A stretch of DNA of 64,000 nt, taken from Escherichia coli (GTDB lineage Bacteria > Pseudomonadota > Gammaproteobacteria > Enterobacterales > Enterobacteriaceae). Location: assembly GCF_024298765.1 (NCBI RefSeq), contig NZ_CP101210.1. One strand, written 5' to 3'. The position numbers and the translations under genes are program-made. Positions within the stretch are counted from its first letter, which is position 1. Every line of letters begins with the position of its first letter. The notes below the pieces were generated by a model. It had not been told where the DNA came from, made no database searches, and was given only the letters and a program-made list of their open reading frames with translations. This document shows positions 1 to 64,000 of this stretch, one piece after another.

Positions 1-489
1 TGGAGGTTCTCACATCAGAAAGGACATCAACATACTGAGCAGAGAAGACTTTTAGATGGTAAAGCAAATGCGCTAGCAGGGCGAGTACATTGTCGATATT
101 GCGACTCAGGTTGGTTATTCTGAGCGAACTTGTGCCGGCAGACAGTCTGAAACCGCAGCCACTTATTCTTCCGGACCACAGGTAATCATATATGGCAAAC
201 TGTAATACAGTCTCTTGTACTGAAAAACAGAATCTGTATTCATATCAGCACAAGGGACCACCAAATCCCGGCAGCATTCCTTACGTCAGTTATCCCGCAT
301 CACCCTGTGAGTGAGTTTTTTTATGAGGTTACTTTTTCATTGAATATAAATAATGAATAACCGCAGATTCTGATAATCCTCCTCCAAGGAACAATCAGGT
401 AAACAGTAAATACATCAGTTAATACCATTTTGTCTTTTTAACAAAGAAAATATTCATGGAGTAAGTTCCCGGGCATTTGCCCGGGATGA

Positions 490-1755
490 TTACTGTTTTA
501 ATGGATTATTAATCTTTGCATATTCAAATGGACTGATAAATTTTTCTCTGTTTGCATCCAGAAAATCGGCCCACCATTGTAGCATCAAGCGGCGTTCTTC
601 CAGATGCTCTGCTTTATGGATATACGCGGCCCTCACTGAATTTCGCTCCATGTGGCTCATCTGACGTTCAACAGCATCACGAGACCACAAACCTGATTCG
701 ACCAATGAACTACAGGCCATTGTTCGAAAGCCATGACCACAAACCTCTACTTTTGTATCATACCCCATGACCCGTAACGCACTATTTACCGTATTCTCAC
801 TCATGGGTTTGTGCGAATCGTGATCACCAATAAATATCAAGTCATGGGCCCCACAAAACTGTTTTATCTGCTTTAAAATTGCAAGAGCTTGCGTTGAAAG
901 AGGCACTAGATGCGTTGTACGCATTTTTGAGCCTCTATGGGAATGTTTCACTCCAGGAATAGGCTCCCGCTCCGGTGGGATAGTCCATATAGACGCTTCG
1001 AAATCGATCTCTGACCAACGAGCAAAACGCAGCTCACTGGACCGAATAAAGATCAGCAAAGAGAGTTCTGTCGCCCATCGGGTTAGCGGCCTACCAGTAT
1101 AGCTATCTATTTTTGTAAGCAACTCAGGGATGCGCTTTAATTCAAGCGCGGGACGATGTTGTCGATTACAGGAAGCAACCGCCCCAGCCATCTCTTGTGC
1201 CGGGTTATAATCAATTAACCCACTTTGCACTGCATAGCGCATGATGGCTGTAGTGCGCTGCTGAAGACGAGCGGCCACTTCAAGACGTCCAGACATTTCT
1301 ACGGCCTTAATGGGTGCTAATAAATCTCGAGTTTTTAACTCAGCGATATTACGTTCACCAAGCGCTGCAAAAAGATTATCTTCCAGACTTTTTAGCACAC
1401 GATGGGCGTGATCTTCAGACCACTTTTTATTGGTGCCATGCCACTCAATCGCGACTTCTTTAAAGGTTCGTGCTTTACTCTGTTCAACCTTATCATTTTT
1501 CTTTTTGTCTCCCGGATCGACGCCATTCGCAAGCAGCTTACGCGCCTCGTCACGACGTACTCTGGCATCCGCTAGTGTGATTTCAGGATAAACCCCAAGT
1601 GCCAGCATTTTTTGCTTTCCCTCATAACGGTACTGCAAACGCCAGTACTTAGAACCATTTGGATGGACAAGCAGATGCATACCGCCACCATCAGTCAGCT
1701 TATATTGCTTATCCGTTGGCTTGGCTGCTCTGACTTTGATATCTGTTAATGCCAT
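490..1755 (-). CDS. P4-family tyrosine integrase (site-specific recombinase) adjacent to tRNA-Leu
   Basis: 421-aa ORF with ATG start; N-terminal MALTDIKVRAAKPT...WRLQYRYEGK and C-terminal integrase-like region are typical of P4-type integrases; lies directly downstream of the leuX 3' end on the same strand. Confidence 0.88.
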   Translation of the reverse strand: MALTDIKVRAAKPTDKQYKLTDGGGMHLLVHPNGSKYWRLQYRYEGKQKMLALGVYPEITLADARVRRDEARKLLANGVDPGDKKKNDKVEQSKARTFKEVAIEWHGTNKKWSEDHAHRVLKSLEDNLFAALGERNIAELKTRDLLAPIKAVEMSGRLEVAARLQQRTTAIMRYAVQSGLIDYNPAQEMAGAVASCNRQHRPALELKRIPELLTKIDSYTGRPLTRWATELSLLIFIRSSELRFARWSEIDFEASIWTIPPEREPIPGVKHSHRGSKMRTTHLVPLSTQALAILKQIKQFCGAHDLIFIGDHDSHKPMSENTVNSALRVMGYDTKVEVCGHGFRTMACSSLVESGLWSRDAVERQMSHMERNSVRAAYIHKAEHLEERRLMLQWWADFLDANREKFISPFEYAKINNPLKQ

Positions 1756-1902
1756 GCGTATTCCCTCCCTGTTGGTACAAGCATTATCGAACCGGAAATA
1801 CCATCATCTGTACCAACATATGTTGGTAGATGTACGTTGATATCGGTTGACCTTGAGAGAGTTAATATAGCGGGAAAGGTAGATAAACACTGGATTTCAG
1901 GC

Positions 1903-1928
1903 ATAAAAAAAGACCTCAGTTGAGGTCT
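1903..1928 (-). terminator. Rho-independent terminator downstream of leuX
   Basis: Hairpin agacctcaactgaggtct followed by a T-run on the minus strand, immediately 3' of the tRNA. Confidence 0.65.
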
Positions 1929-1941
1929 ATTTACATACTTT

Positions 1942-2026
1942 TGGTGCCGAAGGCCGGACTCGAACCGGCACGTATTTCTACGGTTGATTTTGAATCAACT
2001 GCGTCTACCGATTTCGCCACTTCGGC
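1942..2026 (-). tRNA. leuX: tRNA-Leu (anticodon CAA)
   Basis: Reverse complement reads GCCGAAGTGGCGAAATCGGTAGACGCAGTTGATTCAAAATCAACCGTAGAAATACGTGCCGGTTCGAGTCCGGCCTTCGGCACCA; cloverleaf with CAA anticodon and 3' CCA. Confidence 0.95.
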
Positions 2027-2221
2027 ACTGAAGAGGTATGCGGAAAACGTTGTGGATTATACCTGTCGCACGCCACCATGCAAGCGCCAGCTTGCTCGCA
2101 CCTCGCTAAGTGCTGAAATTTTCAGCATTGCATACAGCGATGTGTAACCTTTGTCACACTCCAGGCACCCCGCCCTGCCATGCTCTACACTTCCCAGACA
2201 ACACCAGAGAAGGACCAAAAA

Positions 2222-3241
2222 ATGTCGATGATAAAAAGCTATGCCGCAAAAGAAGCGGGCGGCGAACTGGAAGTTTATGAGTACGATCCCGGTGAGCTGA
2301 AGCCACAAGATGTTGAAGTGCAGGTGGATTACTGCGGGATTTGTCATTCCGATCTGTCGATGATCGATAACGAATGGGGATTTTCACAATATCCACTGGT
2401 TGCCGGGCATGAGGTGATTGGTCGCGTGGTGGCGCTCGGGAGTGCCGCACAGGATAAAGGTTTGCAGGTCGGTCAGCGTGTCGGGATTGGCTGGACGGCA
2501 CGCAGCTGCGGGCATTGCGATGCCTGTATTAGCGGTAATCAGATCAACTGCGAGCAAGGTGCGGTGCCGACGATTATGAATCGCGGTGGCTTTGCCGAGA
2601 AGTTGCGTGCGGACTGGCAATGGGTGATTCCACTGCCAGAAAATATCGACATTGAATCTGCCGGACCGCTGTTGTGCGGCGGTATCACGGTCTTTAAACC
2701 GCTGTTGATGCACCATATCACTGCCACCAGCCGCGTTGGGGTAATTGGTATTGGCGGGCTGGGGCATATCGCTATAAAACTTCTGCACGCAATGGGATGC
2801 GAGGTGACAGCCTTTAGTTCTAATCCAGCGAAAGAGCAAGAAGTGCTGGCGATGGGTGCCGATAAAGTGGTGAATAGCCGCGATCCACAGGCACTGAAAG
2901 CACTGGCGGGGCAGTTTGATCTCATTATCAACACCGTCAACGTCAGCCTCGACTGGCAGCCTTATTTTGAGGCGCTGACGTATGGCGGTAATTTCCATAC
3001 GGTCGGTGCAGTTCTCACGCCCTTGCCGGTTCCGGCCTTTACGCTGATTGCGGGCGACCGCAGCGTCTCTGGCTCTGCTACTGGCACGCCTTATGAGTTG
3101 CGTAAGCTGATGCGCTTTGCCGCCCGCAGCAAGGTTGCGCCGACCACCGAACTGTTCCCGATGTCGAAAATTAACGACGCCATCCAGCATGTGCGGGATG
3201 GTAAGGCGCGTTATCGCGTGGTTCTGAAAGCCGACTTCTGA
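2222..3241 (+). CDS. ahr: Zn-dependent NADPH aldehyde reductase / alcohol dehydrogenase
   Basis: [26 protein letters not shown]...[10 protein letters not shown] zinc-ADH motif; 339 aa from the internal Met of ORF 2180..3241; synteny next to leuX. Confidence 0.92.
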
Positions 3242-3370
3242 TCCCTTTGCCGGGTGCCTGTCGCCCGGCACTTAAATCTCTTTGGAAGGCGTCTCGCAAT
3301 CTGCTGAATTTAGCGGTGAAGAGTGCGCAGCCGTTGCCTATACTCCAGGCAGGAAACTGGAGGAAATCTC

Positions 3371-4873
3371 ATGAGCGAACCCCTGTTAATTGCCCGCACG
3401 CCGGACACAGAACTTTTTTTACTGCCGGGAATGGCTAACCGTCACGGGCTGATTACTGGCGCAACGGGGACGGGTAAAACCGTTACGCTGCAAAAACTGG
3501 CAGAGTCTCTATCTGAAATCGGCGTGCCGGTGTTTATGGCCGATGTGAAAGGTGATTTAACGGGAGTAGCGGAGGAAGGTACTTCTTCGGAAAAACTGCT
3601 CGCAAGGCTTAAAAATATCGGCGTAAATGACTGGCAACCTCATGCTAATCCGGTGGTGGTGTGGGATATCTTTGGCGAGAAAGGCCATCCGGTGCGGGCG
3701 ACGGTTTCGGATCTTGGGCCGCTGTTGCTGGCACGACTGTTGAATCTCAACGATGTGCAATCTGGCGTGCTGAATATCATTTTCCGCATTGCTGACGATC
3801 AGGGATTGTTGCTGCTCGACTTTAAAGATTTGCGGGCGATTACCCAGTACATCGGCGATAACGCCAAATCCTTCCAGAATCAGTACGGAAATATCAGTAG
3901 CGCATCGGTTGGTGCCATCCAGCGCGGATTACTGTCGCTGGAACAGCAAGGCGCAGCACACTTCTTTGGTGAGCCGATGCTGGATATCAAAGACTGGATG
4001 CGCACCGATGCCAACGGTAAAGGCGTTATCAATATCCTCAGCGCCGAGAAACTTTATCAGATGCCGAAACTGTACGCCGCCAGCCTGCTGTGGATGCTTT
4101 CAGAGTTATATGAACAATTGCCTGAAGCGGGCGATCTGGAGAAACCAAAACTGGTGTTTTTCTTCGACGAAGCACATCTGCTGTTTAACGATGCACCGCA
4201 GGTACTGCTGGATAAGATTGAGCAGGTGATAAGGCTTATCCGCTCGAAAGGCGTGGGCGTCTGGTTCGTTTCGCAAAACCCGTCAGATATTCCGGATAAC
4301 GTGCTCGGGCAGCTCGGTAATCGCGTTCAACACGCTTTGCGGGCTTTTACGCCCAAAGATCAGAAAGCAGTAAAAGCTGCGGCGCAAACCATGCGGGCCA
4401 ATCCGGCGTTTGATACCGAAAAGGCAATCCAGGAACTGGGGATCGGCGAGGCGTTAATCTCGTTTCTCGATGCGAAAGGAAGCCCTTCAGTGGTGGAACG
4501 GGCGATGGTGATTGCCCCCTGTTCACGAATGGGGCCGGTGACGGAAGATGAGCGTAATGGCTTGATTAATCACTCCCCGGTGTATGGCAAGTACGAGGAT
4601 GACGTGGATCGGGAATCCGCCTATGAGATGTTGCAAAAAGGCTTTCAGGCCAGTACCGAGCAGCAAAATAATCCTCCCGCGAAAGGGAAAGAGGTGGCGG
4701 TGGATGACGGTATTCTTGGTGGATTGAAGGATATTTTGTTTGGCACTACCGGACCACGCGGCGGGAAGAAAGATGGTGTGGTGCAAACAATGGCGAAAAG
4801 CGCCGCCCGCCAGGTGACGAATCAGATTGTGCGTGGGATGTTGGGGAGTTTGCTGGGGGGGAGAAAAAGGTAA
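3371..4873 (+). CDS. yjgR: HerA-like P-loop ATPase, DUF853 family
   Basis: [37 protein letters not shown]alker A motif; 500 aa from the internal Met of ORF 3323..4873. Confidence 0.88.
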
Positions 4874-5033
4874 GTCAGGTGCGATTTGTCTTTGCCTGAT
4901 GCGACGCTGGCGCGCTTTATCATGCCTAAACTACTGCAATATATTGAATTTTCATGATTTTTCAGGCATGAACGAAGCACACTTTGCTAACAATAATAAA
5001 GGGAGCTTTCGCTCCCTTTATTCGTTCATCAGG

Positions 5034-6116
5034 TTACGATTTTCTCATTAACAGCCACAGGCTGATTAAGAAGAAGCTGGCGCTTGGCAGCAACGCGCCG
5101 ATAATCGGCGGGATGCCGTAAACCAATGTCAGCGGGCCGAAGATCTGGTCCAGTACGTAGAAGACAAAACCGAAGCTGATACCGGTGACCACACGCACGC
5201 CCATCGGTACGCTACGCAGTGGGCCAAAGATAAACGACAGCGCCATCAGCATCATCACCGCCACGGATAGAGGCTGGAAGATTTTGCTCCACATGTTGAG
5301 TTGATAACGTCCGGCATCCTGACCGCTCGACTTTAGATACTTCACATAGTTGTGCAAACCACTGATGGAGAGTGCATCCGGGTCCAGCGCCACCACGCCC
5401 AGTTTGTCTGGCGTGAGGTTGGTTTTCCAGGTGCCGCTCACCGTCTGCGAACCGGTGATCTGTTTCGGATTGGTCAGATCAGATTCATCAACCTGCGACA
5501 GACGCCAGACTTTATGTTCCGGGTCAAACTTCGCGGTAGCGGCATAGCGTACGGATTGCAGACGACGATTCTCGTTAAAGGCATAAATACTGATGCCACC
5601 TAACTCTTCGTCACCTTTAACCCGCTCAATGTAGACGAAGTTGTTGCCATCTTTCGCCCATAAGCCTTGCTGAGTGGAGAGTAACGAGCCGCCGTACATC
5701 GCCTGGGCACGGTAGTTACGCGCCATCTGCTCGCCCTGCGGCGCGACCCATTCACCAATCGCCATCGTCAGTAAGACCAGCGGAATGGCGGTTTTCATCA
5801 CCGACAGCGCCACCTGCATACGGGTAAAACCAGAAGCCTGCATCACCACCAGTTCGCTGCGCTGCGCCAGCATCCCAAGACCAAGCAACGCCCCAAGCAG
5901 AGCCGCCATCGGGAAGAAGATCTGCACATCTTTCGGCACGCTCAGCAAGGTATACATTCCTGCGCCTAACGCGTCGTAACTCCCCTGCCCGGCTTTTTTC
6001 AGCTGATCGACAAATTTGATAATGCCCGACAGCGACACCAGCATGAACAGCGTCATCATGATGGTGGTAAAAATAGTTTTACCGATATAGCGGTCAAGTA
6101 CGCCAAAAGGTTGCAT
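5034..6116 (-). CDS. lptG: LPS export ABC permease LptG
   Basis: MQPFGVLDRYIGKTIFTTIMMTLFMLVSL...; 360 aa; overlaps the lptF stop. Confidence 0.93.
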   Translation of the reverse strand: MQPFGVLDRYIGKTIFTTIMMTLFMLVSLSGIIKFVDQLKKAGQGSYDALGAGMYTLLSVPKDVQIFFPMAALLGALLGLGMLAQRSELVVMQASGFTRMQVALSVMKTAIPLVLLTMAIGEWVAPQGEQMARNYRAQAMYGGSLLSTQQGLWAKDGNNFVYIERVKGDEELGGISIYAFNENRRLQSVRYAATAKFDPEHKVWRLSQVDESDLTNPKQITGSQTVSGTWKTNLTPDKLGVVALDPDALSISGLHNYVKYLKSSGQDAGRYQLNMWSKIFQPLSVAVMMLMALSFIFGPLRSVPMGVRVVTGISFGFVFYVLDQIFGPLTLVYGIPPIIGALLPSASFFLISLWLLMRKS

Positions 6117-7216
6117 CACACCGCTCCTTTACGCGAAAAACTGGCACGCAGGCGGCGGACCGGCACGGTGTCCCAAAGGTTGAGAACAATCGCCAAAGCC
6201 AGATAAATCAGGTTAACGGTCCACATCCACAGTGTCGGGTCCAGCTTACCTTTACCGCCGTTCGATTTCAGGGAGGTCTGGATCAGGAAGAAAAGTAGAT
6301 ACAGCAGCATGGCTGGCAGCATCGACAGTACGCGTCCCTGACGTGGGTTAACCACGCTCAGCGGTACGACCATAAGTGCCATCATAAACACGGTGAATAC
6401 CAACGTGATACGCCAGTTCAGTTCTGCGCGAGCACGATCGGTGTCAGTGTTCCACAATGTGCGCATGTCCATCTGGTCGGTATCGTTCGGGTCGAGCGCC
6501 ACCGCCTGGTGACCAATGATCGCCTGATAATCCTGGAAGTCCGTAATGCGGAAATCGCGTAACAGTGCAGTGCCTTCGAAGCGCGTTCCCTGGTTGAGAG
6601 TGACGACCTGGGAGCCGTCGCGCAGCTGGGTTAAATGTCCGGAATCGGCCACCACCACAGAAGGACGTGCATTACCTTTTGGTCGAATTTGTGCGAGGAA
6701 CACATCTTTGAAATCGCTGCCGTCAACGCTTTCGATGAACAGCACCGAGCTGCCATTAGTCGCTTGCTGGAATTGCCCTTGCGCCAGCGCCGCCATGCCA
6801 GGGTTCGCTTTCGCTTCTGCTAACACTTCATCCTGATGACGCGATGACCACGGTCCCGCCCACATCACGTTAACCGCCGCGACGATTGCCGTGAATACCG
6901 CAAGGATCATTGCCGCTTTCACCAGAACCGCTTTGCTCAGGCCGCAGGCATGCATTACCGTAATTTCACTTTCGGTATACAGTTTGCCCAGCGTCATCAG
7001 CAGCCCGAGGAACAGGCTTAATGGCAGGATAAGCTGCGCCATTTCCGGCACGCCCAACCCGAGAAGGGAGAGCACCAGATTCGCCGGAATATCGCCGTCA
7101 ACCGCTGCGCCGAGGATCCTCACTAACTTTTGACAGAAGAAGATCAAAAGCAAGATGAAGAGTATCGCCAGCTGGCTTTTGAGCGTCTCCCGCACCAGAT
7201 ATCTTATGATTATCAC
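6116..7216 (-). CDS. lptF: LPS export ABC permease LptF
   Basis: MIIIRYLVRETLKSQLAILFILLLIFF...; 366 aa with GTG start; divergent from pepA. Confidence 0.93.
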   Translation of the reverse strand: MIIIRYLVRETLKSQLAILFILLLIFFCQKLVRILGAAVDGDIPANLVLSLLGLGVPEMAQLILPLSLFLGLLMTLGKLYTESEITVMHACGLSKAVLVKAAMILAVFTAIVAAVNVMWAGPWSSRHQDEVLAEAKANPGMAALAQGQFQQATNGSSVLFIESVDGSDFKDVFLAQIRPKGNARPSVVVADSGHLTQLRDGSQVVTLNQGTRFEGTALLRDFRITDFQDYQAIIGHQAVALDPNDTDQMDMRTLWNTDTDRARAELNWRITLVFTVFMMALMVVPLSVVNPRQGRVLSMLPAMLLYLLFFLIQTSLKSNGGKGKLDPTLWMWTVNLIYLALAIVLNLWDTVPVRRLRASFSRKGAV

Positions 7217-7479
7217 TTTAAATACGCCCGTAAAAACTCGTCTTTTGCAGGATTTTAGCTTGTTTCATGGCTTAAACGTCATTTATTCTCTTGAGTCGTC
7301 GAAATCGTCGCTAAGATAATTATACTCAACGGATTCACCTCTCAGATTTTGTTCTGACGTGCCAATGCCGTAATAACGTTAAGATTAACACGAAGTCATC
7401 GCAACAGCGGACATGAGTTACGAAAGCTTGCAATTCTATCTGTAGCCACCGCCGTTGTCTTTAAGATTCAGGAGCGTAG

Positions 7480-8994
<1,515 letters not shown>

Positions 8995-9127
8995 GTTTGC
9001 GTTTTACCCTCACCCTAACCCTCTCCCTAAGGGAGAGGGAACCGATCGAGCGCAATAGAAATTCATTGCTCATCTTTCAGGGTGAGGAATGCAGCAATAT
9101 TTAAATCCACCACAAGAAGCCCCATAT

Positions 9128-9571
9128 ATGAAAAACGCAACGTTCTACCTTCTGGACAATGACACCACCGTCGATGGCTTAAGCGCCGTTGAGCAGTTGG
9201 TGTGTGAAATTGCCGCAGAACGTTGGCGCAGTGGTAAGCGCGTACTCATCGCCTGTGAAGATGAAAAGCAGGCTTACCGACTGGATGAAGCCCTGTGGGC
9301 ACGTCCGGCAGAAAGCTTTGTTCCGCATAATTTAGCGGGAGAAGGACCGCGCGGCGGTGCGCCGGTGGAGATCGCCTGGCCGCAAAAACGCAGCAGCAGC
9401 CCGCGCGATATATTGATTAGTCTGCGAACAAGCTTTGCAGATTTTGCCACCGCTTTCACAGAAGTGGTAGACTTCGTTCCTTATGAAGATTCTCTGAAAC
9501 AACTGGCGCGCGAACGCTATAAAGCCTACCGCGTGGCTGGTTTCAACCTGAATACGGCAACCTGGAAATAA
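9128..9571 (+). CDS. holC: DNA polymerase III chi subunit
   Basis: [40 protein letters not shown]; 147 aa from internal Met; stop overlaps the valS ATG. Confidence 0.9.
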
Positions 9572-12426
9572 TGGAAAAGACATACAACCCACAAGATATC
9601 GAACAGCCGCTTTACGAGCACTGGGAAAAGCAGGGCTACTTTAAGCCTAATGGCGATGAAAGCCAGGAAAGTTTCTGCATCATGATCCCGCCGCCGAATG
9701 TCACCGGCAGTTTGCATATGGGTCACGCCTTCCAGCAAACCATCATGGATACCATGATCCGCTATCAGCGCATGCAGGGCAAAAACACCCTGTGGCAGGT
9801 CGGTACTGACCACGCCGGGATCGCTACCCAGATGGTCGTTGAGCGCAAGATTGCCGCAGAAGAAGGTAAAACCCGTCACGACTACGGCCGCGAAGCTTTC
9901 ATTGACAAAATCTGGGAATGGAAAGCGGAATCCGGCGGCACCATTACCCGTCAGATGCGCCGTCTCGGCAACTCCGTCGACTGGGAGCGTGAACGCTTCA
10001 CCATGGACGAAGGCCTGTCCAATGCGGTGAAAGAAGTTTTCGTTCGTCTGTATAAAGAAGACCTGATTTACCGTGGCAAACGCCTGGTAAACTGGGACCC
10101 GAAACTGCGTACCGCTATCTCTGACCTGGAAGTGGAAAACCGCGAATCGAAAGGTTCGATGTGGCACATCCGCTATCCGCTGGCTGACGGCGCGAAAACC
10201 GCAGACGGTAAAGATTATCTGGTGGTTGCGACCACTCGCCCGGAAACCCTGCTGGGCGATACCGGCGTGGCCGTTAACCCGGAAGATCCGCGTTACAAAG
10301 ATCTGATTGGCAAATATGTCATTCTACCGCTGGTTAACCGTCGTATTCCGATCGTTGGCGACGAACACGCCGACATGGAAAAAGGCACCGGCTGCGTGAA
10401 GATCACCCCAGCGCACGACTTTAACGACTATGAAGTCGGTAAACGTCACGCCCTGCCGATGATCAACATCCTGACCTTTGACGGCGATATCCGTGAAAGC
10501 GCCCAGGTGTTCGATACCAAAGGTAACGAATCTGACGTTTATTCCAGCGAAATCCCGGCAGAGTTCCAGAAACTGGAGCGTTTTGCTGCACGTAAAGCCG
10601 TCGTTGCTGCGGTTGACGCGCTCGGCCTGCTGGAAGAAATTAAACCGCACGACCTGACCGTTCCTTATGGCGACCGTGGTGGCGTGGTTATCGAACCGAT
10701 GCTGACCGACCAGTGGTACGTACGTGCCGATGTACTGGCGAAACCGGCAGTTGAAGCGGTTGAGAATGGCGACATTCAGTTCGTACCGAAGCAGTACGAA
10801 AACATGTATTTCTCCTGGATGCGCGATATTCAGGACTGGTGTATCTCTCGTCAGCTATGGTGGGGTCACCGTATCCCGGCATGGTATGACGAAGCGGGTA
10901 ATGTTTATGTTGGCCGCAACGAAGACGAAGTGCGCAAGGAAAATAACCTCGGTGCCGACGTTGCCCTGCGTCAGGACGAAGACGTTCTCGACACCTGGTT
11001 CTCTTCTGCGCTGTGGACCTTCTCTACCCTTGGCTGGCCGGAAAATACCGACGCACTGCGCCAGTTCCACCCAACCAGCGTGATGGTATCTGGTTTCGAC
11101 ATCATCTTCTTCTGGATTGCCCGCATGATCATGATGACTATGCACTTCATCAAAGATGAAAATGGCAAACCGCAGGTGCCGTTCCACACTGTTTACATGA
11201 CCGGTCTGATTCGTGACGACGAAGGCCAGAAGATGTCCAAATCCAAGGGTAACGTTATCGACCCGCTGGATATGGTTGACGGTATTTCGCTGCCAGAACT
11301 GCTGGAAAAACGTACCGGCAATATGATGCAGCCGCAGCTGGCGGACAAAATCCGTAAGCGCACCGAGAAACAGTTCCCGAACGGCATTAAGCCGCACGGC
11401 ACCGATGCCCTGCGCTTCACCCTGGCGGCGCTGGCGTCTACCGGTCGTGACATCAACTGGGATATGAAGCGCCTGGAAGGTTACCGTAACTTCTGTAACA
11501 AGCTGTGGAACGCCAGCCGCTTTGTGCTGATGAACACAGAAGATCAGGATTGCGGCTTCAACGGCGGCGAAATGACGCTATCGCTGGCGGACCGCTGGAT
11601 TCTGGCGGAGTTCAACCAGACCATCAAAGCGTACCGCGAAGCGCTGGACAGCTTCCGCTTCGATATCGCCGCAGGCATTTTGTATGAGTTCACCTGGAAC
11701 CAGTTCTGTGACTGGTATCTGGAGCTGACCAAGCCGGTAATGAACGGTGGAACAGAAGCCGAACTGCGCGGTACTCGCCATACGCTGGTGACTGTACTGG
11801 AAGGTCTGCTGCGCCTCGCGCATCCGATCATTCCGTTCATCACCGAAACCATCTGGCAGCGTGTGAAAGTACTTTGCGGTATCACTGCCGACACCATCAT
11901 GCTGCAACCGTTCCCGCAGTACGATGCATCTCAGGTTGATGAAGCCGCACTGGCTGATACCGAGTGGCTGAAGCAGGCGATCATTGCGGTACGTAACATC
12001 CGTGCAGAAATGAACATCGCGCCGGGCAAACCGCTGGAGCTGTTGCTTCGTGGTTGCAGCGCGGATGCAGAGCGTCGCGTAAATGAAAACCGTGGCTTCC
12101 TGCAAACGCTGGCGCGTCTGGAAAGCATCACCGTGCTGCCTGCCGATGACAAAGGTCCGGTTTCCGTTACCAAGATCATCGACGGCGCAGAGCTGCTGAT
12201 CCCGATGGCTGGCCTCATCAACAAAGAAGATGAGCTGGCGCGCCTGGCGAAAGAAGTGGCGAAGATCGAAGGTGAAATCAGCCGCATCGAGAACAAGCTG
12301 GCAAATGAAGGCTTTGTCGCCCGCGCACCGGAAGCGGTTATCGCGAAAGAGCGTGAGAAGCTGGAAGGTTATGCAGAAGCGAAAGCCAAGCTGATTGAAC
12401 AGCAGGCTGTTATCGCCGCACTGTAA
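9571..12426 (+). CDS. valS: Valine--tRNA ligase
   Basis: 951 aa; HIGH motif ([12 protein letters not shown]) and KMSKS motif; C-terminal coiled-coil. Confidence 0.97.
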
Positions 12427-12448
12427 TCAACACAGTGATGAAAACGAA

Positions 12449-12474
12449 GGCCGGAGCATGCTCCGGCCTTTTTT
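12449..12474. terminator. Bidirectional terminator between convergent valS and yjgN
   Basis: Hairpin aggccggagcatgctccggcct flanked by T-runs. Confidence 0.6.
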
Positions 12475-12479
12475 ATCTC

Positions 12480-22893: not shown

Positions 22894-25590
22894 TTACTGC
22901 CAACCGTAACGACGGCTATAGAACCCTTTCACCAACTGGGTTAACGTCATATACCCTGCCAGAATCGCAACCAGCCACGGGAAATAGCTCAACGGCAGCG
23001 CCTGCAGCTGCAGATAACTGGCCAGCGGTGAAAACGGCAATACAATCCCGACAATCATCACGATCACGGTCATGATCATTAACGGCCACGATGCACAGCT
23101 CTGAATAAACGGTACACGACGGGTGCGGATCATATGCACAATCAGCGTTTGCGACAGTAATCCCACCACAAACCAGCCCGACTGGAACAGCGTTTGCGTT
23201 TCCGGCGTGTTGGCATGGAATACCCACCACATCAGGCAAAACGTCAGAATATCGAAGATCGAGCTGATCGGTCCGAAGAAGATCATAAAGCGCCCCAGAT
23301 CCGCCGGATTCCAACGCTGCGGCTTTTGAATTTGCTCGTCGTCGACGTTATCAAACGGGATCGCCACCTGTGACACATCGTACAGCAGGTTCTGAATAAG
23401 CAAGTGTAACGGCAACATCGGCAGGAAGGGCAAGAAAGCACTCGCCACCAGCACGCTGAACACATTACCGAAGTTAGAGCTCGCCGTCATTTTGATGTAT
23501 TTCAGCATGTTGGCGAAAGTGCGACGTCCCTCAATAACCCCCTCTTCCAGCACCATCAGGCTTTTTTCCAGCAGGATGATATCAGCCGCTTCACGGGCAA
23601 TATCTACCGCGCCGTCCACAGAAATGCCGATATCCGCAGCACGTAAGGCGGGCGCATCATTAATACCATCGCCCATAAAGCCAACCACATGCCCTTCGCG
23701 CTTCAGTAAGGTCACAATGCGTTCTTTATGCATCGGCGTCAGGCGAGCAAACAGCGTGGTGCGCTGTGCGAGATTTGCCAGTTCGTCGTCAGATAGCGTT
23801 TCAATATCACTACCAATGACCACCTCTCCCGCGTCCAGCCCCACTTCATGGCACACTTTCGCTGCAACTAACTCACTGTCGCCAGTAAGGATTTTTACGG
23901 TAATTCCACTCGCTTTTAATGCCTTCAGTGCCGGAGCAGTTGTCTCTTTGGGCGGATCAAGGAAAGCAATATATCCTTCGAGGATCAGGTCGGATTCATC
24001 CGCCCGCTGGTAATCTCCTTCACGCGCTGGCAGGTATTTCGTCGCCACCGCAACCACGCGCAGCCCCTGACGATTCAGCGTATCAGTAACCCGCTTAATC
24101 TTACGCAGCATGATGTCATCGAGCGGCACAATCTCGCCATTGTGACGCACCTGCGAACACACATTGAGGATTTCCTGCAATGCACCTTTGCAAACCAGCT
24201 GATGGTGTTCGGTATTTTCTGCCACTACCACCGACATCCGACGACGCTCGAAATCAAACGGAATCTCATCAATTTTTTGCCAACGGCTGGCCAGCGAACG
24301 CGCTGACTCTTCATCCGTACCTTCGAGCACCGCGGTATCAAGCAGGTTTTTAAGTCCGGTCTGGTAATGACTGTTCAACCACGCGCTATGCAGCACGCGT
24401 TCGCTGGTTTTACCGGAGATATCGGTATGATTCTCCAGCACAATTTTATCCTGTGTCAGGGTGCCGGTTTTATCAGTGCACAGAATATCCATTGCGCCAA
24501 AGTTCTGAATGGCATCCAGATGCTTGACGATCACTTTCTGTTTCGACAGCTTTACTGCGCCGCGCGCCAGCGTCGAGGTAACAATCATCGGCAACATTTC
24601 TGGCGTTAAGCCTACCGCGACCGAAAGCGCAAACAGTGCCGCTTCCCACCAGTCGCCTTTGGTGTAACCGTTGATAAGCAACACCACCGGAGCCATCACC
24701 AGCATAAAGCGAATCAGCAGCATACTGACGCGGCTAATCCCTTGCTGAAAGGCATTCGGCTCGCTTTCCTGCTCACTAACACGCCCCGCCAGTTGACCAA
24801 ACCAGGTATTGGCCCCTGTGGCAATCACCATTGCTTGTGCCGTACCGCTCACCACGGTGGTGCCCATAAAACACAGGGTGTCGCACTCCAGCGGATTGCT
24901 GTGCTCCGGCTGGCGAGTAGTAGCGGCTTTTTCCACGGGCAGAGACTCACCGGTTAACGACGCCTGAGCGACGAACAGATCCCGCGCCTGCAAGATACGT
25001 AAATCTGCCGGGATCATATCCCCCGCCGCCAGTTTTATAATATCGCCGGGCACCAGCTGGTCGATCGGGATCTCCAGCCAGCCATTTTCGCCTTTGTCGT
25101 TAATTACGCGCAGCACCGTCGCGGTATTGCTGACCATCGCTTTCAGGGCATCTGCCGCTTTAGTGGAACGTGCTTCCTGAATAAAGTTCAGCAACGTAGA
25201 AATAGCGACCATTAGCGCGATAACGCCCGCGGCAAATAAATCTTCCGTGGCGTAAGAAATAGCGCCGAGAATGGTGAGTAAAATATTAAAGGGGTTGCGA
25301 TAGCAGACCCATAAATGTACCCACCACGGCGACGGTTGTTGTGCGGGTAATTTATTTTCACCATGTTGTTCGCGGGCAGATTCCACTTCCGCCTGATTTA
25401 ATCCTTCCGGATGGGTGTCGAACGTTTTCCACAATTCTTCTTCGGGCATCACCGCCATTTTCAGGCAATGCGCACTTAAGGACGGCGGGACCGCCGTATT
25501 CACTGTCTGCTGCGCGCCAGGCAATGGATCGCGATGAACCAGACGGGAAGGTAAATGGCGAATGAACCGGGTAAAAATTTCTTTAAACAT
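22894..25590 (-). CDS. mgtA: Mg2+-importing P-type ATPase
   Basis: 898 aa; CTDKTGTLT phosphorylation motif, TGD and GDGINDAPAL motifs. Confidence 0.95.
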   Translation of the reverse strand: MFKEIFTRFIRHLPSRLVHRDPLPGAQQTVNTAVPPSLSAHCLKMAVMPEEELWKTFDTHPEGLNQAEVESAREQHGENKLPAQQPSPWWVHLWVCYRNPFNILLTILGAISYATEDLFAAGVIALMVAISTLLNFIQEARSTKAADALKAMVSNTATVLRVINDKGENGWLEIPIDQLVPGDIIKLAAGDMIPADLRILQARDLFVAQASLTGESLPVEKAATTRQPEHSNPLECDTLCFMGTTVVSGTAQAMVIATGANTWFGQLAGRVSEQESEPNAFQQGISRVSMLLIRFMLVMAPVVLLINGYTKGDWWEAALFALSVAVGLTPEMLPMIVTSTLARGAVKLSKQKVIVKHLDAIQNFGAMDILCTDKTGTLTQDKIVLENHTDISGKTSERVLHSAWLNSHYQTGLKNLLDTAVLEGTDEESARSLASRWQKIDEIPFDFERRRMSVVVAENTEHHQLVCKGALQEILNVCSQVRHNGEIVPLDDIMLRKIKRVTDTLNRQGLRVVAVATKYLPAREGDYQRADESDLILEGYIAFLDPPKETTAPALKALKASGITVKILTGDSELVAAKVCHEVGLDAGEVVIGSDIETLSDDELANLAQRTTLFARLTPMHKERIVTLLKREGHVVGFMGDGINDAPALRAADIGISVDGAVDIAREAADIILLEKSLMVLEEGVIEGRRTFANMLKYIKMTASSNFGNVFSVLVASAFLPFLPMLPLHLLIQNLLYDVSQVAIPFDNVDDEQIQKPQRWNPADLGRFMIFFGPISSIFDILTFCLMWWVFHANTPETQTLFQSGWFVVGLLSQTLIVHMIRTRRVPFIQSCASWPLMIMTVIVMIVGIVLPFSPLASYLQLQALPLSYFPWLVAILAGYMTLTQLVKGFYSRRYGWQ

Positions 25591-25850
25591 AAGGAGTCCC
25601 TCCGTACTGTCTGAAACAGTACAGAAATGTCTTCGGCGTGGCGAAGCCTTACCTGAAGGTAATAAAGCTGAGCTGGGACGTTAAAACGTCACGGCCTTAC
25701 GCATCCGGTAACGCCGTGAAAAGACGGGCTTACCGGAAAAGTTTTAATCTCCGTCGAGGGAGAGGCGTGGGATCAGGTTCCATATAACCTCCGGTAAGTG
25801 AAAAAAGTGCCGCAAATAATAAGGAGAATCCAATAATATTCGTAGCATCT
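25591..25850 (-). promoter_or_regulatory. mgtA 5' leader (Mg2+/proline-sensing leader containing mgtL)
   Basis: About 260 nt between the predicted promoter and the mgtA start; contains the proline-rich mgtL ORF. Confidence 0.65.
25730..25783 (-). CDS. mgtL: mgtA leader peptide
   Basis: 17 codons, ATGGAACCTGATCCCACGCCTCTCCCTCGACGGAGATTAAAACTTTTCCGGTAA, giving [17 protein letters not shown]. Confidence 0.85.
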
Positions 25851-25876
25851 ATGGCGATATAATACCTGCTGGCAAC

Positions 25877-25893
25877 TAAACCAACGATAAACC
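25877..25893 (-). promoter_or_regulatory. PhoP box upstream of mgtA
   Basis: Minus strand reads GGTTTATCGTTGGTTTA, a direct repeat of GGTTTA separated by 5 nt, followed by a -10-like TATTAT. Confidence 0.7.
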
Positions 25894-25967
25894 AGACTTT
25901 ACCCATTGCTGAATGCACGGGTAAAGTTAGGCTCAAATAATTAAACAACACGTTACGGGACAACAGG

Positions 25968-26915
25968 ATGCAAAATCGGCTGACCATCAAAGACATCGCG
26001 CGCTTAAGCGGCGTGGGGAAATCTACGGTTTCCCGGGTGCTGAATAACGAAAGCGGCGTGAGCCAGCGCACGCGCGAGCGTGTTGAAGCAGTGATGAATC
26101 AGCATGGATTTTCCCCTTCCCGCTCTGCGCGCGCTATGCGTGGTCAAAGCGATAAAGTGGTCGCCATCATTGTTACCCGTCTGGATTCGTTGTCAGAAAA
26201 TCTCGCCGTTCAAACCATGCTGCCAGCGTTCTATGAACAAGGTTACGACCCAATCATGATGGAAAGTCAGTTTTCCCCGCAATTAGTTGCCGAACATTTG
26301 GGGGTGCTGAAACGGCGTAATATCGACGGCGTAGTGCTGTTCGGTTTTACCGGCATAACAGAAGAAATGTTAGCCCACTGGCAGTCATCGCTGGTTCTGC
26401 TGGCGCGTGACGCAAAAGGCTTTGCTTCGGTCTGTTATGACGACGAAGGGGCAATCAAGATCCTGATGCAACGGCTGTATGACCAGGGGCATCGTAATAT
26501 CAGTTATCTCGGCGTGCCGCATAGTGACGTGACGACCGGGAAGCGACGTCACGAAGCCTACCTGGCGTTCTGCAAAGCGCATAAACTGCATCCCGTTGCC
26601 GCTCTGCCAGGCCTTGCTATGAAGCAAGGCTATGAGAACGTAGCAAAAGTGATTACGCCTGAAACTACCGCCTTACTGTGCGCAACCGACACGCTGGCAC
26701 TTGGCGCAAGTAAATACCTGCAAGAGCAACGCATCGACACCTTGCAACTGGCGAGCGTCGGTAATACGCCATTAATGAAATTCCTCCATCCGGAGATCGT
26801 CACCGTAGATCCTGGTTACGCCGAAGCTGGACGCCAGGCGGCCTGCCAATTGATCGCACAGGTAACCGGGCGCAGCGAACCGCAACAAATCATCATCCCC
26901 GCCACCCTGTCCTGA
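25968..26915 (+). CDS. treR: Trehalose operon repressor (LacI family)
   Basis: 315 aa; N-terminal HTH LTIKDIARLSGVGKSTVSRVLNN. Confidence 0.93.
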   Translation: MQNRLTIKDIARLSGVGKSTVSRVLNNESGVSQRTRERVEAVMNQHGFSPSRSARAMRGQSDKVVAIIVTRLDSLSENLAVQTMLPAFYEQGYDPIMMESQFSPQLVAEHLGVLKRRNIDGVVLFGFTGITEEMLAHWQSSLVLLARDAKGFASVCYDDEGAIKILMQRLYDQGHRNISYLGVPHSDVTTGKRRHEAYLAFCKAHKLHPVAALPGLAMKQGYENVAKVITPETTALLCATDTLALGASKYLQEQRIDTLQLASVGNTPLMKFLHPEIVTVDPGYAEAGRQAACQLIAQVTGRSEPQQIIIPATLS

Positions 26916-27033
26916 TCGTTTCCTGAACGATAAATTGTGATCTTCGCTGCGTTTCGGGAACGTTCCCGTTTTTAAATTTTTCCGCGCAATATATTCTGCA
27001 GCCAACCAAAAATGTCATCTGCCATGGGGCTTT

Positions 27034-28455
27034 ATGATGAGCAAAATAAACCAAACGGATATCGATCGGTTGATTGAACTGGTCGGCGGGCGCGGCAATA
27101 TTGCGACGGTGAGCCACTGTATTACTCGCCTGCACTTTGTCCTCAACCAACCGGCCAATGCCAGACCGAAAGAAATTGAGCAACTCCCCATGGTGAAAGG
27201 CTGTTTCACCAATGCCGGGCAATTTCAGGTGGTGATTGGCACCAACGTGGGTGATTACTATCAAGCACTAATAGCGTCAACCGGACAGGCGCAGGTTGAT
27301 AAAGAGCAGGTAAAAAAAGCCGCCCGGCAGAATATGAAATGGCATGAGCAGTTGATCTCTCATTTCGCGGAGATCTTCTTCCCGTTGCTGCCCGCGTTGA
27401 TTAGCGGCGGTTTGATCCTCGGTTTTCGCAATGTGATCGGCGATTTGCCCATGAGCAACGGTCAAACGCTGGCGCAAATGTACCCTTCCCTGCAAACGAT
27501 CTACGATTTTCTGTGGTTGATCGGTGAAGCGATCTTCTTCTACCTGCCGGTCGGGATTTGCTGGTCAGCGGTGAAAAAAATGGGCGGCACGCCGATCCTT
27601 GGTATCGTGCTTGGCGTGACACTGGTTTCCCCCCAGCTGATGAACGCTTATCTGCTCGGGCAGCAGCTGCCGGAAGTGTGGGACTTTGGCATGTTCAGCA
27701 TCGCCAAAGTGGGCTATCAGGCGCAGGTGATCCCGGCACTGTTAGCCGGGCTGGCGCTGGGCGTTATTGAAACTCGCCTTAAACGCATCGTACCGGATTA
27801 CCTCTATCTGGTGGTGGTGCCCGTCTGTTCGCTGATCCTCGCGGTGTTCCTCGCCCATGCGCTGATTGGTCCGTTTGGTCGCATGATTGGCGATGGCGTT
27901 GCCTTTGCGGTACGTCACCTGATGACCGGCAGCTTTGCTCCGATTGGTGCGGCATTGTTTGGCTTCCTGTACGCGCCGCTGGTGATCACCGGCGTACACC
28001 AGACCACCCTTGCTATTGATTTGCAGATGATTCAAAGCATGGGTGGCACGCCAGTGTGGCCGCTGATTGCGCTGTCGAATATCGCTCAGGGCTCCGCCGT
28101 GATAGGCATTATCATTTCCAGCCGCAAGCACAATGAACGCGAGATCTCCGTGCCTGCCGCTATCTCCGCCTGGCTTGGGGTCACTGAGCCTGCAATGTAC
28201 GGCATCAACCTGAAATATCGCTTCCCGATGCTGTGCGCGATGATTGGTTCTGGTCTGGCAGGATTGCTATGCGGCCTGAACGGCGTTATGGCGAATGGCA
28301 TCGGCGTAGGCGGCCTGCCGGGAATTCTCTCGATTCAACCGAGCTACTGGCAGGTGTTTGCGCTGGCAATGGCTATCGCCATCATCATCCCGATTGTACT
28401 CACCTCGTTTATCTATCAGCGGAAATACCGCCTGGGCACGCTGGACATTGTTTAA
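27034..28455 (+). CDS. treB: PTS trehalose-specific EIIBC
   Basis: 473 aa; EIIB cysteine motif (VSHCITRLHF) followed by a multi-span EIIC domain. Confidence 0.94.
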   Translation: MMSKINQTDIDRLIELVGGRGNIATVSHCITRLHFVLNQPANARPKEIEQLPMVKGCFTNAGQFQVVIGTNVGDYYQALIASTGQAQVDKEQVKKAARQNMKWHEQLISHFAEIFFPLLPALISGGLILGFRNVIGDLPMSNGQTLAQMYPSLQTIYDFLWLIGEAIFFYLPVGICWSAVKKMGGTPILGIVLGVTLVSPQLMNAYLLGQQLPEVWDFGMFSIAKVGYQAQVIPALLAGLALGVIETRLKRIVPDYLYLVVVPVCSLILAVFLAHALIGPFGRMIGDGVAFAVRHLMTGSFAPIGAALFGFLYAPLVITGVHQTTLAIDLQMIQSMGGTPVWPLIALSNIAQGSAVIGIIISSRKHNEREISVPAAISAWLGVTEPAMYGINLKYRFPMLCAMIGSGLAGLLCGLNGVMANGIGVGGLPGILSIQPSYWQVFALAMAIAIIIPIVLTSFIYQRKYRLGTLDIV

Positions 28456-28504
28456 TTTTCTTCGGGGCGCAATTGCGCCCCCTCGCATTTGCAGGAATAA
28501 CGTA

Positions 28505-30160
28505 ATGACTAATCTTCCCCACTGGTGGCAAAACGGCGTTATCTACCAGATTTATCCAAAGAGTTTTCAGGACACCACGGGTAGCGGCACCGGCGATTTA
28601 CGTGGCGTTATCCAACGCCTGGACTATCTGCATAAACTGGGCGTTGATGCCATCTGGCTAACCCCCTTTTATGTCTCTCCGCAGGTCGATAACGGTTACG
28701 ATGTAGCGAACTATACGGCGATTGATCCCACCTACGGCACGCTGGACGATTTTGACGAACTGGTGACGCAGGCAAAATCGCGCGGGATTCGTATCATTCT
28801 CGATATGGTGTTTAACCATACCTCTACCCAACATGCCTGGTTTCGCGAGGCGCTGAACAAAGAAAGCCCTTACCGCCAGTTTTATATCTGGCGCGATGGC
28901 GAACCAGAAACGCCACCGAACAACTGGCGTTCAAAATTTGGCGGTAGTGCGTGGCGCTGGCATGCGGAAAGCGAACAGTACTATTTGCATCTCTTTGCAC
29001 CAGAACAGGCGGATCTCAACTGGGAGAATCCAGCGGTACGCGCAGAGCTGAAAAAAGTCTGTGAGTTCTGGGCCGATCGTGGGGTCGACGGGTTGCGCCT
29101 GGATGTGGTGAATCTGATCTCCAAAGACCCGCGTTTCCCTGAAGACCTGGATGGCGACGGGCGTCGCTTCTACACCGACGGGCCACGAGCACACGAGTTT
29201 TTGCACGAGATGAACCGCGATGTGTTTACGCCACGCGGGTTAATGACCGTAGGTGAAATGTCCTCCACCAGCCTTGAGCATTGCCAGCGATACGCGGCAC
29301 TGACAGGCAGTGAATTGTCGATGACCTTTAATTTTCATCACCTGAAGGTCGATTATCCCGGTGGTGAAAAATGGACGCTGGCTAAACCTGACTTTGTGGC
29401 GTTGAAAACATTGTTCCGCCACTGGCAACAAGGAATGCACAACGTGGCATGGAATGCCTTGTTCTGGTGTAACCACGATCAGCCGCGCATTGTTTCTCGC
29501 TTTGGTGATGAAGGTGAATACCGCGTGCCTGCGGCAAAAATGCTGGCGATGGTGCTGCATGGCATGCAGGGAACGCCGTATATCTACCAGGGCGAAGAGA
29601 TTGGCATGACCAACCCGCATTTCACGCGCATTACTGACTATCGCGACGTGGAGAGCCTCAATATGTTTGCCGAGCTGCGCAACGATGGTCGTGATGCCGA
29701 CGAGTTATTGGCAATCCTCGCCAGTAAATCCCGTGACAACAGTCGCACACCCATGCAATGGAGCAACGGCGATAATGCCGGGTTTACGGCTGGCGAACCG
29801 TGGATTGGCCTGGGCGATAACTATCAGGAAATCAACGTAGAAGCAGCGCTGGCCGATGAGTCCTCGGTGTTTTACACCTACCAAAAGTTAATCGCACTGC
29901 GTAAGCAAGAAGCCGTCCTGACATGGGGCGATTACCAGGATCTGCTGCCAAACAGCCCTGTATTGTGGTGCTATCGCCGTGAGTGGAAGGGGCAAACCTT
30001 ACTGGTCATTGCCAACCTTAGCCGTGAGACCCAACCCTGGCAGCCAGGGAAAATGCTCGGCAACTGGCAGCTTGTGATGCATAACTACGAAGAAGCCTCA
30101 CCACAACCCTGTGCCATGACTTTACGGCCTTTTGAGGCTGTCTGGTGGTTACAGAAGTAA
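28505..30160 (+). CDS. treC: Trehalose-6-phosphate hydrolase (GH13)
   Basis: MTNLPHWWQNGVIYQIYPKSFQDT...; 551 aa from internal Met; GH13 motifs DAIWLTP, GLRLDVV. Confidence 0.95.
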   Translation: MTNLPHWWQNGVIYQIYPKSFQDTTGSGTGDLRGVIQRLDYLHKLGVDAIWLTPFYVSPQVDNGYDVANYTAIDPTYGTLDDFDELVTQAKSRGIRIILDMVFNHTSTQHAWFREALNKESPYRQFYIWRDGEPETPPNNWRSKFGGSAWRWHAESEQYYLHLFAPEQADLNWENPAVRAELKKVCEFWADRGVDGLRLDVVNLISKDPRFPEDLDGDGRRFYTDGPRAHEFLHEMNRDVFTPRGLMTVGEMSSTSLEHCQRYAALTGSELSMTFNFHHLKVDYPGGEKWTLAKPDFVALKTLFRHWQQGMHNVAWNALFWCNHDQPRIVSRFGDEGEYRVPAAKMLAMVLHGMQGTPYIYQGEEIGMTNPHFTRITDYRDVESLNMFAELRNDGRDADELLAILASKSRDNSRTPMQWSNGDNAGFTAGEPWIGLGDNYQEINVEAALADESSVFYTYQKLIALRKQEAVLTWGDYQDLLPNSPVLWCYRREWKGQTLLVIANLSRETQPWQPGKMLGNWQLVMHNYEEASPQPCAMTLRPFEAVWWLQK

Positions 30161-30295
30161 GTATCCGCTAAGCCCCGGTAATACTGGTCATTCCGGGGTT
30201 TTGCCTTTCAGCATGTTGATTTTATAATCAAAAAATTCATTAAAAAATTTACATAACGCTGTAGCGCCCGTCATCCGTACGCTCTGCTTTTTACT

Positions 30296-30351
30296 TTGAG
30301 CTACATCAAAAAAAGTTCAAACATCCTTGATGCAAAGCACTATATATAGAC
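30296..30351 (+). promoter_or_regulatory. nrdDG promoter: two FNR-type sites and an NrdR-box-like palindrome
   Basis: TTGAGctacATCAA at 30296-30309 and TTGATgcaaAGCAC at 30327-30340, centres 31 bp apart; CACTATATATAG follows. Confidence 0.55.
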
Positions 30352-30544
30352 TTTAAAATGCGTCCCGACCCAATATGTTGTATTAATCGACTATAATTGC
30401 TACTACAACTCCCCACGAAAAAGGTGCGGCGTTGTGGATAAGCGGATGGCGATTGCGGAAAGCGCCGGAAAACGAAACGAAAAAACCGGAAAACACCTTT
30501 CCCAATTTCTGTGGATAACCTGTTCTTAAAAATATGGAGCGATC

Positions 30545-32683
30545 ATGACACCGCATGTGATGAAACGAGACGGCTGCAAAGTGCCGTTTAAATCAGAGCG
30601 CATCAAAGAAGCGATTCTGCGTGCAGCTAAAGCAGCGGAAGTCGATGATGCAGATTATTGCGCCACTGTTGCCGCGGTTGTCAGCGAGCAGATGCAGGGC
30701 CGCAGCCAGGTGGATATCAACGAGATCCAGACCGCCGTTGAAAACCAGCTTATGTCGGGTCCATACAAACAACTGGCTCGTGCTTACATCGAGTACCGTC
30801 ACGATCGCGACATTGAACGTGAAAAACGCGGTCGCCTGAATCAGGAGATCCGTGGTCTGGTTGAGCAGACCAACGCCTCGTTGCTCAACGAAAACGCCAA
30901 CAAAGACAGCAAGGTGATTCCAACCCAGCGCGACCTGCTGGCCGGGATTGTGGCTAAACACTATGCACGCCAGCACCTGCTGCCGCGTGACGTGGTGCAG
31001 GCACATGAACGTGGTGATATTCACTATCACGATCTCGATTACTCACCGTTCTTCCCGATGTTCAACTGCATGTTGATCGACCTGAAAGGCATGCTGACCC
31101 AGGGCTTTAAAATGGGGAACGCCGAGATTGAACCGCCGAAGTCGATCTCTACGGCAACCGCGGTAACTGCGCAGATTATTGCCCAGGTCGCCAGCCATAT
31201 TTATGGCGGCACCACCATTAACCGTATCGATGAAGTGCTGGCACCGTTTGTCACCGCCAGCTACAACAAACATCGCAAGACCGCAGAAGAGTGGAACATC
31301 CCGGACGCCGAAGGCTACGCTAACTCTCGTACCATCAAAGAGTGCTACGATGCCTTCCAGTCGCTGGAGTACGAAGTAAACACCCTGCACACCGCCAACG
31401 GTCAAACGCCGTTTGTAACCTTTGGTTTTGGTCTGGGCACCAGCTGGGAGTCGCGCCTGATTCAGGAATCTATCCTGCGTAACCGTATCGCCGGCCTCGG
31501 TAAAAACCGTAAAACGGCGGTGTTCCCGAAACTGGTGTTTGCGATTCGCGATGGCCTGAACCATAAAAAAGGCGATCCGAACTACGACATCAAACAGCTG
31601 GCGCTGGAGTGCGCAAGCAAGCGCATGTATCCGGATATCCTGAACTACGATCAGGTAGTGAAAGTCACCGGTTCGTTTAAAACCCCGATGGGCTGCCGCA
31701 GCTTCCTCGGCGTGTGGGAAAATGAAAACGGCGAGCAGATCCACGATGGTCGTAACAACCTCGGCGTGATCAGCCTGAACCTGCCGCGTATTGCTCTGGA
31801 AGCAAAAGGCGATGAAGCCACCTTCTGGAAGCTGCTGGATGAACGTCTGGTGCTGGCACGTAAGGCACTGATGACCCGTATCGCTCGTCTCGAAGGCGTG
31901 AAAGCGCGCGTAGCCCCGATCCTCTATATGGAAGGCGCTTGTGGCGTGCGTCTGAATGCTGACGACGACGTTTCTGAAATCTTCAAAAACGGTCGTGCAT
32001 CTATTTCGCTGGGTTACATCGGCATCCACGAAACCATTAACGCGCTGTTCGGCGGCGAGCATGTTTACGACAACGAGCAGCTGCGCGCGAAAGGTATTGC
32101 GATTGTTGAGCGTCTGCGTCAGGCGGTGGATCAGTGGAAAGAAGAAACTGGCTACGGTTTCAGCCTCTACAGTACGCCGAGTGAGAACCTGTGCGACCGC
32201 TTCTGCCGTCTCGATACCGCTGAGTTTGGCGTGGTGCCGGGCGTGACCGATAAAGGTTACTACACCAACAGTTTCCACCTTGATGTGGAGAAAAAGGTGA
32301 ACCCGTATGACAAGATCGACTTTGAAGCGCCTTACCCGCCGCTGGCGAACGGTGGTTTCATTTGCTACGGCGAGTATCCAAACATTCAGCACAACCTGAA
32401 GGCGCTGGAAGATGTCTGGGATTACAGCTATCAGCATGTACCGTATTACGGCACCAATACGCCGATCGATGAGTGCTACGAGTGTGGCTTTACCGGTGAG
32501 TTCGAGTGCACCAGCAAAGGCTTCACTTGTCCGAAATGTGGTAACCATGACGCCTCCCGTGTGTCGGTGACTCGCCGCGTGTGCGGATATTTAGGTAGCC
32601 CGGATGCACGTCCATTTAACGCCGGTAAGCAGGAAGAAGTTAAGCGCCGCGTTAAACATTTGGGGAATGGGCAGATAGGTTAA
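30545..32683 (+). CDS. nrdD: Anaerobic ribonucleoside-triphosphate reductase
   Basis: 712 aa; N-terminal ATP-cone; C-terminal glycyl-radical region with Cys-rich Zn site CYECGFTGEFECTSKGFTCPKCG. Confidence 0.97.
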   Translation: MTPHVMKRDGCKVPFKSERIKEAILRAAKAAEVDDADYCATVAAVVSEQMQGRSQVDINEIQTAVENQLMSGPYKQLARAYIEYRHDRDIEREKRGRLNQEIRGLVEQTNASLLNENANKDSKVIPTQRDLLAGIVAKHYARQHLLPRDVVQAHERGDIHYHDLDYSPFFPMFNCMLIDLKGMLTQGFKMGNAEIEPPKSISTATAVTAQIIAQVASHIYGGTTINRIDEVLAPFVTASYNKHRKTAEEWNIPDAEGYANSRTIKECYDAFQSLEYEVNTLHTANGQTPFVTFGFGLGTSWESRLIQESILRNRIAGLGKNRKTAVFPKLVFAIRDGLNHKKGDPNYDIKQLALECASKRMYPDILNYDQVVKVTGSFKTPMGCRSFLGVWENENGEQIHDGRNNLGVISLNLPRIALEAKGDEATFWKLLDERLVLARKALMTRIARLEGVKARVAPILYMEGACGVRLNADDDVSEIFKNGRASISLGYIGIHETINALFGGEHVYDNEQLRAKGIAIVERLRQAVDQWKEETGYGFSLYSTPSENLCDRFCRLDTAEFGVVPGVTDKGYYTNSFHLDVEKKVNPYDKIDFEAPYPPLANGGFICYGEYPNIQHNLKALEDVWDYSYQHVPYYGTNTPIDECYECGFTGEFECTSKGFTCPKCGNHDASRVSVTRRVCGYLGSPDARPFNAGKQEEVKRRVKHLGNGQIG

Positions 32684-32705
32684 TCTTCACTCTGCGTTAA
32701 GCAAA

Positions 32706-32834
<129 letters not shown>

Positions 32835-32840
32835 GAAATA

Positions 32841-33305
32841 ATGAATTATCATCAGTACTATCCTGTCGACATCGTCAACGGCCCCGGCACTCGCTGCACC
32901 CTGTTTGTCTCCGGGTGTGTTCATGAATGCCCCGGTTGCTATAACAAAAGCACCTGGCGGGTAAATTCCGGTCAGCCATTTACCAAAGCAATGGAAGACC
33001 AGATCATTAACGATCTGAATGACACTCGCATCAAACGCCAGGGTATTTCCCTCTCCGGCGGCGATCCGCTGCATCCGCAAAACGTGCCGGATATTCTGAA
33101 ACTGGTACAACGCATCCGCGCCGAATGTCCGGGTAAAGACATCTGGGTGTGGACAGGCTATAAACTCGACGAACTCAACGCTGCGCAAATGCAGGTTGTT
33201 GATTTGATTAACGTGCTGGTCGACGGCAAATTTGTGCAGGATTTAAAAGACCCTTCCCTGATCTGGCGCGGCAGCAGCAATCAGGTGGTGCATCATTTGC
33301 GATGA
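32841..33305 (+). CDS. nrdG: Anaerobic RNR activating enzyme (radical SAM)
   Basis: 154 aa; Cys-rich radical-SAM cluster motif (CTLFVSGCVHECPGCYN). Confidence 0.93.
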   Translation: MNYHQYYPVDIVNGPGTRCTLFVSGCVHECPGCYNKSTWRVNSGQPFTKAMEDQIINDLNDTRIKRQGISLSGGDPLHPQNVPDILKLVQRIRAECPGKDIWVWTGYKLDELNAAQMQVVDLINVLVDGKFVQDLKDPSLIWRGSSNQVVHHLR

Positions 33306-33349
33306 TAAGTTCCCTGTTACCTGAGTGCAGGCAACAGGGAAATAAGGAA

Positions 33350-33739
<390 letters not shown>

Positions 33740-33918
33740 TCACTTCCTTTTTTATTTACACTTCATCCTTCACACTGCCTCATCGACGGCTACGCTCATT
33801 CGCCCGAGTCACGTACTGCGAGTACGCTCCCCGGTCCTCATTCACTTTCCGTCTCGATGCAGTGCGAATGATTTTGTGTAATTTTTTAGTTTATAGCGCG
33901 GCAGGTCGCGCCAGTTTT

Positions 33919-35271
33919 TTACTGCCCGGCGATTTTCATCTCCGGCAACAGCACAGAACCACACTGTATATTACTGCGTGTTTCAATATCGTTACCGACG
34001 GTGACAATATTGCGCCACATATCTTTTAAATTACCTGCGATGGTGATTTCGCTAACCGGATACTGAATTTCGCCATTCTCTACCCAGAAGCCCGCTGCAC
34101 CACGGGAATAATCACCGGTAATGGCACTCACGCCCTGGCCCATCAGCTCCGTCACCACCAGCCCGGTGCCCATCTCTTTGAGCATTTGTTCGAAGCTTAG
34201 CCCTTGTCCGGCAATCCGCCAGTTGTGAATACCGCCCGCATGTCCGGTGCTTTTCAGCCCCAGTTTCCGCGCCGAGTAGCTGGTCAGCAGCCACTGAGTC
34301 AGGATGCCATCTTTAATAATATCGCGACGCTCGGTGCGCACACCTTCGCTGTCGAATGGCGTAGAGGCCAGCCCTTTCAGCAGATGCGGATGCTCTTCAA
34401 TGGTCAGCCAGTCCGGCAGAATTTGTTTACCCAGCGAATCCAGCAGGAAGGTAGATTTACGGTAAACCGATCCACCCGCTATCGCCCCCACCAGATGCCC
34501 AAAAAGCCCGGTTGCCACTTCATTGGCAAAAATGACCGGCGCTTTCATGGTGGAGAGTTTACGCGGTGACAGACGCGATAAAGTGCGGCGAGCACAGTCG
34601 GCCCCGACCCACTCTGGCGTTTGCAGATCGCTCATCGCACGACCAATGGTGTAGGCGTAATCACGCTCCATATCGCCATTTTCTTCGGCAATTACACAGC
34701 TGGAGAGCGAATGACGCGTAGAGCAGTAACCCTGCAACATGCCGTGGCTGTTGCCAAAAACTTTGACACCGTAGTGGCTGTTAAAGCTGCCACCTTCGGT
34801 ATTGGTGATGCGTTTGTCCGCCTGCAATGCTGCCTGTTCTGCGCGGGCCGCCAGTTCAATGGCTTCATCCGGGGAAACTTCCGCAGGGTGGAACAAGTCG
34901 AGATCCGGTGCGTCAAAGGCCAGCAGCTCTTTGTCTGCCACGCCGGCACAGGGATCTGGCGAGGTATAACGGGCAATATCTAGCGCCGCCTGTACGGTGC
35001 GGGCAATGGCCTGCGGGCTTAAATCGGTAGACGATGCGCTACCTTTGCGGTTCTGGTGATAAACAGTGATCCCCAACGCGCCATCGCTATTGAATTCAAC
35101 ATTCTCCACTTCACCATAACGCGTGCTTACGCTAATGCCGGTGGTCTTGCTGACGGCAACTTCTGCACCGTCCGATTTGCCTGAGGCCAACTCCAGCGCA
35201 GTCGAAACTGCTTCTTCCAGAATCTTGCGCTGCGCTTCAACTTGAGAGATTACTTTCATTGCAAGTGCCAT
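33919..35271 (-). CDS. pmbA: Metalloprotease PmbA (TldE)
   Basis: 450 aa; [30 protein letters not shown]... Confidence 0.92.
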
Positions 35272-35364
35272 AATGTAGAGAGTTTCTCTGAAGTCTAACA
35301 GAGAACCGTTTTTCAGTGCGCATCTTAACTGGTAACATTAGCCTCTTTTTTTAAGGAGCCTGAG

Positions 35365-35916
35365 ATGACTAAGCAGCCCGAAGACTGGCTCGACGACGTT
35401 CCCGGTGATGACATCGAAGACGAAGACGATGAAATTATCTGGGTCAGTAAAAGTGAAATTAAACGCGATGCCGAGGAGCTAAAACGCCTTGGCGCGGAAA
35501 TTGTTGATCTGGGGAAAAACGCGCTGGATAAGATCCCGTTAGATGCGGATCTGCGCGCGGCTATTGAGCTCGCCCAGCGTATTAAGATGGAAGGTCGCCG
35601 CCGCCAGTTGCAGCTCATCGGTAAGATGCTGCGCCAGCGCGATGTTGAGCCTATTCGTCAGGCGCTGGATAAGCTGAAAAACCGCCACAACCAGCAAGTG
35701 GTGTTGTTCCATAAACTGGAAAACCTGCGCGATCGTCTGATCGAGCAAGGTGATGACGCCATCGCTGAAGTATTGAATCTGTGGCCCGATGCCGATCGTC
35801 AGCAACTGCGTACTCTGATCCGTAACGCGAAGAAAGAGAAAGAAGGGAATAAGCCGCCGAAATCCGCGCGCCAGATTTTCCAGTATCTGCGTGAGTTAGC
35901 GGAAAACGAAGGGTAA
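35365..35916 (+). CDS. yjgA: Ribosome-associated protein YjgA (DUF615)
   Basis: 183 aa; acidic N-terminus [31 protein letters not shown]. Confidence 0.88.
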
Positions 35917-35942
35917 TTTTCGTTGTTGATGTGAGTATGGTT

Positions 35943-36047
35943 TGCCGGATGCGGTGCACCTGTAGGCCTGATAAGACGCATCAAGCGTCGCATCAGGCAC
36001 TATGCTCAAATGCCGGATGCGGCGTGAACGCCTTATCCGGCCTACAC
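35943..36047. repeat. REP/BIME cluster
   Basis: tgccggatgcggtg..., gcctgataagacgcatcaagcgtcgcatcaggc and gccggatgcggcgtgaacgccttatccggcctac. Confidence 0.75.
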
Positions 36048-36073
36048 ACACTCTATCAGGCTGAGGCTGTGAA

Positions 36074-37447
36074 TTACTGCGCGGCTTCCGCTTTCTTCGC
36101 TAACCCATCCAGCAGTTTCTGATGGATCCCACCAAAACCGCCGTTACTCATCACCAGAATGTGATCGCCCGGCTGAGCGGTTTTCACCACCATATCTGCC
36201 AGCGTATCCACATCGCCGCTCCAGTGTGCAGGCTGAACGCAGGCTTCTGCCACTTCTGCCACCTGCCACGGAATATGCGCCGGTTGCAGCAGGAAGACTT
36301 CATCGGCACGACCTAATGAAGGTGCCAGATCGTCTTTGCAGATCCCCATTTTCATGGTGTTTGAGCGCGGTTCCAGCACGGCAATAATGCGCGCCGTACC
36401 ACCAACTTTGCCACGCAGCGCCGCAAGCGTTGCCAGAATCGCCGTCGGGTGATGGGCAAAATCGTCATATACCGTCACACCATTCGCTTCACCACGCAAC
36501 TCCAGACGGCGACGAGCATTAATAAACGAACCCAGCGCGTTAGCGGCATCTGCCGGCGCTACACCAACATGGCGAGCCGCCGCAATCGCCATCAGGCCAT
36601 TGTGCATATTATGTTCGCCTACCAGCGACCATTTCACTTCGCCCACTTTTTCGCCATCCAGCAAGACTTCCCATTCGGAAGCATCGGTGGTCAGCTTTTT
36701 CGCCTGCCAGTGACCTTGCTCGCCCACCAGCTCCTGCTCGCTCCAGCAGCCCATCGCCATGGTCTGTTTCAGGTTGATGTCATTTTCCGGCCAGATAATA
36801 CGGCCCTGCCCCGGAACGATACGCACCAGATGGTGGAACTGTTTCTGGATCGCTTTCAGGTCGTCAAAGATATCGGCGTGATCGAACTCAAGGTTGTTGA
36901 GGATCAGCGTACGCGGGCAGTAATGGACAAATTTAGAGCGTTTGTCGAAGAAGGCGCAGTCATACTCATCCGCTTCGATAACAAAGAAGTCGCTTTCGCC
37001 CAGACGCGCCGAAACCTCAAAGTTCCCCGGCACACCGCCGATCACAAATCCCGGTTTGTAACCGCACTGTTCCAGAATCCAGGTTGCCATTCCCGCGGTG
37101 GTGGTTTTGCCATGTGTACCGGCAACGGCCAGCACCCAGCGGTCGCGCAGCACAAAATCGTGCAGCCACTGCGGACCTGACATATAAGGGATGTTTTTTT
37201 CCAGTACCGCTTCCACACACGGATTTCCACGGGTCATGGCGTTACCAATAATCACCAGATCCGGCTGTGGATCGAGCTGGCTGGCATCGTAACCCTGAAT
37301 CAGTTCAATGCCTTGCTTCTCAAGTAAGGTGCTCATCGGCGGATACACATTGGCGTCCGAACCCGTTACTTCATGGCCTAACTGGCGCGCCAGCATCGCC
37401 AGACCGCCCATAAACGTGCCACAAATTCCTAAAATATGAATGCGCAT
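36074..37447 (-). CDS. mpl: UDP-N-acetylmuramate:L-alanyl-gamma-D-glutamyl-meso-DAP ligase (murein peptide ligase)
   Basis: 457 aa; MRIHILGICGTFMGGLAMLARQLGHEVTGSD, Mur-ligase fold. Confidence 0.93.
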   Translation of the reverse strand: MRIHILGICGTFMGGLAMLARQLGHEVTGSDANVYPPMSTLLEKQGIELIQGYDASQLDPQPDLVIIGNAMTRGNPCVEAVLEKNIPYMSGPQWLHDFVLRDRWVLAVAGTHGKTTTAGMATWILEQCGYKPGFVIGGVPGNFEVSARLGESDFFVIEADEYDCAFFDKRSKFVHYCPRTLILNNLEFDHADIFDDLKAIQKQFHHLVRIVPGQGRIIWPENDINLKQTMAMGCWSEQELVGEQGHWQAKKLTTDASEWEVLLDGEKVGEVKWSLVGEHNMHNGLMAIAAARHVGVAPADAANALGSFINARRRLELRGEANGVTVYDDFAHHPTAILATLAALRGKVGGTARIIAVLEPRSNTMKMGICKDDLAPSLGRADEVFLLQPAHIPWQVAEVAEACVQPAHWSGDVDTLADMVVKTAQPGDHILVMSNGGFGGIHQKLLDGLAKKAEAAQ

Positions 37448-37622
37448 ACGTCACTATCCTTTTTTAATCTGGCGCTCATTTTACGCATATGTCGGGCAAG
37501 TGAGAAACGCATTTCAGGATAATCCGTAATTTGCTGGCGCGATTCACCTGAGCGCAACATTGGGATTATTTGTTAAGATTGTTGCGGTCGCTTTACTCCA
37601 TAAACATTGCAGGGAAAGTTTT

Positions 37623-38621
37623 ATGAAAACGTTAGGTGAATTTATTGTCGAAAAGCAGCACGAGTTTTCTCATGCTACCGGTGAGCTCACTGCTTTGCTG
37701 TCGGCAATAAAACTGGGCGCCAAGATTATCCATCGCGATATCAACAAAGCAGGACTGGTTGATATCCTGGGTGCCAGCGGTGCTGAGAACGTGCAGGGCG
37801 AGGTTCAGCAGAAACTCGACCTGTTCGCTAATGAGAAACTGAAAGCCGCACTGAAAGCACGCGATATCGTTGCGGGCATTGCCTCTGAAGAAGAAGATGA
37901 GATTGTCGTCTTTGAAGGCTGTGAACACGCAAAATACGTGGTGCTGATGGACCCACTGGATGGCTCGTCCAACATCGATGTTAACGTCTCTGTCGGTACC
38001 ATTTTCTCCATCTACCGCCGCGTTACGCCTGTTGGCACGCCGGTAACGGAAGAAGATTTCCTCCAGCCTGGTAACAAACAGGTTGCGGCAGGTTACGTGG
38101 TATACGGCTCCTCTACTATGCTGGTTTACACCACCGGATGCGGTGTTCACGCCTTTACTTATGATCCTTCGCTGGGTGTTTTCTGCCTGTGCCAGGAACG
38201 GATGCGCTTCCCGGAGAAAGGCAAAACCTACTCCATCAACGAAGGAAACTACATTAAGTTTCCGAACGGGGTGAAGAAGTACATTAAATTCTGCCAGGAA
38301 GAAGATAAATCCACCAACCGCCCGTATACCTCACGTTATATCGGTTCACTGGTCGCGGATTTCCACCGTAACCTGCTGAAAGGCGGTATTTATCTCTACC
38401 CAAGCACCGCCAGCCACCCGGACGGTAAACTGCGTTTACTGTATGAGTGCAACCCGATGGCATTCCTGGCGGAACAAGCAGGCGGTAAAGCGAGCGATGG
38501 CAAAGAGCGTATTCTGGATATCATCCCGGAAACCCTGCACCAGCGCCGTTCATTCTTTGTCGGCAACGACCATATGGTTGAAGATGTCGAACGCTTTATC
38601 CGTGAGTTCCCGGACGCGTAA
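37623..38621 (+). CDS. fbp: Fructose-1,6-bisphosphatase class I
   Basis: [34 protein letters not shown]...; 332 aa from internal Met. Confidence 0.95.
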
Positions 38622-38653
38622 TCTCCTGCGCCTCTCCACACGGAGAGGCGTTT

Positions 38654-39649
38654 TTATCGCTGCGCAATGTTGACTCTTGTCACAGGCGAACTCTGACGAT
38701 TCTCCCACAGCACCGTTAATCCACGCTGTAATGCTATAAAAATAAACAACAAAATACCGATGGCGATTTTCGTCCACCATGAGCTCAGCGTGCCATCAAA
38801 GTTTATGTAAGTCTGAATCAGTCCCTGAATCGCCACGCCAAAAAGCGTCCCTAATACCGTTCCAACGCCACCACTCAAAAGCGTACCGCCAATTACCACT
38901 GAGGCGATAGCATCCAGTTCCACACCTACGCCCGCCAGCGCATATCCGGCCTGGGTATAAATCGAGAAGACAATCCCCGCCAGTGTCGCCAGCCCGGTAG
39001 AGAGCATATAAATGCGAATAGTGGTGCTGCGAGTGGAAATCCCCATCAGGTTCGCCGACGTTGCGTTGCCGCCAATGGCGTACACCTGATTACCAAAACG
39101 CGTACGATGCGCGAGGAATATGCCGATAACCACCACCGCCAGCATCAGCAGCCCCATCGCACTTAAGCGACCGCCGCCAGGGATTTTCCACGCAAGGCTT
39201 GAGAGCGTGTCATAAACAGGATGGTTTATCGGGATCGACTCTTCCGAAACGAGATAGCTGACGCCGCGCAAAAAGAACATCCCCGCCAGGGTAATGATAA
39301 ATGCCGGGATCTTCAGGGCGTCGATCAAAAGCCCCATAAATGCGCCGAAGGCACAGCCCATCACCAGCACCAGTGGAAACGCCAGCAGCGGCGAGAGGCC
39401 GAAATCGCCAATCACTTTTGCCAGAAACACGCCGGTAAAGGCGATCACCGAACCGACGGAGAGATCGATCCCACCGGAGAGGATCACAAAGGTCATACCA
39501 ACGGCGATTATCCCAAGAAAGGCATTATCAGTCAGGATATTGCAGATCACTCTTGTGGAAGCAAAACCGGGAAACTGGGTCAGACAGTAGAGATAACCCA
39601 ACACAAAGACGCCGATGGTGATCATCAGTGGCAAATTACGTTTTATCAC
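38654..39649 (-). CDS. yjfF: Sugar (galactofuranose) ABC transporter permease
   Basis: 331-aa multi-span permease; last gene of the ytfQRT-yjfF cluster. Confidence 0.87.
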   Translation of the reverse strand: MIKRNLPLMITIGVFVLGYLYCLTQFPGFASTRVICNILTDNAFLGIIAVGMTFVILSGGIDLSVGSVIAFTGVFLAKVIGDFGLSPLLAFPLVLVMGCAFGAFMGLLIDALKIPAFIITLAGMFFLRGVSYLVSEESIPINHPVYDTLSSLAWKIPGGGRLSAMGLLMLAVVVIGIFLAHRTRFGNQVYAIGGNATSANLMGISTRSTTIRIYMLSTGLATLAGIVFSIYTQAGYALAGVGVELDAIASVVIGGTLLSGGVGTVLGTLFGVAIQGLIQTYINFDGTLSSWWTKIAIGILLFIFIALQRGLTVLWENRQSSPVTRVNIAQR

Positions 39650-40661
39650 GGTTACGTACCCCTTTAATCAGACTGATAAAGCGTTGCGACTGGACAATCA
39701 GCACGCAAAGCACCACCACCGCTTTCACCACCTGGTTCATCTCCGGCGGAAAGCCAGAAAGCAAAATTCCGGTGTTCATTCCCTGAATAATCAGCGCCCC
39801 CACCACCGAAAGCAGCAGGTTAAAGCGCCCGCCCATCAGCGATCCGCCGCCAATCACCACTGCAAGAATGGCGTCCAGCTCCAGCCATAATCCGGCATTG
39901 TTGGCATCGGCACCGCGAATATCCGCCGCCACGATAATGCCCGCAATCGCCGCACATAGCCCGCTCAACACGTAGGTGAGCATGACGATGATCCGCGTGT
40001 TTACCCCGGCATTTTTTGCCGCCCGAATGTTGATACCAACGGCTTCGATAAACATCCCCAGTGCCGTTTTGCGGGTCAACAGCCAGAACAGGAGAAGCGT
40101 CAGCACCGCAATAATGACTGGCGTTGGCAGGAACAACAGCGATCCACTGCCGAACCAGGAGAGATCCGGTGAGTTAAATGTGACGATCTGTCCGGAGGTG
40201 ATCAGTTGCGCCACGCCGCGCCCGGCGACCATCAGGATCAGGGTGGCGACAAACGGCTGAATTTTGAGGATCGCTACCAGTATGCCGTTCCACAATCCTG
40301 CCAGGATGCCAGTGCCCAGGGCGCTTAACAAAACAATTGGCAGGCTGAATCCCGCGACCGTCATCGCAGCCGTTGTGGCTCCGGCGATAGCCATCACCGC
40401 CCCTACGGAGAGATCAATCCCACCGGTGGCGATAACCAGCGTCATGCCAATCGCCAGTAGCGCAACGGGGGCCGCACGGTTAAGAATGTCGATAGGGCTA
40501 CCGAACAAACGCCCATCCTGAAGCACCACCTGCCAGAAATGTGGGGCCACCAGGCTATCAACCAGCAGCACCAGCAACAGTGCCGCCAGCTGCGGCATTC
40601 CTGTTGGCCAGCGAAAACGCCTTTTCGGCGGCGTAGTGTCCGGGAGAGATTGAGGCATCAC
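39636..40661 (-). CDS. ytfT: Sugar (galactofuranose) ABC transporter permease
   Basis: Multi-span permease; probable GTG start at 40661 giving 341 aa; overlaps the ytfR stop. Confidence 0.82.
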   Translation of the reverse strand: MMPQSLPDTTPPKRRFRWPTGMPQLAALLLVLLVDSLVAPHFWQVVLQDGRLFGSPIDILNRAAPVALLAIGMTLVIATGGIDLSVGAVMAIAGATTAAMTVAGFSLPIVLLSALGTGILAGLWNGILVAILKIQPFVATLILMVAGRGVAQLITSGQIVTFNSPDLSWFGSGSLLFLPTPVIIAVLTLLLFWLLTRKTALGMFIEAVGINIRAAKNAGVNTRIIVMLTYVLSGLCAAIAGIIVAADIRGADANNAGLWLELDAILAVVIGGGSLMGGRFNLLLSVVGALIIQGMNTGILLSGFPPEMNQVVKAVVVLCVLIVQSQRFISLIKGVRNRDKT

Positions 40662-40671
40662 ACTGTTCTCC

Positions 40672-42174
40672 TTACGCCGCAATGGCGTTCATGATCGCCG
40701 GAACGGAAAGCTCTGCCAGCGGGATCTCCGCCACCTGTTTGCGATCGCGCATGATAATCACCCGATCGGCATAGCCCACCAGCTCTTCCAGCTCGGAGGA
40801 GATCACCAGCAGCGCCAGCCCATCGGCGCACAGCGTTTCAATCAGGCGGATGATCTCGGCGTGGGCACCAACATCAATTCCGCGCGTTGGCTCGTCGAGA
40901 ATCAGAAATTGCGGTCGGGTCAGTAGCCAACGTGAAAGCAACACTTTTTGCTGATTGCCGCCGGAGAGAAATTCAATCGGTTGTTCGGTGGAAGGTGTGC
41001 GAATGCCAAGCTGGCGGATAAAGCGTTCGGCAATCTCTTGCTGTTCTTTACGGGAAATAGGTCGTAGCCAGCCGCGCTGGGCCTGGAGAGCGAGGATGAT
41101 ATTTTCCCGCACCGAGGCGGCGGCGATAATGCCATCGGTTTTCCTGTCTTCCGGGCAGAAGCCAATGCCCAGTACCGAAGCCTGATGTGGCGAGCGTAGC
41201 GTTTGCAGTTTGCCTTTGATCAACGCCGTGCCGCTATCAGCAGGTTTGATACCGAAGATCACTTCGGCGGTTTCGGTACGTCCTGATCCCAGCAAGCCTG
41301 CCAGACCGACGATCTCGCCGGGGCGTACTTCGAGATCAAACGGCGCGATCGTTCCTTTTTTGCCGTAATTTTTGAACGCGGCAACAGGTTTGTCGCTCAG
41401 CAATGTTCTCCCGGCACGCTGAAGCGCGTGGGTGTCCAGTTCACGCCCCAGCATCATTTTTACCAGTTCGATCTGCGGTAGCTCGCGGGTTTCCCGACAG
41501 CCCACAAAACTGCCGTTACGTAAGACGGTGATCCGATCGCTGACCTGATAGACCTGATCGAGAAAGTGAGTGACGAAGATCAGACTGACGCCGCGATCGC
41601 GAAGCTGACGCATCAGGCCAAACAGTAACTCTACTTCCTGAGTGTCGAGACTGGCGGTGGGTTCATCGAGGATCAGCACTTTGGCGGAGAGATCGATAGC
41701 CCGGCAAATGGCGACGATTTGCTGCATCGCGACTGAAAAGCGGTTGAGCGGTTCGCGCACGTCGAGGGAGAAACCGTAAGATGCCATCAGTTCGGTGGCG
41801 CGCTTTTCTATCTCTTTACGGCGTAGAAGGCCGAAACGTTTGGGTTCGCGACCTATGAATAGATTATCAGCGACCGACATATTGGGTAGCAGGTTGACTT
41901 CCTGATAGACGGTGCCGATGCCGAGTTGTTGTGCGTGGGCGGTGTTTTTCGGTGAGATAGCCTGGCCTTCCAGCCAGATAGTGCCGCGATCGGCGTGGTA
42001 TACACCGGTTAATGCTTTGATGAGCGTCGATTTTCCCGCCCCGTTTTCACCGAGCAGCGCCATGATTTCACCACGGCGCAGGCTGAAATCAACGTTGTCT
42101 AACGCTTTGACACCGGGGAAAAATTTACTTAATCCTTCGGTGCGGAGGATTTCCTGGTGTTGGTCGGTCGTCAT
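40672..42174 (-). CDS. ytfR: Sugar ABC transporter ATP-binding protein (tandem ABC domains)
   Basis: 500 aa; two Walker A motifs (GENGAGKST, GLLGSGRTE) and LSGGNQQK signature. Confidence 0.9.
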   Translation of the reverse strand: MTTDQHQEILRTEGLSKFFPGVKALDNVDFSLRRGEIMALLGENGAGKSTLIKALTGVYHADRGTIWLEGQAISPKNTAHAQQLGIGTVYQEVNLLPNMSVADNLFIGREPKRFGLLRRKEIEKRATELMASYGFSLDVREPLNRFSVAMQQIVAICRAIDLSAKVLILDEPTASLDTQEVELLFGLMRQLRDRGVSLIFVTHFLDQVYQVSDRITVLRNGSFVGCRETRELPQIELVKMMLGRELDTHALQRAGRTLLSDKPVAAFKNYGKKGTIAPFDLEVRPGEIVGLAGLLGSGRTETAEVIFGIKPADSGTALIKGKLQTLRSPHQASVLGIGFCPEDRKTDGIIAAASVRENIILALQAQRGWLRPISRKEQQEIAERFIRQLGIRTPSTEQPIEFLSGGNQQKVLLSRWLLTRPQFLILDEPTRGIDVGAHAEIIRLIETLCADGLALLVISSELEELVGYADRVIIMRDRKQVAEIPLAELSVPAIMNAIAA

Positions 42175-42203
42175 GGTTTCCCCCGGTGTAAAGCGTGCTC
42201 CCA

Positions 42204-42288
42204 GTAGGCATGATAAGACGCGGTAAGCGTCGCATCAGGCTTCAGCGCACCACCGCCGGATGCGGCGCGAGCGCCTTATCCGGCCTAC
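42204..42288. repeat. REP/BIME cluster
   Basis: gcatgataagacgcggtaagcgtcgcatcaggc and gccggatgcggcgcgagcgccttatccggcctac. Confidence 0.75.
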
Positions 42289-42313
42289 GAATCGGCATCA
42301 GGCATAGCAACCC

Positions 42314-43270
42314 TCAATACCCCATATTTTTCTTCTTCTCTAACTCTTCTTTTGCGGTATCAGGCAGATAAAGGATGGATTTGGTCAGAGTTAGCTTTTC
42401 AGGCATGGTGCCGTCTTTTTTATATTTCTCCAGCGCATCAAAAGCGGGGCCTGCCATGTTCGGCGTCAGTTCAACGCTGGCGTTCGCTTCGCCATCAATC
42501 ATCGCTTTGTAGATGTCCGGCACGCCGTCGATAGAGCCTGTCAGGATATCTTTGCCCGGTTTCAGGCCCGCTTCTTTAATTGCCTGAATTGCACCAATCA
42601 CCATGTCATCGTTATGGGCGTAAACCATGCAGATGTTTTTGCCGTTGTTTTCCGCTTTGATAAAGCTCTCCATCACTTCTTTGCCTTTGCTGCGGGTGAA
42701 GTCACCTGACTGCGAGCGGATAATTTTGATATTTGGCGCATTCTTAATGGCTTCGGCAAAGCCTTTCTTACGGTCAATGGCGACGCTGGCCCCAACGGTG
42801 CCCTGCAGCTCCACCACGTTGCATGGTTTGCCATTCACTTCTTTTACCAGCCAGTCACCAATCAACTTGCCTTCGAGGATGTTGTCGGCGGTGACAGTGG
42901 TCATATAGAGAGATTTGTCTTTCACATCGATGGAACGGTCAAGCAAGAAGACCGGGATTTCGGCATCTTTCGCCTCTTTTAATACCGGTTCCCAACCCGT
43001 CGCCACCACCGGAGCGATAAAGATCGCATCCACCCCTTGTGCGACGAAGGAACGTACCGCTTTAATCTGGTTTTCCTGCTTTTGCTGACCATCGGCAATT
43101 TTCAGTGTGATACCGCGTTTTTCGGCTTCACTTTTCGCCACATTGGTTTCTGCGGCGCGCCAGCCGGATTCCGATCCGACCTGCGAAAATCCTACGGTTA
43201 ATGGAGCGGCCAACGCCATAGACGACATGGCTGCCGAGACTGCAGAGACTACAAGTAAGCGTTTCCACAT
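42314..43270 (-). CDS. ytfQ: Periplasmic galactofuranose-binding protein
   Basis: 318 aa; signal peptide MWKRLLVVSAVSAAMSSMALA; periplasmic-binding fold. Confidence 0.9.
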   Translation of the reverse strand: MWKRLLVVSAVSAAMSSMALAAPLTVGFSQVGSESGWRAAETNVAKSEAEKRGITLKIADGQQKQENQIKAVRSFVAQGVDAIFIAPVVATGWEPVLKEAKDAEIPVFLLDRSIDVKDKSLYMTTVTADNILEGKLIGDWLVKEVNGKPCNVVELQGTVGASVAIDRKKGFAEAIKNAPNIKIIRSQSGDFTRSKGKEVMESFIKAENNGKNICMVYAHNDDMVIGAIQAIKEAGLKPGKDILTGSIDGVPDIYKAMIDGEANASVELTPNMAGPAFDALEKYKKDGTMPEKLTLTKSILYLPDTAKEELEKKKNMGY

Positions 43271-43579
43271 AGGGTTGTCCTCGTCGGGGTAATTATTATT
43301 GGTGAAAAGATGTTCGCGAAAAAACTATAGACAATTCGTTATGTAACGGATTGCGTTACATCACACTTCAAAAAAGTAAATAAAACGTTAATCACAAGTT
43401 TGTAATCGCTTTCATCTCACTATGAAAAATGCGGCTACGGTTATGGATTTTCCTGCTCTGTATACCGTCTTAAAACTGGCGAAAAAGGAAAATGAAGACG
43501 AAAACAAGCGAAGACATTCGGCGCGAGTTGGCTATAATACTCGGCACTTGTTTGCCACATATTTTTAAAGGAAACAGAC

Positions 43580-44110
43580 ATGAGCTTACTCAACGTCCCT
43601 GCGGGTAAAGATCTGCCGGAAGACATCTACGTTGTTATTGAGATCCCGGCTAACGCAGATCCAATCAAATACGAAATCGACAAAGAGAGCGGCGCACTGT
43701 TCGTTGACCGCTTCATGTCCACCGCGATGTTCTATCCGTGCAACTACGGTTACATCAACCACACTCTGTCTCTGGACGGTGACCCGGTTGACGTACTGGT
43801 CCCGACTCCGTACCCGCTGCAGCCGGGTTCTGTGATCCGCTGCCGTCCGGTTGGCGTACTGAAAATGACCGACGAAGCCGGTGAAGATGCGAAACTGATT
43901 GCTGTTCCGCACACCAAGCTGAGCAAAGAATACGATCACATTAAAGACGTTAACGATCTGCCAGAGCTGCTGAAAGCGCAAATCGCTCACTTCTTCGAGC
44001 ACTACAAAGACCTCGAAAAAGGCAAGTGGGTTAAAGTTGAAGGTTGGGAAAACGCAGAAGCCGCTAAAGCTGAAATCGTTGCTTCCTTCGAGCGCGCCAA
44101 GAATAAATAA
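43580..44110 (+). CDS. ppa: Inorganic pyrophosphatase
   Basis: 176 aa; [47 protein letters not shown] motif. Confidence 0.97.
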
Positions 44111-44489
44111 GTTCTTCTGGCGCAATAACCCTGAACACCGGGCTTCGGTTAGTAAGGGTTTTTTTATGCCCGCAATTTATAAACTCTCTACTCCACTATT
44201 ATTATTTTCAGCAGTTGAAAGGCTTGAACGGTAAGAACAAGCTAAACTCGACCACCATTTTGCTGTTCATAGCCACTTGCTGGAAGTTAGCCGGCCTCAC
44301 TCATACTCACCGTTCAAAGCGTGTCCCCGTTTTACCCCTGTACATTTGTTAACGCCAGCAGAGTTTTTTATGCGATTGCAGATATGGAAAGCGGCCCGGA
44401 GAGAAAAGCAAAAGATGGGAAAGTTACAAAAAAAATCGCGAGATACATCGCATAAAACAACGCCACCCGAAGGTGGCGTGCTTTTATTA

Positions 44490-44831
44490 TTACTTATCCC
44501 TGTCTAACCAGTCGCCGCTTTCAATTAGCTTTAATCCATCGACGGGTCGTTGATAAACGTACATCCATGCACTCCCGTACGGCGTCTGAATCAACTGGCG
44601 CGCGTATTCACCGCCCCTGGTGCGCAAGGCATCAAGTTCGGCCAGCGTGGCGTTATCAATACGATAAACTTCACCGTGTACTGTTCCGTTCCCCGGAACT
44701 GCGCCTGGATAGTGGCCCAGGCTATACAACTGGTAGTTATCGATACTGAAATCGCCCAGTAACTGGGCATTGGTCATCCAGTGACTGTTGCCTTGTTTGT
44801 GGCGTAAACTGCCGTAGACAAATATTCGCAT
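44490..44831 (-). CDS. ytfP: Gamma-glutamylcyclotransferase-family protein
   Basis: 113 aa; MRIFVYGSLRHKQGNSHWMTNAQLLG; directly downstream of tamB. Confidence 0.85.
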   Translation of the reverse strand: MRIFVYGSLRHKQGNSHWMTNAQLLGDFSIDNYQLYSLGHYPGAVPGNGTVHGEVYRIDNATLAELDALRTRGGEYARQLIQTPYGSAWMYVYQRPVDGLKLIESGDWLDRDK

Positions 44832-44833
44832 TG

Positions 44834-50385
<5,552 letters not shown>

Positions 50386-50548
50386 TTAAACGGCTTAACA
50401 AAAATCCAGTAATATGGATTAAAAAGCAGACTAAACCCAAAATATTTCTTATGTTTTACTTTAGACCTATTCACGGTGGTTATTGTGTGCAAATACGCCT
50501 CTTGTTACAACCTTAACCCCAATGACCGATTTTCGGGAGAGCGACACC

Positions 50549-51187
50549 ATGAGTTTATTTGATAAAAAGCATCTGGTTTCCCCCGCCGATGCCCTGCCTG
50601 GACGTAACACCCCGATGCCCGTAGCCACACTGCATGCGGTCAACGGTCACTCAATGACCAATGTACCTGACGGAATGGAGATTGCCATTTTTGCGATGGG
50701 TTGTTTCTGGGGTGTGGAGCGTCTGTTCTGGCAGTTACCCGGCGTTTACAGCACCGCCGCAGGCTATACCGGCGGCTATACGCCAAATCCGACTTATCGG
50801 GAAGTGTGCTCCGGCGATACTGGCCATGCCGAAGCGGTGCGCATTGTTTACGATCCATCCGTCATCAGCTATGAGCAGTTGCTACAAGTATTTTGGGAGA
50901 ATCACGATCCCGCCCAGGGAATGCGTCAGGGCAATGACCACGGCACGCAGTATCGTTCAGCGATTTATCCGCTGACCCCAGAACAGGATGCCGCCGCTCG
51001 CGCCAGTCTGGAACGTTTTCAGGCGGCGATGCTTGCCGCCGATGACGATCGTCGCATCACCACGGAAATCGCTAACGCCACACCGTTTTATTATGCCGAA
51101 GATGACCACCAGCAATATCTGCATAAAAACCCGTATGGTTACTGTGGAATTGGCGGAATTGGCGTCTGTCTGCCGCCGGAAGCATAG
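50549..51187 (+). CDS. msrA: Peptide methionine sulfoxide reductase A
   Basis: [19 protein letters not shown]...; GCFWG active-site motif; 212 aa from internal Met. Confidence 0.93.
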
Positions 51188-51233
51188 CGTTACGGGTACA
51201 AATGTAGATTGTTGATAAAGTGCATTTTGTTTA

Positions 51234-51334
51234 TGCCGGATACGGCGTAAACGCCTTGCCCGGCCTACAAAATCGTCCAAATTCAATATATTGCGGGGAC
51301 TGCGTAGGCCTGTTCGGCATAGCGCATCAGGCAG
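51234..51334. repeat. REP/BIME cluster
   Basis: tgccggatacggcgtaaacgccttgcccggcctac and gcgtaggcctgttcggcatagcgcatcaggc. Confidence 0.75.
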
Positions 51335-51509
51335 TTTTTCATTTTTCAGCTGTCTGAATTTTAACCCTCTGGCGGCTTTACAGTACCTTACGCTATACTA
51401 GCCACTGAAAATGCCGGTTCACTTTCTTCGAATCGGCTTTCAATGTGTATTTCACACAAATTAATCAACTTCCCCTTCCGAGGATCTGGCCTGAAAGGTC
51501 GGATAAGAT

Positions 51510-52853
51510 ATGTTAAACAGTATTTTAGTCATACTCTGTTTGATCGCTGTAAGTGCGTTCTTCTCGATGTCCGAGATCTCGCTTGCCGCCTCACGCAAAA
51601 TCAAACTTAAACTGCTGGCTGATGAAGGCAATATAAATGCCCAACGCGTTCTGAATATGCAGGAAAATCCCGGCATGTTCTTTACCGTGGTCCAGATCGG
51701 TCTGAACGCAGTGGCGATTCTCGGCGGTATCGTCGGTGATGCGGCATTTTCTCCAGCTTTTCACAGCCTGTTCTCCCGCTATATGTCGGCAGAACTCTCT
51801 GAGCAACTGAGCTTTATTCTCTCTTTCTCGTTAGTGACTGGCATGTTTATCCTGTTTGCGGATTTAACCCCGAAACGCATCGGTATGATTGCGCCAGAAG
51901 CTGTGGCTTTGCGTATCATCAACCCGATGCGCTTCTGCCTGTACGTTTGCACCCCGCTGGTGTGGTTCTTCAACGGACTGGCGAACATAATCTTCCGTAT
52001 TTTCAAACTGCCAATGGTACGTAAAGATGACATCACTTCTGATGATATCTACGCGGTAGTGGAAGCCGGTGCGCTGGCGGGCGTGTTACGTAAACAGGAA
52101 CACGAGCTGATTGAAAACGTCTTTGAGCTGGAATCCCGTACCGTTCCGTCTTCAATGACACCGCGTGAAAACGTGATTTGGTTTGATCTCCACGAAGATG
52201 AGCAAAGTCTGAAGAATAAGGTGGCGGAACATCCGCACTCTAAGTTTCTCGTCTGTAATGAAGATATTGACCACATCATCGGCTATGTCGATTCTAAAGA
52301 CCTGCTGAACCGCGTGCTGGCTAACCAAAGCCTGGCACTGAACAGCGGCGTACAAATTCGCAATACGCTGATTGTGCCGGATACGTTAACCCTTTCAGAG
52401 GCGTTGGAAAGTTTTAAAACCGCAGGTGAAGACTTCGCGGTGATCATGAACGAGTACGCACTGGTAGTGGGGATCATCACCCTCAACGACGTGATGACCA
52501 CGCTGATGGGCGATCTGGTCGGTCAGGGGCTGGAAGAGCAGATTGTCGCCCGTGATGAGAACTCATGGCTGATAGACGGCGGCACGCCTATTGACGACGT
52601 CATGCGCGTGCTGGATATTGACGAGTTCCCGCAGTCGGGCAACTACGAAACCATCGGCGGCTTTATGATGTTTATGCTGCGTAAGATCCCGAAACGCACC
52701 GATTCGGTGAAATTCGCCGGCTACAAATTTGAAGTGGTGGATATCGATAACTACCGCATCGACCAGCTGCTGGTGACCCGAATCGACAGCAAAGCCACCG
52801 CCCTTTCGCCAAAACTGCCTGACGCTAAAGATAAAGAAGAAAGCGTCGCGTAA
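51510..52853 (+). CDS. ytfL: CNNM/HlyC-CorC-family membrane protein (DUF21 + CBS + CorC)
   Basis: 447 aa; N-terminal TM region followed by CBS-pair and CorC_HlyC-like regions. Confidence 0.9.
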   Translation: MLNSILVILCLIAVSAFFSMSEISLAASRKIKLKLLADEGNINAQRVLNMQENPGMFFTVVQIGLNAVAILGGIVGDAAFSPAFHSLFSRYMSAELSEQLSFILSFSLVTGMFILFADLTPKRIGMIAPEAVALRIINPMRFCLYVCTPLVWFFNGLANIIFRIFKLPMVRKDDITSDDIYAVVEAGALAGVLRKQEHELIENVFELESRTVPSSMTPRENVIWFDLHEDEQSLKNKVAEHPHSKFLVCNEDIDHIIGYVDSKDLLNRVLANQSLALNSGVQIRNTLIVPDTLTLSEALESFKTAGEDFAVIMNEYALVVGIITLNDVMTTLMGDLVGQGLEEQIVARDENSWLIDGGTPIDDVMRVLDIDEFPQSGNYETIGGFMMFMLRKIPKRTDSVKFAGYKFEVVDIDNYRIDQLLVTRIDSKATALSPKLPDAKDKEESVA

Positions 52854-52930
52854 CCCCAGAAACATCAACGGCTCCTGAATCAGGAGCCGTCTTATTACTG
52901 CATAGCACTTTTTACTGCATAGCACTTTGG

Positions 52931-53137
52931 TTAAGCCATCTCTGTTTGCAGACGCATAACCTGACGGTTAACTTCGGACATCACTGACAAATGCAGCTTA
53001 TCCTTCACTTTTGGGATAAGAATCTTACCCTTATCAAATTCAAAAGCGCCAACGTCCTTGATGTATAACCGTCCACGGAACAGGATCTTTACGTACTTCG
53101 CCACCTGAAGTGGGTTGTACCGTTGGAAAATTTTCAT
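52931..53137 (-). CDS. ytfK: Small protein YtfK (DUF1107)
   Basis: [68 protein letters not shown], 68 aa. Confidence 0.8.
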
Positions 53138-53461
53138 TGTTATCTCCTGCTGAGTATTACGCCTTTGCGGTGCCACAATCGGCCCAACTATTATGAGGCG
53201 CAAATTTTAATGCCTAGTGACTATAGACTATCCGGGCAATGTTTCCACCGCGTATAACTTTTTTTACCTAAAGGTTACAATTATTCAGAATTATCTTTTT
53301 ACCGAAGCGCGGTCTTCAGTATAAGCATTCATTTTTCATATGATTTGTGCGCTTGACCGCAAACTGGCATCACACTTGCGGGAAATTCGATAAATAGCAC
53401 ATATGATTAAAACTCAGACCCAAGTGGTCGGATCACCTGCATATCATAAGAAGGAAACACC

Positions 53462-54016
53462 ATGACCCTACGCAAGATTCTGGCACTCACCTGCCTGCTG
53501 TTGCCGATGATGGCTTCCGCACATCAGTTCGAAACCGGTCAGCGAGTGCCGCCGATTGGCATCACCGATCGTGGCGAGTTGGTGCTTGATAAAGATCAGT
53601 TTAGCTACAAAACCTGGAACAGCGCGCAGTTAGTGGGAAAAGTGCGAGTACTGCAACATATTGCTGGTCGCACCTCTGCAAAAGAGAAAAACGCGACGCT
53701 GATTGAAGCGATTAAATCAGCGAAGTTACCGCACGATCGTTACCAGACCACCACCATTGTTAACACCGACGACGCGATTCCGGGTTCCGGCATGTTTGTG
53801 CGCAGCAGTCTGGAGAGTAATAAAAAGCTTTATCCCTGGTCGCAGTTTATTGTCGATAGCAATGGCGTCGCGCGCGGTGCCTGGCAGCTGGATGAAGAAA
53901 GTTCCGCTGTAGTGGTGCTGGATAAAGACGGTCGCGTGCAATGGGCCAAAGACGGGGCACTCACACAGGAAGAGGTGCAGCAAGTGATGGACCTGCTGCA
54001 AAAGTTGCTCAAATAA
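53462..54016 (+). CDS. ytfJ: Periplasmic protein YtfJ (DUF1434)
   Basis: 184 aa; signal peptide MTLRKILALTCLLLPMMASA. Confidence 0.87.
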   Translation: MTLRKILALTCLLLPMMASAHQFETGQRVPPIGITDRGELVLDKDQFSYKTWNSAQLVGKVRVLQHIAGRTSAKEKNATLIEAIKSAKLPHDRYQTTTIVNTDDAIPGSGMFVRSSLESNKKLYPWSQFIVDSNGVARGAWQLDEESSAVVVLDKDGRVQWAKDGALTQEEVQQVMDLLQKLLK

Positions 54017-54105
54017 TGGCAATAACATAAATTCTGCAAAAATAATTTTCCCCTATCGTTATCTATGGGATAGGGGAATTAAGCCTCTGAGTTCTTACGC
54101 CGAAC

Positions 54106-54861
54106 TCATACTGGTAACGCTAGTTGCTTTTTTTTAAACGCCTCAATGGTTGATTTATATTTCTCGCAAATCTCCTCTTCGGTAATATCACTATCTACGG
54201 CCAGATTCGCACTTACTATCGCATCCACTTGTTCGGCTAATTCCACTTGTTGGCAACCTGCATTAACCAGAAAATTATAAATAAGAGAGTAATCTTCATC
54301 CTCCAAAACAACAGAGGAACCATTACGAAAACGTTCATCCCCTCCATAGATTTTAAGCGCAAAGCCCAAAGATTCTATGACTATGGCAAAATTATCATCA
54401 ATTATTTTTTCGTAAATATACCATCCATCGCATTCTTTAATTCCACCTCCTGGTATTTGGAGGTCAAATTTACCCCGTTTTAATTTACTTACTATATCAT
54501 CCAATACAGCATAACCTAAAGACACGTCACCAAACGCCTGGCGAATATAACCTTTAATCCTTTCCGGTATGTCAGACTGTTTTTTCTGCAGAATATCCCA
54601 GGCATACAATCTTCTGTTTTGTTCTAACGGAAACTCGCGGTTTTTGAAATCCATGAATGAGTTATACTCATTTATTGTTATGGGAATTTCTTCGTATTCA
54701 AATCCACTGCCTCGCAATGTCATTATATATTCGGCACCGTTATCTTTAAGGCTGAAACTGATAAGAAACTTATCCATGGCGTTAACAGTTTCATTTTTTG
54801 ATGAAAGTACCTGATAACTATTTTTATCAATCTGAGTTGCGCAACGAAAGAACTCCCTCAA
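54106..54861 (-). CDS. ytfI: Uncharacterized AT-rich protein, possibly 5'-truncated or frameshifted
   Basis: 251-aa frame whose first start codon is TTG, with an in-frame stop at 54991-54993 upstream; convergent with ytfJ. Confidence 0.55.
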   Translation of the reverse strand: MREFFRCATQIDKNSYQVLSSKNETVNAMDKFLISFSLKDNGAEYIMTLRGSGFEYEEIPITINEYNSFMDFKNREFPLEQNRRLYAWDILQKKQSDIPERIKGYIRQAFGDVSLGYAVLDDIVSKLKRGKFDLQIPGGGIKECDGWYIYEKIIDDNFAIVIESLGFALKIYGGDERFRNGSSVVLEDEDYSLIYNFLVNAGCQQVELAEQVDAIVSANLAVDSDITEEEICEKYKSTIEAFKKKQLALPV

Positions 54862-55227
54862 AGTTAACAGGCTATCATAATTTGAAGTCCAATCTTTTTT
54901 ATTAAATGCATGCTGGATATTGTTAAAAAATTGTTTGAATGTGTTTTTGTATGCGATGATTTTACGAATAACTCCACCGCACCAATAAAATTATTGTGTC
55001 TGATCCTGGGTAACATATGGCTACCTTATTTTATTTGGTTATTTTATGTCGCCATTAAATATCTCATTATAGAAGTAAACTATCAAAAAACGCTCATTAT
55101 TAAAATATAACTTATTAGTAATTGAATTTTTGCACTTTAAATACAATCTCTTTTTATTTATAACTTTTTAGGTTGGGAGAAATCAGGATGGCAGAATCAG
55201 GAAATACACTGTTTCTGCCATCTGAAT

Positions 55228-55968
55228 TTAGTAAATAGACACTCTGAACCCCGGATTCAGGAACGACTCGCGCGGAGTGTAATCCAGCGGTTTACCCTGC
55301 CAGTCGTGAACGTGCGCTCCGGCAGCTGCGGCCACAGCATGTCCAGCGGCGGTGTCCCAAATATTCGTTGGTCCGAAGCGCGGGTACAGCTGCGCCTGCC
55401 CTTCCGCCACAAGGCAGAATTTCAGCGAAGAGCCGATGGACGTGGTCTGATGTTCGCCAAGCTGTTGCAGATACTCTTTCAGCTCCGCATCTGCATGGGA
55501 TCGGCTAATAACGACCAGTGGCGGGCGCGCATCACGGACCTGAATCTGCTTGCGCACGCCGCACTCTTCTTTCCACGCTTTGCCTTCTGCCGCGCTGTAC
55601 ATTACGTTCATTACCGGCGCATACACCACGCCTATAATCGGTTTGCCGTGGTCGATGAGCGCAATGTTAACGGTGAATTCGCCATTGCGTTTAATAAACT
55701 CTTTAGTACCATCCAGCGGGTCTACCAGCCAGTAACGCTGCCAGTGCTGACGGACTTCCCAACCGGGAGGATCTTCTTCAGAAAGGACCGGAATATCCGG
55801 TGTCAGCGTACGTAAACCGTCCATGATAACGGTGTGTGCGGCAATATCCGCTGCCGTTACCGGAGAATTGTCCGCTTTGCTGACGACGTCCATCGGTTTC
55901 GTCCCGTCGTAGACCTGCATAATGGCATCGCCTGCATTCCGTGCAAGCTGGCATACTTGATCTAACAT
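55228..55968 (-). CDS. cysQ: 3'(2'),5'-bisphosphate nucleotidase
   Basis: 246 aa; [22 protein letters not shown]..., DPLDGT inositol-monophosphatase-family motif. Confidence 0.93.
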
Positions 55969-56157
55969 TTCTCCACCTCGTCTCTGTGAGCGGTGTTAAC
56001 TTATTGTTTTACTTATACCCTATCGTTAATGAATGCGCCAACTGTGATAGTGTCATCATTTTCAAAGCGTAAAATTGTGGCATTCTTCACTGTTCTATAA
56101 GTAAGACGTTTATTCTCCCTTTTCTTTCGTATTCCCGATGATAAAAGGATGTCCCTG

Positions 56158-58101
56158 ATGATTAAGTTTAGCGCAACGCTCCTGGCCACGCTGATTGCCG
56201 CCAGTGTGAATGCAGCGACGGTCGATCTGCGTATCATGGAAACCACTGATCTGCATAGCAACATGATGGATTTCGATTATTACAAAGACACCGCCACGGA
56301 AAAATTCGGACTGGTACGTACGGCAAGCCTGATTAACGATGCCCGCAATGAAGTGAAAAACAGCGTACTGGTCGATAACGGCGATTTGATTCAGGGGAGT
56401 CCGCTGGCAGATTACATGTCGGCGAAAGGATTAAAAGCAGGTGATATTCACCCAGTGTATAAGGCATTAAATACGCTGGACTATACCGTCGGCACGCTTG
56501 GCAACCATGAGTTTAACTACGGTCTGGATTACCTGAAAAATGCGCTGGCGGGAGCGAAATTCCCTTATGTAAATGCCAACGTCATTGACGCCAGAACCAA
56601 ACAGCCAATGTTTACACCGTATTTAATTAAAGACACCGAAGTGGTCGATAAAGACGGAAAAAAACAGACGCTGAAGATTGGCTATATTGGCGTCGTACCG
56701 CCGCAAATCATGGGCTGGGATAAAGCTAATTTATCCGGGAAAGTGACGGTGAATGATATTACCGAAACCGTGCGCAAATACGTGCCTGAAATGCGCGAGA
56801 AAGGTGCCGATGTCGTTGTCGTTCTGGCACATTCCGGGCTGTCTGCCGATCCGTATAAAGTGATGGCGGAAAACTCAGTTTATTACCTCAGTGAAATTCC
56901 GGGCGTTAACGCCATTATGTTTGGCCATGCTCACGCCGTTTTCCCAGGTAAAGATTTTGCTGATATCGAAGGAGCTGATATCGCGAAAGGCACGCTGAAT
57001 GGTGTTCCGGCGGTAATGCCAGGCATGTGGGGCGATCATCTTGGTGTGGTCGACTTACAACTCAGTAATGACAGCGGTAAATGGCAGGTAACACAGGCGA
57101 AAGCGGAAGCACGACCGATTTACGACATCGCTAATAAAAAATCCCTCGCGGCGGAAGACAGCAAGCTGGTAGAAACACTCAAAGCCGATCACGATGCCAC
57201 ACGCCAGTTCGTCAGCAAGCCAATCGGTAAATCTGCCGACAATATGTATAGCTATCTGGCACTGGTGCAGGACGATCCGACCGTGCAGGTGGTGAACAAC
57301 GCGCAAAAAGCGTATGTCGAGCATTACATTCAGGGCGATCCGGATCTGGCAAAACTGCCAGTGCTTTCAGCTGCCGCACCGTTTAAAGTTGGTGGTCGCA
57401 AAAATGACCCGGCAAGCTATGTGGAGGTGGAAAAAGGTCAGTTGACCTTCCGTAATGCCGCCGATCTTTATCTCTATCCCAATACGCTGATTGTGGTGAA
57501 AGCCAGCGGTAAAGAGGTGAAAGAGTGGCTGGAGTGCTCCGCCGGACAGTTTAACCAGATTGATCCTAACAGCACGAAACCACAGTCACTCATCAACTGG
57601 GATGGTTTCCGCACCTATAACTTTGATGTGATTGATGGTGTGAATTATCAGATTGATGTTACCCAGCCTGCCCGTTATGACGGCGAGTGCCAGATGGTTA
57701 ATGCCAATGCGGAAAGGATTAAGAACCTGACCTTTAATGGCAAGCCAATTGATCCGAACGCCATGTTCCTCGTTGCCACCAATAACTATCGCGCTTACGG
57801 CGGCAAATTTGCCGGTACGGGCGACAGCCATATCGCTTTTGCTTCACCGGATGAGAACCGCTCGGTGCTGGCAGCGTGGATTGCTGATGAGTCGAAACGT
57901 GCGGGGGAAATTCACCCGGCGGCAGATAACAACTGGCGTTTAGCACCAATAGCTGGCGATAAGAAACTGGATATCCGTTTCGAAACCTCTCCATCAGATA
58001 AAGCCGCGGCGTTTATTAAAGAGAAAGGGCAATATCCGATGAATAAAGTCGCGACCGATGATATCGGGTTTGCGATTTATCAGGTGGATTTGAGTAAGTA
58101 A
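56158..58101 (+). CDS. cpdB: 2',3'-cyclic-nucleotide 2'-phosphodiesterase / 3'-nucleotidase
   Basis: [35 protein letters not shown] signal peptide plus metallophosphatase domain; 647 aa from internal Met. Confidence 0.93.
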
Positions 58102-58114
58102 TACACTTCTTTTT

Positions 58115-58213
58115 CGGCCTACAAATCATCAACCGCATCCGACACTTTTGTCGGATGCGATGCTGGCGCATCTTATCCGTCCTACAAGTCATACACCGTA
58201 GGCCGCGCATCCT
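58115..58213. repeat. Degenerate REP-like palindromes
   Basis: cggcctac, gatgcgatgctggcgcatcttatccgtcctac and gtaggccgcgcatcc between convergent cpdB and ytfH. Confidence 0.45.
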
Positions 58214-58217
58214 GCAG

Positions 58218-58598
58218 TTACGCCGCACGTTCATCCCGCACCGCCAACACCTCGGGCAAATTCAACTCAATCCAGTCCGCCAGTGCAGCAACCTTTTCGC
58301 TCACCTGCTCGCCCAGCGGCGTGAGGCTATATTCCACATGCGGCGGCACCACCGGATACGCGATACGGTTAAGAAAACCATCCTGCTCTAGCGCCTGTAA
58401 CGACTGCGCAAGCATCTTTTCACTCACCCCGCCCATTTTGCGCCGCAGGTCGCTAAAGCGATGAGTACCTTCGCGTAGCGCCACCAGAATCAACACCCCC
58501 CAACGGCTGGTGACGTGTTTCAAAACCTCGCGCGACGGACACTGTTCAGCGAAGAGATTTCCCTCTTTCAGTTGTTGCGACAGGCTAACCTGACTCAT
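58218..58598 (-). CDS. ytfH: HxlR-family transcriptional regulator
   Basis: MSQVSLSQQLKEGNLFAEQCPSREVLKHVTSRWGVLILVALREG...; 126 aa from internal Met; divergent from qorB. Confidence 0.85.
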   Translation of the reverse strand: MSQVSLSQQLKEGNLFAEQCPSREVLKHVTSRWGVLILVALREGTHRFSDLRRKMGGVSEKMLAQSLQALEQDGFLNRIAYPVVPPHVEYSLTPLGEQVSEKVAALADWIELNLPEVLAVRDERAA

Positions 58599-58686
58599 CT
58601 CATACTTACCTTTTTGTACGTACTTACTAAAAGTAAGTTTAGGTGTTAGCGTATTTAAACACAAGACAAAACGATGGAGACTTCCT

Positions 58687-59547
58687 ATGATCGCAATTAC
58701 TGGTGCCACTGGCCAACTTGGTCACTATGTTATTGAATCCTTGATGAAAACGGTTCCTGCCAGCCAAATAGTGGCTATCGTTCGTAATCCGGCAAAAGCC
58801 CAGGCACTGACAGCACAAGGCATTACCGTGCGTCAGGCTGACTACGGCGATGAAGCCGCACTGACATCTGCACTTCAGGGAGTGGAAAAACTACTGCTGA
58901 TCTCTTCCAGCGAAGTGGGTCAACGTGCCCCGCAGCATCGTAATGTTATTAATGCCGCAAAGGCGGCTGGTGTGAAATTTATCGCTTATACCAGTCTGCT
59001 TCACGCGGATAAATCTCCGCTCGGCCTCGCCGATGAGCACATTGAGACGGAGAAAATGTTGGCTGATTCTAGCATCGTTTACACCCTGCTGCGCAACGGC
59101 TGGTACAGCGAAAACTACCTCGCCAGCGCCCCGGCAGCACTGGAACACGGCGTATTTATCGGTGCGGCGGGCGATGGCAAAATCGCCTCAGCAACGCGGG
59201 CAGATTATGCGGCAGCTGCGGCACGCGTGATTAGCGAAGCCGGTCACGAAGGCAAGGTTTACGAACTGGCGGGCGATAGTGCCTGGACGCTGACACAGTT
59301 AGCGGCAGAACTCACCAAACAGAGCGGCAAACAGGTTACCTATCAAAACCTGAGCGAAGCTGATTTCGCTGCGGCACTGAAAAGCGTCGGACTGCCTGAT
59401 GGACTGGCGGATATGCTGGCGGATTCTGACGTTGGCGCATCGAAAGGCGGTCTGTTTGATGACAGCAAAACGCTTAGCAAATTGATTGGCCGCCCAACGA
59501 CAACGTTAGCCGAAAGCGTAAGCCATCTTTTTAATGTTAATAACTAG
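58687..59547 (+). CDS. qorB: NAD(P)H:quinone oxidoreductase (NmrA-like)
   Basis: 286 aa; MIAITGATGQLGHYVIESL Rossmann N-terminus. Confidence 0.88.
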   Translation: MIAITGATGQLGHYVIESLMKTVPASQIVAIVRNPAKAQALTAQGITVRQADYGDEAALTSALQGVEKLLLISSSEVGQRAPQHRNVINAAKAAGVKFIAYTSLLHADKSPLGLADEHIETEKMLADSSIVYTLLRNGWYSENYLASAPAALEHGVFIGAAGDGKIASATRADYAAAAARVISEAGHEGKVYELAGDSAWTLTQLAAELTKQSGKQVTYQNLSEADFAAALKSVGLPDGLADMLADSDVGASKGGLFDDSKTLSKLIGRPTTTLAESVSHLFNVNN

Positions 59548-59645
59548 TTAATTAAAGTGGCATCCTCCCGCATCCTCTCTGATAATGACGGGATGCCGGG
59601 AGCAATCATGTCTGCTTCCTGAACTTTCTTCTGACAGACCAATGG

Positions 59646-60620
59646 ATGCCAGTAATGATTAGCGGCGTGCTGTACGCCCTGTTAGCAGGGTTGATGTGGG
59701 GGCTTATTTTTGTCGGGCCGTTGATCGTACCGGAATACCCGGCGATGTTGCAGTCGATGGGGCGTTACCTGGCGCTAGGGTTAATTGCGCTGCCCATTGC
59801 CTGGCTGGGACGCGTGCGTCTGCGTCAGTTGGCGCGTCGCGACTGGCTTACCGCCTTGATGCTCACCATGATGGGCAACCTTATCTATTACTTCTGCCTT
59901 GCAAGTGCCATTCAACGTACTGGCGCGCCTGTTTCCACGATGATTATCGGCACCCTGCCGGTGGTGATTCCCGTTTTTGCCAATCTGCTTTATAGCCAGC
60001 GCGACGGCAAACTCGCATGGGGAAAACTCGCCCCGGCACTGGTTTGTATTGGCATCGGCCTGGCGTGTGTGAATATTGCTGAGTTAAACCACGGACTCCC
60101 CGATTTTGACTGGGCACGTTATACCTCAGGCATCGTGCTGGCGTTAGTTTCCGTAGTCTGCTGGGCATGGTATGCCCTGCGCAACGCCCGCTGGCTGCGG
60201 GAGAATCCCGACAAACATCCGATGATGTGGGCGACGGCGCAGGCGCTGGTCACGCTGCCGGTTTCTCTCATCGGCTATCTCGTCGCCTGTTACTGGCTGA
60301 ATACGCAAACGCCGGGCTTCTCCCTACCCTTTGGCCCCCGTCCGCTGGTGTTTATTAGTCTGATGGTTGCGATAGCCGTGCTTTGCTCATGGGTTGGCGC
60401 ACTCTGCTGGAACGTCGCCAGCCAGCGATTACCGACAGTGATTCTCGGGCCGCTGATTGTTTTCGAAACGCTGGCAGGCTTGCTGTACACCTTTTTGTTA
60501 CGCCAGCAAATGCCGCCGCTAATGACGCTGAGCGGTATCGCGCTGTTAGTGGTTGGCGTGGTCATTGCAGTCAGAGCAAAACCAGAAAAACCTTTAACTG
60601 AATCTGTCTCAGAAAGTTGA
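59646..60620 (+). CDS. ytfF: EamA/DMT-family inner membrane transporter
   Basis: 324-aa protein with about 10 predicted TM segments. Confidence 0.85.
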   Translation: MPVMISGVLYALLAGLMWGLIFVGPLIVPEYPAMLQSMGRYLALGLIALPIAWLGRVRLRQLARRDWLTALMLTMMGNLIYYFCLASAIQRTGAPVSTMIIGTLPVVIPVFANLLYSQRDGKLAWGKLAPALVCIGIGLACVNIAELNHGLPDFDWARYTSGIVLALVSVVCWAWYALRNARWLRENPDKHPMMWATAQALVTLPVSLIGYLVACYWLNTQTPGFSLPFGPRPLVFISLMVAIAVLCSWVGALCWNVASQRLPTVILGPLIVFETLAGLLYTFLLRQQMPPLMTLSGIALLVVGVVIAVRAKPEKPLTESVSES

Positions 60621-60727
60621 CACGCTGGCAGTGAGTTAAATAAGCCTCTGCTACGTAAGGGTTATAGCTTTTGCCTTAAAGATGCATTTAAAATGCATCT
60701 TATCTTATTAAGAATGAGGTATCAGCT

Positions 60728-61390
60728 ATGGCTTATCGCGACCAACCTTTAGGTGAACTGGCGCTCTCTATTCCTCGCGCTTCGGCTCTGTTTCGTAAAT
60801 ATGATATGGATTACTGCTGTGGCGGTAAGCAGACGCTGGCGCGCGCGGCGGCACGTAAAGAACTGGATGTTGACGTCATTGAAGCCGAACTGGCAAAGCT
60901 TGCTGAACAACCGATTGAGAAAGACTGGCGTAGCGCCCCGCTGGCAGAAATCATCGACCATATCATCGTGCGCTACCACGATCGCCATCGCGAGCAGCTG
61001 CCGGAGCTGATCCTGCAAGCGACTAAAGTCGAGCGCGTTCACGCCGACAAACCGAGCGTGCCAAAAGGGCTGACAAAATACCTGACTATGCTGCATGAAG
61101 AGCTTTCCAGCCACATGATGAAAGAAGAGCAGATCCTCTTCCCGATGATCAAACAAGGCATGGGCAGCCAGGCAATGGGGCCAATCAGCGTAATGGAAAG
61201 CGAGCACGATGAAGCGGGTGAACTGCTGGAAGTGATCAAACACACCACCAATAACGTCACACCGCCGCCAGAAGCCTGCACCACCTGGAAAGCGATGTAT
61301 AACGGTATCAATGAATTGATTGATGACCTGATGGATCACATTAGTCTGGAAAATAATGTACTGTTCCCGCGCGCGCTGGCGGGTGAGTGA
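60728..61390 (+). CDS. ytfE: Iron-sulfur cluster repair di-iron protein (RIC)
   Basis: 220 aa; [38 protein letters not shown], hemerythrin-like region. Confidence 0.9.
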
Positions 61391-61403
61391 TTTGTTCGAT
61401 CAA

Positions 61404-61434
61404 CGCACCTGGTTTACACAATCAGGTGCGTTTT
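61404..61434 (+). terminator. Rho-independent terminator of ytfE
   Basis: cgcacctg...caggtgcg hairpin followed by tttt, 14 nt after the ytfE stop. Confidence 0.7.
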
Positions 61435-61636
61435 CAAATGCTTTGAGTTATTCACCACTCCGGGACAATCTTTTGTATCTACTGAACTGGGAAAATTCAT
61501 TATTCAGCCAATAATAAGTTCCTTCAACGGTTACTAACTTATTTTTTTCATTAATATAATTACTTATTCATCGCTCCTGTATAAGCCAGAATAAAATCAC
61601 CCATTCCCTAGTTTTTACGTGTACATCCAGCTACCG

Positions 61637-62758
61637 CTACGCTTCCACCCACACCGACCCGCCATCATGGCGGTTCATCAGCGACCACAGCACATGGAAT
61701 TTCTCGCCTCTTTTATACTCCCCCTCCATTTTCCTGTCCGTCCATTCTGGCATCTGCTCTCCCTGCTCCAGTGTCACCGTCGCTTGTCTACCTTCTACAA
61801 AAATCGACCACTCCCCGCTATGAGGACAAGCTTCACCGCTAAAGGCCGCTATCCGCTGCCGGTCTGTAACATACTGCGCTTCGCGCTGTGGCCAGTTGTA
61901 CAACTCCTCCGGCATGCCCTGTGGGAAAAATCCCTCCGGCGGCACATTGATAAATCGGTTTGCCACCCGCCGTATACGTTTCCAATTGCATTTTGCCCAC
62001 GCCCCGCTTTCCCAGTAATATTCTTGTATCCCAGCCTCGTTGACATACTTCGTTCGTACCCGCCCCTGCCAAGCCTCGGGAATATGTTCACTCCGGTACA
62101 ACAGTTGGGCGCTGGCATCTGGGATATCCGGCAGATACAGGCCAGCCACCGTTACCGGGTCATCCTCACGCAGGTATACGCTACTATCCAGCTCATACAA
62201 CGGTAATTGCATCGGCAGGGCCAGCGGGCCGTGCAGACTTTCCTCATAATAATAAGTCAGTTCGCCGTCATACCAGTATCCGCCCGAGGTACGTCTGATT
62301 AAATTATTATAATGTGCACCTCGCCATTTCAGTCTGTCATACTGTTTTTGCGCGGCGAGTGACATCCAGTCCGACGGATAATCAATTAGTCCTTTCATAT
62401 CACTGCTAATATTGCCCCCGGATTGCAGTACCCGCAGGTCCCCCTGCTGTAGCTGAATAAAGTCATACTGTACCGACTTTAAAGTACTGCGGATATTGGG
62501 CAACACTCGCCCGCCCCAGACGACGTCAATCTGCTCGCACAGCGGACGACGGCGCACATCCAGCGGCATGGCCTTGCTCCACTCTGCCACCTGTCGCTCG
62601 CACAGCTCGACAAACTCCTGCCACCCCTCAAAACGACGCCGATAATATTCCGGCGACATTATTCTTTCCAGCAACCAGCACTCCTGTGGATGTAATATAG
62701 CCACTTTATCTCCTGATTTATTAATTAATTGTCTATTGATACTTTTATTTCGGTACAT
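61637..62758 (-). CDS. Hypothetical Trp/Tyr-rich protein, accessory, no family recognised
   Basis: 373-aa ORF with ATG start and no obvious TM segments; alternative start at 62659 (MSPEYYRR...) has a better Shine-Dalgarno (GGAAAG); not part of the K-12 ytfE-cycA junction as I recall it. Confidence 0.6.
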   Translation of the reverse strand: MYRNKSINRQLINKSGDKVAILHPQECWLLERIMSPEYYRRRFEGWQEFVELCERQVAEWSKAMPLDVRRRPLCEQIDVVWGGRVLPNIRSTLKSVQYDFIQLQQGDLRVLQSGGNISSDMKGLIDYPSDWMSLAAQKQYDRLKWRGAHYNNLIRRTSGGYWYDGELTYYYEESLHGPLALPMQLPLYELDSSVYLREDDPVTVAGLYLPDIPDASAQLLYRSEHIPEAWQGRVRTKYVNEAGIQEYYWESGAWAKCNWKRIRRVANRFINVPPEGFFPQGMPEELYNWPQREAQYVTDRQRIAAFSGEACPHSGEWSIFVEGRQATVTLEQGEQMPEWTDRKMEGEYKRGEKFHVLWSLMNRHDGGSVWVEA

Positions 62759-62958
62759 AAATATTTGTTTGCAACTGAGACACAGCTATATACATATCCA
62801 CTTCATCTATCATCGGTACGCTGACCGTCAAAATAGACGCTGCGTTTATCGGCAGCGAAAGCGCCGAATGCCTGAAAACTGGCGGCATCAACATTAGGTT
62901 CACCGGATGGATTTTTCAGGACTTTGCCTGCCCAAAGGACAGAACGTCCATCGGTGAG

Positions 62959-64000: not shown

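What the first reader, a model, noticed from the sequence alone, without database searches (positions are those of the whole stretch)
490..2026. P4-type integrase directly downstream of leuX marks an island whose body lies off the window start
A complete 421-aa P4-family tyrosine integrase sits on the same strand immediately 3' of tRNA-Leu(CAA). That is the canonical arrangement for tRNA-targeting genomic islands, and leuX is a known hotspot for them. Only the integrase end of the element is in the window; its cargo would extend to coordinates below 1.
Basis: partly seen in the sequence, partly recalled or inferred. Interest (0 to 1): 0.5.

Follow-up and report, generated by a model that had tools for sequence, protein, structure and literature searches.

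The report
Known leuX island integrase end

Summary
The feature is already known.

**What is in the window.** It is E. coli DNA with tRNA-Leu(CAA) (leuX) at 1942-2026 (-). An intact 421-aa tyrosine integrase lies at 490-1755 (-), 186 bp downstream.

**The integrase.**
- It has the arm-binding, core-binding and catalytic domains.
- It keeps R238, K277, H341, R344, H368 and Y378.
- It is 59.5% identical to phage P4 Int.
- It is 98% identical to the integrase of PAI II536, which has been shown experimentally to excise that island and reinsert it at leuX.

**The island body (off-window).**
- Twelve complete genomes are 100% identical over window 1-2400.
- In all twelve, a direct repeat of the leuX 3' end (18 bp exact) lies 50-112 kb beyond window position 1.
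- In the one genome annotated end to end, the cargo is pix fimbriae, pgtABCP, fec, a type I R-M system, cdiBAI, microcin H47, IS debris and a CP4-type module.

**The empty site.** 105 complete genomes carry exactly the predicted empty junction, which gives a textbook attB/attL/attR triad.

**Prior description.** An island with the same 20 kb next to int is published as GI12 of strain ECC-1470. K-12 intB is the same gene with a stop codon at position 19.

Whether the island is currently mobile was not tested.

The parts
1942..2026 (-). leuX, tRNA-Leu(CAA), intact. Its 3' end is the integration target.
   Evidence: ARAGORN. It is identical to leuX of strains 536 and K-12.
1942..1965 (-). attL core, GTTCGAGTCCGGCCTTCGGCACCA on the tRNA strand. 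The exact 18-bp direct repeat shared with attR is 1948-1965. The 20-bp P4 attP core (GAGTCCGGCCTTCGGCACCA) corresponds to 1942-1961.
   Evidence: The 18-mer occurs once in the window, with 0 expected in shuffles. It occurs only at attL and attR in 142 kb of FDAARGOS_1287. attB/attL/attR alignment A4. Annotated P4 attP core.
1904..1928 (-). Intrinsic terminator hairpin for leuX (AGACCTCAACTGAGGTCT followed by T7). It lies on the island side of the core, so in the integrated state it is supplied by the island.
   Evidence: Terminator scan. In the empty site a different but homologous hairpin (GAGTCGCTCAAGAGCGGC followed by T7) follows leuX (A4).
1770..1829 (-). Three copies of the putative arm-type Int-binding motif (C/G)TACCAACA at 1770-1778, 1811-1819 (inverted) and 1821-1829. 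This is the P' arm of the att site and overlaps the int promoter region.
   Evidence: Motif search. The same motif occurs as a tandem pair 51 nt from the attR core (L003:33370 and 33382). It is conserved in strain 536. P4 has a tandem arm pair 53 nt from its core. Binding is inferred, not shown.
490..1755 (-). int, an intact 421-aa P4-type tyrosine integrase annotated as RefSeq WP_001218930.1 in FDAARGOS_1287.
   Evidence: ORF. Three Pfam domains. 59.5% identity to P4 Int with R238/K277/H341/R344/H368/Y378 conserved. 98% identity (411/420) to the PAI II536 integrase.
1..489 (.). First 489 bp of island DNA beyond int: a non-coding, scarred spacer. Homology to PAI II536 ends at 477 and homology to K-12 ends at 250. 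In the identical-junction genome an IS110-family transposase remnant lies 59-291 bp beyond window position 1.
   Evidence: blastn break points. Annotation of FDAARGOS_1287.

Best explanation
Window 1-1965 is the attL/integrase end of a large (about 50-112 kb) mosaic genomic island inserted into the 3' end of the leuX tRNA gene of E. coli.

The island belongs to the PAI II536 / KpLE2 family of leuX islands. These share one integration module with variable cargo between its parts. The module consists of the P4-type int, the P' arm, the core, the distal P arm and a CP4-type distal gene block.

Proposed mechanism:
- The integrase binds arm-type repeats (TACCAACA) with its N-terminal domain.
- It binds the core in the last about 24 nt of leuX with its core-binding and catalytic domains.
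- It exchanges strands through Tyr378.
- Integration of a circular island (attP) into attB duplicates the core. The island donates a new functional leuX 3' end plus a terminator. The original 3' end is displaced to the far end (attR).
- The reverse reaction between attL and attR would excise a circle, probably with help from an island-encoded AlpA-family protein.

In this island type the displaced 3' end has decayed and is missing one base. Excision within the 18-bp identity would therefore leave a defective leuX.

What is shown: the anatomy, the repeats, the empty-site alleles, and the near-identity to an experimentally active integrase.

What is inferred: arm-site binding, the AlpA role, current activity in this strain, and the leuX defect after excision.
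For: - tRNA and ORF coordinates.
- Integrase domains.
- P4 Int similarity and conserved catalytic residues.
- 98% identity to the PAI II536 Int, and about 97% identity over the leuX-int spacer.
- PAI II536 excises, forms circular intermediates, and integrates specifically into leuX through its P4-like integrase (PMC3202238; review PMC7545054).
- Primers from that study match here: leu2 at window 1357, M803b at window 2144, PaiII_53rev at attR.
- The exact 18-bp repeat occurs only at the two island ends.
- A junction matching the attR query is present at 49.7-111.9 kb in all 12 identical-junction genomes.
- Accessory cargo is annotated between the repeats.
- The 20 kb next to int is conserved in 141 genomes, including ECC-1470, whose island GI12 is published (PMC5422975).
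- The predicted empty junction is found contiguous in 105 genomes at 99.9% identity, and attB/attL/attR align as expected.
- The arm motif occurs on both arms with P4-like spacing.
- An AlpA-family gene lies in the island body.
Against: - The window holds only about 1.9 kb of the element. The cargo and attR are inferred from other genomes, whose island length varies from 50 to 112 kb, so the exact content in the source genome is unknown.
- Overall island G+C (48.2%) is not different from the flanking core (about 49%). Only the int region is locally lower.
- The island body is full of IS remnants. No transfer genes are annotated, so self-transfer is unlikely.
- The attR copy of the tRNA end is decayed. 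Empty-site genomes have an intact leuX, so they are not simple recent excisants of this island state.
Confidence: 0.9

Rival explanations
1. The island is effectively fixed. The integrase gene is intact, but the element no longer excises or transfers by site-specific recombination. The presence/absence pattern among related genomes would then come from homologous recombination of large chromosomal segments that carry the island or the empty site. This rival accepts the identity of the element and disputes only its current activity.
For: - The attR tRNA fragment is decayed (1 nt missing here, 2 nt in 536) while empty-site genomes have an intact leuX. The empty sites are therefore not recent excision products of this island state.
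- IS remnants lie throughout the island and no transfer genes are annotated.
- In K-12 the same integrase has become a pseudogene (K19 stop), which shows that this module does decay in place.
- Genomes identical to the window over a 25-kb core stretch include both empty and occupied leuX sites. Flank-mediated replacement would explain this equally well.
Against: - The integrase is intact, with all catalytic residues.
- It is 98% identical to the PAI II536 enzyme. That enzyme works with the same 18-bp repeat and a similarly decayed attR, and deletion frequencies of 1e-5 to 1e-6 are reported for that island (PMC3202238).
- The arm motifs are conserved at both ends.
Confidence: 0.35
2. The element is a P4-type satellite prophage integrated at its natural site leuX, not a genomic island.
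For: The integrase is 59.5% identical to P4 Int. The core overlaps the 20-bp P4 attP core exactly, and the arm-repeat spacing resembles that of P4.
Against: A tblastx of the complete 11.6-kb P4 genome against the 142 kb of island plus flanks in the identical-junction genome matches only int and the att core. There is no match to alpha primase, sid, delta, psu, cI, epsilon or gop. The element is 50-112 kb, against 11.6 kb for P4.
Confidence: 0.01
3. The integrase is an orphan remnant: in the source genome no island body remains beyond the window start.
For: The window itself shows only 489 bp beyond int, and that stretch is non-coding and scarred. Island length is variable among relatives.
Against: All 12 complete genomes with a 100%-identical 2.4-kb junction carry 49.7-111.9 kb between attL and attR. 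141 genomes keep the same 20 kb next to int. The window differs from FDAARGOS_1287 by only 2 SNPs and 1 homopolymer base over 22.4 kb.
Confidence: 0.03
4. The element is a self-transmissible integrative conjugative element (ICE).
For: It has an integrase, att sites, a large size and an AlpA-like gene.
Against: No relaxase, coupling protein or type IV secretion genes are annotated anywhere in the 88.6-kb island of FDAARGOS_1287. PAI II536, which has the same module, needed an engineered mob site and the helper plasmid RP4 for transfer (PMC3202238).
Confidence: 0.02

Closest known systems
PAI II536 (PAI-536-leuX) of uropathogenic E. coli 536 and its P4-like integrase
   Same: - The integrase is 98% identical (411/420).
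- leuX is identical, and the leuX-int spacer with its arm motifs is about 97% identical.
- The 18-bp direct repeat is the same. The published primer PaiII_53rev equals the attR core plus 1 nt.
- The distal CP4-type module is the same: GTPase, DUF932, antirestriction, RadC, YeeU/CbtA.
- The chromosomal flank out to the truncated nanS is the same.
- That integrase and site have been shown experimentally to mediate excision, circular intermediates and leuX-specific integration (PMC3202238).
   Different: The cargo differs. PAI II536 carries alpha-hemolysin, P-related fimbriae, Hek and CdiAB (PMC7545054). The island type seen here carries pix fimbriae, pgtABCP, fec, a type I R-M system, cdiBAI and microcin H47. 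Homology to 536 stops 13 bp after the int stop codon. The decayed attR tRNA fragment lacks 1 nt here and 2 nt in 536.
GI12 of bovine mastitis E. coli ECC-1470 (Leimbach et al. 2017, PMC5422975)
   Same: ECC-1470 holds the same 20.5 kb next to int (pix operon, pgtABCP, IS debris) at 99.2% identity and 100% coverage. The paper describes this island as carrying pixGFJDCHAB, pgtABCP and fecEDCBARI next to nanSMC and fim.
   Different: The paper draws the island borders more widely, including nan and fim, and does not name leuX in the passages found. Beyond the shared 20 kb, the cargo of ECC-1470 was not compared here.
E. coli K-12 intB / cryptic element KpLE2 (annotated PR-Y) at leuX
   Same: The site is the same, and the sequence from leuX through int is 97.5% identical (window 250-2400). 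The gene length is the same.
   Different: K-12 intB carries a nonsense codon at position 19 and is annotated as a pseudogene. The window copy is intact. In K-12 an IS2 follows at the point corresponding to window 250.
Satellite phage P4 integrase and attP
   Same: The three-domain architecture is the same. Identity is 59.5% over 97% of the length. The same catalytic residues are present. The P4 attP core is the last 20 nt of leuX and overlaps the repeat found here. The tandem arm repeats lie about 51-53 nt from the core in both.
   Different: The arm-repeat sequence differs (TACCAACA here, a GGGGGCA-type 12-mer in P4). No other P4 gene is present. The element is 5-10 times larger and carries fitness and virulence cargo.

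Membership tests
P4/CP4-type tyrosine integrases | N-terminal arm-type DNA-binding domain (Pfam Arm-DNA-bind_3) | tested here: met
   PF13356, residues 3-87, E = 1.3e-28. Residues 1-94 match the solved arm domain 3ju0 at 7e-38.
P4/CP4-type tyrosine integrases | Central core-binding domain followed by a C-terminal tyrosine recombinase catalytic domain | tested here: met
   PF22022, residues 98-192, E = 1.9e-26. PF00589, residues 207-383, E = 8.8e-19.
P4/CP4-type tyrosine integrases | Catalytic R-K-H-R-H-Y set intact | tested here: met
   R238, K277, H341, R344, H368 and Y378 are invariant in the alignment with P4 Int (A2). Assignment of these positions to box I and box II follows established motif knowledge; no structure was used.
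P4/CP4-type tyrosine integrases | Full-length sequence relationship to P4 Int | tested here: met
   59.5% identity over 97% of the protein, E = 9e-162.
P4/CP4-type tyrosine integrases | Recombinase activity on its att sites | not testable with these tools
   Only indirect evidence: the 98%-identical PAI II536 integrase is active and leuX-specific (PMC3202238).
tRNA-gene-inserted genomic or pathogenicity island (PAI II536 type, leuX) | Insertion at the 3' end of an intact tRNA gene, with int adjacent on the same strand | tested here: met
   leuX at 1942-2026 (-), int at 490-1755 (-), with a 186-bp spacer.
tRNA-gene-inserted genomic or pathogenicity island (PAI II536 type, leuX) | Direct repeat of the tRNA 3' end at the distal border (attR) | tested here: met
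   This cannot be tested in the window itself. It is met in all 12 complete genomes with a 100%-identical junction: the attR query, which contains the 18-bp exact repeat, matches at 99.9-100% and 49.7-111.9 kb away in the same orientation. The repeat itself was read directly in FDAARGOS_1287.
tRNA-gene-inserted genomic or pathogenicity island (PAI II536 type, leuX) | Unoccupied attB alleles with the precise junction exist in the species | tested here: met
   105 of 5426 complete genomes hold the predicted empty junction contiguously at 99.9% identity. L008 was inspected and aligned.
tRNA-gene-inserted genomic or pathogenicity island (PAI II536 type, leuX) | Accessory, mosaic cargo with mobility-gene debris between the repeats | tested here: met
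   pix, pgt, fec, type I R-M, cdiBAI, mch, a CP4-type module, and IS1/IS2/IS3/IS21/IS30/IS66/IS110 remnants are annotated in FDAARGOS_1287.
tRNA-gene-inserted genomic or pathogenicity island (PAI II536 type, leuX) | G+C content deviating from the core genome | tested here: not met
   The whole island is 48.2% G+C and the flanking core is 48.7-49.0%. Only the int/att end is locally lower: 37-48% in window 1-2200 against 50-58% in 2200-6000. This is a frequent accompanying feature of such islands, not a strictly defining one.
tRNA-gene-inserted genomic or pathogenicity island (PAI II536 type, leuX) | Excision as a circular intermediate | not testable with these tools
   This needs PCR or sequencing reads from the strain.
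P4-like satellite prophage | P4 replication and helper-exploitation genes (alpha, sid, delta, psu, cI, epsilon) | tested here: not met
   tblastx of the full P4 genome against 142 kb of island plus flanks matches only int and the att core at E <= 1e-3.
Integrative conjugative element | Relaxase, coupling protein and type IV secretion genes | tested here: not met
   None is annotated in the 88.6-kb island of FDAARGOS_1287. This rests on annotation only; no profile search of every ORF was run.

The most novel reading that the evidence does not exclude
In this lineage, where genomes identical to the window over 25 kb of core include both empty and occupied leuX sites, the roughly 90-kb pix/pgt/fec/R-M/CDI/microcin H47 island could be a recent and still excision-competent acquisition. 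Because its attR tRNA fragment has lost one base, it could also act as a self-stabilising element: any cell that excises it would lose functional tRNA5-Leu.
Probability: 0.3. Interest if true: 0.25.

Novelty: already known. Interest (0 to 1): 0.1.

Why it matters
It matters little beyond annotation. The result fixes the island boundary in the window precisely, at the leuX core 1942-1965. It identifies the integrase as the experimentally characterised PAI II536 / K-12 intB type. It predicts what lies beyond the window start: about 50-112 kb of fitness, virulence and defence cargo.

Two practical points follow:
- The published leuX flanking primers M803b and M805c should report occupancy in this strain. 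M803b matches the window exactly; M805c matches the distal flank with one mismatch.
- Loss of the island by site-specific excision is predicted to damage leuX, as my own background knowledge says happens in strain 536.

No open question becomes newly testable.

Tried and rejected
- **NCBIfam.** The only hit is the domain model NF007246 (PRK09692), at 260.6 bits against a curated cut-off of 434. The protein is therefore not named by that model. I did not use it for classification.
- **Solved structures.** Only isolated N-terminal and core-binding domains of CP4-like integrases are solved. No catalytic-domain structure matched by sequence, so the catalytic residues were assigned from the P4 alignment and motif knowledge instead.
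- **Literature.** A search for leuX + ECC-1470 + genomic island found nothing. PMC400636 (Middendorf 2004) and PMC3675907 (Hannan 2008) are not held. The statement that PAI II536 excision truncates leuX therefore rests on three things: my own background knowledge (Blum 1994, Ritter 1995); the remark in PMC3202238 that reintegration restores the complete tRNA gene; and the 2-nt-deleted attR fragment I read in strain 536.
- **G+C deviation.** It did not hold as an island signature for the whole element.
- **P4 satellite prophage, ICE and orphan-integrase readings.** All three were considered and rejected.
- **Promoter scan.** It gave no promoter for int or leuX above the chance expectation.
- **Inverted repeat CCCGGGCATTTGCCCGGG at 468-485.** It sits just after the int stop codon but has no T-run, and the scan did not call it a terminator.

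Full report
**1. The observation**

The window contains one tRNA gene, tRNA-Leu(CAA), at 1942-2026 on the minus strand. A 421-aa ATG-initiated ORF lies at 490-1755 on the same strand, 186 bp 3' of the tRNA. The ORF has the complete architecture of a P4/CP4-type integrase:
- Arm-DNA-bind_3, residues 3-87
- Phage_int_M, residues 98-192
- Phage_integrase, residues 207-383

It is 59.5% identical to phage P4 Int over 97% of its length. In the pairwise alignment R238, K277, H341, R344, H368 and Y378 are all conserved. From established motif knowledge these are the box I/box II catalytic set of tyrosine recombinases.

**2. Where the window comes from**

The right-hand side of the window is E. coli core chromosome: ahr, yjgR, lptGF, pepA, holC, valS ... 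pyrBI. So the tRNA is leuX.

Twelve complete E. coli genomes are 100% identical to window 1-2400. One of them, FDAARGOS_1287, differs from the window by two SNPs and one homopolymer base over the shared 22.4 kb.

**3. What lies beyond window position 1**

In FDAARGOS_1287 the DNA beyond the integrase is accessory. In order, it carries:
- an IS110-family remnant
- an EAL-domain gene
- a Pap-like chaperone-usher operon (pix)
- pgtABCP
- IS21, IS66, IS3, IS30 and IS1 debris
- fecIRABCDE
- a type I restriction-modification system
- cdiBAI
- the microcin H47 cluster
- Gp2-like genes
- an AlpA-family gene (Pfam Phage_AlpA, 2.6e-10)
- a CP4-type block: GTPase, DUF932, antirestriction, RadC, CbeA/CbtA
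- IS2

The 20.5 kb next to int is conserved at 99% identity or better and at least 98% coverage in all 30 listed genomes, and 141 complete genomes hold at least 80% of it. One of them is the mastitis strain ECC-1470. Its island GI12 is published as carrying pixGFJDCHAB, pgtABCP and fecEDCBARI next to nanSMC and fim (PMC5422975).

**4. The distal attachment site**

I searched the 142 kb of FDAARGOS_1287 with the leuX region. There is one further exact copy of CGAAGGCCGGACTCGAAC (window 1948-1965), in the same orientation, at L003:33299-33316. The 18-mer is unique in the window, with none expected by chance.

Read on the tRNA strand, the distal copy is a displaced leuX 3' end: GTTCGAGTCCGGCCTTCG-CACCA, with one base missing. 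It is followed by its own terminator hairpin.

From core to core the island is 88.6 kb in FDAARGOS_1287. In all 12 identical-junction genomes the attR query matches at 99.9-100% identity in the same orientation, at 49.7-111.9 kb. The cargo size is therefore variable, and the exact content in the source genome cannot be fixed from the window.

**5. Empty-site test**

I built the junction expected if the island were absent: the flank beyond attR, then the core, then the rest of leuX and ahr. 105 of 5426 complete genomes contain it contiguously at 99.9% identity. It is one base longer than my chimera, which is the G missing from attR.

In one such genome (13P477T) leuX is intact. It is followed directly by the GAGTCGCTCAAGAGCGGC terminator, a hypothetical gene, a phosphorothioated-DNA-binding endonuclease, an HNH endonuclease, a truncated nanS, and nanM/nanC. 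The three-way alignment is a textbook attB/attL/attR triad.

Several genomes are 100% identical to window 39001-64000 yet differ in occupancy:
- Empty site: D10, APEC O2-211, MSHS 133, G12
- Island junction: GPEC1035, GPEC1209, GPEC1210

So occupancy varies among very close relatives.

**6. Relation to characterised systems**

The integrase is 98% identical (411/420) to that of PAI II536 of uropathogenic strain 536. The leuX-int spacer is about 97% identical.

The distal end of PAI II536 has the same 18-bp repeat, the same CP4-type block and the same chromosomal flank.

Primers from the PAI II536 mobilisation study match here. leu2 lies inside this int, M803b beside leuX, and PaiII_53rev on the attR core. 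M805c matches the flank beyond attR with one mismatch.

That study and the work it cites show three things (PMC3202238; PMC7545054):
- PAI II536 is excised by its own P4-like integrase.
- It forms circular intermediates.

Homology to strain 536 ends 13 bp after the int stop codon. The two islands therefore share the integration module and differ in cargo.

K-12 intB is the same gene, 97.5% identical in DNA, but with a stop at codon 19. This int DNA is present at 80% coverage or more in 1760 of 5426 complete genomes. leuX islands are catalogued in many strains (PMC7545054).

**7. Mechanism**

The P4 attP core annotated in NC_001609 (GAGTCCGGCCTTCGGCACCA) is the last 20 nt of leuX and overlaps the repeat found here.

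A short motif, (C/G)TACCAACA, occurs three times between the core and int (window 1770-1829). It occurs twice in tandem 51 nt from the attR core. P4 has a tandem arm pair 53 nt from its core. I infer these are the arm-type sites bound by the N-terminal domain.

Integration of a circular island would place an island-borne leuX 3' end and terminator (window 1904-1928) next to the tRNA body. It would also displace the original end to attR.

The attR fragment lacks one base here and two bases in strain 536. Excision within the 18-bp identity should therefore leave a defective leuX. This agrees with the reported restoration of leuX on reintegration in 536-21. It also agrees with my background knowledge of the leuX defect in that mutant.

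It follows that the natural empty-site genomes, which have an intact leuX, are not recent excisants of this island state. Whether the polymorphism arose by site-specific gain or by homologous replacement of flanks is open.

**8. Rivals**

- **P4 satellite prophage: excluded.** The whole P4 genome matches only int and the core.
- **ICE: unsupported.** No transfer genes are annotated, and PAI II536 needed RP4 and an engineered mob site for transfer.
- **Orphan integrase: unlikely.** All identical-junction genomes keep 50-112 kb of island.
- **Fixed island.** The only serious open question is whether the island is still active or effectively fixed.

G+C content does not mark the island as a whole: 48.2% against about 49% for the flanks. 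Only the int end is locally lower.

**9. Verdict**

The feature is a known integration module bordering a known, published type of leuX island. Interest is low.

Noticed in passing
window 3241-3371 (between ahr and yjgR): The idnK/idnDOTR (L-idonate, GntII) genes lie between ahr and yjgR in strains 536 and K-12 but are absent here; ahr is followed directly by yjgR.
   Followed up: no
window about 20790-20796 (pyrL / pyrBI attenuator): The T-run after the attenuator hairpin has 7 T in the window and 8 T in the otherwise near-identical FDAARGOS_1287. This could be a real variant or a homopolymer sequencing error. The only other differences over 22.4 kb are SNPs at 10651 and 11983.
   Followed up: partly
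window 16052-17778 (-), by correspondence with L001:36052-37778: yjgL is annotated as a frameshifted pseudogene in the near-identical genome FDAARGOS_1287. This was not checked in the window itself.
   Followed up: no
off-window: L003:27866-33298; L008:2167-7000; L006:12420-17260: A 5.4-kb low-G+C (39.7%) block sits between the leuX attB/attR flank and a truncated nanS. It carries an HNH endonuclease, a phosphorothioated-DNA-binding restriction endonuclease and a 587-678-aa hypothetical protein. It is present in both occupied and empty-site genomes. It is therefore a separate, probably defence-related islet and not part of the leuX island.
   Followed up: partly
off-window: L003:33290-33325 and L006:12391-12420: The displaced leuX 3' fragment at attR lacks 1 nt in FDAARGOS_1287-type genomes and 2 nt in strain 536, relative to the intact end seen in empty-site genomes. 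The decay appears to be independent in the two, and excision would be expected to leave a defective tRNA gene.
   Followed up: partly
L007:2675-3940 (E. coli K-12 intB): K-12 intB is the same 421-codon gene as the window's integrase but has a nonsense codon at position 19. This explains its pseudogene annotation.
   Followed up: yes
window 1904-1928 versus L008:7480-7595: The terminator hairpin after leuX differs between occupied sites (AGACCTCAACTGAGGTCT) and empty sites (GAGTCGCTCAAGAGCGGC), although the surrounding sequence is homologous. The island therefore brings its own copy of the tRNA 3' end and terminator.
   Followed up: partly
window 468-485: A perfect inverted repeat, CCCGGGCATTTGCCCGGG, lies directly after the int stop codon. 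It has no T-run and the scan did not call it a terminator. Homology to PAI II536 ends inside it, at 477.
   Followed up: no
window 131-189: A 59-bp stretch is 88% identical to a site inside PAI II536 (L005:40752-40810, at the end of a phosphoethanolamine transferase gene). It is probably a scar of cargo rearrangement.
   Followed up: no
off-window: genomes listed: Among the 12 genomes with a 100%-identical leuX-int junction, the island length from core to core ranges from 49.7 kb (strain 181.1) to 111.9 kb (GPEC60-33-648). The cargo is being remodelled quickly, with IS gains and deletions.
   Followed up: partly

Follow-up and report, generated by a model that had tools for sequence, protein, structure and literature searches.

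The repeat cluster that separates leuX from the adjoining integrase gene (int) is very probably a set of four arm-type sites (R1–R4) for the N-terminal Arm domain of the integrase (Int), which together with the 3′ end of leuX would make up the int-proximal arm of an attachment (att) site. The configuration is that of attL, the counterpart of the lambda P′ arm. Homology with P4 suggests that Int monomers would bind R1–R4 through their N-terminal domains and engage the leuX core through their C-terminal domains, giving the recombination complex. The sites fill the stretch from the leuX terminator (1928–1904) to the int ribosome-binding site, and because they occupy this space, bound Int would be expected to block int transcription, as P4, IntI, and IntS also suggest. 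The initial annotation of this DNA had offered an operator, an integrase arm site, or a promoter element as explanations of the repeats. The arm-site reading is strongly supported by a P4-like layout, by lineage-specific motifs that track the Arm domain throughout the family, and by copies of the motif beyond the att core in related elements.

In the window, the whole 64-kb stretch of DNA analyzed here, leuX, a tRNA-Leu(CAA) gene, was located by ARAGORN at 1942–2026 on the minus strand (Rfam tRNA match, 59.4 bits). A 186-bp spacer separates it from int (490–1755, minus strand; ATG at 1755), an open reading frame for a P4-family tyrosine integrase of 421 aa. The island begins in this spacer and extends leftwards beyond the window; over ~45 kb it includes fimbrial, pgt, and fec genes as well as numerous IS fragments. 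Positions 1–2100 are 100% identical to NZ_CP010344.1, the sequence of the bovine mastitis isolate E. coli ECC-1470. Int is 59% identical to P4 Int, and its intact reading frame encodes, in this order, an N-terminal Arm DNA-binding domain (Pfam PF13356, Arm-DNA-bind_3, residues 3–87, E = 7.6e-29), a central domain (PF22022), and a catalytic domain (PF00589). The att core is formed by the 3′ 20 nt of leuX, GAGTCCGGCCTTCGGCACCA (1942–1961, minus strand), and has the same sequence as the attP core annotated in P4 (4078–4097); at junctions of tandem elements, similarity to the window stops at ~1965. On the int side, a Shine-Dalgarno sequence, GGGAGGG (1763–1769, minus strand), can be read 7 nt upstream of the ATG at 1755. 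The intrinsic terminator of leuX (1904–1928, minus strand) consists of a 7-bp stem (1928–1911) followed by seven T's. It is supplied by island DNA, and its stem shows compensatory changes across genera, from CCTC/GAGG to CGTC/GACG (GACCTC...GAGGTC versus GACGTC...GACGTC). A similar hairpin is found 3′ of the tRNA in nearly all related elements.

Read in the sense of int (minus strand), the cluster opens with R1 (1828–1821), followed after two bases by R2 and then by R3, a box CCGGTTCGAT (1795–1786), R4, the GGGAGGG sequence, and the ATG. R1 (1821–1828, plus strand; TGTTGGTA on that strand, TACCAACA in int sense) is the outer half of an 18-bp palindrome, the inner half of which is R2 (1811–1818, minus strand), the first direct copy, reading TGTTGGTA in int sense. 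The second direct copy, R3 (1799–1806, minus strand; TGATGGTA in int sense), follows 12 bp after R2 and matches the motif at 7/8 positions. R4 (1770–1777, plus strand; TGTTGGTA on that strand, TACCAACA in int sense) is inverted and abuts the Shine-Dalgarno sequence. The four copies, in both orientations, lie at 1770–1828 between core and int, 113 bp from the core. The initial annotation had described a mirrored pair, gttggtaca (1771–1779) and tgtaccaac (1809–1817), together with a perfect 14-bp palindrome, ccaacatatgttgg (1813–1826), near the integrase start. All of these coordinates are right, and the whole cluster indeed lies within 73 nt of the int ATG (1755, minus strand). Both lengths were understated: the outer inverted repeat is perfect over 10 bp (1770–1779/1809–1818) and the palindrome over 18 bp (TACCAACATATGTTGGTA, 1811–1828). 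The direct copy R3 had been overlooked.

Perfect palindromes of 14 bp are found in the window at chance level (5 versus 4.6 in dinucleotide shuffles); for a perfect 18-bp palindrome 0.30 are expected per window, which places the longer one above chance. Inverted repeats of 10 bp with loops of up to 40 nt number 27 versus 3.25 expected, most of them being terminators. What decides in favor of a real cluster is how the 8-mer is distributed. Of four TGTTGGTA copies in the 64-kb window (1.5 expected), three fall inside 59 bp, and in 50 kb of island DNA leftwards the 8-mer is found at these three cluster positions only. The other two perfect palindromes of at least 18 bp in the window, AAGGCCGGAGCATGCTCCGGCCTT at 12447–12470, which is followed by a T-run, and GGGGCGCAATTGCGCCCC at 28464–28481, resemble ordinary terminator hairpins.

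To place the cluster within its family, we analyzed the 110 nt upstream of int in 80 loci with Int relatives that are 57–93% identical, in P4, and in three loci found by DNA similarity. Each was scored for a pair of direct copies spaced by 12 bp and a single inverted copy, the maximum being 27. The mean layout score was 23.8/27, versus 15.8 ± 1.45 for shuffled sequences, and the pattern was present in 82/83 loci. An independent sample of viral contigs showed the layout in 51/53 loci and added more motif classes. The repeats are thus conserved in related int-upstream regions, a point that the initial annotation had put forward for checking, and their layout is common to about 130 related int loci. 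The 12-bp spacing between R2 and R3 is kept across loci, and the distance from R3 to R4 is 29–31 nt in 69/78 of them. The motif itself differs by lineage: TGTTGGTA/TGATGGTA (window clade, nine other genera), TGAGTATA, TGCGGGTA, TGAGGGTA, TGGGGGTCA, TGNTGGTAA, and TGGGGGCAT. Within each locus, all copies share one version. Most of the surveyed elements reside at leuX, and several motif classes are represented there; hence arm specificity varies, while core specificity does not.

When identity over the N-terminal residues 1–87 of Int was compared with identity over the rest of the protein, the Arm domain was found to track the arm motif. In loci L016-19 and L062, which have TGAGTATA arms, Int is 85–86% identical to the window Int outside the Arm domain and only 62–64% identical inside it. 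With TGNTGGTA-type arms, N-terminal identity is at least as high as that of the rest (for example, 80 versus 71% in L044 and 72 versus 58% in L075). The pattern suggests that the N-terminal domain and its sites have been exchanged as a unit among leuX-targeting elements. Constraint on the sites is also apparent within the window clade, where across genera 1/32 arm-core columns is variable, versus 44/157 columns elsewhere in the intergenic region (Fisher p = 0.0012). The sole variable base inside the 18-bp palindrome is the central, non-core position (T, C, or G).

The same repeats could instead act at the level of RNA, R2 or R3 base-pairing to R4 within the int 5′ UTR, and the resulting hairpin beside the Shine-Dalgarno sequence controlling translation, mRNA stability, or excisionase binding. 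Indeed, over 10 nt R2 is the perfect complement of R4, the complementarity is kept across lineages, as it would also be for a stem, and the fold of the 91-nt leader, although unremarkable, has an energy of −24.6 kcal/mol (z = −2.19). We nevertheless regard this explanation as highly unlikely. For a hairpin a single partner would suffice, but the two direct copies are conserved at an exact 12-bp spacing, and in complete relatives a phased pair of the motif also lies beyond the att core, about 5–13 kb from int, where no RNA hairpin can account for it. The motif tracks a protein domain, and some mismatches within a locus are of the A-A or C-A kind rather than G-U (TGATGGTA versus TGTTGGTA; TGCGGGTA versus TGTGGGTA). 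The minimum-energy fold of the leader lacks a stem between R2/R3 and R4, the Rfam match is to the tRNA only, and R1–R3 may be untranscribed.

The 18-bp palindrome calls for separate consideration, since operators bound by dimeric regulators, such as a helix-turn-helix repressor or an island protein of the AlpA/Vis type, typically show perfect dyad symmetry, and its half-sites stay conserved across genera around a variable central base (T/C/G). That it serves such a protein and not Int appears extremely improbable to us. Both half-sites are the 8-mer of R3, R4, and the distal arm copies, and this 8-mer tracks the arm-binding domain of Int. An inverted R1 starting exactly 10 nt upstream of R2 is present only in the window clade and a Salmonella-type clade (16 loci); R1 is missing from most clades that otherwise keep the layout, and at its position other clades have a conserved CATCAA element. 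Because R1 is a clade-specific extra inverted copy, the perfect dyad is best seen as two head-to-head arm sites and not as a separate kind of operator. R1 and R2 would create the palindrome simply by their arrangement, R1 being an additional site of this clade. Furthermore, sites for excisionases (recombination directionality factors, RDFs) are typically phased direct repeats one helical turn apart (PMC7498355), a description that the neighboring sequence fits better. Upstream of the arm sites there are three direct repeats spaced by 10 bp on the minus strand (1826–1850): TCAAC (1850–1846), TCAAC (1840–1836), and TCTAC (1830–1826), the third of which overlaps R1. Upstream of the arm repeats in several clades with differing arm motifs, TCAAC(C) units 10–11 bp apart are followed by CATCAA, and P4-like elements have phased GTCC units at that place. 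From these sequence patterns, the TCAAC repeats are candidate sites for an RDF or for a host factor.

For the arm sites proper, further evidence comes from the far ends of related elements. In S. houtenae, a TGATGGTATCAA TGATGGTATCAT pair lies 55 nt upstream of a second leuX core, ~12 kb from int. In the metagenome locus L167, whose Int is 84% identical to that of the window, window-type R1–R4 adjoin leuX and a distal pair, TGTTGGTATCGA TGTTGGTATATT, is found 13.5 kb further on, again 55 nt upstream of a second core. The K-12-like metagenome locus L178 has window-type R1–R4 at leuX and, 5 kb away, a phased TGTTGGTA pair at the same distance of 55 nt upstream of a second core. In L164, a distal pair, the core, 113 nt, R1–R4, and int follow one another in a single stretch. 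A pattern search of metagenome contigs yielded at least 120 distal arms; the same search of viral contigs gave no match, and the two viral contigs that do have proximal arms of the window type are tandem junctions located behind a P4-like satellite. Among 5,426 complete E. coli genomes, 2,297 contain the distal-arm region, which closes a typical island module of antirestriction, YeeU/CbtA, and related genes, and about 1,400 contain the same int region.

Two features of these ends were seen repeatedly. The leuX island integrase is often preceded by a tandem P4-like satellite prophage (L002, L088, L091, L092), the order at the junction being a P4-type distal arm (GGGGGCA repeats), the core, and the island's own proximal arm. 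Secondary cores, at far ends and tandem junctions, are almost always one G short compared with leuX (CCTTCGCACCA instead of CCTTCGGCACCA); examples are L002 2945–2970, L089 12611–12633, L091 11972–11991, and L092 ~10186–10202, and about 85/97 distinct distal-arm sequences from metagenomes share this feature.

In the strain studied here the far end is missing. Neither a second leuX core nor a distal phased pair was found within 50 kb of the ECC-1470 island or in the window, and similarity to the version of the element common in E. coli ends at about position 131, ~350 bp past the int stop codon. Probably, IS-mediated rearrangement has immobilized the island at its present location. With no distal arm or second core in the strain, the sites can no longer support excision, and their present role can be at most the regulation of int. 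We therefore considered that R1–R4 are relics, genuine former arm sites without present function in a strain whose island cannot excise and whose int may be unexpressed. Besides the missing distal core and arm and the early end of homology past int, the lack of a recognizable promoter speaks for this, as does E. coli K-12 MG1655 (L090 300–375), where R1–R4 are identical and stand upstream of intB, a pseudogene that a TAG at codon 20 inactivates and that has a 1-bp deletion just before its ATG. Since K-12 keeps identical repeats at a dead intB, conservation within E. coli is uninformative on function. Against present inactivity stand the intact int frame of 421 aa with all three domains, the stronger constraint on arm cores than on their surroundings across genera, and a weak RNA polymerase-RpoH SELEX peak in K-12 (PMC5493296) that falls near the palindrome on an assumed coordinate offset. 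On balance, loss of function is a possibility to be taken seriously, though a doubtful one. It concerns present activity only and is compatible with the identity of the repeats as arm sites.

The promoter element proposed in the initial annotation found no support in the window clade. A scan of positions 1600–2250 against the sigma-70 consensus revealed no promoter, and a position-weight scan of 20 clade representatives gave no consistent promoter in the window clade. The position-weight scan did recover TTGAAA-18-CATAAT in P4, its −10 element falling on the R2/R3 junction; good hexamers are present in several other clades too, either at this junction or in the 3′ flank of R3. The window position homologous to the P4 promoter reads ACGTAC-19-TACAGA. 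One candidate, TTAACT-17-TATCAA, was discarded as unconserved within the clade (TATCAA changes to CTTCAA). By genomic SELEX, a weak RNA polymerase-RpoH peak has been reported in the K-12 leuX-insC spacer (PMC5493296). The sequence at this peak is, by eye, a poor match to the sigma-32 consensus, and a sigma-32 promoter there was not retained. On an assumed offset from older coordinates, the peak would lie at about the position of the palindrome, which makes it only a hint. By-eye comparison of the window with WATCAANNNNTTR revealed no evident IHF site, and the TTCGAT box fits on neither strand; a weak IHF candidate is offered by the CATCAA element that other clades have, but in the window R1 takes its place. 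By analogy with P4, PAI I536, and KplE1, the repeats probably also act as an autorepression operator, in line with the operator reading of the initial annotation.

Between R3 and R4 lies a conserved box, CCGGTTCGAT (1786–1795, minus strand; core TTCGAT, 1786–1791), which resembles a tRNA T-loop. TTCGAT is present at this place in 73/78 loci, whatever the arm motif, and a 9-mer of the box, CCGGTTCGA, is identical to the T-arm of leuX (1960–1968). A similar box precedes the distal pair by 22 or 28 nt in 81/97 distinct distal-arm sequences, one distal variant matching leuX at 12/13 positions; the box is also seen at L089 12513–12519 and in the distal regions of L167 and L178. Four loci at tRNAs with a TTCAA T-loop are without the canonical box, and 22/22 examined loci with a TTCGA T-loop have it. 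L222-226, except L225, form another TTCAA-type group and carry GGTTCTAT; L225, at a TTCGA tRNA, has no box and is a counter-example. The presence of the box thus appears to follow the TTCGA T-loop of the target tRNA only loosely. That the box is a copy of the target tRNA T-arm is no more than a lead, as the flanking bases match only partly and L225 runs counter to the T-loop association. The box may represent an additional protein site, belong to the promoter or start region, or be a relic. A more specific, and unlikely, possibility is that it constitutes a third class of att-arm site in the P4 family, copying with its T-loop-like sequence the target tRNA just left of the crossover, and would lock Int onto its own arms via the core-binding or catalytic domains or another factor. 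If so, integrase expression and intasome assembly would both be subject to a new level of control, and the R1-R2 palindrome would be an added, tightening operator. The 110 nt upstream of int in L061 (Rahnella bruchi) contain a hybrid arm: its direct repeats are of the TGAGTATA type, its inverted repeat and Int N terminus are of the TGCGGGTA type, and the apparent junction falls at the conserved TTCGATAATG box, suggesting recombination within that box.

The device described here is already known and its mechanism is ordinary; the current understanding of such integrases is unchanged. What is gained is a defined candidate recognition motif, TGNTGGTA, and a four-site map for the leuX island integrase; the same sites lie upstream of K-12 intB. 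Integrases sharing the leuX target carry at least six arm specificities. With the domain and its sites exchanged as a unit, independent excision would become possible for tandem islands and P4-like satellites at leuX, which bears on the stability of pathogenicity and fitness islands.

Several characterized systems follow the same plan. In its account of lambda, PMC2951348 describes an Int that uses its N-terminal domain for repeated arm sites flanking the core on either side, while the C-terminal domains bind the core itself. This integrase logic is shared by the leuX island, but the arm-domain family, motif, site number, and spacing differ from those of the lambda sites (P1, P2, P′1–P′3), and the lambda int promoter is without such arm-site overlap. 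KplE1 is closer in arrangement: its integrase gene adjoins a tRNA-borne attL, with arm-type sites between core and int, and IntS, together with its RDF, represses intS through arm-type (P′) sites that overlap the intS promoter (Panis et al., 2010, PMC2951348). KplE1 differs in integrase lineage, in its TAAA-containing motif, in its tRNA (argW), and in that its promoter and transcription starts have been mapped experimentally. IntI of PAI I536 is another P4-like island integrase whose gene adjoins a tRNA. Chitto et al. (2020, PMC7286903) demonstrated that it strongly represses its own promoter and that IHF of the host binds upstream. The tRNA of that island is selC, and the paper does not define the Int-binding sites at the sequence level.

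The closest counterpart is P4, which shares the integrase family, attB, the 20-bp leuX core, and the succession of two direct units 12 bp apart, TTCGAT, and an inverted unit. Its GenBank record (NC_001609) annotates "attP arm sequence repeat" features, an annotation based on sequence repeats. In int sense, these comprise direct 12-bp units TTGGGGGCATAA and TTGGGGGCATCT, followed by TAACTTCGATTAGAAA and by an inverted copy, TGTGCCCCCAA, at the int start; two further direct units lie beyond the 20-bp core GAGTCCGGCCTTCGGCACCA. By position, R2 corresponds to the P4 repeat at 3954–3965, R3 to that at 3942–3953, and R4 to that at 3915–3926, which overlaps the P4 int start. The distance from core to arm repeats is likewise similar, 112 bp in P4 versus 113–123 bp here. 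The attP arm repeats and the Pint region of P4 have reportedly been described before (Pierson and Kahn, 1987; Piazzolla et al., 2006). The two elements differ in their motif (TGGGGGCAT in P4 versus TGNTGGTA here) and in R1 with the resulting 18-bp palindrome, which P4 does not have. Whereas P4 has a good predicted promoter (TTGAAA-18-CATAAT) and both arms, the window has no such promoter and its island has lost the distal arm. As described for P4 in PMC2951348, both Int and Vis repress Pint, Int doing so by binding DNA directly near the int transcription start.

Follow-up and report, generated by a model that had tools for sequence, protein, structure and literature searches.

The stretch of DNA analysed here, which we call the window, is 64,000 nucleotides of an Escherichia coli genome (RefSeq assembly GCF_024298765.1, contig NZ_CP101210.1). 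The junction under study lies near its left end, between ahr and yjgR, and close to a tRNA gene:

490-1755, minus strand: a P4-type tyrosine integrase that adjoins leuX.
1942-2026, minus strand: leuX, tRNA-Leu(CAA), called with ARAGORN; a neighbouring hotspot of island integration and recombination.
2222-3241, plus strand: ahr (yjgB), the NADPH-dependent aldehyde reductase gene that forms the left flank, with its TGA stop at 3239-3241.
3371-4873, plus strand: yjgR, encoding a HerA-like P-loop ATPase of unknown role, which forms the right flank and has its ATG at 3371.

Both flanking genes are intact and adjacent, in the order and orientation of K-12, and leuX, lptGF and pepA are syntenic as well. 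The Ahr protein shares 99.4% identity with K-12 Ahr and is a zinc alcohol dehydrogenase by its Pfam domains (ADH_N and ADH_zinc_N); YjgR is 99% identical to its K-12 counterpart and matches HerA_C (E = 1e-253). In E. coli 2014C-3338 (NZ_CP027452.1), which is 100% identical over the region, the two genes carry the annotations ahr and yjgR. The gap between them runs from 3242 to 3370, i.e. it is exactly 129 bp. This is the spacing given by the original prediction, and our coordinates for the ahr stop (3241) and the yjgR start (3371) confirm it. The terminator-like hairpin and the TATACT element that had also been noted in the gap are both there, at 3248-3270 and 3339-3344, respectively.

Three further observations concern the neighbourhood. 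The integrase beside leuX marks an island integrated at leuX. In 2014C-3338, a BREX system (brxC, DUF1788, DUF1819; locus L002, 1-2990) lies just past the point that corresponds to the left edge of the window. In two of the six sampled genomes with an empty junction, S21 (L085, 2972-4471) and SMN197SH3 (L087, 2972-4475), yjgR is annotated as a truncated or frameshifted pseudogene, which could be real decay or sequencing error.

The K-12 locus reads leuX, ahr, idnK (on the minus strand), idnD, idnO, idnT, idnR, yjgR, lptG, lptF and pepA, and its gap between ahr and yjgR measures 5,126 bp. The original prediction had placed idnK and idnDOTR at this position in K-12, and the K-12 sequence agrees; the alignment that it proposed shows that K-12 does not have the same 129-bp junction. 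By blastn, homology between the window and K-12 stops exactly at 3241, the end of the ahr stop codon, and resumes at 3332, 40 bp before the yjgR ATG. What distinguishes the two states is a replacement (90 bp in one, 5,087 bp in the other) and not a clean insertion or deletion. The features of the junction are as follows:

3223-3241, plus strand: the last ~20 nt of ahr, which hold the sole flank positions fixed between the two states (3223, 3224, 3235 and 3238).
3242-3331, plus strand: 90 bp specific to the unoccupied allele, in place of which K-12 has the 5,087-bp idnK-idnDOTR block.
3245-3253, plus strand: CTTTGCCGG, which alone within the 90 bp has an equivalent in K-12, where it lies beside the right breakpoint.
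3248-3270, plus strand: a GC-rich hairpin with a 9-bp stem and a 5-nt loop (folding energy -16.7 to -17.3 kcal/mol).
3282-3298, plus strand: a sigma-54-like GG-N10-GC match, TTGGAAGGCGTCTCGCA, to a pattern chosen post hoc; a lead only.
3283-3370, plus strand: the conserved yjgR 5' region, comprising an upstream element, TATACT (3339-3344) and a Shine-Dalgarno sequence, GGAGGA (3359-3364).

No idn remnants were found in the junction when it was compared with the K-12 locus by short-word blastn. Apart from the shared 40-bp yjgR leader, the comparison returned only chance-sized 9-14-mers. One of these, CTTTGCCGG, sits outside the idn genes in K-12: the 9-nt exact match is at 8991-8999 of the K-12 locus (L001), two nucleotides before homology restarts at 9001, and when the empty allele of SMN197SH3 is used instead, the match grows to 12 nt, TCTCTTTGCCGG. 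We read it as what may remain, behind idnR, of the ancestral spacer; at 9-12 nt it is short, and the same blast run gave a dozen chance 9-mer matches elsewhere in 18 kb. On the other side of the junction, differences linked to the idn state are already seen in the last ~20 nt of ahr. At positions 3223, 3224, 3235 and 3238, the seven empty and seven idn+ E. coli genomes that we compared have no base in common, and the C/T difference at 3235 also separates empty from idn Citrobacter genomes. No position of yjgR is fixed between the states in the same seven empty and seven idn+ genomes.

None of idnK, idnD, idnO, idnT and idnR lies between the flanks, so the strain is empty at this site as predicted. 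Searching the whole 64-kb window by tblastn with the K-12 Idn proteins gave no idn homologues; the hits were weak paralogues. One, at 19168-19860, is a short-chain dehydrogenase with 27% identity to IdnO, and the other, at 25971-26864, is a LacI-family regulator with 21% identity to IdnR; these were considered as a relocated idn cluster and rejected, being unrelated loci. For the rest of the genome, we used a probe that consisted of window positions 2942-4873 together with 300 nt of idnD. Among the 60 listed genomes that are 99.9-100% identical to the window haplotype, each with one matching place, none of the 60 gave an idnD match elsewhere; these genomes of the same haplotype therefore have no idnD anywhere on the chromosome.

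To place the strain among its relatives, we drew on a survey of 5,426 complete E. coli genomes. The contiguous ahr-yjgR junction is present in 3,212 of them (59%), and idn DNA in 2,055 (38%), never on plasmids. With ahr joined contiguously to idnK in 2,051 of the 2,055 carriers, idn sits essentially only at the ahr-yjgR site. The remaining category comprises about 160 genomes (~3%) in which the 3' end of ahr is missing. Among named lineages, O157:H7, O145:H28 and O111:H11 are empty, whilst K-12, O104:H4 and ST1193 are idn+. The description of the junction as a strain-variable accessory slot is supported; K-12 represents the minority state at the site and the 'empty' allele is the majority. As a separate case, E. 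coli STS63-1-E (L083, 7746-8079) has a 236-bp remnant of ahr, and keeps the junction only from the position equivalent to ~3292 of the window onwards.

Variable idn presence across E. coli is a common strain difference that has already been reported. In one such report (PMC5369007), idnK is absent from the ST131 strains JJ1886 and S250 and present in SE15, HS and Nissle. Another (PMC8545132) gives idnD, O, R, K and T in 83% of pks-positive against about 31% of pks-negative genomes, and a third (PMC4216125) describes L-idonate catabolism genes as enriched in HUS-associated STEC.

A collapsed or misjoined region in the assembly, or an artefact in how the window was drawn, might mimic the absence of idn. 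We consider this extremely improbable. The complete genomes that share this contiguous junction number 3,212, all of them independent, and 50 are 100% identical across 1,932 bp; E. albertii and Citrobacter werkmanii have the junction as well. No evidence for an artefact was found in the window, though at least one public genome, E. coli MLI104K2, has noisy and probably artefactual sequence at the site. In that genome, 928 bp between ahr and yjgR (L084, 7958-8887) form a chimera of K-12-type and empty-type sequence, in which there are idnT/idnR-like fragments at 88% identity. We examined MLI104K2 as a possible intermediate with a decayed idn cluster and rejected it, given its long homopolymer runs and the look of an assembly artefact. 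Mixed reads or polishing probably account for the junction sequence of this RefSeq 'complete' genome.

The outgroups available to us were one E. albertii and two Citrobacter genomes; the loci listed did not include Salmonella, E. fergusonii, Shigella or Klebsiella. The junction aligns end to end with E. albertii and with C. werkmanii, in both of which ahr lies directly beside yjgR. Over the whole 129 bp there are seven differences from E. albertii. In the comparison with C. werkmanii, the 88 bp proximal to yjgR show 12 differences and the hairpin part of the spacer has diverged in sequence. The 90-bp segment at 3242-3331, the part that K-12 does not have, is alignable in six other empty E. coli genomes as well as in E. 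albertii and C. werkmanii. Judged by these alignments, the junction is an intact spacer with no deletion scar. Nor would it have been made by deletion of idn, since 90 bp that are missing from the idn allele could not arise by deletion from it.

The two Citrobacter genomes disagree on the state of the site: C. werkmanii is empty and Citrobacter sp. FP75 is idn+. In FP75, the idn gene order and the right breakpoint are the same as in idn+ E. coli, among which the idn boundaries are identical in 7/7 sampled genomes. The Idn proteins of FP75 are 80-96% identical to those of K-12, and the flanking proteins Ahr, YjgR and LptG are 91, 94 and 94% identical, respectively. Because two genera hold both states, and because the FP75 Idn proteins are about as diverged as the flanks, both states appear to be old. 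Based on these three outgroup genomes, few as they are, the comparison suggests that the spacer without idn most likely came first, with idn as an old insertion allele. Salmonella LT2 presumably also carries idn at the same locus; if so, both states would be very old and parsimony would be uninformative.

A third state of occupancy is seen further out. In Enterobacter cloacae (L006, 8217-9863, minus strand), Enterobacter sp. Ag1 and Leclercia adecarboxylata (L007 and L008), the gap between ahr and yjgR holds a Dak1/Dak2 dihydroxyacetone-kinase gene on the opposite strand. This fits the idea of a slot, in that the interval varies at the genus level.

We then considered what the spacer itself may encode, beginning with the hairpin behind ahr. 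It starts 7 nt after the ahr TGA; gccgggtgcctgtcgcccggc occupies 3249-3269, and t3248 with a3270 completes the 9-bp stem. A terminator scan of 3100-3500 returned the hairpin as its sole terminator-like site, with 0.3 expected in shuffled sequences. The folding z-score of the hairpin is modest at -1.3 to -1.8 (-1.3 to -1.96 across the empty alleles), and the U-tract, CUUAAAUCUCUUU, is weak and interrupted. The tail, CTTAAATCTCTTT, passes the lax rule of the scan, with 5 T in 8, though interrupted. C. werkmanii has a 9-bp hairpin of different sequence in the same place after the ahr stop. Hairpins of differing sequences are found 9-12 nt past that stop in C. werkmanii and, inside the 3' end of idnK, in K-12 and Citrobacter FP75. 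Since every allele and species has a hairpin behind the ahr stop, though not of one sequence, the one at 3248-3270 is a probable, predicted terminator of ahr transcription.

The rest of the spacer, from 3283 to 3370, is the more conserved part. These 88 bp show 0-2 differences within E. coli and 2/88 against E. albertii. By comparison, the figures for third codon positions in the two flanking genes are 9-17% within E. coli and 26-28% against E. albertii, so that the conservation of this noncoding stretch is ~10 times stronger. By that measure, noncoding 3283-3370 is under strong apparent constraint. The GGAGGA Shine-Dalgarno sequence lies six nucleotides before the yjgR ATG, and the last 40 bp before yjgR are kept in all the states and genera examined. 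K-12 and all the idn+ genomes are without the upstream half of the element (3283-3331), and have yjgR placed directly behind idnR.

TATACT matches TATAAT at 5 of 6 positions. It does not vary between the two idn states or among Escherichia, Citrobacter, E. cloacae and Leclercia; in Enterobacter sp. Ag1 the hexamer reads TATGCT. A promoter scan of 3100-3500 found no sigma-70 promoter, there being no acceptable -35 partner for TATACT; read from the sequence, the best -35 candidates 16-18 nt upstream are GTGAAG and TGAAGA, with 3 of 6 matches or fewer. The pattern YTGGNANNNNNNTYGCW, picked after seeing the sequence, has a single match in the 64-kb window, the sigma-54-like TTGGAAGGCGTCTCGCA, where 1.48 would be expected. 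The flanking blocks of this match are kept in C. werkmanii and the spacer between them is changed. A search of 3000-3700 against Rfam gave no RNA family with E <= 1. We also observed an inverted repeat, CTCCAG-N8-CTGGAG (3343-3362, plus strand), which runs from the end of TATACT to the fourth base of the Shine-Dalgarno sequence. Its conservation in Citrobacter and Enterobacter is partial. Where transcripts begin further upstream, the repeat could hide their ribosome-binding site. The RpoH and RpoE SELEX peaks recorded for K-12 yjgR are intragenic (Shimada et al. 2017, PMC5493296), and do not concern the junction.

There is a low probability that the two alleles differ in more than sugar catabolism and also rewire the expression of yjgR, and that idn presence and absence, with breakpoints shared by the two genera, form a long-lived polymorphism across Escherichia and Citrobacter. 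If expression were rewired in this way, knowledge of yjgR regulation based on K-12 would miss an element of the majority, and probably ancestral, allele. For studies of yjgR regulation an idn-negative strain should be used, because the upstream half of the conserved 5' region is absent from K-12.

Between E. coli strains, ahr and yjgR show 3-7% nucleotide differences, with proteins that are ~99% identical, against 0.4-3% for lptG (5034-6119). The polymorphism of these two genes is 2-3 times that of lptG. The ahr and yjgR trees conflict with each other and with the idn state, and the window groups with idn+ strains. The idea of two deep flank haplotypes tied to the idn state was rejected on this account, the trees being mosaic. 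E. coli has two major hotspots of phylogenetic incongruence, and the leuX region is one of them (Touchon et al. 2009, PMC2617782); mosaic flanks are to be expected at a site within that recombination hotspot. No integrase, transposase or IS was found between ahr and yjgR in K-12, and no terminal direct or inverted repeats bound idn in the K-12 locus (L001, positions 3914 and 9000). Since no mobile-element machinery is present, we infer from 14 sampled genomes (7 empty, 7 idn+) that lineages have probably swapped the alleles through homologous recombination in ahr and yjgR.

The setting would also suit a mobile-element hotspot, in which idn is a mobile island and this strain has lost it by precise excision. 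At a distance of 1.3 kb lies leuX, classically a place where islands attach, which has an integrase beside it, and the gap holds other cargo in other genera, namely the Dak kinase of Enterobacter and Leclercia. Yet the K-12 interval from ahr to yjgR has none of the mobility genes or terminal repeats of such an island, and on these grounds we rejected idn as a mobile island. In addition, precise excision cannot explain the replacement of 5,087 bp by 90 bp, and idn is never found on plasmids or at a second site, with 2,051 of 2,055 occurrences at the ahr-yjgR junction. The probability that we attach to this mobile-island reading is only a few chances in a hundred.

Another possible history is that the empty state of this strain is derived. 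Here an idn-carrying ancestor would have lost the cluster, with the spacer restored by an imported empty allele, or with the loss itself being that replacement. The ahr of the window is 3.5-3.6% from those of the idn+ strains A36 and KOr021, compared with 4.6-6.4% from those of other empty genomes. The yjgR of the window is likewise 3.4-3.7% from the idn+ strains FY26 and A36, compared with 4.9-5.5% from other empty genomes. This closeness to idn+ strains implies that the idn state has changed on this flank background at some time, and the occurrence of both states within ST131 (PMC5369007) would make changes of state frequent. Even so, the distances to the idn+ strains are still 3-4%, so that a recent event is not demonstrable, and the junction has no idn remnant. 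We regard a derived state as possible though doubtful. It would concern this lineage only, and the spacer could still be the species' ancestral allele.

Taking the evidence together, we favour, at a probability of roughly 80%, a reading in which the junction is an intact core-gene spacer with a putative ahr terminator and the yjgR 5' region, from which idn is absent; the spacer would be ancestral, idn an old insertion, and the two alleles recombining. The order of events would be as follows. An uninterrupted spacer between the core genes ahr and yjgR would have been the ancestral arrangement. A single old insertion of idn would have taken place directly after the ahr stop, combined with a loss of ~78 bp of the spacer that took away the greater part of the hairpin and the yjgR element's upstream half. 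Of the 90 bp, the idn allele would have kept only the first 9-12 nt, fused to the yjgR leader. Both alleles now segregate in E. coli, and would have been swapped by recombination between homologous ahr and yjgR sequences.

One consequence is for annotation: the 'empty' junction should not be annotated as a deletion, since it appears to be an intact and selectively constrained spacer. A second is metabolic. The K-12 idn genes are established as the GntII subsidiary gluconate system and serve L-idonate catabolism via 5-ketogluconate, as reported by Bausch et al. (1998, J Bacteriol 180:3704). By analogy with this K-12 function, the absence of idn predicts that the strain would show no growth on L-idonate and would have no subsidiary GntII gluconate route, and the main GntI route should be unaffected.

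These results can be set against known systems. The hairpin resembles Rho-independent terminators in having a GC-rich stem-loop after a stop codon, with a T-rich stretch behind it and a position conserved across alleles. This putative terminator differs in that its U-tract is interrupted (CUUAAAUCUCUUU). The site shares with the leuX-fim hotspot (PMC2617782) its location, 1.3 kb from leuX, and its polymorphic flanks and conflicting trees; however, the idn block is not at the tRNA and has no integrase; it is a separate two-state site inside the hotspot. Published pangenome reports likewise treat idn as accessory, and our count is 38% idn+ among 5,426 genomes. As far as their available portions go, those reports (PMC5369007, PMC8545132, PMC4216125) give gene presence and absence, with no description of the junction and its breakpoints, of the 90-bp alternative sequence or of the state in outgroups. 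The closest comparison is with the GntII/idn locus of K-12. Here the site is the same, as are the flanks (leuX and ahr on one side; yjgR, lptGF and pepA on the other), their order and their orientation, whereas the window is without all five idn genes and has in their place 90 bp that are absent from K-12.

Follow-up and report, generated by a model that had tools for sequence, protein, structure and literature searches.

YjgR of Escherichia coli: a conserved FtsK-HerA-type ATPase and candidate membrane-tethered translocase

The yjgR gene of Escherichia coli very probably encodes an active ring ATPase of the FtsK-HerA superfamily, and we propose, with the scales about evenly balanced, that this motor is a translocase tethered to the membrane and probably induced in stationary phase, with DNA as its most likely substrate. 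The gene lies in a window of 64,000 nt (the whole stretch of DNA analysed here; features in Table 1) and is, as the product of a sequence scan, an ordinary find, already known and catalogued. It is also a member of the E. coli "y-ome" and encodes a motor protein that is conserved universally and held under strong constraint. Three points are settled by the analysis: yjgR is not a defence system, no partner gene goes with it in the genome, and its product carries no partner-docking HAS barrel. These negative answers remove the mis-annotation to which this gene most readily lends itself, "HerA helicase / defence".

The open reading frame runs from an ATG at position 3371 to a TAA at 4871-4873 and corresponds to positions 6372-7874 of L001 in the RefSeq annotation, yjgR being the label used in RefSeq E. 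coli genomes. While an in-frame GTG at 3323 would yield a product of 516 aa, the ATG is both the RefSeq choice and the codon whose Met aligns with the N termini of 31 diverse homologues. Residues 5-500 of YjgR cover profile positions 3-502 of the 502 in PF05872 (HerA_C, formerly DUF853), with a score of 842.6 bits (E 1.3e-253; cut-off 22 bits), and gene identity and family assignment are as good as certain. An earlier note made from the sequence alone had described a 500-aa product with the Walker A motif GATGTGKT, a HerA/FtsK-type ATPase (DUF853) and a core gene of unassigned role. All of this holds: the motif sits at residues 30-37, the PF05872 match is full-length and accompanied by a P-loop fold of the FtsK-HerA superfamily, and a literature search with yjgR, the family names and homologue identifiers turned up no functional study, finding no paper that assigns YjgR a function and none for its structure, PDB 11kk. 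That structure, together with the missing HAS barrel and a conserved C-terminal tail, was absent from the earlier note.

With regard to conservation, 5424 of 5426 complete E. coli genomes carry yjgR, always as a single copy, and a dN/dS of 0.026 versus K-12 indicates strong purifying selection, as expected of a core rather than an accessory gene. It is the same gene as K-12 yjgR (b4263, UniProt P39342), with 6 aa differences in 500, yet the synonymous sites of the allele in the window show unusual divergence (94.7% nucleotide identity, dS 0.24). Beyond E. coli, the family comprises ∼1,700 clusters (50% identity, E ≤1e-30) from several bacterial phyla. Homologues are rare on phages and true plasmids; one, in Rhodobacter phage RcZahn, sits near genes for a Cas4-like exonuclease, a RuvC-like resolvase and a ligase. 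Two apparent extensions of the family were set aside: an N-terminal J-domain in homologue P0131, which Pfam did not confirm, and a 'YjgR' domain co-occurring with the UG12 reverse transcriptase (PMC8934634), which is likely a generic COG label and offers no family evidence.

Table 1. Sequence features in and around yjgR, in window coordinates
Feature	Position	Strand	Basis or remark
Candidate -10 element CTATACT (TATACT, C at -13), sigma-S-preferred type	3338..3344	+	predicted from sequence
Shine-Dalgarno GGAGG	3359..3363	+	sequence; 7 nt before the yjgR ATG
yjgR CDS	3371..4873	+	ORF list, sequence, Pfam, RefSeq annotation with identical coordinates
Walker A / P-loop, aa 30-37, GATGTGKT	3458..3481	+	sequence, alignment
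Mostly helical insertion between Walker A and Walker B, ∼aa 112-250	3704..4120	+	AF2 model
Walker B, aa 262-267, VFFFDE	4154..4171	+	sequence, alignment
Motifs VRLIRSKG and FVSQNP, aa 288-303	4232..4279	+	candidate arginine finger (R288/R291), sensor Q302
Variable low-complexity linker, ∼aa 434-465	4670..4765	+	AF2 pLDDT drop, homologue lengths
Conserved basic amphipathic C-terminal helix, aa 466-500	4766..4870	+	motif, AF2; proposed membrane tether
Hairpin between convergent yjgR and lptG	4995..5022	.	12-bp stem, dG -17.5 kcal/mol

In the window, yjgR is flanked by ahr and by lptG, the latter in convergent orientation. The downstream neighbour lptG is common to K-12, whereas the upstream position, here occupied by ahr, is taken in K-12 by the idnR-idnK cluster; the breakpoint of this insertion or deletion of the idn cluster falls ∼40 bp before the ATG of yjgR. 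Further upstream, at a distance of 1.3 kb, is a tRNA-Leu(CAA)/integrase island site, which carries BREX in an identical strain. To look for recurrent partners, we took the 80 best genome matches, all at least 52% identical and mostly from Proteobacteria and Bacteroidales (distant Actinobacteria and cyanobacteria lie outside this sample), called the ORFs in their neighbourhoods, clustered these by BLAST and scanned them against Pfam. No recurrent partner emerged: of 64 complete homologous loci, which come from diverse bacteria, just 8 share even the commonest neighbour family. The genes close by in the same orientation, 41 in number, have unrelated housekeeping functions (an M20 peptidase accounts for 3), and there is no nuclease family among them. 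Thus, both statements of the earlier note on gene context, a single gene without a nuclease partner and a position next to an accessory junction, are borne out.

The catalytic set of YjgR is complete. G30 and K36 of Walker A are invariant across the family, D266 and E267 of Walker B are nearly so (at least 90% conserved), and R288, R291 and Q302 are also conserved to at least 90% (alignment A1); the set as a whole (K36, D266/E267, R288/R291 and Q302) is conserved over 32 diverse homologues. An arginine finger and a sensor glutamine following Walker B are typical of FtsK-HerA ATPases, and by this analogy R288 or R291 is a candidate arginine finger and Q302 the candidate sensor. Between Walker A and Walker B, the AF2 model predicts helices at residues 112-123, 128-143, 151-163, 165-172, 177-192 and 232-249 with a pLDDT of >94. 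In position, this insertion matches the helix-bundle or all-alpha insert of HerA and TrwB, to which it is presumably equivalent. In Thermococcus kodakarensis HerA, dsDNA is contacted by the helix-bundle domain (PMC12977600); sequence alignments between that protein and YjgR span only the region from Walker B to the sensor.

As to activity, Rv2510c, which we take to be the Mycobacterium tuberculosis homologue, is present in an ATP-probe proteome. YjgR itself binds ATP at the P-loop, peptides in or beside which were stabilised by ATP in an HT-PELSA preprint (10.1101/2025.04.28.650974). The protein encoded in the window is ∼99% identical to the chain of PDB 11kk, deposited as 'HerA like helicase YjgR', and the six identical chains of that entry are consistent with a hexamer.

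Past approximately residue 430, the pLDDT of the AF2 model drops from 87 to <50, and homologues diverge greatly in length, their K/E/A/Q-rich tails measuring 14 to 283 residues from core position 420. The end of the protein is nonetheless conserved. YjgR carries the tail motif GRxxxRGxLGxLKK, with R488 invariant and G492 nearly invariant in alignment A1, and AF2 places a helix at residues 470-496, albeit with low confidence (pLDDT <50). The strict motif is found in 102 of 162 full-core homologues, while 9 of 162 full-core bacterial homologues have a TM-like segment in place of the tail and hydrophobic TM segments end two of three inspected phage homologues (those of phage RcZahn and of a Klebsiella phage). 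The last 30 residues of homologue tails have a median net charge of +5. A HeliQuest-type D of >1.34 is reached by 79% of tails versus 4% of control segments (E. coli, 1.64; family median, 1.67; controls, 0.58), and the hydrophobic moment is 0.35 compared to 0.19 in the controls; relative to shuffled sequences, the amphipathicity is moderate (median z 1.17; z >2 in 15% of tails).

In these sequence properties, the tail fits the C-terminal amphipathic membrane-targeting helices of the MinD/FtsA type, and we lean slightly toward the interpretation that it tethers YjgR to the membrane. The HeliQuest-type score is largely driven by charge and would thus accommodate nucleic-acid binding as well. The invariant Arg and near-invariant Gly, for their part, speak more for a specific interaction than for lipid binding of a generic kind. 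An inner-membrane proteome (PMC4858940) has no entry for YjgR in its supplementary tables, but it may simply have missed the protein.

In the mechanism we propose, six YjgR subunits would assemble into a ring that hydrolyses ATP where neighbouring subunits meet and thereby moves a polymer through its central channel. To judge from the nearest structural relatives, this polymer would most likely be double-stranded DNA, although taken by itself the assignment of DNA as the substrate is tentative and falls somewhat short of an even chance. The ring would be suspended on the cytosolic side of the inner membrane by the flexible, variable linker and the basic amphipathic helix, giving an FtsK-like layout in reverse order, that is, motor, linker and membrane anchor. 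Its role would be housekeeping or stress-related, not phage defence.

The comparison with FtsK/SpoIIIE deserves a closer look. YjgR shares their superfamily and, presumably, a common logic of hexameric motor, long variable low-complexity linker and membrane anchor, but lacks their set of a PF01580 match above cut-off, an N-terminal membrane domain and a C-terminal gamma domain. Cyanobacterial 'FtsK' proteins have been classed as members of the YjgR family, and for the one from Anabaena, an interaction with ZipN, a protein of the divisome, has been reported (review PMC7766704). A bolder reading, which we offer as a conjecture with the chances against it, is that the YjgR family represents an 'inverted FtsK', a ring translocase anchored in the inner membrane through its C terminus, by an amphipathic or transmembrane helix at the end of a flexible linker, that handles DNA at the membrane or septum. 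If so, YjgR would serve E. coli as a DNA pump for stationary phase or as a back-up pump, cyanobacteria would have in this family their real replacement for FtsK, and the homologues of some phages would be pumps directed at the host membrane; a function and a cellular address would thereby be found for a bacterial ATPase that ranks among the most widespread of the uncharacterised ones.

The principal competing explanation dispenses with the membrane. YjgR could be a soluble cytoplasmic DNA helicase or translocase for repair or recombination whose C-terminal helix binds DNA or gates the pore instead of contacting lipid, which we consider unlikely though worth weighing. The depositors of PDB 11kk chose the helicase name, the nearest folds are DNA translocases, the strongly basic tail with its invariant Arg could serve nucleic acid, and both the missing entry in the inner-membrane proteome and the exonuclease, resolvase and ligase genes near the RcZahn homologue would suit a soluble enzyme. 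A DNA-binding or pore-plugging tail is, however, hard to reconcile with its replacement by TM-type segments in that same phage, in the Klebsiella phage and in the 9 bacterial homologues, and no repair or recombination gene recurs beside the bacterial homologues.

A second alternative keeps the membrane and exchanges the substrate. VirB4 and EssC/EccC relatives act on or with proteins, and substrates other than DNA are therefore plausible for YjgR. Building on these and on VirD4, YjgR might be a membrane-associated ATPase that pulls polypeptides, for instance to extract or remodel proteins of membranes or aggregates during stationary phase. We rate this a little lower again than the soluble enzyme. 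There is no secretion-system context: unlike the type IV secretion ATPases VirB4/TrwK and TrwB/VirD4/DotL, yjgR has no T4SS genes nearby, and its product lacks N-terminal TM helices and a family-level HMM match, the Pfam TrwB_AAD_bind match being confined to 45 residues around the P-loop. The neighbours are too heterogeneous to be informative, the M20 peptidase included, and dsDNA translocases are the closest relatives in terms of both sequence profile and fold.

The family name invites comparison with HerA proper. YjgR shares the RecA-like FtsK-HerA core with helical insert with HerA sensu stricto, to which it adds the linker and the conserved C-terminal tail, but identity to the HerA proteins of HerA-NurA systems is only 14-19% (Sulfolobus solfataricus, 4d2i; Deinococcus radiodurans, 7f6d/7wrw; T. 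kodakarensis, 9x1l), and yjgR has neither NurA nor Mre11/Rad50 neighbours. The HAS domain of HerA constitutes the NurA-binding surface (PMC12977600). In YjgR, there is no such barrel: Walker A begins at residue 30, no corresponding Pfam match appears at E values up to 0.1, and all that precedes the P-loop in the AF2 model is a short beta-hairpin (strands 5-9 and 14-17). The NCBIfam equivalogs for HerA score far below their cut-offs (NF040937, 37.9 bits versus 800; NF040819, 27.6 bits versus 970).

YjgR is also set apart from the anti-phage systems. Sir2-HerA (Nezha), HerA-DUF4297, DptH of Dnd restriction, TdpA and mad8 of MADS are multi-gene or fused and reside on variable islands, whereas yjgR stands alone in the core genome and has no effector; no Sir2, DUF4297 nuclease or other mad gene lies beside it in the window, and none recurs in the 64 homologous loci. 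The NCBIfam HerA_antiphage models give 16.5-17.6 bits with cut-offs of 800-850. PADLOC yields partial-coverage matches to mad8 (67 bits, E 4e-19) and to HerA models (≤47 bits, E 1e-13). A defence-type HerA sensor or motor with its effector encoded elsewhere, or in partnership with the neighbouring leuX island, could invoke these weak matches, the frequency of HerA-family ATPases in anti-phage systems and the nearby integration site with its BREX occupant, but it is very improbable given a single copy in nearly every E. coli genome independent of island content, vertical conservation under strong constraint, scores of 16-18 bits where 800-850 are required, no partner-docking domain as in HerA-NurA, no recurrent effector gene in 64 loci and the rarity of plasmid-borne homologues. 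We are accordingly confident that yjgR is not a defence system.

Returning to the membrane-tethered translocase, its expression would occur mainly on entry into stationary phase, from a -10-dominated promoter of the sigma-S type. The sigma-S -10 consensus is KCTAYRCTTAA, and the candidate element CTATACT lies within the only upstream stretch that is conserved relative to K-12, being kept across the idn breakpoint. In E. coli O157:H7, yjgR rises by 2.24 log2 units on entry into stationary phase (PMC2241611). From this 7-nt motif and one transcriptome table, we infer a sigma-S-type promoter for yjgR. A generic sigma-70 scan predicted no promoter upstream of the gene and left the CTATACT site unflagged, and yjgR is not listed in the sigma-S ChIP-seq supplement of PMC4447067. 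Genomic-SELEX peaks of RpoH and RpoE near yjgR were set aside as unclassified and of intragenic type. At the other end of the gene, the hairpin between yjgR and lptG has the sequence AAUAAAGGGAGC-UUUC-GCUCCCUUUAUU, is bordered by U-rich sequence on either strand and reaches a z of -6.0 versus shuffles; judging by these features, it is probably a bidirectional intrinsic terminator.

The yjgR finding is correct and ordinary: the gene is known and catalogued, its family is known, and a structure has been solved. Open reading frame, Walker A motif and RefSeq coordinates all agree with the feature as first reported, a 500-aa product with the Walker A motif GATGTGKT, and this product matches Pfam PF05872 (HerA_C, formerly DUF853) from end to end (842.6 bits, E 1.3e-253); the K-12 label is "DUF853 domain-containing protein YjgR." After the tRNA-Leu(CAA) gene, the chromosome runs through ahr, yjgR, a convergent lptG-lptF pair and then pepA, holC and valS. 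PDB entry 11kk, titled "HerA like helicase YjgR," comprises six identical 503-residue chains that are ∼99% identical to the window's YjgR. It appears very recent, since it is absent from a fold library ending 2026-04-08, and our literature search found no paper for it. Nor did that search find anything giving YjgR a function, including the defined non-defence role that would have contradicted the earlier note.

Positions of yjgR, its signals and flanking features (window nucleotides unless residues or phage records are named), and homologues with other C-termini
Feature	Position or handle	Strand	Remark
P4-type tyrosine integrase	490-1755	-	
leuX, tRNA-Leu(CAA)	1942-2026	-	adjoins P4-type integrase
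Candidate -10 CTATACT (TATACT, C at -13)	3338-3344	+	within stretch conserved with K-12
yjgR start ATG	3371	+	GGAGG upstream at 3359-3363
yjgR stop TAA	4871-4873	+	ORF of 500 codons
Walker A GATGTGKT	YjgR residues 30-37		
Walker B VFFFDE	YjgR residues 262-267		
Hairpin	4995-5022		between convergent yjgR and lptG; dG -17.5 kcal/mol, z = -6.0
Phage YjgR-family ATPase	phage record L083:3956-5305		MW677529
Phage YjgR-family ATPase	phage record L084:3935-5431		MF476925
Phage YjgR-family ATPase	phage record L085:3001-4365		MN047793
Transmembrane-like C-termini	P0140, P0164, P0222, P0246, P0253, P0259, P0263		bacterial homologues
Tail swapped for TerD domain	P0143, P0153		bacterial homologues
Tail swapped for GYF_2 domain	P0239		bacterial homologue
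Tail swapped for Ltp (lipoprotein) repeats	P0145		bacterial homologue

That yjgR is core rather than accessory is borne out by its presence in 5424/5426 complete E. coli genomes (≥80% coverage), at a median of one copy. Compared with K-12, 80 of 1500 nucleotides and 6 of 500 residues differ, and the resulting dN/dS of 0.026 (dN 0.006, dS 0.24) means that the gene is under strong purifying selection. The family is large: with clustering at 50% identity, 1,673 clusters match at E ≤ 1e-30 and 4,994 at E ≤ 1e-10. Homologues in plasmid records reside mostly on megaplasmid- or chromosome-sized replicons, and they are rare in phage records (31/50,697, with 24 of the 31 in Rhodobacter phages). In Rhodobacter phage RcZahn, genes for a Cas4-like exonuclease and a RuvC-like resolvase precede the gp71 gene, and a ligase gene follows it; the homologue of Xanthomonas phage Xoo-sp13 adjoins a GTP pyrophosphokinase gene.

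Fold comparison scored YjgR highest against S. solfataricus HerA (27.8), followed by the DptH/DndH C-domain (26.8), VirB4 (25.7), D. radiodurans HerA (22.9), HerA-DUF4297 (21.0), TrwB (20.6) and FtsK (14.9). Foldseek concurred, as did a PDB search with a sequence profile, which together with the full-length PF05872 match upholds the HerA/FtsK-type appearance first noticed; within the FtsK-HerA superfamily, YjgR can thus be assigned to the HerA/VirB4 branch. An alignment of 32 diverse homologues shows conservation of the expected catalytic set (K36, D266/E267, R288/R291, Q302) and of the family-specific motifs NRHG (aa 23-26), DxKGD (aa 58-62) and QHALRA (aa 320-325). Between Walker A and Walker B lies a helical insert of ∼140 residues (aa 112-250), in the same place as HerA's DNA-contacting helix bundle. 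We count ATP binding among the established properties of YjgR; M. tuberculosis Rv2510c, which we take to be a homologue, is present in an ATP-probe proteome.

The earlier note made no mention of the C-terminal tail, which we add here and regard as the sole yjgR lead worth carrying forward. Beyond core position 420, homologues carry a K/E/A/Q-rich linker of 14 to 283 residues and, at the extreme C-terminus, a conserved peptide of 25 to 30 residues with the consensus S-x-G-R-x-x-G-R-x-x-x-R-G-[ILV]-[LF]-G-[ST]-L-[KR]-[KR], in which R488 (E. coli numbering) never varies and G492 almost never does. Among 162 complete-core homologues, a strict pattern occurs in 102 and most others are obvious variants; nine have a hydrophobic, transmembrane-like segment instead. 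Of the three phage homologues inspected, RcZahn gp71 and one from a Klebsiella phage also end in hydrophobic (transmembrane) segments, and Xoo-sp13 gp68 has an MRGMLG-type amphipathic tail. Because TerD, GYF_2, Ltp repeats or a hydrophobic anchor can replace the tail, the C-terminus appears to behave as an exchangeable targeting module.

The model places a helix at residues 470-496, albeit with low confidence. The last 30 residues are basic (median charge +5) and only moderately amphipathic, with a hydrophobic moment of 0.35 vs 0.19 in control windows (median z 1.17). A HeliQuest-type discriminant, which is a charge-dominated score, exceeds 1.34 in 79% of tails vs 4% of core control segments; it is 1.64 for E. 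coli YjgR, and 1.05 and 1.57 for MinD and FtsA, respectively. Judging from these properties of the tail, a membrane anchor is a slightly better than even prospect, the strongest argument being the recurring swap between amphipathic helix and transmembrane segment.

We are evenly divided on a composite reading of YjgR as a housekeeping ring ATPase of the stress phase, membrane-tethered and polymer-threading, most likely with DNA as substrate. ATP would be hydrolysed at subunit interfaces and the polymer threaded through the pore, and the C-terminal helix on its flexible linker would hold the ring at the inner membrane, a layout like that of FtsK but with the order reversed. In the tail, the invariant Arg and nearly invariant Gly hint at a specific contact, a caveat to anchoring, and YjgR is not among the entries of one inner-membrane proteome supplement (PMC4858940). 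Given the swap for transmembrane segments, we consider it unlikely that YjgR is a soluble helicase for repair, with a tail that serves to bind DNA or to gate the pore. Somewhat less likely still is a membrane-associated ATPase that pulls polypeptides; DNA is favoured as the substrate of the tethered ring by analogy with HerA, DptH, TrwB and FtsK.

Unlike canonical HerA, YjgR gives no Pfam hit to a HAS barrel: its P-loop already begins at residue 30, preceded in the model by only a small beta-hairpin. NurA binds to HerA through the HAS domain (PMC12977600), and the absence of this domain from YjgR fits the missing partner gene. For a neighbourhood survey, the alignment profile was scanned against one genome per species, yielding 80 best-hit loci, all ≥52% identical, from Beta-, Gamma- and Alphaproteobacteria, Bacteroidales, Acidobacteria, Nitrospirae, Syntrophaceae and one spirochaete; neighbours were defined by our own, crude ORF calls and BLAST clustering. 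Among the 64 loci with a complete homologue, the top neighbour family within four genes recurred in only 8, with flanking orientation and spacing essentially random. By Pfam, the 41 co-directional neighbours <100 bp away are heterogeneous housekeeping genes, among them three for M20 peptidases, two for UPRTases, two for EamA proteins, some for methyltransferases and one for a tRNA synthetase; none encodes NurA, Sir2, DUF4297 or another nuclease. The lack of a nuclease partner noted for E. coli is therefore general in the surveyed bacteria, and a defence HerA, which would need a distant effector, is very improbable.

In K-12, the idnR-idnT-idnO-idnD-idnK cluster (∼5 kb) separates yjgR from ahr. 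It is absent here, where ahr directly adjoins yjgR (spacer 3242-3370), as in the 4913/5426 complete genomes with one contiguous ahr-yjgR-lptG match over ≥80% of window 3000-5100. Since similarity to K-12 starts only ∼40 bp before the ATG, the insertion/deletion breakpoint (about 3325-3332) would lie right at the yjgR promoter. There, the candidate -10 has the sigma-S-preferred form, TATACT with C at -13; no -35 element is conserved between window and K-12. Combined with the induction of yjgR in O157:H7, by 2.24 log2 units as the cells pass into stationary phase (PMC2241611), this -10 suggests sigma-S control, which we infer rather than assert because yjgR is missing from a sigma-S ChIP-seq supplement (PMC4447067). 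In an experimental-evolution study, yjgR loss-of-function mutations were associated with larger colonies.

Downstream, the hairpin between yjgR and lptG is a probable bidirectional terminator, preceded at 4894-4928 by a putative REP-like palindrome (GCCTGATGCGACGCTGGCGCGCTTTATCATGCCTA). From ahr to pepA (2222-8994), synonymous divergence from K-12 is unusually deep near the junction, with nucleotide identities of 95.5% for ahr, 94.7% for yjgR, 97.5% for lptG, 99.4% for lptF and 97.6% for pepA. Alleles of yjgR that are ≥99% identical to the window's occur in only 67 genomes. The pattern suggests old, recombining allele classes beside the leuX/idn hot spot.

The island integrated at leuX, of which the integrase and leuX itself span 490-2026, continues beyond the window on the left; its counterpart in strain 2014C-3338, which is identical over 3000-5100, carries BREX (brxC, DUF1788, DUF1819). 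A predicted 237-aa library protein, P0251, joins the Ahr N-terminus to YjgR residues 332-500 and therefore reflects a deletion or misassembly in some public assembly, fusing ahr to the yjgR 3′ end. Antisense to pepA, 8041-8235 (-) matches Rfam Ysr276, a Yersinia antisense sRNA (185.8 bits vs a gathering score of 100). Directly after valS, G+C falls to 0.34-0.39 (12500-14000), and 12400-20400 is unremarkable for E. coli (yjgN, yjgL, argF, bdcA, bdcR and others), with ≥80% coverage in 4127/5426 genomes.

What the first reader, a model, noticed from the sequence alone, without database searches (positions are those of the whole stretch)
25591..25893. Intact mgtA regulatory leader: PhoP box, long 5' leader and mgtL
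The minus strand carries GGTTTATCGTTGGTTTA, a PhoP direct repeat, about 20 bp upstream of a -10-like element. A leader of about 260 nt follows, containing the 17-codon proline-rich mgtL ORF ([17 protein letters not shown]). This is the known Mg2+- and proline-responsive attenuation architecture and is a good internal control for regulatory calls in the window.
Basis: partly seen in the sequence, partly recalled or inferred. Interest (0 to 1): 0.25.

Follow-up and report, generated by a model that had tools for sequence, protein, structure and literature searches.

The report
E. coli mgtA magnesium-sensing leader
This is the well-known control region in front of the E. coli magnesium-pump gene mgtA (a PhoP-activated promoter, the short mgtL leader peptide and a switching RNA leader); it is ordinary, apart from a rare one-base deletion next to the spot where transcription normally pauses and stops.

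Summary
The minus strand carries a perfect PhoP box (25893..25877) and a -10 hexamer, TATTAT, 12 nt further downstream. A leader of about 262 nt follows. It contains mgtL (25783..25730, [17 protein letters not shown]). The intact 898-aa mgtA starts at 25590.

Rfam's Magnesium-II model matches 25798..25683 at 125.8 bits against a threshold of 40. The region is 100% identical to annotated mgtL/mgtA/treR loci and occurs in 5424 of 5426 complete E. coli genomes.

Stem-loops A and B and the alternative stem-loop C are all predicted. An alignment of 42 distinct Enterobacteriaceae leaders supports them: 95.9% of cells are paired, and stem B shows compensatory changes.

Two corrections apply:
- The PhoP box lies 12 bp from the -10 hexamer, not about 20 bp.
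- "Intact" needs a caveat. This allele lacks the T of GCC[T]GAAG, between 25635 and 25634. That T is present in 24 of 24 other aligned Enterobacteriaceae leaders and in about 99% of E. coli genomes. It lies 4 nt downstream of the homologue of the Salmonella U218 pause and Rho-termination site. It is also part of a conserved distal hairpin.

About 1% of genomes carry the deletion, and most of them are poultry isolates. Any effect on regulation is untested.

The parts
25877..25893 (-). PhoP box, direct repeat GGTTTA-TCGTT-GGTTTA
   Evidence: Unique in the window with 0 expected by chance. The 17-mer is identical to the Salmonella mgtA PhoP box and to the Shigella mgtA box shown to bind PhoP by EMSA and DNase I footprinting.
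25859..25864 (-). -10 hexamer TATTAT, 12 nt downstream of the PhoP box; no usable -35
   Evidence: Read from the sequence. The 12-nt spacing equals PhoP promoter architecture I. The sigma-70 consensus scan found no complete promoter here, which fits dependence on an activator.
25851..25852 (-). Predicted transcription start, giving a leader of 261-262 nt
   Evidence: Inferred from the Salmonella -10-to-+1 distance of 7 and its 264-nt leader and from the leader alignment. Not mapped here.
25806..25850 (-). Predicted 5' hairpin of the leader (leader nt 3-47); function unknown
   Evidence: Present in both the MFE and the centroid fold. E. coli E69 and E. whittamii have a 12-column gap (net 10 nt shorter leader) inside it.
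25788..25792 (-). mgtL Shine-Dalgarno GGAGG, inside the 5' arm of stem-loop A
   Evidence: Read from the sequence. The bases are invariant or nearly so in 42 leaders.
25730..25783 (-). mgtL, 17 codons plus stop: [17 protein letters not shown], with 4 Pro codons and the EPDP motif
   Evidence: Translation. RefSeq names it mgtL. M[DE]P[DE]P[TA]P.PR is conserved in 44 Enterobacteriaceae loci.
25729..25798 (-). Stem-loop A (OFF conformation); it encloses mgtL
   Evidence: Rfam consensus structure and MFE fold. The 11-bp outer helix is 97% paired in 42 leaders.
25691..25717 (-). Stem-loop B (OFF conformation)
   Evidence: Rfam structure. It is 98% paired, and 5 of its 10 pairs show compensatory changes. 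Escherichia carries one G.G mismatch.
25704..25737 (-). Alternative stem-loop C (ON conformation): the 3' arm of A (CCGGUAA) pairs with the 5' arm of B (UUACCGG)
   Evidence: Present in the centroid fold. The fold forced into C has -35.3 kcal/mol against -39.5 for A+B. The 7-bp core is invariant and the helix is 90% paired against 13-49% in the slid controls.
25683..25798 (-). Match to Rfam RF01056 Magnesium-II
   Evidence: 125.8 bits, E = 2e-26, full length 1-115.
25665..25690 (-). Pyrimidine-rich stretch 3' of stem-loop B (GACGUUUUAACGUCCCAGCUC), a candidate rut segment; contains the derived A at 25674
   Evidence: Inferred from the description of rut sites flanking stem-loop B in corA and mgtA. 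GUCCCU is nearly invariant in 25 leaders and only the window has A. The A allele is exact in 179 of 5424 genomes.
25649..25662 (-). Candidate pause hairpin UUACC-UUCA-GGUAA, ending 11 nt before the pause site
   Evidence: My inference from the statement that a canonical-size hairpin stabilises the U218 pause and from the alignment. Support across species is weak: 70% paired in the E. coli register.
25637..25638 (-). Homologue of the Salmonella U218 pause and Rho-termination site (C215|G216)
   Evidence: The K-12 Term-seq 3' end at 4467576, flagged Rho-dependent, maps to window 25638. It aligns with the U of the Salmonella GCCGU|GCCUGAAG. U218 is described. The G-10/Y-1/G+1 pause consensus is present in the sequence.
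25634..25635 (-). Site of the 1-nt deletion: the T of GCC[T]GAAG is missing
   Evidence: Alignment with K-12. The T is present in 24 of 24 other leaders. The deletion allele is found in about 1% of complete E. coli genomes.
25631..25658 (-). Conserved distal hairpin (CUUCAGG...CCUGAAG in K-12), weakened here by the deletion
   Evidence: It is 89.6% paired against 30-42% in the slid controls, with 4 pairs showing compensatory changes. Predicted stability is -16.2 kcal/mol in K-12 and -10.6 in the window.
25599..25627 (-). Terminal hairpin whose base overlaps the mgtA Shine-Dalgarno
   Evidence: Predicted folds. It is 92% paired with 3 compensatory pairs in 25 leaders.
25598..25603 (-). mgtA Shine-Dalgarno GGAGGG
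   Evidence: Read from the sequence; G-AGG- (cols 93, 95-97) are invariant and the other two positions at least 90% conserved in 25 leaders.
22894..25590 (-). mgtA, Mg2+-importing P-type ATPase, 898 aa, intact
   Evidence: ORF. It matches K-12 MgtA at 895 of 898 residues. TIGR01524 scores 1607.8 bits against a cut-off of 610.75.
25968..26915 (+). treR, the divergent neighbour that bounds the intergenic region
   Evidence: ORF. TIGR02405 scores 590.7 bits. The arrangement is the same in K-12.

Best explanation
This is the native E. coli mgtA regulatory region, which controls the gene at two levels.

Level 1 is the promoter. Phospho-PhoP, made when PhoQ senses low periplasmic Mg2+, binds the direct repeat that overlaps the -35 position. 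It activates a promoter that has a good -10 and no usable -35 (class II, architecture I).

Level 2 is the transcribed leader of about 262 nt, which decides whether RNA polymerase reaches mgtA. When cytoplasmic Mg2+ (and proline) is sufficient, ribosomes translate the 17-codon mgtL to its stop codon, which lies in the 3' arm of stem-loop A. The RNA then adopts stem-loops A and B, the pyrimidine-rich flanks of B are exposed, polymerase pauses at C215/G216 (window 25638/25637), and transcription ends there. At low Mg2+ or low proline, ribosomes stall or fall off at the EPDP/Pro codons early in mgtL. The 3' arm of A then pairs with the 5' arm of B to form stem-loop C, and transcription continues into mgtA.

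Shown here: every sequence element, the alternative folds, and their conservation and covariation. Taken from the literature: PhoP binding, the effect of mgtL translation, and Rho action. Inferred: the transcription start, the identity of the pause hairpin, and the equivalence of C215 with Salmonella U218.

The allele in this window also carries a lineage-specific single-base deletion 4 nt downstream of the pause site. Its effect is unknown.
For: Rfam Magnesium-II hit of 125.8 bits. The DNA is 100% identical to loci annotated mgtL/mgtA/treR and is present in 5424-5425 of 5426 complete E. coli genomes. The PhoP box, the -10 hexamer, mgtL and stem-loops A, B and C are identical to K-12. The PhoP box sequence and the 12-nt spacing match the mapped Salmonella promoter and the footprinted Shigella site. 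The MFE fold is A+B, the centroid fold contains C, and the fold z-score is -4.3. A+B and C differ by about 4 kcal/mol. In 42 distinct leaders, A+B is 95.9% paired against 35-48% in slid controls, with compensatory changes in stem B, and the core of C is invariant. The mgtL peptide motif is conserved in 44 loci. For the mechanism, the literature covers mgtL translation, EPDP ribosome destabilisation and EttA in E. coli, the Salmonella U218 pause and Rho termination, and a Rho-dependent 3' end in K-12 49 nt before the mgtA ATG. That 3' end aligns with Salmonella U218.
Against: Nothing argues against the identity of the region. On mechanism, ChIP in an E. coli rho R66S mutant gave a Rho termination score of 1.0 for mgtA, so the role of Rho in E. 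coli is disputed. It is also unresolved whether Mg2+ is sensed directly by the RNA or through mgtL translation. The transcription start was not mapped here. The primary papers on the Salmonella pause and rut sites could not be read, so the U218 mapping rests on a secondary description plus my alignment. This allele has a deletion at +4 of the pause site, in DNA reported to be needed for pause entry in Salmonella, so the distal module may not behave as it does in K-12.
Confidence: 0.95

Rival explanations
1. The leader works as described, and the lineage-specific deletion of U219 (together with U>A at 25674) measurably changes the attenuation set-point. It could do this by altering pause entry at C215 or by weakening the conserved distal hairpin. 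Basal mgtA expression in this mostly poultry-associated lineage would then differ from K-12.
For: The deleted T is present in 24 of 24 other Enterobacteriaceae leaders and is paired in 23 of them within a covarying hairpin. It lies 4 nt downstream of the K-12 Rho-dependent 3' end and the U218 homologue. [quoted passage not shown] The predicted hairpin weakens from -16.2 to -10.6 kcal/mol. The allele persists in at least 51 independent complete genomes.
Against: There are no functional data. The pause consensus bases (G-10, Y-1, G+1), the candidate pause hairpin and stem-loops A, B and C are all unchanged. mgtA is intact, and the allele is maintained in a successful lineage, which also fits neutrality. 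How much downstream DNA the pause needs could not be checked in the primary paper.
Confidence: 0.25
2. In E. coli the leader attenuates mgtA without Rho. Possible routes are RNA decay, translational occlusion of the mgtA Shine-Dalgarno by the terminal hairpin, or a weak intrinsic terminator. On this view the Salmonella Rho model does not transfer.
For: The Rho termination score was 1.0 for E. coli mgtA in the R66S mutant, and two later papers repeat the doubt. A conserved terminal hairpin overlaps the mgtA Shine-Dalgarno. One terminator-like hairpin was found at 25646..25631.
Against: Term-seq with bicyclomycin flags the K-12 3' end at -49 as Rho-dependent. That end aligns exactly with the Salmonella U218 site. 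The authors of the ChIP study themselves note that R66S may not abolish termination at every site. The terminator-like hit is at chance level, with 1 found and 1.0 expected.
Confidence: 0.2
3. The leader RNA senses Mg2+ directly as a riboswitch, and mgtL translation is secondary.
For: Rfam classifies the element as a magnesium riboswitch. Mg2+-dependent RNA folding alone was reported to be sufficient to modulate Rho termination in vitro.
Against: The most recent studies attribute Mg2+ sensing mainly to mgtL elongation efficiency, through Pro and acidic codons, bL31 and EttA. The strong conservation of the mgtL peptide motif is hard to explain by RNA structure alone.
Confidence: 0.3

Closest known systems
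E. coli K-12 MG1655 mgtL-mgtA leader (b4702/b4242)
   Same: Same locus and the same neighbours, treR and ridA. The PhoP box, the -10 hexamer, mgtL and stem-loops A, B and C are identical. MgtA is identical at 895 of 898 residues.
   Different: There are five differences within the finding's span: T>C between the box and the -10, G>A at leader nt 43, T>A at 25674, deletion of T219, and G>A in the terminal hairpin, which turns a U.G pair into U-A. The deletion and the T>A change fall at positions that are nearly invariant across genera.
Salmonella enterica mgtA leader (Mg2+ sensor, mgtL, U218 Rho-dependent terminator)
   Same: Same PhoP box 17-mer, the same 12-nt spacing to the -10 and a leader of about 264 nt. 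The A/B/C architecture and the position of mgtL are the same. The distal GCCUGAAG element and the pause-site context are conserved.
   Different: MgtL is MDPEPTPLPRWRIFLFR in Salmonella and [17 protein letters not shown] here. The -10 is TATGAT against TATTAT. Rho dependence is firmly established only in Salmonella. The window lacks the U of GCCUGAAG.
corA leader with corL (E. coli and Salmonella)
   Same: It has a uORF inside stem-loop A, alternative A/B and C(/D) conformations, rut sites flanking stem-loop B, and Rho-dependent attenuation that responds to Mg2+.
   Different: It is a different gene with no PhoP promoter. corL has a single proline. Termination occurs at several sites rather than one.

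Membership tests
Rfam RF01056 Magnesium-II (mgtA Mg2+-responsive leader) | Scores above the family's gathering threshold over the full covariance model | tested here: met
   125.8 bits against 40, model positions 1-115 of 115, E = 2e-26.
Rfam RF01056 Magnesium-II (mgtA Mg2+-responsive leader) | Mutually exclusive stem-loops A+B and C built from four complementary segments | tested here: met
   The MFE fold is A+B and the centroid fold contains C. The energies are -39.5 and -35.3 kcal/mol. A+B is 95.9% paired and C is 90% paired across 42 leaders.
Rfam RF01056 Magnesium-II (mgtA Mg2+-responsive leader) | Lies in the 5' leader of a Mg2+-transporting P-type ATPase gene | tested here: met
   The downstream 898-aa ORF matches TIGR01524 at 1607.8 bits and is 99% identical to K-12 MgtA.
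Rfam RF01056 Magnesium-II (mgtA Mg2+-responsive leader) | Conformation and read-through respond to Mg2+ | not testable with these tools
   Known only from the literature, for Salmonella and E. coli K-12.
mgtL leader-peptide attenuator | Short ORF with its own Shine-Dalgarno inside stem-loop A and its stop codon in the 3' arm of A | tested here: met
   GGAGG at 25792..25788, ATG at 25783, and the TAA inside CCGGUAAG.
mgtL leader-peptide attenuator | Conserved N-terminal acidic/proline motif M[DE]P[DE]P.P.P | tested here: met
   The window has MEPDPTPLP. The motif is present in all 44 Enterobacteriaceae loci recovered, although the search pattern itself required it.
mgtL leader-peptide attenuator | mgtL is translated, and its translation efficiency sets mgtA transcription | not testable with these tools
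   Reported for E. coli MG1655, which has the identical mgtL sequence.
PhoP-activated promoter, architecture I (class II) | Single (T/G)GTTTA-N5-(T/G)GTTTA repeat in direct orientation | tested here: met
   GGTTTATCGTTGGTTTA on the mgtA strand.
PhoP-activated promoter, architecture I (class II) | Box ends 12 nt upstream of the -10 hexamer and overlaps a poor -35 | tested here: met
   A 12-nt spacer is followed by TATTAT. No consensus sigma-70 promoter was detected. The geometry is as.
PhoP-activated promoter, architecture I (class II) | PhoP-P binds the box and activates transcription | not testable with these tools
   The identical sequence was bound and footprinted in Shigella flexneri.
Rho-dependent leader terminator with a regulated pause (Salmonella mgtA U218 type) | Pause and termination site with the G-10/Y-1/G+1 context at the homologous position | tested here: met
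   G206...C215|G216 is conserved. The K-12 Rho-dependent 3' end maps to C215, window 25638.
Rho-dependent leader terminator with a regulated pause (Salmonella mgtA U218 type) | Conserved DNA directly downstream of the pause site (GCCUGAAG) | tested here: not met
   The window reads GCC-GAAG. The T is present in 24 of 24 other leaders.
Rho-dependent leader terminator with a regulated pause (Salmonella mgtA U218 type) | Termination requires Rho | not testable with these tools
   The literature for E. coli conflicts: Rho-dependent by Term-seq, but not by ChIP in the R66S mutant.

The most novel reading that the evidence does not exclude
The roughly 1% of E. coli genomes that share this leader haplotype, mostly poultry-associated and including APEC O78:H4 and O2 strains, carry a natural deletion at +4 of the single pause and termination site of the mgtA leader. 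The deletion also removes a paired base from a conserved distal hairpin. If it shortens the pause or lowers termination, the lineage would express MgtA at a different Mg2+ threshold. It would also be a ready-made natural mutant for testing whether the Salmonella pause and Rho model holds in E. coli.
Probability: 0.25. Interest if true: 0.35.

Novelty: already known. Interest (0 to 1): 0.15.

Why it matters
The element is a textbook case and serves well as a positive control. A reader with no tools recovered a real promoter, uORF and riboswitch at exact coordinates.

The only new information is at the level of the allele. This copy has a rare deletion of a base that is otherwise invariant, next to the mapped pause and termination site. 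That bears on an open disagreement over whether E. coli mgtA uses the Salmonella Rho and pause mechanism, because the K-12 Rho-dependent 3' end aligns exactly with Salmonella U218.

If the deletion changes attenuation, it would mark a lineage-specific shift in Mg2+ homeostasis. If it does not, it shows that the downstream sequence requirement is looser than reported.

Tried and rejected
1. An intrinsic terminator in the leader. The scan found one weak terminator-like hairpin (25646..25631) with 1.0 expected by chance, so I did not pursue it as a mechanism.

2. A consensus sigma-70 promoter. None was found, which fits dependence on PhoP.

3. mgtL-like leaders outside Enterobacteriaceae. The peptide-pattern scan returned many Nocardia loci, among other non-enterobacterial hits. 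In all 14 Nocardia loci examined the match lies inside a long ORF (open for 163-788 codons upstream of the match), in the context ...NFFMEPDPEPAPRRER.... They are not leaders.

4. A small pause hairpin in the E. coli register. Only 70% of cells pair across species, so I keep it only as an inference.

5. Primary papers on the Salmonella rut and pause sites, on Mg2+ and proline-codon translation of mgtL in Salmonella, and on mgtL translation and termination (cited as ref 64 of PMC11282234) (PMC3325659, PMC4024889, PMC5206563, PMC3102267). None is held, so I relied on secondary descriptions.

6. An NCBIfam scan of MgtL. The peptide is below the length limit, and a doubled sequence gave nothing.

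7. A possible long-range pairing of GUCCC (25679..25675) with GGGAC in the mgtA Shine-Dalgarno region. It appears in the MFE fold, but both sides are invariant, so covariation cannot test it.

Full report
**Observation**

GGTTTATCGTTGGTTTA sits at 25893..25877. It is the only match in the 64-kb window even with two mismatches allowed, and none were expected in shuffles. The degenerate PhoP-box pattern matches without mismatch only there.

The ORF at 25783..25730 translates to [17 protein letters not shown]. An 898-aa ORF starts at 25590. One detail is imprecise: the box ends 12 nt before the -10-like hexamer TATTAT (25864..25859), not about 20 bp.

**Identity**

Rfam's Magnesium-II model (RF01056, the mgtA leader) matches 25798..25683 over its full length at 125.8 bits against a gathering score of 40. 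A 501-nt stretch around the finding is 100% identical to many complete E. coli genomes in which RefSeq annotates mgtL, mgtA and treR. It is present in 5425 of 5426 genomes.

K-12 MG1655 has the same arrangement: treR, mgtL, mgtA, ridA. The downstream protein matches K-12 MgtA at 895 of 898 residues and scores 1607.8 bits on TIGR01524. The divergent upstream gene is TreR. One strain that largely lacks the region (only the first 53 nt of the query still match) has an IS1-associated deletion running from the leader into ridA.

**Promoter**

The Salmonella mgtA promoter has been mapped. Its PhoP box is TGGTTTATCGTTGGTTTAA, lying 12 nt from the -10 hexamer TATGAT, with a -10-to-+1 distance of 7 and a 264-nt leader. 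It is classed as architecture I, class II (PMC3335776).

The window has the same 17-mer and the same 12-nt spacing. By the same geometry the start falls at 25852 (A) or 25851, giving a leader of 261-262 nt. This is inferred, not mapped. The identical box in Shigella flexneri binds PhoP-P in EMSA and in DNase I footprinting (PMC5775216). No consensus sigma-70 promoter is detectable, as expected for a promoter that depends on an activator.

**Leader RNA**

The 265-nt leader folds better than its shuffles (z = -4.3). The minimum-energy fold contains stem-loop A (25798..25729, enclosing mgtL) and stem-loop B (25717..25691). The centroid fold contains the alternative stem-loop C (25737..25704). On the core sequence, A+B gives -39.5 kcal/mol and a fold forced into C gives -35.3 kcal/mol. 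The two states are close in energy, as a switch requires.

I recovered related leaders with a scan of one genome per species, using a pattern derived from the MgtL peptide. Of the loci returned, 44 are Enterobacteriaceae mgtA leaders. In an alignment of 42 distinct sequences:
- The A+B structure is 95.9% paired, against 35-48% when the partners are slid.
- Five of the ten pairs in stem B show compensatory changes.
- The CCGGUAA/UUACCGG core of stem-loop C is invariant and 90% paired. This fits a segment that has to pair with two different partners.
- The peptide motif M[DE]P[DE]P[TA]P.PR is conserved, although the search pattern required most of it.

**Mechanism from the literature**

Translation of mgtL to its end favours A+B and termination. 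Stalling or ribosome drop-off at the EPDP/Pro codons at low Mg2+ or low proline favours C and read-through. This is described for Salmonella and for E. coli MG1655, whose mgtL is identical to the one here (PMC11552253; PMC11282234; PMC12360218).

In Salmonella, Rho terminates at a single site, U218. A long-lived pause there depends on the DNA directly downstream, on an upstream hairpin and on stem-loop B (PMC5314796). For E. coli the role of Rho is disputed. ChIP in a rho R66S mutant gave a termination score of 1.0 (PMC5499598). Term-seq found a 3' end flagged Rho-dependent 49 nt before the mgtA ATG, at K-12 4467576 (PMC7815308 supplement).

**What I add**

When full leaders are aligned, K-12 4467576 is leader nucleotide C215, which is window 25638. 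It is the exact homologue of the U in the Salmonella GCCGU|GCCUGAAG. That U is U218 if the 264-nt numbering is applied, and the G-10/Y-1/G+1 pause context is present in both species. The mapped E. coli 3' end therefore coincides with the Salmonella pause and termination site, which supports conservation of the mechanism.

**The caveat on "intact"**

Against K-12, the promoter core, mgtL and stem-loops A, B and C are identical, but the allele has five differences. Two of them fall at positions that are nearly invariant across genera.

The first is a deletion. The window reads GCC-GAAG where K-12 and 24 of 24 other Enterobacteriaceae leaders read GCCTGAAG. The missing T lies between 25635 and 25634, four nucleotides downstream of C215.
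- That T pairs (A-U or G-U) in 23 of 24 sequences, within a distal hairpin.
- The hairpin is 89.6% paired against 30-42% in slid controls, and four of its pairs show compensatory changes.
- The deletion lowers the hairpin's predicted stability from -16.2 to -10.6 kcal/mol.

The second is at 25674, where the near-invariant GUCCCUG reads GUCCCAG. That allele is exact in 179 genomes.

The complete 273-nt leader is identical in 51 complete genomes, and about seven more carry the deletion plus one SNP. That is roughly 1% of 5424 genomes. Thirty of the 51 come from poultry, including APEC O78:H4 and APEC O2-211 strains. The deletion is therefore a real lineage marker and not a sequencing error. Whether it changes pausing or termination cannot be decided by computation.

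**Other structure**

A terminal hairpin (25627..25599) overlaps the mgtA Shine-Dalgarno. It is 92% paired, with three compensatory pairs. A candidate pause hairpin (25662..25649) ends 11 nt before C215, but its cross-species support is weak.

**Verdict**

The finding is correct and the element is already known, so it scores low on novelty. It is a valid internal control for promoter, uORF and riboswitch calls. The rare deletion beside the pause site is the only feature that merits a follow-up experiment.

Noticed in passing
window 25634-25635 (-) and 25674 (-): The leader haplotype is rare. A 1-nt deletion of an otherwise invariant T occurs in about 1% of complete E. coli genomes, mostly poultry isolates. 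A T>A change in the near-invariant GUCCCUG occurs in about 3%.
   Followed up: yes
window 25724 (-), equivalent to K-12 4467490: Published Term-seq data list a second strong 3' end 6 nt after the mgtL stop codon, right after stem-loop A (GCCCGU|CUUUU). I did not establish whether it comes from termination, pausing or processing.
   Followed up: no
window 25743-25751 (-): mgtL has three consecutive arginine codons, CGA CGG AGA. From general knowledge all three are rare in E. coli. Salmonella has R-W-R at these positions.
   Followed up: no
window 25675-25679 with 25596-25600 (-): The invariant GUCCC just after stem-loop B can pair with GGGAC at the mgtA Shine-Dalgarno in the MFE fold. Both sides are invariant, so covariation cannot test the pairing.
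   Followed up: partly
L068 (E. coli E69) and L043 (E. whittamii), leader 5' hairpin: These leaders have a 12-column gap (the TCCTTATTATTT segment; net 10 nt shorter, 253 vs 263 nt leader) in the 5' hairpin upstream of stem-loop A, so the PhoP box lies 100 nt rather than 110 nt before the mgtL ATG.
   Followed up: no
L123 (E. coli GCU-H1, NZ_CP178558.1): In this one complete genome, an IS1 sits next to a deletion that removes the leader, mgtA and part of ridA. Only the promoter-proximal 53 nt remain.
   Followed up: partly
E. coli genome searches: Three matches to the mgtA leader lie on records labelled as plasmids. I did not examine them.
   Followed up: no
L002 (E. coli 2014C-3338): The strain whose leader is 100% identical to the window has treB annotated as frameshifted. 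In the window, treB (27034..28455, +) is an intact 473-aa ORF.
   Followed up: partly
window 1942-2026 (-): A tRNA-Leu(CAA) gene, probably leuX by its position relative to mgtA. leuX is a known integration hot spot for genomic islands (general knowledge).
   Followed up: partly
window 8041-8235 (-), 56035-56157 (-), 51269-51448 (+), 35965-36042 (-), 42207-42285 (-): Other Rfam hits above the gathering threshold: Ysr276, ES239, ES036 with STnc450, and two naRNA4 (REP-type) elements.
   Followed up: no
window 56609-56625 (+): TGTTTACACCGTATTTA matches the PhoP-box pattern with one mismatch. This is at chance level: 2 matches found, 0.95 expected.
   Followed up: no
L023, L026, L032 and 11 other Nocardia loci: A conserved ...NFFMEPDPEPAPRRER(D/E/R-rich)... 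segment lies inside a long Nocardia ORF (open for 163-788 codons upstream of the match) and matched the MgtL peptide pattern. It is coding sequence, not a leader.
   Followed up: yes

Follow-up and report, generated by a model that had tools for sequence, protein, structure and literature searches.

We found that the window, by which we mean the whole stretch of 64,000 nucleotides analyzed here, carries the known nrdDG promoter of E. coli, an activator-dependent sigma-70 promoter which integrates three signals. We consider this reading very likely (probability approximately 0.95). It relies on identity with DNA studied by others, on motif scores and on conservation, all of which we computed, and on binding and activity data taken from the literature. 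Since control of nrdDG by FNR, NrdR and DnaA has already been published, the result has little weight as a discovery.

The source DNA is the E. coli chromosome, and the order of genes in the window is treB-treC-nrdD-nrdG, as in K-12 MG1655. The treC gene (alpha,alpha-phosphotrehalase) ends at 30160 in the list of open reading frames. A segment of 501 bases around the motifs matched 5,425 of 5,426 complete E. coli genomes and was located between treC and nrdD in every matched genome. Identity of the 101-bp core promoter was 98% or higher across the 5,425 genomes, with only a handful of exceptions. When the window was aligned with the same locus of K-12, whose promoter is the subject of Boston & Atlung 2003, Torrents et al. 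2007, Roca et al. 2008 and Rozman Grinberg et al. 2025, the 411-bp intergenic region was 96% identical, and the sequences of FNR-2, FNR-1, NrdR box 1, NrdR box 2, the -10 hexamer and the DnaA box were the same in both. Three single nucleotide differences were observed in or near the core, none of them within a motif: at 30316 (T in the window, C in K-12), between the FNR sites, at 30367 (G in the window, A in K-12), which is the inferred +1, and at 30408. The G at 30367 is the base found in approximately 80% of related species. Farther upstream, the window is devoid of one 9-bp unit and differs from K-12 in the allele of a palindrome. The position between treC and nrdD, the alignment with K-12 and the match to the published probes described below identify this DNA as the E. 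coli nrdDG promoter. Coordinates of the features are collected in Table 1.

Table 1. Features of the nrdDG locus in window coordinates; positions with a sign are relative to the inferred transcription start.
Feature	Window position	Strand	Remarks
Upstream palindrome TTGAT-N6-ATCAA, perfect, TTGATTTTATAATCAA	30216..30231		about -143.5 from the nrdD start; strain-variable, not FNR-type
FNR-2 site TTGAGCTACATCAA	30296..30309		centre 30302.5 = -64.5; high-affinity, reported essential for activation
FNR-1 site TTGATGCAAAGCAC	30327..30340		centre 30333.5 = -33.5; weaker, auxiliary
NrdR box 1 GCACTATATATAGACT	30337..30352		-30 to -15; 4-bp overlap with the right half-site of FNR-1
Probable -10 hexamer TAAAAT	30354..30359	+	-13 to -8; inferred from published site positions and sequence
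Inferred transcription start (+1)	30367..30367	+	30302.5 + 64.5 = 30333.5 + 33.5 = 30367; G here, A in K-12
NrdR box 2 ACCCAATATGTTGTAT	30368..30383		+2 to +17; 31 bp centre-to-centre from box 1
Perfect DnaA box TTATCCACA	30433..30441	-	nrdD 5'UTR, +67 to +75; conserved and near the ChIP-seq peak
Double DnaA box TTAAGAACA-gg-TTATCCACA	30510..30529	-	+144 to +163; published
nrdD coding sequence	30545..32683	+	712 aa, anaerobic ribonucleoside-triphosphate reductase; from the list of open reading frames and from RefSeq annotation of E. coli records with the same or nearly the same sequence
nrdG coding sequence	32841..33305	+	154 aa, activating enzyme, second gene of the operon; list of open reading frames, size and order equal to K-12 nrdG

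The original prediction proposed two FNR sites in this region, TTGAG-N4-ATCAA and TTGAT-N4-AGCAC. Direct reading of the sequence confirmed both, with centres 31 bp apart. We scored them with the published weight matrix of Ravcheev et al. 2007 (threshold 3.75, maximum 5.20). FNR-2 obtained 4.63, the highest score among approximately 64,000 positions of the window. The score of FNR-1 was 3.34 and thus below the threshold, and 64 positions of the window scored at least as high. The original prediction had named a matrix score below threshold as grounds for giving up a site, and taken literally this applies to FNR-1, but not to FNR-2. The assignment of FNR-1 rests on the literature and not on the score, because its binding was reported experimentally; we let the reported EMSA and SAXS data, together with conservation in orthologues, override the sub-threshold value. 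Had we relied only on the matrix threshold, a site reported as bound would have been discarded.

Tandem FNR sites at this promoter are indeed published. PMC10425943, with reference to Boston & Atlung 2003 and Roca 2008, gives -33.5 as the position of site 1 and -64.5 as that of site 2. According to this paper, site 2 is bound more tightly and is both necessary and sufficient for expression, while site 1 is auxiliary; EMSA and mutagenesis of the nrdDG FNR sites are attributed to Roca 2008 (via PMC10425943). In SEC-SAXS experiments two [4Fe-4S]-FNR dimers were present per 54-bp probe, so that both sites were filled (PMC10425943). We aligned this 54-mer with positions 30292-30345, which hold both proposed sites, and the only mismatch was at 30316, between the sites and outside the motifs. 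Further, a FNR ChIP-seq peak at nrdD was reported over TTGATGTAGCTCAA, which is the reverse complement of FNR-2, with a PatSer score of 15.68, among the highest in the table excerpt from Myers et al. 2013. Literature data also describe reduced expression of nrdD and nrdG in a fnr mutant.

Both published FNR positions imply the same base, and therefore we place the start of transcription near 30367. The published position of the start comes from secondary citations of Boston & Atlung 2003 and Roca 2008 and not from the primary mapping. A consensus promoter scan missed the TAAAAT hexamer because a matching -35 is lacking, which is to be expected where a promoter depends on an activator. A perfect TATAAT is located further downstream on the plus strand (30392-30397, +26 to +31 of the leader), also with no matching -35. 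The sequence around it, TTAATCGACTATAAT, is moderately conserved and follows NrdR box 2 immediately.

The palindrome overlapping the downstream FNR site had been described as similar to a NrdR box. We observed that the 12-mer in question, CACTATATATAG (30338-30349, 3-bp overlap with the FNR site), is an imperfect palindrome, and that perfect symmetry is limited to the inner 10 bp, CTATATATAG (30340-30349). This inner part is the core of a true NrdR box, which ranked first by matrix. The element was recognized, but it is one member of a pair; box 2 had been missed, as had the DnaA boxes. The two NrdR boxes are centred at 30344.5 and 30375.5, directly upstream of nrdDG. For scoring we built a matrix from the nrdAB and nrdHIEF boxes only and left out the boxes of nrdDG in order to avoid circularity. 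With this matrix the position 30337 was the best in the window (14.1 bits), and 30368 was the fourth (13.5 bits). Ranks 2 and 3 belonged to matches at 12997-13012 (14.05 bits) and 13075-13090 (13.7 bits). These are 78 bp apart and lie inside an AT-rich open reading frame of 407 aa on the minus strand (12480-13703). We rejected them as a NrdR pair on account of the wrong spacing and the location within an AT-rich reading frame; they are probably an effect of base composition.

The boxes agree with published data on NrdR. A 57-bp nrdDG fragment with two 16-bp boxes and a 15-bp linker was bound with a Kd near 160 nM, and binding required ATP or ADP plus dATP (PMC12176259). This 57-mer aligned with window positions 30332-30388 with one mismatch, at 30367, outside the motifs. 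According to a study in Salmonella, the FNR site and box 1 have a few nucleotides in common, and mutations of the boxes relieve the repression of nrdDG.

Apart from the perfect DnaA box at 30433, we detected a second perfect TTATCCACA 9-mer at 30510-30518, also on the minus strand. A double DnaA box upstream of nrdD, tTTAAGAACAggTTATCCACAg, is given in Table 1 of PMC11317965, and we found it at 30509-30530 on the minus strand of the window. The same paper reports a DnaA ChIP-seq peak upstream of nrdD with 62-fold enrichment; it maps to approximately 30466. A third perfect copy of the 9-mer is present in the window at 21650-21658 (minus strand), at the 3' end of an open reading frame of 311 aa (20820-21755) which is followed by one of 153 aa. 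We take these two frames to be pyrB and pyrI, from their size and order only. This isolated 9-mer is probably due to chance.

We compared 80 nrdD loci of Enterobacterales, including those of 52 species of Enterobacteriaceae. In the 52 species the column-by-column footprint was sharp at FNR-2, FNR-1, box 1, the -10 hexamer and box 2, and the flanks were variable. The TAAAAT hexamer was at least 90% conserved save for one base. The DnaA boxes were also at least 90% conserved, while the rest of the 178-nt leader was otherwise unconserved. All 52 species had an above-threshold site at the FNR-2 position, which precedes the centre of box 1 by 41-42 bp. At the FNR-1 position there was a site in 45 species, in 42 of them above the threshold, and its usual form across Enterobacteriaceae was TTGATGCAAATCAC, with a score of 3.89. 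E. coli has G at 30337 (AGCAC arm), whereas 42 of the 52 related species have T (ATCAC), with scores of 3.34 and 3.89, respectively; the AGCAC arm is a weaker, derived variant of FNR-1. The pair of NrdR boxes was present in all 80 loci with a spacing of 31-33 bp, mostly 31 bp, and it was accompanied by at least one FNR site in nearly all of them.

Upstream of FNR-2 we observed two further conserved blocks, AAATTTACA and TAGCGCCCGTCATCCGTA (30246-30254 and 30262-30279, about -121 to -88). Their conservation in Enterobacteriaceae ranges from 70 to 100%, and we found no known site that matches them. In other families a CTGTAC(A) motif recurs approximately 30 bp upstream of the FNR site. A scan of the intergenic region and the 178-nt leader with Rfam returned only STnc410, at chance level (E = 1, 14.9 bits versus a gathering score of 50). 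We rejected this RNA element, as it did not recur in the loci of Salmonella, Citrobacter, Enterobacter and Klebsiella. Sub-threshold Rfam matches to naRNA4 (CssrE) were seen on both strands of the nrdD-nrdG spacer of K-12 (about 32690-32835 of the window); we read them as REP-type repeats.

Taken together, these data fit the following model of nrdDG control. Under anoxia [4Fe-4S]-FNR dimers would occupy FNR-2, which is strong and reported as required, and FNR-1, which is weak and auxiliary. Since 31 bp corresponds to about three helical turns, both sites should be on the same face of DNA. The two dimers together would recruit RNA polymerase to the TAAAAT hexamer, with the start near 30367. NrdR with ATP plus dATP, bound to both of its boxes, would cover the core promoter and the right half of FNR-1, and for this reason it is expected to repress when dNTPs are plentiful. 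From this overlap it seems that NrdR may both block RNA polymerase and compete with FNR at site 1. DnaA would bind its boxes in the 178-nt 5'UTR. The four FNR and NrdR centres at 30302.5, 30333.5, 30344.5 and 30375.5 (spacings of 31, 11 and 31 bp) are likely to lie roughly on one face of the DNA.

One may argue that these motifs are chance matches to consensus sequences in AT-rich intergenic DNA, with no regulatory role. Single FNR sites were in fact not enriched in the window (44 matches to TTGAT-N4-ATCAA with at most two mismatches, 34 expected), and FNR-1 is below the threshold. The arrangement, however, was never reproduced by dinucleotide shuffling: a FNR pair at exactly 31 bp (scores of 4.62 or more for one site and 3.33 or more for the other) appeared in 0 of 300 shuffles, and so did a NrdR pair at 30-33 bp. 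The window also matches probes which were bound experimentally, and occupancy by ChIP-seq is published. The 52 species strictly retain the position and sequence of the motifs but diverge in the flanks, and published binding and mutagenesis data contradict a chance origin, to which we give next to no credence.

The original prediction also included an upstream palindrome, TTGAT-N6-ATCAA, regarded as stronger than the two FNR sites and of uncertain meaning. It is present and its spacing is non-canonical, but it is not of FNR type and it is not conserved even within E. coli. The spacer has 6 bp instead of 4 bp, and the best N4 alignment scored 3.32, against the threshold of 3.75; with the polymorphism in E. 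coli, these were the reasons for which we rejected it as a FNR site. At the same position K-12 and O157 have TTGATTTTTCAACCAG, in which the right arm is destroyed (ACCAG), and E. albertii has an altered form, TTGATTTTCCAATCAG. The exact 77-bp context of the palindrome was found in 75 of 5,426 genomes, and the spread of matches lets us estimate that the allele itself is present in roughly a fifth of them. An RNA hairpin formed by the palindrome (stem of 4-5 bp, AU loop of 8 nt) would probably be too weak to form a structure. The number of copies of the adjacent 9-bp unit TGTTGTTTT (window 30205-30215) differs between E. coli strains. The window has one copy fewer than K-12, O157 and the majority of strains, and two fewer than strain NCCP 13983. 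Nowhere else is the intergenic region as polymorphic as in this segment, which is located just downstream of a terminator-like hairpin of treC. We flag it as a strain difference upstream of the promoter.

Two ways in which the palindrome could matter were considered. It may be a functional site, such as a third, non-canonical site of the FNR/CRP family or a site for a dimeric regulator or a nucleoid protein, which modulates nrdDG from about -143. Its arms form a perfect 5+5 palindrome, and related AT-rich dyads (GTTGAATAATTAATCAG, GTCGATTTTTTAATCGA, GATGCATTTTTAAGCAT) occupy the aligned position in many Enterobacteriaceae, with some paired changes (T-A to C-G at 30217/30230). Its G-N13-C pattern with an AT-rich core may resemble that of Fis sites. 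The motif is also over-represented, with three perfect copies in the window and 0.13 expected from shuffles, but the other two (2916-2931 and 46980-46995) are inside long open reading frames, have GC-rich centres and share no context with the copy at 30216. Among 44 distinct orthologous sequences complementarity was 49% at the centre and 15-46% at shifted centres, which is barely above the highest control. In addition, the N6 spacer makes the distance between the TTGA cores 2 bp too long for a dimer of FNR or CRP, and the loss of the right arm in K-12 and O157 and its alteration in E. albertii argue against a function; we find such a site unlikely. The other possibility is that the palindrome allele, together with the loss of one TGTTGTTTT unit, has created a new sigma-70 promoter with FNR-independent read-through into nrdDG. 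There is a 10/12 promoter match, TTGCCT-16-TATAAT (30201-30228, plus strand), whose perfect TATAAT falls within the palindrome. Only the allele with both the palindrome and the 9-bp deletion (75 of 5,426 genomes) has this match, and K-12 is without it because of the 9-bp insertion and TTTCAACC. One such match in 501 bp is, however, no more than in shuffles (mean 1.3), and we rejected it as a promoter. It directly follows the terminator-like hairpin of treC in AT-rich DNA, and the transcript would need to pass the FNR, NrdR and DnaA sites. We regard this promoter as very unlikely.

Most likely, the palindrome is a lineage-specific sequence variant with no supported function. It is improbable that in a minority lineage the loss of the 9-bp repeat and the TATAAT allele provide an additional FNR-independent promoter, or strengthen a partly conserved dyad for some regulator approximately 143 bp upstream of the nrdDG start. 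Either of these would mean strain-specific expression of the anaerobic reductase.

The nrdDG promoter can be compared with several known systems. Like canonical class II FNR promoters, it has a TTGAT-N4-ATCAA dyad, is activated by [4Fe-4S]-FNR under anaerobic conditions and has a -35 that is weak or missing. It differs from them in having tandem sites at -64.5 and -33.5, of which the distal one is essential; among the 23 FNR-activated promoters whose start is known, 19 have their site at -41.5 +/- 4. The geometry of FNR activation at nrdDG was called 'a remaining mystery' by the authors of PMC10425943. The NrdR boxes resemble the box pairs of E. coli nrdHIEF and nrdAB, which are also 16-bp palindromes with a central AT and a 15-bp linker (31 bp centre-to-centre), overlap the core promoter and have a similar affinity for NrdR (Kd 113-160 nM, PMC12176259).

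Other Enterobacterales (Yersinia, Serratia, Pectobacterium, Edwardsiella, Hafnia and others) have nrdDG promoters in which the two NrdR boxes are 31-33 bp apart, with a FNR site upstream and DnaA boxes downstream. These families differ from Enterobacteriaceae in having a single FNR site and no FNR-1. In most of their loci the distance between this site and the centre of box 1 is 28-29, 40-41 or 51 bp. Such steps of approximately 11 bp, or one helical turn, suggest that the helical phase between activator and operator is kept when the site moves. In Yersinia, Serratia, Pectobacterium, Edwardsiella and others, DnaA boxes of the form TTATCCACA-N3/4-CATCCACA, in opposite orientation, abut NrdR box 2. 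In summary, the tandem FNR layout is specific to Enterobacteriaceae, whereas the combination of a single FNR site, a pair of NrdR boxes and DnaA boxes occurs throughout Enterobacterales.

What the first reader, a model, noticed from the sequence alone, without database searches (positions are those of the whole stretch)
44111..44489. ppa-ytfP intergenic region lacks the chpS-chpB toxin-antitoxin pair found in K-12
As I recall K-12, the chpBS toxin-antitoxin genes sit between ytfP and ppa. Here the gap is 379 bp with only a GC-rich hairpin (gccacccgaaggtggc) and no ORF with a ribosome-binding site. This is a second empty accessory slot.
Basis: partly seen in the sequence, partly recalled or inferred. 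Interest (0 to 1): 0.25.

Follow-up and report, generated by a model that had tools for sequence, protein, structure and literature searches.

The report
Decayed chpB toxin relic, not empty
This E. coli strain does lack the chpS-chpB toxin-antitoxin genes that K-12 carries between ppa and ytfP, but the gap holds a dead 130-base fragment of the toxin gene, so it is an ordinary, already published case of toxin-antitoxin loss.

Summary
The window is E. coli. Between ppa (43580-44110, +) and ytfP (44490-44831, -) lie 379 bp with no intact chpS or chpB, whereas K-12 has 886 bp carrying both genes. The gap is not empty. Window 44188-44318 (- strand) is a relic of chpB covering about codons 7-48, the last codon and the stop. 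It is 71% identical to K-12 chpB (blastn E 6e-19; tblastn 60% over 30 aa) and carries an in-frame stop and a frameshift.

Two deletions made the relic. One removed chpB codons 49-115 between TGGTGG direct repeats. The other removed the operator, chpS and the chpB start.

About 43% of 5,426 complete E. coli genomes, including BL21, carry this relic. About 57% carry annotated chpS-chpB. The same relic, with the same junctions, occurs in E. albertii and in a cryptic Escherichia clade, so it is old.

I found no conserved ORF, no Rfam match and no covariation that would suggest a new function. The presence/absence polymorphism at this locus, including a third state with esiB, was published in 2013. 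The interval is ordinary and of low interest. The one mildly novel point is how long the relic and the intact allele have coexisted.

The parts
43580..44110 (+). ppa (inorganic diphosphatase) CDS, the left flank of the interval
   Evidence: ORF list. RefSeq annotation of the identical strain 104 and of K-12.
44127..44166 (+). Putative ppa intrinsic terminator: an interrupted stem (AACCCU...AGGGUU with an inner ACCG/CGGU stem) followed by seven U
   Evidence: RNA fold. The segment 44111-44184 is 93% identical to K-12. The simple terminator scan did not pick it up, and the fold z-score of the 65-nt piece is weak (-0.6), so this part is inferred from its shape and position.
44188..44318 (-). chpB relic (pseudogene fragment). 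Stop codon at 44188-44190, Glu116 codon at 44191-44193, and about codons 7-48 at 44194-44318. It carries an in-frame TAG at 44242-44244 and a 1-nt frameshift near its 5' end. Codons 49-115 are deleted.
   Evidence: tblastn with ChpB aa 19-48, 60% identity, E 3e-9 against the gap and 2.7e-6 against the window. blastn 71% over 127 nt, E 6e-19. Multiple alignment with intact alleles shows a 201-nt in-frame deletion between TGGTGG repeats.
44319..44328 (.). Junction zone of the second deletion (about 306 nt), which removed the chpS operator and promoter, all of chpS and about the first six codons of chpB. The exact breakpoint is ambiguous.
   Evidence: Alignment of relic and intact alleles. The conserved operator palindrome GTTATACTTTGTATAAC and chpS are absent. 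No chpS hit was found.
44329..44459 (.). Spacer homologous to the K-12 ytfP-chpS spacer (the leader of the chpSB cassette). It includes a second small hairpin plus T-run at 44437-44452 on the - strand.
   Evidence: blastn 84% identity over 152 nt to K-12. Terminator-like site found by the scan. Fold of the region.
44460..44479 (-). ytfP intrinsic terminator (ACGCCACCTTCGGGTGGCGT followed by a T-run). It is palindromic, so it also scores on the + strand.
   Evidence: Terminator scan on both strands. Fold -24.5 kcal/mol, z -4.5. Conserved across Enterobacteriaceae at the end of ytfP.
44490..44831 (-). ytfP (gamma-glutamylcyclotransferase family) CDS, the right flank of the interval
   Evidence: ORF list. 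RefSeq annotation.

Best explanation
The ppa-ytfP gap is a decayed chpS-chpB (MazE/MazF-type, type II) toxin-antitoxin locus. It once held the same cassette that K-12 still has.

Two deletions destroyed the cassette. A 201-nt in-frame deletion between 6-nt TGGTGG direct repeats removed ChpB residues 49-115. A second deletion of about 306 nt removed the autoregulated promoter and operator, all of chpS and the start of chpB. I infer that the toxin was disabled first, because losing the antitoxin alone would be lethal.

The remaining 131 nt have since drifted neutrally. They show a stop codon, a frameshift, GC-to-AT bias, and changes spread evenly over the three codon positions. Today the interval most likely does nothing beyond terminating the convergent ppa and ytfP transcripts at their own hairpins.

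The relic allele is old. It is shared, with identical junctions, by E. coli, a cryptic Escherichia clade and E. albertii. In E. coli it coexists with the intact allele at roughly 43:57.
For: - Homology of 44188-44318 to chpB: (E 6e-19 for DNA, 3e-9 for protein).
- Deletion anatomy and TGGTGG repeats.
- No chpS trace.
- K-12 layout with intact chpS-chpB.
- Population split: 2,323 of 5,426 genomes carry the relic, and about 3,097 match annotated chpB.
- Same 384-bp architecture in BL21, clade strain L011 and E. albertii L013.
- These are separate species by flanking-gene divergence (tamB 90-91% identical to the window).
- The relic diverges at about the rate of neighbouring third-codon positions. 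Relic identity between the window and E. albertii is 82.5-88.8% by segment, against 86-87% for third positions.
- 19 of 107 substitutions are shared by all four relics, split 8:5:6 over codon positions, with GC-to-AT excess.
- No ORF is conserved among relic alleles.
- PGAP annotates nothing there.
- No Rfam family matches.
- No compensatory changes occur in the relic hairpin.
- Independent relics with different breakpoints exist at the same site in C. sedlakii (chpB) and E. cloacae (chpS).
- Decay of chromosomal toxin-antitoxin loci in E. coli is established in the literature: review PMC7167474.
Against: - The left deletion breakpoint cannot be placed exactly. The bases 44310-44330 align about equally well to chpB codons 7-12 and to part of the operator region (my reading).
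- The relic differs from all intact Escherichia chpB alleles by 26-30%, while relics differ from each other by only 4-18%. Such an old pseudogene coexisting with an intact allele is hard to explain by simple neutral polymorphism, so the history may involve re-acquisition or introgression.
- The relic folds into a long hairpin (-45.5 kcal/mol, z -3.1). A residual structural role is therefore not strictly excluded.
- All rate estimates rest on about 110-380 nt and on one genome per non-coli species.
Confidence: 0.9

Rival explanations
1. One reading: the junction is a never-occupied, empty accessory slot, and K-12 simply gained chpS-chpB by insertion.
For: No intact genes are present. The site is variable across strains and species.
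Against: - A significant chpB fragment lies in the gap.
- The gap also retains the roughly 150-bp leader of the cassette.
- Truly empty junctions in other genera are about 100-170 bp and contain only two terminators.
Confidence: 0.02
2. The relic has been kept because it does something. For example, its roughly 98-nt hairpin might act as an RNA element, a transcription insulator between the convergent ppa and ytfP genes, or an sRNA.
For: The - strand of 44180-44325 folds at -45.5 kcal/mol with z -3.1. The architecture has persisted in three Escherichia species.
Against: - The same hairpin exists in the intact K-12 chpB 5' region (z -2.4), so it is inherited rather than newly evolved.
- No pair shows a compensatory change, the covariation term is -0.14, and E. 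albertii breaks three pairs.
- Divergence is at or above the synonymous rate.
- No Rfam family matches.
- Both flanking genes have their own terminators.
Confidence: 0.05
3. An alternative history rather than an alternative identity. The relic is the ancestral state of the genus Escherichia, pseudogenised long before speciation. The intact chpS-chpB found in K-12-like strains and in some other Escherichia species was brought back later by homologous recombination through the conserved ytfP and ppa flanks.
For: - The stem branch of the relics (19 of 107 shared changes) is about 1.7 times their tip branches, which places pseudogenisation well before the E. coli / E. albertii split.
- chpSB sits at exactly this site in scattered species of Enterobacter, Kluyvera and Pseudocitrobacter, while their congeners have bare junctions.
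- The haplotypes next to ytfP do not track allele state. GPT21 (intact) carries the window-type flank, and E1V33 (intact) and L011 (relic) share a flank at 95.8%.
Against: - Intact alleles differ among Escherichia species by amounts close to the species divergence (chpS 90-94%, against tamB about 91%), as expected for vertical descent.
- Intact Escherichia chpB is the closest known relative of the relic.
- No donor lineage was identified.
Confidence: 0.3

Closest known systems
chpS-chpB (ChpBI/ChpBK) type II toxin-antitoxin locus of E. coli K-12 (MazE/MazF-PemK family)
   Same: It occupies the same chromosomal position between ytfP and ppa. Window 44188-44318 is homologous to chpB codons 7-48, the last codon and the stop. 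The spacer upstream of chpS is retained at 84% identity.
   Different: There is no chpS, no operator or promoter, and no ChpB residues 49-115. The fragment carries an in-frame stop and a frameshift. It is a pseudogene fragment and not a member of the functional family.
Decay of the chromosomal ccdO157 toxin-antitoxin system in E. coli (Mine et al. 2009, as summarised in review PMC7167474)
   Same: A chromosomal type II toxin-antitoxin system sits at a fixed locus, is intact in some strains and is degraded by deletions and nonsense mutations in others.
   Different: It is a different toxin-antitoxin family at a different locus. Here the degraded allele has a single origin and is shared across Escherichia species, rather than being many independent lesions. 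I did not read the 2009 paper itself.
The esiB / chpBS / neither polymorphism of the ytfP-ppa locus (Pastorello et al. 2013, mBio, PMC3735183)
   Same: It is the same locus, and the window has the published 'neither' state. The paper reports 53% chpBS, 15% esiB and 32% neither among 47 genomes. I found about 57% intact, 3.5% esiB and about 39% relic only among 5,426 genomes.
   Different: The passages I read do not mention that the 'neither' and esiB states carry a chpB relic. I did not see the paper's figures.

Membership tests
MazF/PemK-type toxin ChpB (Pfam PF02452) | Significant sequence similarity to ChpB | tested here: met
   tblastn aa 19-48, 60% identity, E 3e-9 against the gap and 2.7e-6 against the window. 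blastn 71% over 127 nt, E 6e-19. K-12 ChpB itself matches PF02452 at 1.1e-25.
MazF/PemK-type toxin ChpB (Pfam PF02452) | Intact ORF of about 116 aa covering the whole toxin fold | tested here: not met
   Only about 43 codons plus the last codon remain. Codons 49-115 are deleted. There is an in-frame TAG at 44242-44244 and a frameshift, and the start codon is missing.
Type II toxin-antitoxin module chpS-chpB | Adjacent upstream antitoxin gene chpS (MazE/AbrB-type, PF04014) | tested here: not met
   The best tblastn hit of ChpS in the gap has E 1.2 over 4-5 aa. chpS is absent from the alignment.
Type II toxin-antitoxin module chpS-chpB | Autoregulated promoter with the operator palindrome GTTATACTTTGTATAAC upstream of chpS | tested here: not met
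   The palindrome is conserved in all intact alleles from five genera and is missing from all four relic alleles.
Decayed chromosomal toxin-antitoxin locus (pseudogene relic) | Homologous fragment at the same position as the intact system in related genomes, carrying disabling lesions and evolving without constraint | tested here: met
   Same ytfP-ppa position. Two deletions, a stop and a frameshift. Substitutions split 8:5:6 over codon positions with GC-to-AT bias. Divergence is close to that of third-codon positions.
Rho-independent terminator (ytfP) | GC-rich stem-loop followed by a T-run directly downstream of the stop codon | tested here: met
   Eight pairs (six G-C), loop of 4, then a T-run. 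Fold z -4.5. Conserved across the family. Termination itself was not measured.
Any curated RNA family (Rfam 15) | Covariance-model match at or above the gathering score | tested here: not met
   The only hit in 43000-45000 is the S15 leader at 17.9 bits against a 39.5 cut-off, E 0.34, and it lies inside ppa.

The most novel reading that the evidence does not exclude
The intact chpS-chpB allele and its single-origin relic may both have been segregating since before the Escherichia species separated. That would be a trans-species presence/absence polymorphism of a toxin-antitoxin module. It would imply long-term balancing selection (for example phage defence or anti-addiction benefit against cost), or repeated allele exchange through the conserved ytfP and ppa flanks.
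Probability: 0.25. Interest if true: 0.45.

Novelty: already known. Interest (0 to 1): 0.15.

Why it matters
It matters little for mechanism. The strain lacks one of the classic K-12 toxin-antitoxin systems, as about 43% of sequenced E. coli do, BL21 included.

Three modest points have some practical value:
- PCR or gene-presence surveys that score chpBIK as 'absent' are in fact scoring a fixed, ancient pseudogene allele and not a clean deletion.
- The relic is a convenient neutral marker of the locus history. It shows that the loss of this toxin-antitoxin system predates the E. coli / E. albertii split.
- The ytfP-ppa junction is a recurrent cargo site across Enterobacteriaceae. It carries chpSB, esiB, a bgl-like operon, Hcp-toxin fusions or chemoreceptor genes in different lineages.

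If the coexistence of the two alleles proves to be maintained by selection, it would bear on the long-running question of whether chromosomal toxin-antitoxin systems are useful or merely selfish.

Tried and rejected
- Global MAFFT alignment of the window gap against the K-12 gap mis-placed the relic against chpS and the spacer. The consensus line nevertheless revealed the similarity, and local BLAST and a 16-sequence alignment resolved it.
- An Rfam scan of 43000-45000 at E up to 1 returned only a sub-threshold S15-leader hit inside ppa, which I treated as chance.
- A structured-RNA reading of the relic hairpin was tested with seven relic alleles. There were no compensatory pairs, and the same hairpin occurs in intact chpB. 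I rejected this reading as unsupported.
- Small-ORF reading: the ORFs of 30-45 aa in the window gap are not conserved in BL21, L011 or E. albertii. Rejected.
- I considered a microhomology model for the left deletion, with GGTAAA repeats upstream of the operator and at the chpB start. The sequence between 44319 and 44328 fits neither side well, so I left this undecided.
- The papers most likely to describe chpB distribution (Fiedoruk 2015; Ramisetty and Santhosh 2016) are not in the held library.
- Searches (bad search term; sequence too long) and part (N50 lacks the full relic) failed and were repeated in another form.
- I did not determine the phylogroup of the window strain.

Full report
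**What is at the coordinates.** The window is E. coli. An 801-nt probe spanning the interval is 100% identical to strain 104 and matches 5,425 of 5,426 complete E. coli genomes. The local gene order is as follows:
- ytfQ, 42314-43270, - strand
- ppa, 43580-44110, + strand
- a 379-bp gap, 44111-44489
- ytfP, 44490-44831, - strand
- tamB, 44834-48613, - strand

ppa and ytfP converge on the gap. It is unique in the window, with 0.04 matches expected by chance. It scores as an intrinsic terminator on both strands and folds at -24.5 kcal/mol with z -4.5.

**Comparison with K-12.** A K-12-derived RefSeq record has chpB and chpS, both annotated, between ppa and ytfP in an 886-bp gap. K-12 ChpB and ChpS match the Pfam families PemK_toxin and MazE_antitoxin.

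**The gap is not empty.**
- A global alignment first hinted at similarity between the middle of the gap and chpB.
- tblastn with ChpB hits window 44283-44194 on the - strand. The match covers residues 19-48 at 60% identity with an in-frame stop. E is 3e-9 against the gap and 2.7e-6 against the whole 64-kb window.
- blastn aligns 44193-44318 to K-12 chpB at 71% over 127 nt, E 6e-19.
- ChpS gives nothing better than E 1.2.
- The outer parts of the gap match K-12 well. Positions 44111-44184 (the ppa terminator region) are 93% identical, and 44328-44479 (the ytfP-chpS spacer with the ytfP terminator) are 84% identical.

**Anatomy of the relic.** I aligned four relic alleles with twelve intact alleles.
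- chpB codons 49-115 are missing. This is a 201-nt in-frame deletion whose ends in K-12 are the 6-nt direct repeats TGGTGG (CGCTGGTGG|CCCCC ... GCGGTGGTGG|AATAA). One repeat copy, the last codon (Glu) and the stop codon remain at 44188-44196.
- A second deletion of about 306 nt removed the operator palindrome GTTATACTTTGTATAAC, which is conserved in every intact allele from five genera. It also removed the ribosome-binding site, all of chpS and about the first six codons of chpB. Its junction lies within 44319-44328 and cannot be placed exactly.
- The surviving codons 7-48 carry a TAG at 44242-44244 in this strain, a 1-nt deletion at the same place in BL21, and a frameshift near the 5' end.
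- I infer, but have not shown, that the toxin was disabled before the antitoxin was lost. [quoted passage not shown]

**How common it is.** A 171-nt probe of the relic covers at least 80% of its length in 2,323 of 5,426 complete E. coli genomes.
- Two main sub-alleles are present: about 680 genomes at 95% identity or more, and 1,629 genomes at 90-95%, including BL21(DE3).
- About 3,097 genomes match only through an annotated chpB, at about 80% identity over 73 nt.
- The species is therefore split roughly 43:57.
- PGAP annotates nothing under the relic.

This polymorphism is published. Pastorello et al. 2013 describe the ytfP-ppa locus as holding chpBS (53%), esiB (15%) or neither (32%) among 47 genomes, with esiB flanked by short repeats of partial inverted symmetry (PMC3735183). 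I recovered the same states:
- esiB is present here in 188 genomes. In strain A22 it is inserted at the ytfP terminator, with the hairpin duplicated, and it sits next to a complete relic.
- A rarer fourth state has a bgl-like PTS / GH1 / licT operon, followed in strain N50 by a phage integrase and prophage-like genes. The operon occurs in 12 genomes.

**Age of the relic.** A one-genome-per-species scan with YtfP returned 80 loci.
- The same 384-bp architecture, with the same junctions, occurs in E. albertii (L013) and in a strain labelled E. coli (L011). L011 is in fact a separate lineage, because its tamB is only 91% identical to the window.
- Intact chpS-chpB occupies the site in E. whittamii and three other non-coli Escherichia lineages.
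- Whole-gap identities among relics follow the species relationships. The window is 95.3% identical to BL21, 85.4% to L011 and 85.9% to E. albertii.
- These values are close to third-codon-position identity in the flanking genes, which is 86-92%. This is as expected for unconstrained sequence inherited vertically.
- Against positions invariant in all intact Escherichia alleles, 19 of 107 sites are changed in all four relics. The changes are spread 8:5:6 over codon positions. GC-to-AT changes outnumber the reverse, and GC content falls from 53.5% to 43-51%.
- Each relic has a further 8-12 private changes. The shared stem is therefore longer than the tips, and pseudogenisation predates the split of these species.
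- These figures rest on about 110 nt and are rough.

**History of the two alleles.**
- Intact alleles differ among Escherichia species by amounts similar to the species divergence (chpS 90-94%, chpB 3' part 87-96%).
- The haplotypes next to ytfP do not track allele state. GPT21 is intact but carries the window-type flank, and E1V33 (intact) and L011 (relic) share a flank at 95.8%.
- Both alleles therefore look old, and recombination has shuffled them against their flanks.
- I cannot tell whether this reflects a long-lived trans-species polymorphism or re-introduction of the intact cassette through the conserved flanks. I rate the second history at about 0.3.

**The wider site.** In most Citrobacter, Enterobacter, Klebsiella and Kluyvera species the ytfP-ppa gap is 99-170 bp and consists of the conserved ytfP terminator and a ppa terminator back to back. 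That is what a truly empty junction looks like. Other species differ:
- chpS-chpB sits at exactly this position in Enterobacter asburiae, Kluyvera genomosp. 1, two Pseudocitrobacter genomes and an unnamed enterobacterium. ChpB identity to K-12 is 64-78%.
- Independent relics with different breakpoints occur in Citrobacter sedlakii (ChpB residues 63-107) and Enterobacter cloacae (ChpS residues 9-31).
- Other species carry Hcp-domain toxin fusions, a methyl-accepting chemotaxis protein or uncharacterised membrane proteins here.

'Accessory slot' is therefore a fair description of the site, but 'empty' is not a fair description of this strain.

**Tests for a new function of the relic.**
- The - strand of 44180-44325 folds into a long hairpin (-45.5 kcal/mol, z -3.1). 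The homologous part of intact K-12 chpB forms the same hairpin (z -2.4).
- In seven relic alleles no pair shows a compensatory change, the covariation term is -0.14, and E. albertii breaks three pairs.
- No ORF of 25 aa or more is conserved among the four relic alleles.
- No Rfam family reaches threshold.
- I conclude that the relic is inert, with about 0.05 left for a residual RNA-level role.

**Verdict.**
The absence of intact chpS-chpB and the presence of the hairpin are real, but the gap also contains a chpB relic.
- Both the absence polymorphism and the general phenomenon of chromosomal toxin-antitoxin decay are published, so the finding is already known and of low interest.
- I did not find the relic's structure or its cross-species age described in the papers I could search. 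This is a small addition rather than a new kind of thing.

Noticed in passing
L091 (E. coli A22) 557-2591; corresponds to window ~44452-44479: In 188 of 5,426 genomes a roughly 1.6-kb esiB cassette (secretory IgA-binding protein) is inserted at the ytfP terminator. The hairpin is duplicated on both sides, and a complete chpB relic sits next to it. The esiB state is published (PMC3735183), but the relic beside it is not mentioned in the passages I read.
   Followed up: partly
L006/L007 (E. coli N50), after ppa: A rare fourth state of the locus, found in 12 genomes. A beta-glucoside PTS IIABC gene, a GH1 glycosidase and licT follow ppa, then a partial relic. In strain N50 these are followed by a phage integrase with Cox and replication-endonuclease genes (prophage-like).
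   Followed up: partly
L005 (E. coli ST38), between chpB and ppa: An extra insertion of about 125 bp (TATACTCGTCATACTTCAAGTTGCATGTGCTGCGACTGCG...CCTGGGGATTCAC) lies next to the ppa terminator. From memory it resembles an ERIC/IRU repeat. I did not test this.
   Followed up: no
L019 (Citrobacter youngae), L020 (Salmonella enterica subsp. arizonae), L031 ytfP-ppa gaps: The same junction carries Hcp-domain proteins with C-terminal extensions. The C. youngae protein matches T6SS_HCP plus DUF6883, and the S. arizonae protein matches T6SS_HCP only. Each is followed by a small ORF. They look like type VI effector/immunity pairs. L031 holds a truncated copy.
   Followed up: partly
L044, L048, L057 and similar (Silvania, Enterobacter soli, Pluralibacter) ytfP-ppa gaps: A methyl-accepting chemotaxis protein gene of 526-541 aa (HAMP plus MCPsignal domains) occupies the junction in several genera. 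L082 appears to hold a fragment of it.
   Followed up: partly
L036, L054, L037, L058 (Enterobacter cloacae, E. mori and others) ytfP-ppa gaps: A set of two or three small genes with no Pfam match (products of 194, 156 and 107 aa; two look membrane-embedded) occupies the junction, complete or truncated. In L036 a ChpS fragment lies beside it.
   Followed up: no
L030 (Citrobacter sedlakii) gap 91-223: An independent chpB relic (residues 63-107) with different breakpoints. It retains a leader similar to the E. coli ytfP-chpS spacer. This shows separate decay of the same cassette in Citrobacter.
   Followed up: partly
L001 (K-12) 1995-2132, - strand; window 44215-44320: The 5' part of chpB (codons 7-41) forms a long imperfect hairpin through the inverted repeat TTGAACGG(G)GAG / CTCTCCGTTCAA. 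This segment is 95-100% identical among intact Escherichia alleles, which is more conserved than chpS or the chpB 3' part. The reason is unknown.
   Followed up: partly
L008 (CP089930, 'E. coli E69') and L011 ('E. coli SCPM-O-B-8794'): Both records are titled E. coli, but their tamB is only about 91% identical to the window, similar to E. whittamii. They appear to belong to non-coli Escherichia lineages.
   Followed up: no

Follow-up and report, generated by a model that had tools for sequence, protein, structure and literature searches.

ytfI as a probable frameshifted pseudogene, arising by a one-base homopolymer contraction, in an Escherichia coli chromosome

The present study indicates that ytfI in one E. 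coli strain is very probably a dispensable orphan gene turned pseudogene by a frameshift, through the contraction of a homopolymer by one base. The gene lies in a window of 64,000 nt (the whole stretch of DNA that was analysed), which is a part of the E. coli chromosome with the order cycA-cpdB-cysQ-ytfI-ytfJ ... pyrBI-valS-leuX. It is a case of ordinary gene decay. ytfI is on the minus strand, flanked by cysQ (55228-55968) and by the convergent ytfJ (53462-54016). The features of the locus are as follows, in window coordinates.

54001-55227, no strand: variable ytfI segment of about 1.23 kb, 34.5% GC (window 50.7%), starting directly past the cysQ stop and reaching into the final five ytfJ codons
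54106-55016, minus strand: probable frameshifted pseudogene of ytfI, 911 nt long, where the intact 303-aa allele has 912 nt
55016-54864, minus strand: 5' fragment, an ORF of 50 aa that starts at ATG and has 30 native YtfI codons and 20 out-of-frame codons, then TAA at 54866-54864
54861-54106, minus strand: 3' fragment of 251 aa, YtfI codons 54-303, TTG start according to the ORF finder
54925-54930, no strand: lesion, A6 on the plus strand and T6 on the coding strand, A7/T7 in relatives, from alignments to relatives
54048-54078, no strand: hairpin between the convergent ytfI and ytfJ, 10-bp stem (TTCCCCTATC / GATAGGGGAA) and 11-nt loop
55017-55227, minus strand: cysQ-ytfI intergenic region, 27% GC, with a single sigma-70-like site at 55086-55058 and, just past the cysQ stop, a hairpin
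55229-55209 and 55200-55180, minus strand: arms of the hairpin after the cysQ stop

Architecture of the split gene

An earlier note, made from the sequence alone, had proposed that ytfI is disrupted at its 5' end and that two reading frames are the parts of one gene split by a frameshift. When the nucleotide sequence was aligned with those of K-12 and the nearest relative, this was borne out, and a single 1-nt deletion was located in a homopolymer. The ORF at 54106-54861 does have TTG as its first start codon, and the in-frame TAA upstream of it (54993-54991) is present in the ORF list as described; the frame is open from 54990. The further statement that this frame contains no ATG is true between the upstream stop and the TTG only; further in, the 251 codons do include ATGs, such as that of the Met in ...NAMDKF.... 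An ATG-initiated ORF of 50 codons in a different frame exists as well, though its start had been placed at 55015, which is off by one base; the start codon is 55016-55014. The length of about 312 aa given for K-12 YtfI was correct and the product here is shorter. Sequence inspection found a Shine-Dalgarno-like AAGG 7 nt 5' of the ATG at 55016. The TTG at 54861 sits 2 nt past the premature TAA, and no Shine-Dalgarno-like sequence was seen 5' of it.

The lesion was defined by aligning 1,301 nt of the window with strain 104 and a K-12 derivative. The only difference from strain 104, the best-matching complete genome, over these 1,301 nt is one gap in a T-run. On the coding strand the run is T7 in K-12, strain 104, GPEC1035 and D10 and T6 in the window, so that AAT TTT TTT AAC at codons 30-31 has become AAT TTT TTA AC. 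When the missing base is put back, the intact 303-aa protein of the lineage is restored (312 aa in K-12). Codons 1-30 lie in one frame and codons 31-303 in the other, and together they make up the 303-aa protein. The juxtaposition of the two ORFs is not due to chance, because both pieces match the intact gene of strain 104 over 1,301 bases except for one gap. The premature stop is codon 51, and the window contains no uninterrupted ORF of about 303-312 codons. A doubt would have remained if K-12 carried the identical sequence as an intact gene; K-12 has T7 where the window has T6, and since it lacks the sequence of the window this doubt does not arise.

The indel lies inside a mononucleotide run and close relatives keep the intact allele, as is expected for homopolymer slippage. 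A contraction from T7 to T6 at codons 30-31, of the type made by replication slippage, is the probable event that turned ytfI into a pseudogene in this strain. Translation from the conserved ATG at 55016 would give 30 native residues and 20 wrong ones before stopping at the TAA at 54866-54864, and the 273 remaining codons would not be translated in useful amount. The frameshift is predicted to abolish function. Such a loss would presumably be tolerated, ytfI being a dispensable accessory gene absent from most E. coli, in a segment that is H-NS-bound according to the literature.

Assembly error, leaky translation or a shorter gene

With a high degree of confidence T6 can be taken as a genuine deletion inherited in a sublineage and not as an assembly error, a view that is favoured by sequence comparison rather than proven. 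The homopolymer setting of the lesion is the commonest site of assembly errors, and it could be argued that the T was lost in sequencing or assembly and that the strain truly has an intact 303-aa ytfI. The site is a 7-nt homopolymer, and T6 on the haplotype of the window is found in none of the 1,570 ytfI-bearing complete RefSeq genomes. In addition, the DH5alpha assembly (NZ_CP045741.1, labelled 'complete') has T6 together with two more homopolymer deletions in ytfI, which are typical long-read errors. These three single-base deletions within ytfI alone suggest that the record carries uncorrected long-read errors, and a record so clearly error-ridden in ytfI means that the T6 site does attract artefacts. 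Against this, the window has no indel relative to D10 apart from the one in ytfI (5 SNPs from about 1.9 to 64 kb, about 62 kb), despite 25 homopolymers of at least 7 nt and 51 of 6 nt in the window; the other runs of at least 7 nt agree with relatives. The identical T6 is present in a separately deposited draft, GCA_017785835.1 (contig DADUEH010000009.1), whose 19,895 compared nt show no difference from the window, although the draft may be the window's own isolate or source, so that the agreement is perhaps not independent. Several SNPs per 64 kb also separate the strain from the closest complete relatives, so a private real indel is not surprising. On balance an error is unlikely, while keeping some small weight.

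The lineage itself is real and has been sampled repeatedly, because the distinctive ValS I805 allele of the window is found on at least 23 public contigs. Over window 39001-64000, about one gap and one mismatch separate the sequence from at least 15 complete genomes. Over the whole 64 kb the window differs from GPEC1035 by 7 SNPs and two 1-nt deletions, both homopolymeric. The idea that two private homopolymer deletions point to a poor assembly was dropped, as the deletion in pyrL is common to 16 complete genomes and is a lineage polymorphism. This second deletion lies in the U-tract of the pyrBI attenuator (20790-20796), which is T7 in the window and T8 in K-12 and GPEC1035. It shifts the frame of the pyrL leader near codon 38; a related assembly calls a 58-aa leader that overlaps the pyrB start. 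The pyrL T7 variant occurs in 16 of 5,422 complete genomes, all of the same lineage, and in D10 the gene is annotated as 'frameshifted'.

It could also be proposed that the genuine T6 allele is leaky, either through -1 slippage at two heptamers or through ribosomes that reinitiate at the TTG, 2 nt past the TAA. The heptamers are U UUU UUA at the lesion (AAT TTT TTA), which is a product of the deletion itself, and A AAA AAG ten codons further on (ATA AAA AAG). Both have the zero-frame phase, and either would return ribosomes to the YtfI frame ahead of the premature stop; the TAA at 54866-54864 and the TTG at 54861 are likewise close together. However, the fold predicted for the 85 nt past the lesion is no more stable than those of shuffled sequences (MFE -9 kcal/mol, z = +1.43), and inspection of the sequence found no Shine-Dalgarno-like stimulator 5' of the heptamers or of the TTG. 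The two-frame arrangement is not conserved, being present in 3 of about 1,570 ytfI-bearing genomes. Heptamers that lack a stimulator reach low levels in E. coli reporters, at most about 10 times a background of 0.055% (PMC4066793). Programmed -1 frameshifting was rejected, since the heptamers are present with neither a stimulatory structure nor conservation of the arrangement. Reinitiation at the TTG is possible in principle, though it would occur without a Shine-Dalgarno sequence. Taken together, leaky expression by these routes is extremely improbable. That the T6 allele is not null and still gives a trace of near-full-length YtfI, by 'adventitious correction' of an indel, is very unlikely. 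In a broader view, ytfI may be an old Escherichia-specific orphan that is selected in some lineages and repeatedly lost elsewhere.

Another way to read the locus is that the 251-codon ORF starting at TTG is the real gene, that the 5' end annotated in K-12 lies too far upstream and that nothing is disrupted. The exact 251-aa product of the window has indeed been deposited as a 'hypothetical protein' on 28 public contigs. However, every 251-aa contig that was examined has either a 5' lesion (T6, a +1 insertion or a transposase/beta-lactamase insertion) or a contig break or end. Among alleles of 70-95% identity the protein sequence of the N-terminal 54 codons is conserved (for example dN 0.055 against dS 0.57), and the AAGG motif precedes the ATG whereas the TTG has none. 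This constraint on the N-terminal codons supports the annotated ATG, and the frameshift therefore removes genuine coding sequence. The probability left to a shorter gene is close to nil.

Slippage at the same run might have been a means of switching the gene on and off, and a phase-variable contingency locus was considered and rejected. The T6 contraction occurs in 3 complete genomes among the approximately 1,570 that bear ytfI, all three on other haplotypes, and the rest are single-frame; T8 occurs in 0 of 5,426 genomes, and in the P0008 allele the run is interrupted (TTTCTTT).

An orphan gene in a variable AT-rich segment

YtfI has no match in Pfam or NCBIfam. Three weak matches were taken as chance, namely PADLOC Cas6b (a 40-residue match, E = 4e-4), a PHROGs family of unknown function (E = 0.002) and T4 gp32 in a PDB sequence search (E = 0.04). 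A word-indexed search gave 18 YtfI clusters, and those with a named source all belong to E. coli or Shigella. When 1.84 billion representatives were searched with a profile, the only matches were YtfI fragments and one marginal match to an S-layer protein repeat (E = 6e-4), which was judged compositional. Judged from these searches, YtfI is an orphan protein of Escherichia/Shigella with no recognisable family. An AlphaFold2 model built from a shallow alignment of 5 sequences had a mean pLDDT of 46. A possible lead to the role of the gene is HOCl tolerance, as over-expressed ytfI is reported to have scored in an ASKA-library screen (PMC8228696).

The dN/dS of intact ytfI alleles is 0.22-0.37. 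Substitution patterns thus place the intact alleles under purifying selection, including the N-terminal part that is lost in the window. Because of this selection ytfI must be more than junk, and losing it may come at some cost. The locus is shared by alleles of 70-95% identity, from genomes with up to 11% divergence in cysQ. The P0008 and P0010 alleles, for instance, have 77% and 70% protein identity, and their cysQ genes are 5% and 11% diverged from that of the window. The sharing of one site by alleles only 70-77% identical, in genomes with 5-11% cysQ divergence, suggests a long presence of ytfI at this locus with repeated losses, and not a recent insertion. The rate of evolution of ytfI is about two to three times that of cysQ. 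At the loci with the P0010 allele, a DDE transposase follows ytfI in the place of ytfJ.

The boundaries of the variable segment were set by eye from a comparison with E2348/69, because MAFFT misplaced the right end. The surroundings had been described as very AT-rich, and this holds: 54862-55227 has 28.7% GC against 50.7% for the whole window and falls in the lowest 0.7% of 366-bp windows. At a query coverage of at least 80%, ytfI is found in 1,604 of 5,418 complete genomes (about 30%). The remaining approximately 70% lack the segment, as does E2348/69, and in these genomes cysQ and ytfJ overlap tail to tail. In the window the last five codons of ytfJ (54001-54016) are inside the segment and the protein ends in ...QKLLK*; in strains without ytfI it ends in ...HKLINK*, with an 11-nt overlap with the cysQ stop (2063-2073 of locus L003). 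Terminal direct or inverted repeats that would mark the segment as a mobile element were looked for and none were found, and Rfam gave no match in 53800-55500.

The hairpin at 54048-54078 looks like a shared terminator of ytfI and ytfJ, judging from its sequence and position. It was missed by the terminator scan because its loop is longer than 8 nt. Promoter-like sites in 55017-55227 are no more numerous than in shuffled sequence, and the sigma-70-like site in this region is putative.

It appears from the public contigs that ytfI has been inactivated independently several times in E. coli. At least four causes lie behind the identical 251-aa call, in a list that comes from a search for the 251-aa product and so shows 5' lesions only and gives no rate. 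T6 is the cause in the window and in GCA_017785835.1, the only one among 24 inspected 251-aa contigs in which it was confirmed; the other contigs examined have a +1 insertion, a break or a transposase insertion. GCA_011813425.1 gained an extra T (+1, TTATTGTGTGCGG) independently, at codon 12 of ytfI (window about 54982) and on a different tamB haplotype, on a contig that ends 29 nt upstream of the ytfI ATG; 14 further contigs were placed in this group by their neighbouring genes. One assembly has a contig break at ytfI codon 6, and 3 more contigs were grouped with it by neighbouring genes. In GCA_015339985.1 (AAXEVF010000020.1, 2650-2920) ytfI is cut at about codon 24 (window 54944/54945) by an insertion that encodes a 420-aa DDE transposase and a 291-aa beta-lactamase and has the look of an ISEcp1-blaCTX-M unit; here a resistance gene has entered ytfI on the chromosome. 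Apart from these, a nonsense codon at residue 62 of ytfI has been reported in JM83 (PMC11148124, supplement).

The lesion in the window has a use in annotation, as the locus is better labelled as a frameshifted ytfI pseudogene than as a 251-aa TTG-start 'hypothetical protein', an artefactual product which 28 public contigs already carry. For ytfI in general it is one further instance in the record of a dispensable gene, with no known function and reported to be H-NS-bound, that E. coli repeatedly loses or breaks, and it opens no new biological question.

Two other features of the window were observed. yjgL (16138-17778, minus strand) encodes 546 aa here and is annotated as 'frameshifted' in the near-identical GPEC1035 and D10; 16100-16650 is the most AT-rich part of the window, with a GC fraction of about 0.24. 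Like ytfI, yjgL may be an AT-rich gene of unknown function in the course of decay. Divergence of the window from D10 sets in upstream of about 1,900, beside a tRNA-Leu gene. Positions 1-1900 are probably the edge of an integrated island, because the matching stretch of GPEC1035 carries a tyrosine integrase.

Comparison with other ytfI alleles and H-NS-bound segments

The ytfI of the window belongs with the YtfI group by its position between cysQ and ytfJ, its convergence with ytfJ and its full-length similarity to K-12 YtfI, and because of the premature stop at codon 51 it would be a pseudogene member of that group. K-12 ytfI (b4215, WP_000937655.1, 312 aa, function unknown) has the same cysQ-ytfJ locus, the same ATG and the same context of the T-run. 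It is about 96% identical to the window in nucleotides over the aligned 1.3 kb, and the proteins are 94% identical after the frame is restored. The two differ in that the T6 of the window, against the T7 of K-12, produces a frameshift. They differ also at the 3' end, where the allele of the window's lineage stops 9 codons before that of K-12 and is 303 aa long when intact; the lineage has TGA where K-12 has TTA, which is why K-12 YtfI reaches 312 aa. The closest known form is the intact 303-aa WP_000937651.1 of strain 104, GPEC1035, D10, APEC O2-211 and others, with T7, an intact ORF and the same ATG, whose gene is identical to the window in 1,301 bases except for the one gap.

The contraction from T7 to T6 at the same site is also seen in DH5alpha CP045741.1 and in the pig isolates HCP5S3_I2 and LCP30S3_I5. 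In these three genomes the gene is already labelled 'frameshifted' by the NCBI annotation pipeline. They are on other haplotypes (K-12-like, and one 9 SNPs from the window), DH5alpha having its further homopolymer deletions. Since the haplotypes are different from that of the window, the T6 events (or errors) are independent of it.

ytfI is given as an example of a strain-specific H-NS-bound segment by Higashi et al. 2016 (PMC4720273, S10 Fig). The binding was demonstrated in K-12 and not in the strain of the window (PMC4720273). The segment of the window resembles the H-NS-bound AT-rich segments of E. coli in being likewise AT-rich, variably present and placed between core genes. It seems to differ from the strain-specific ones in its history, as the allele data suggest a gene that is old at its locus and has been lost again and again, rather than one that was inserted recently.
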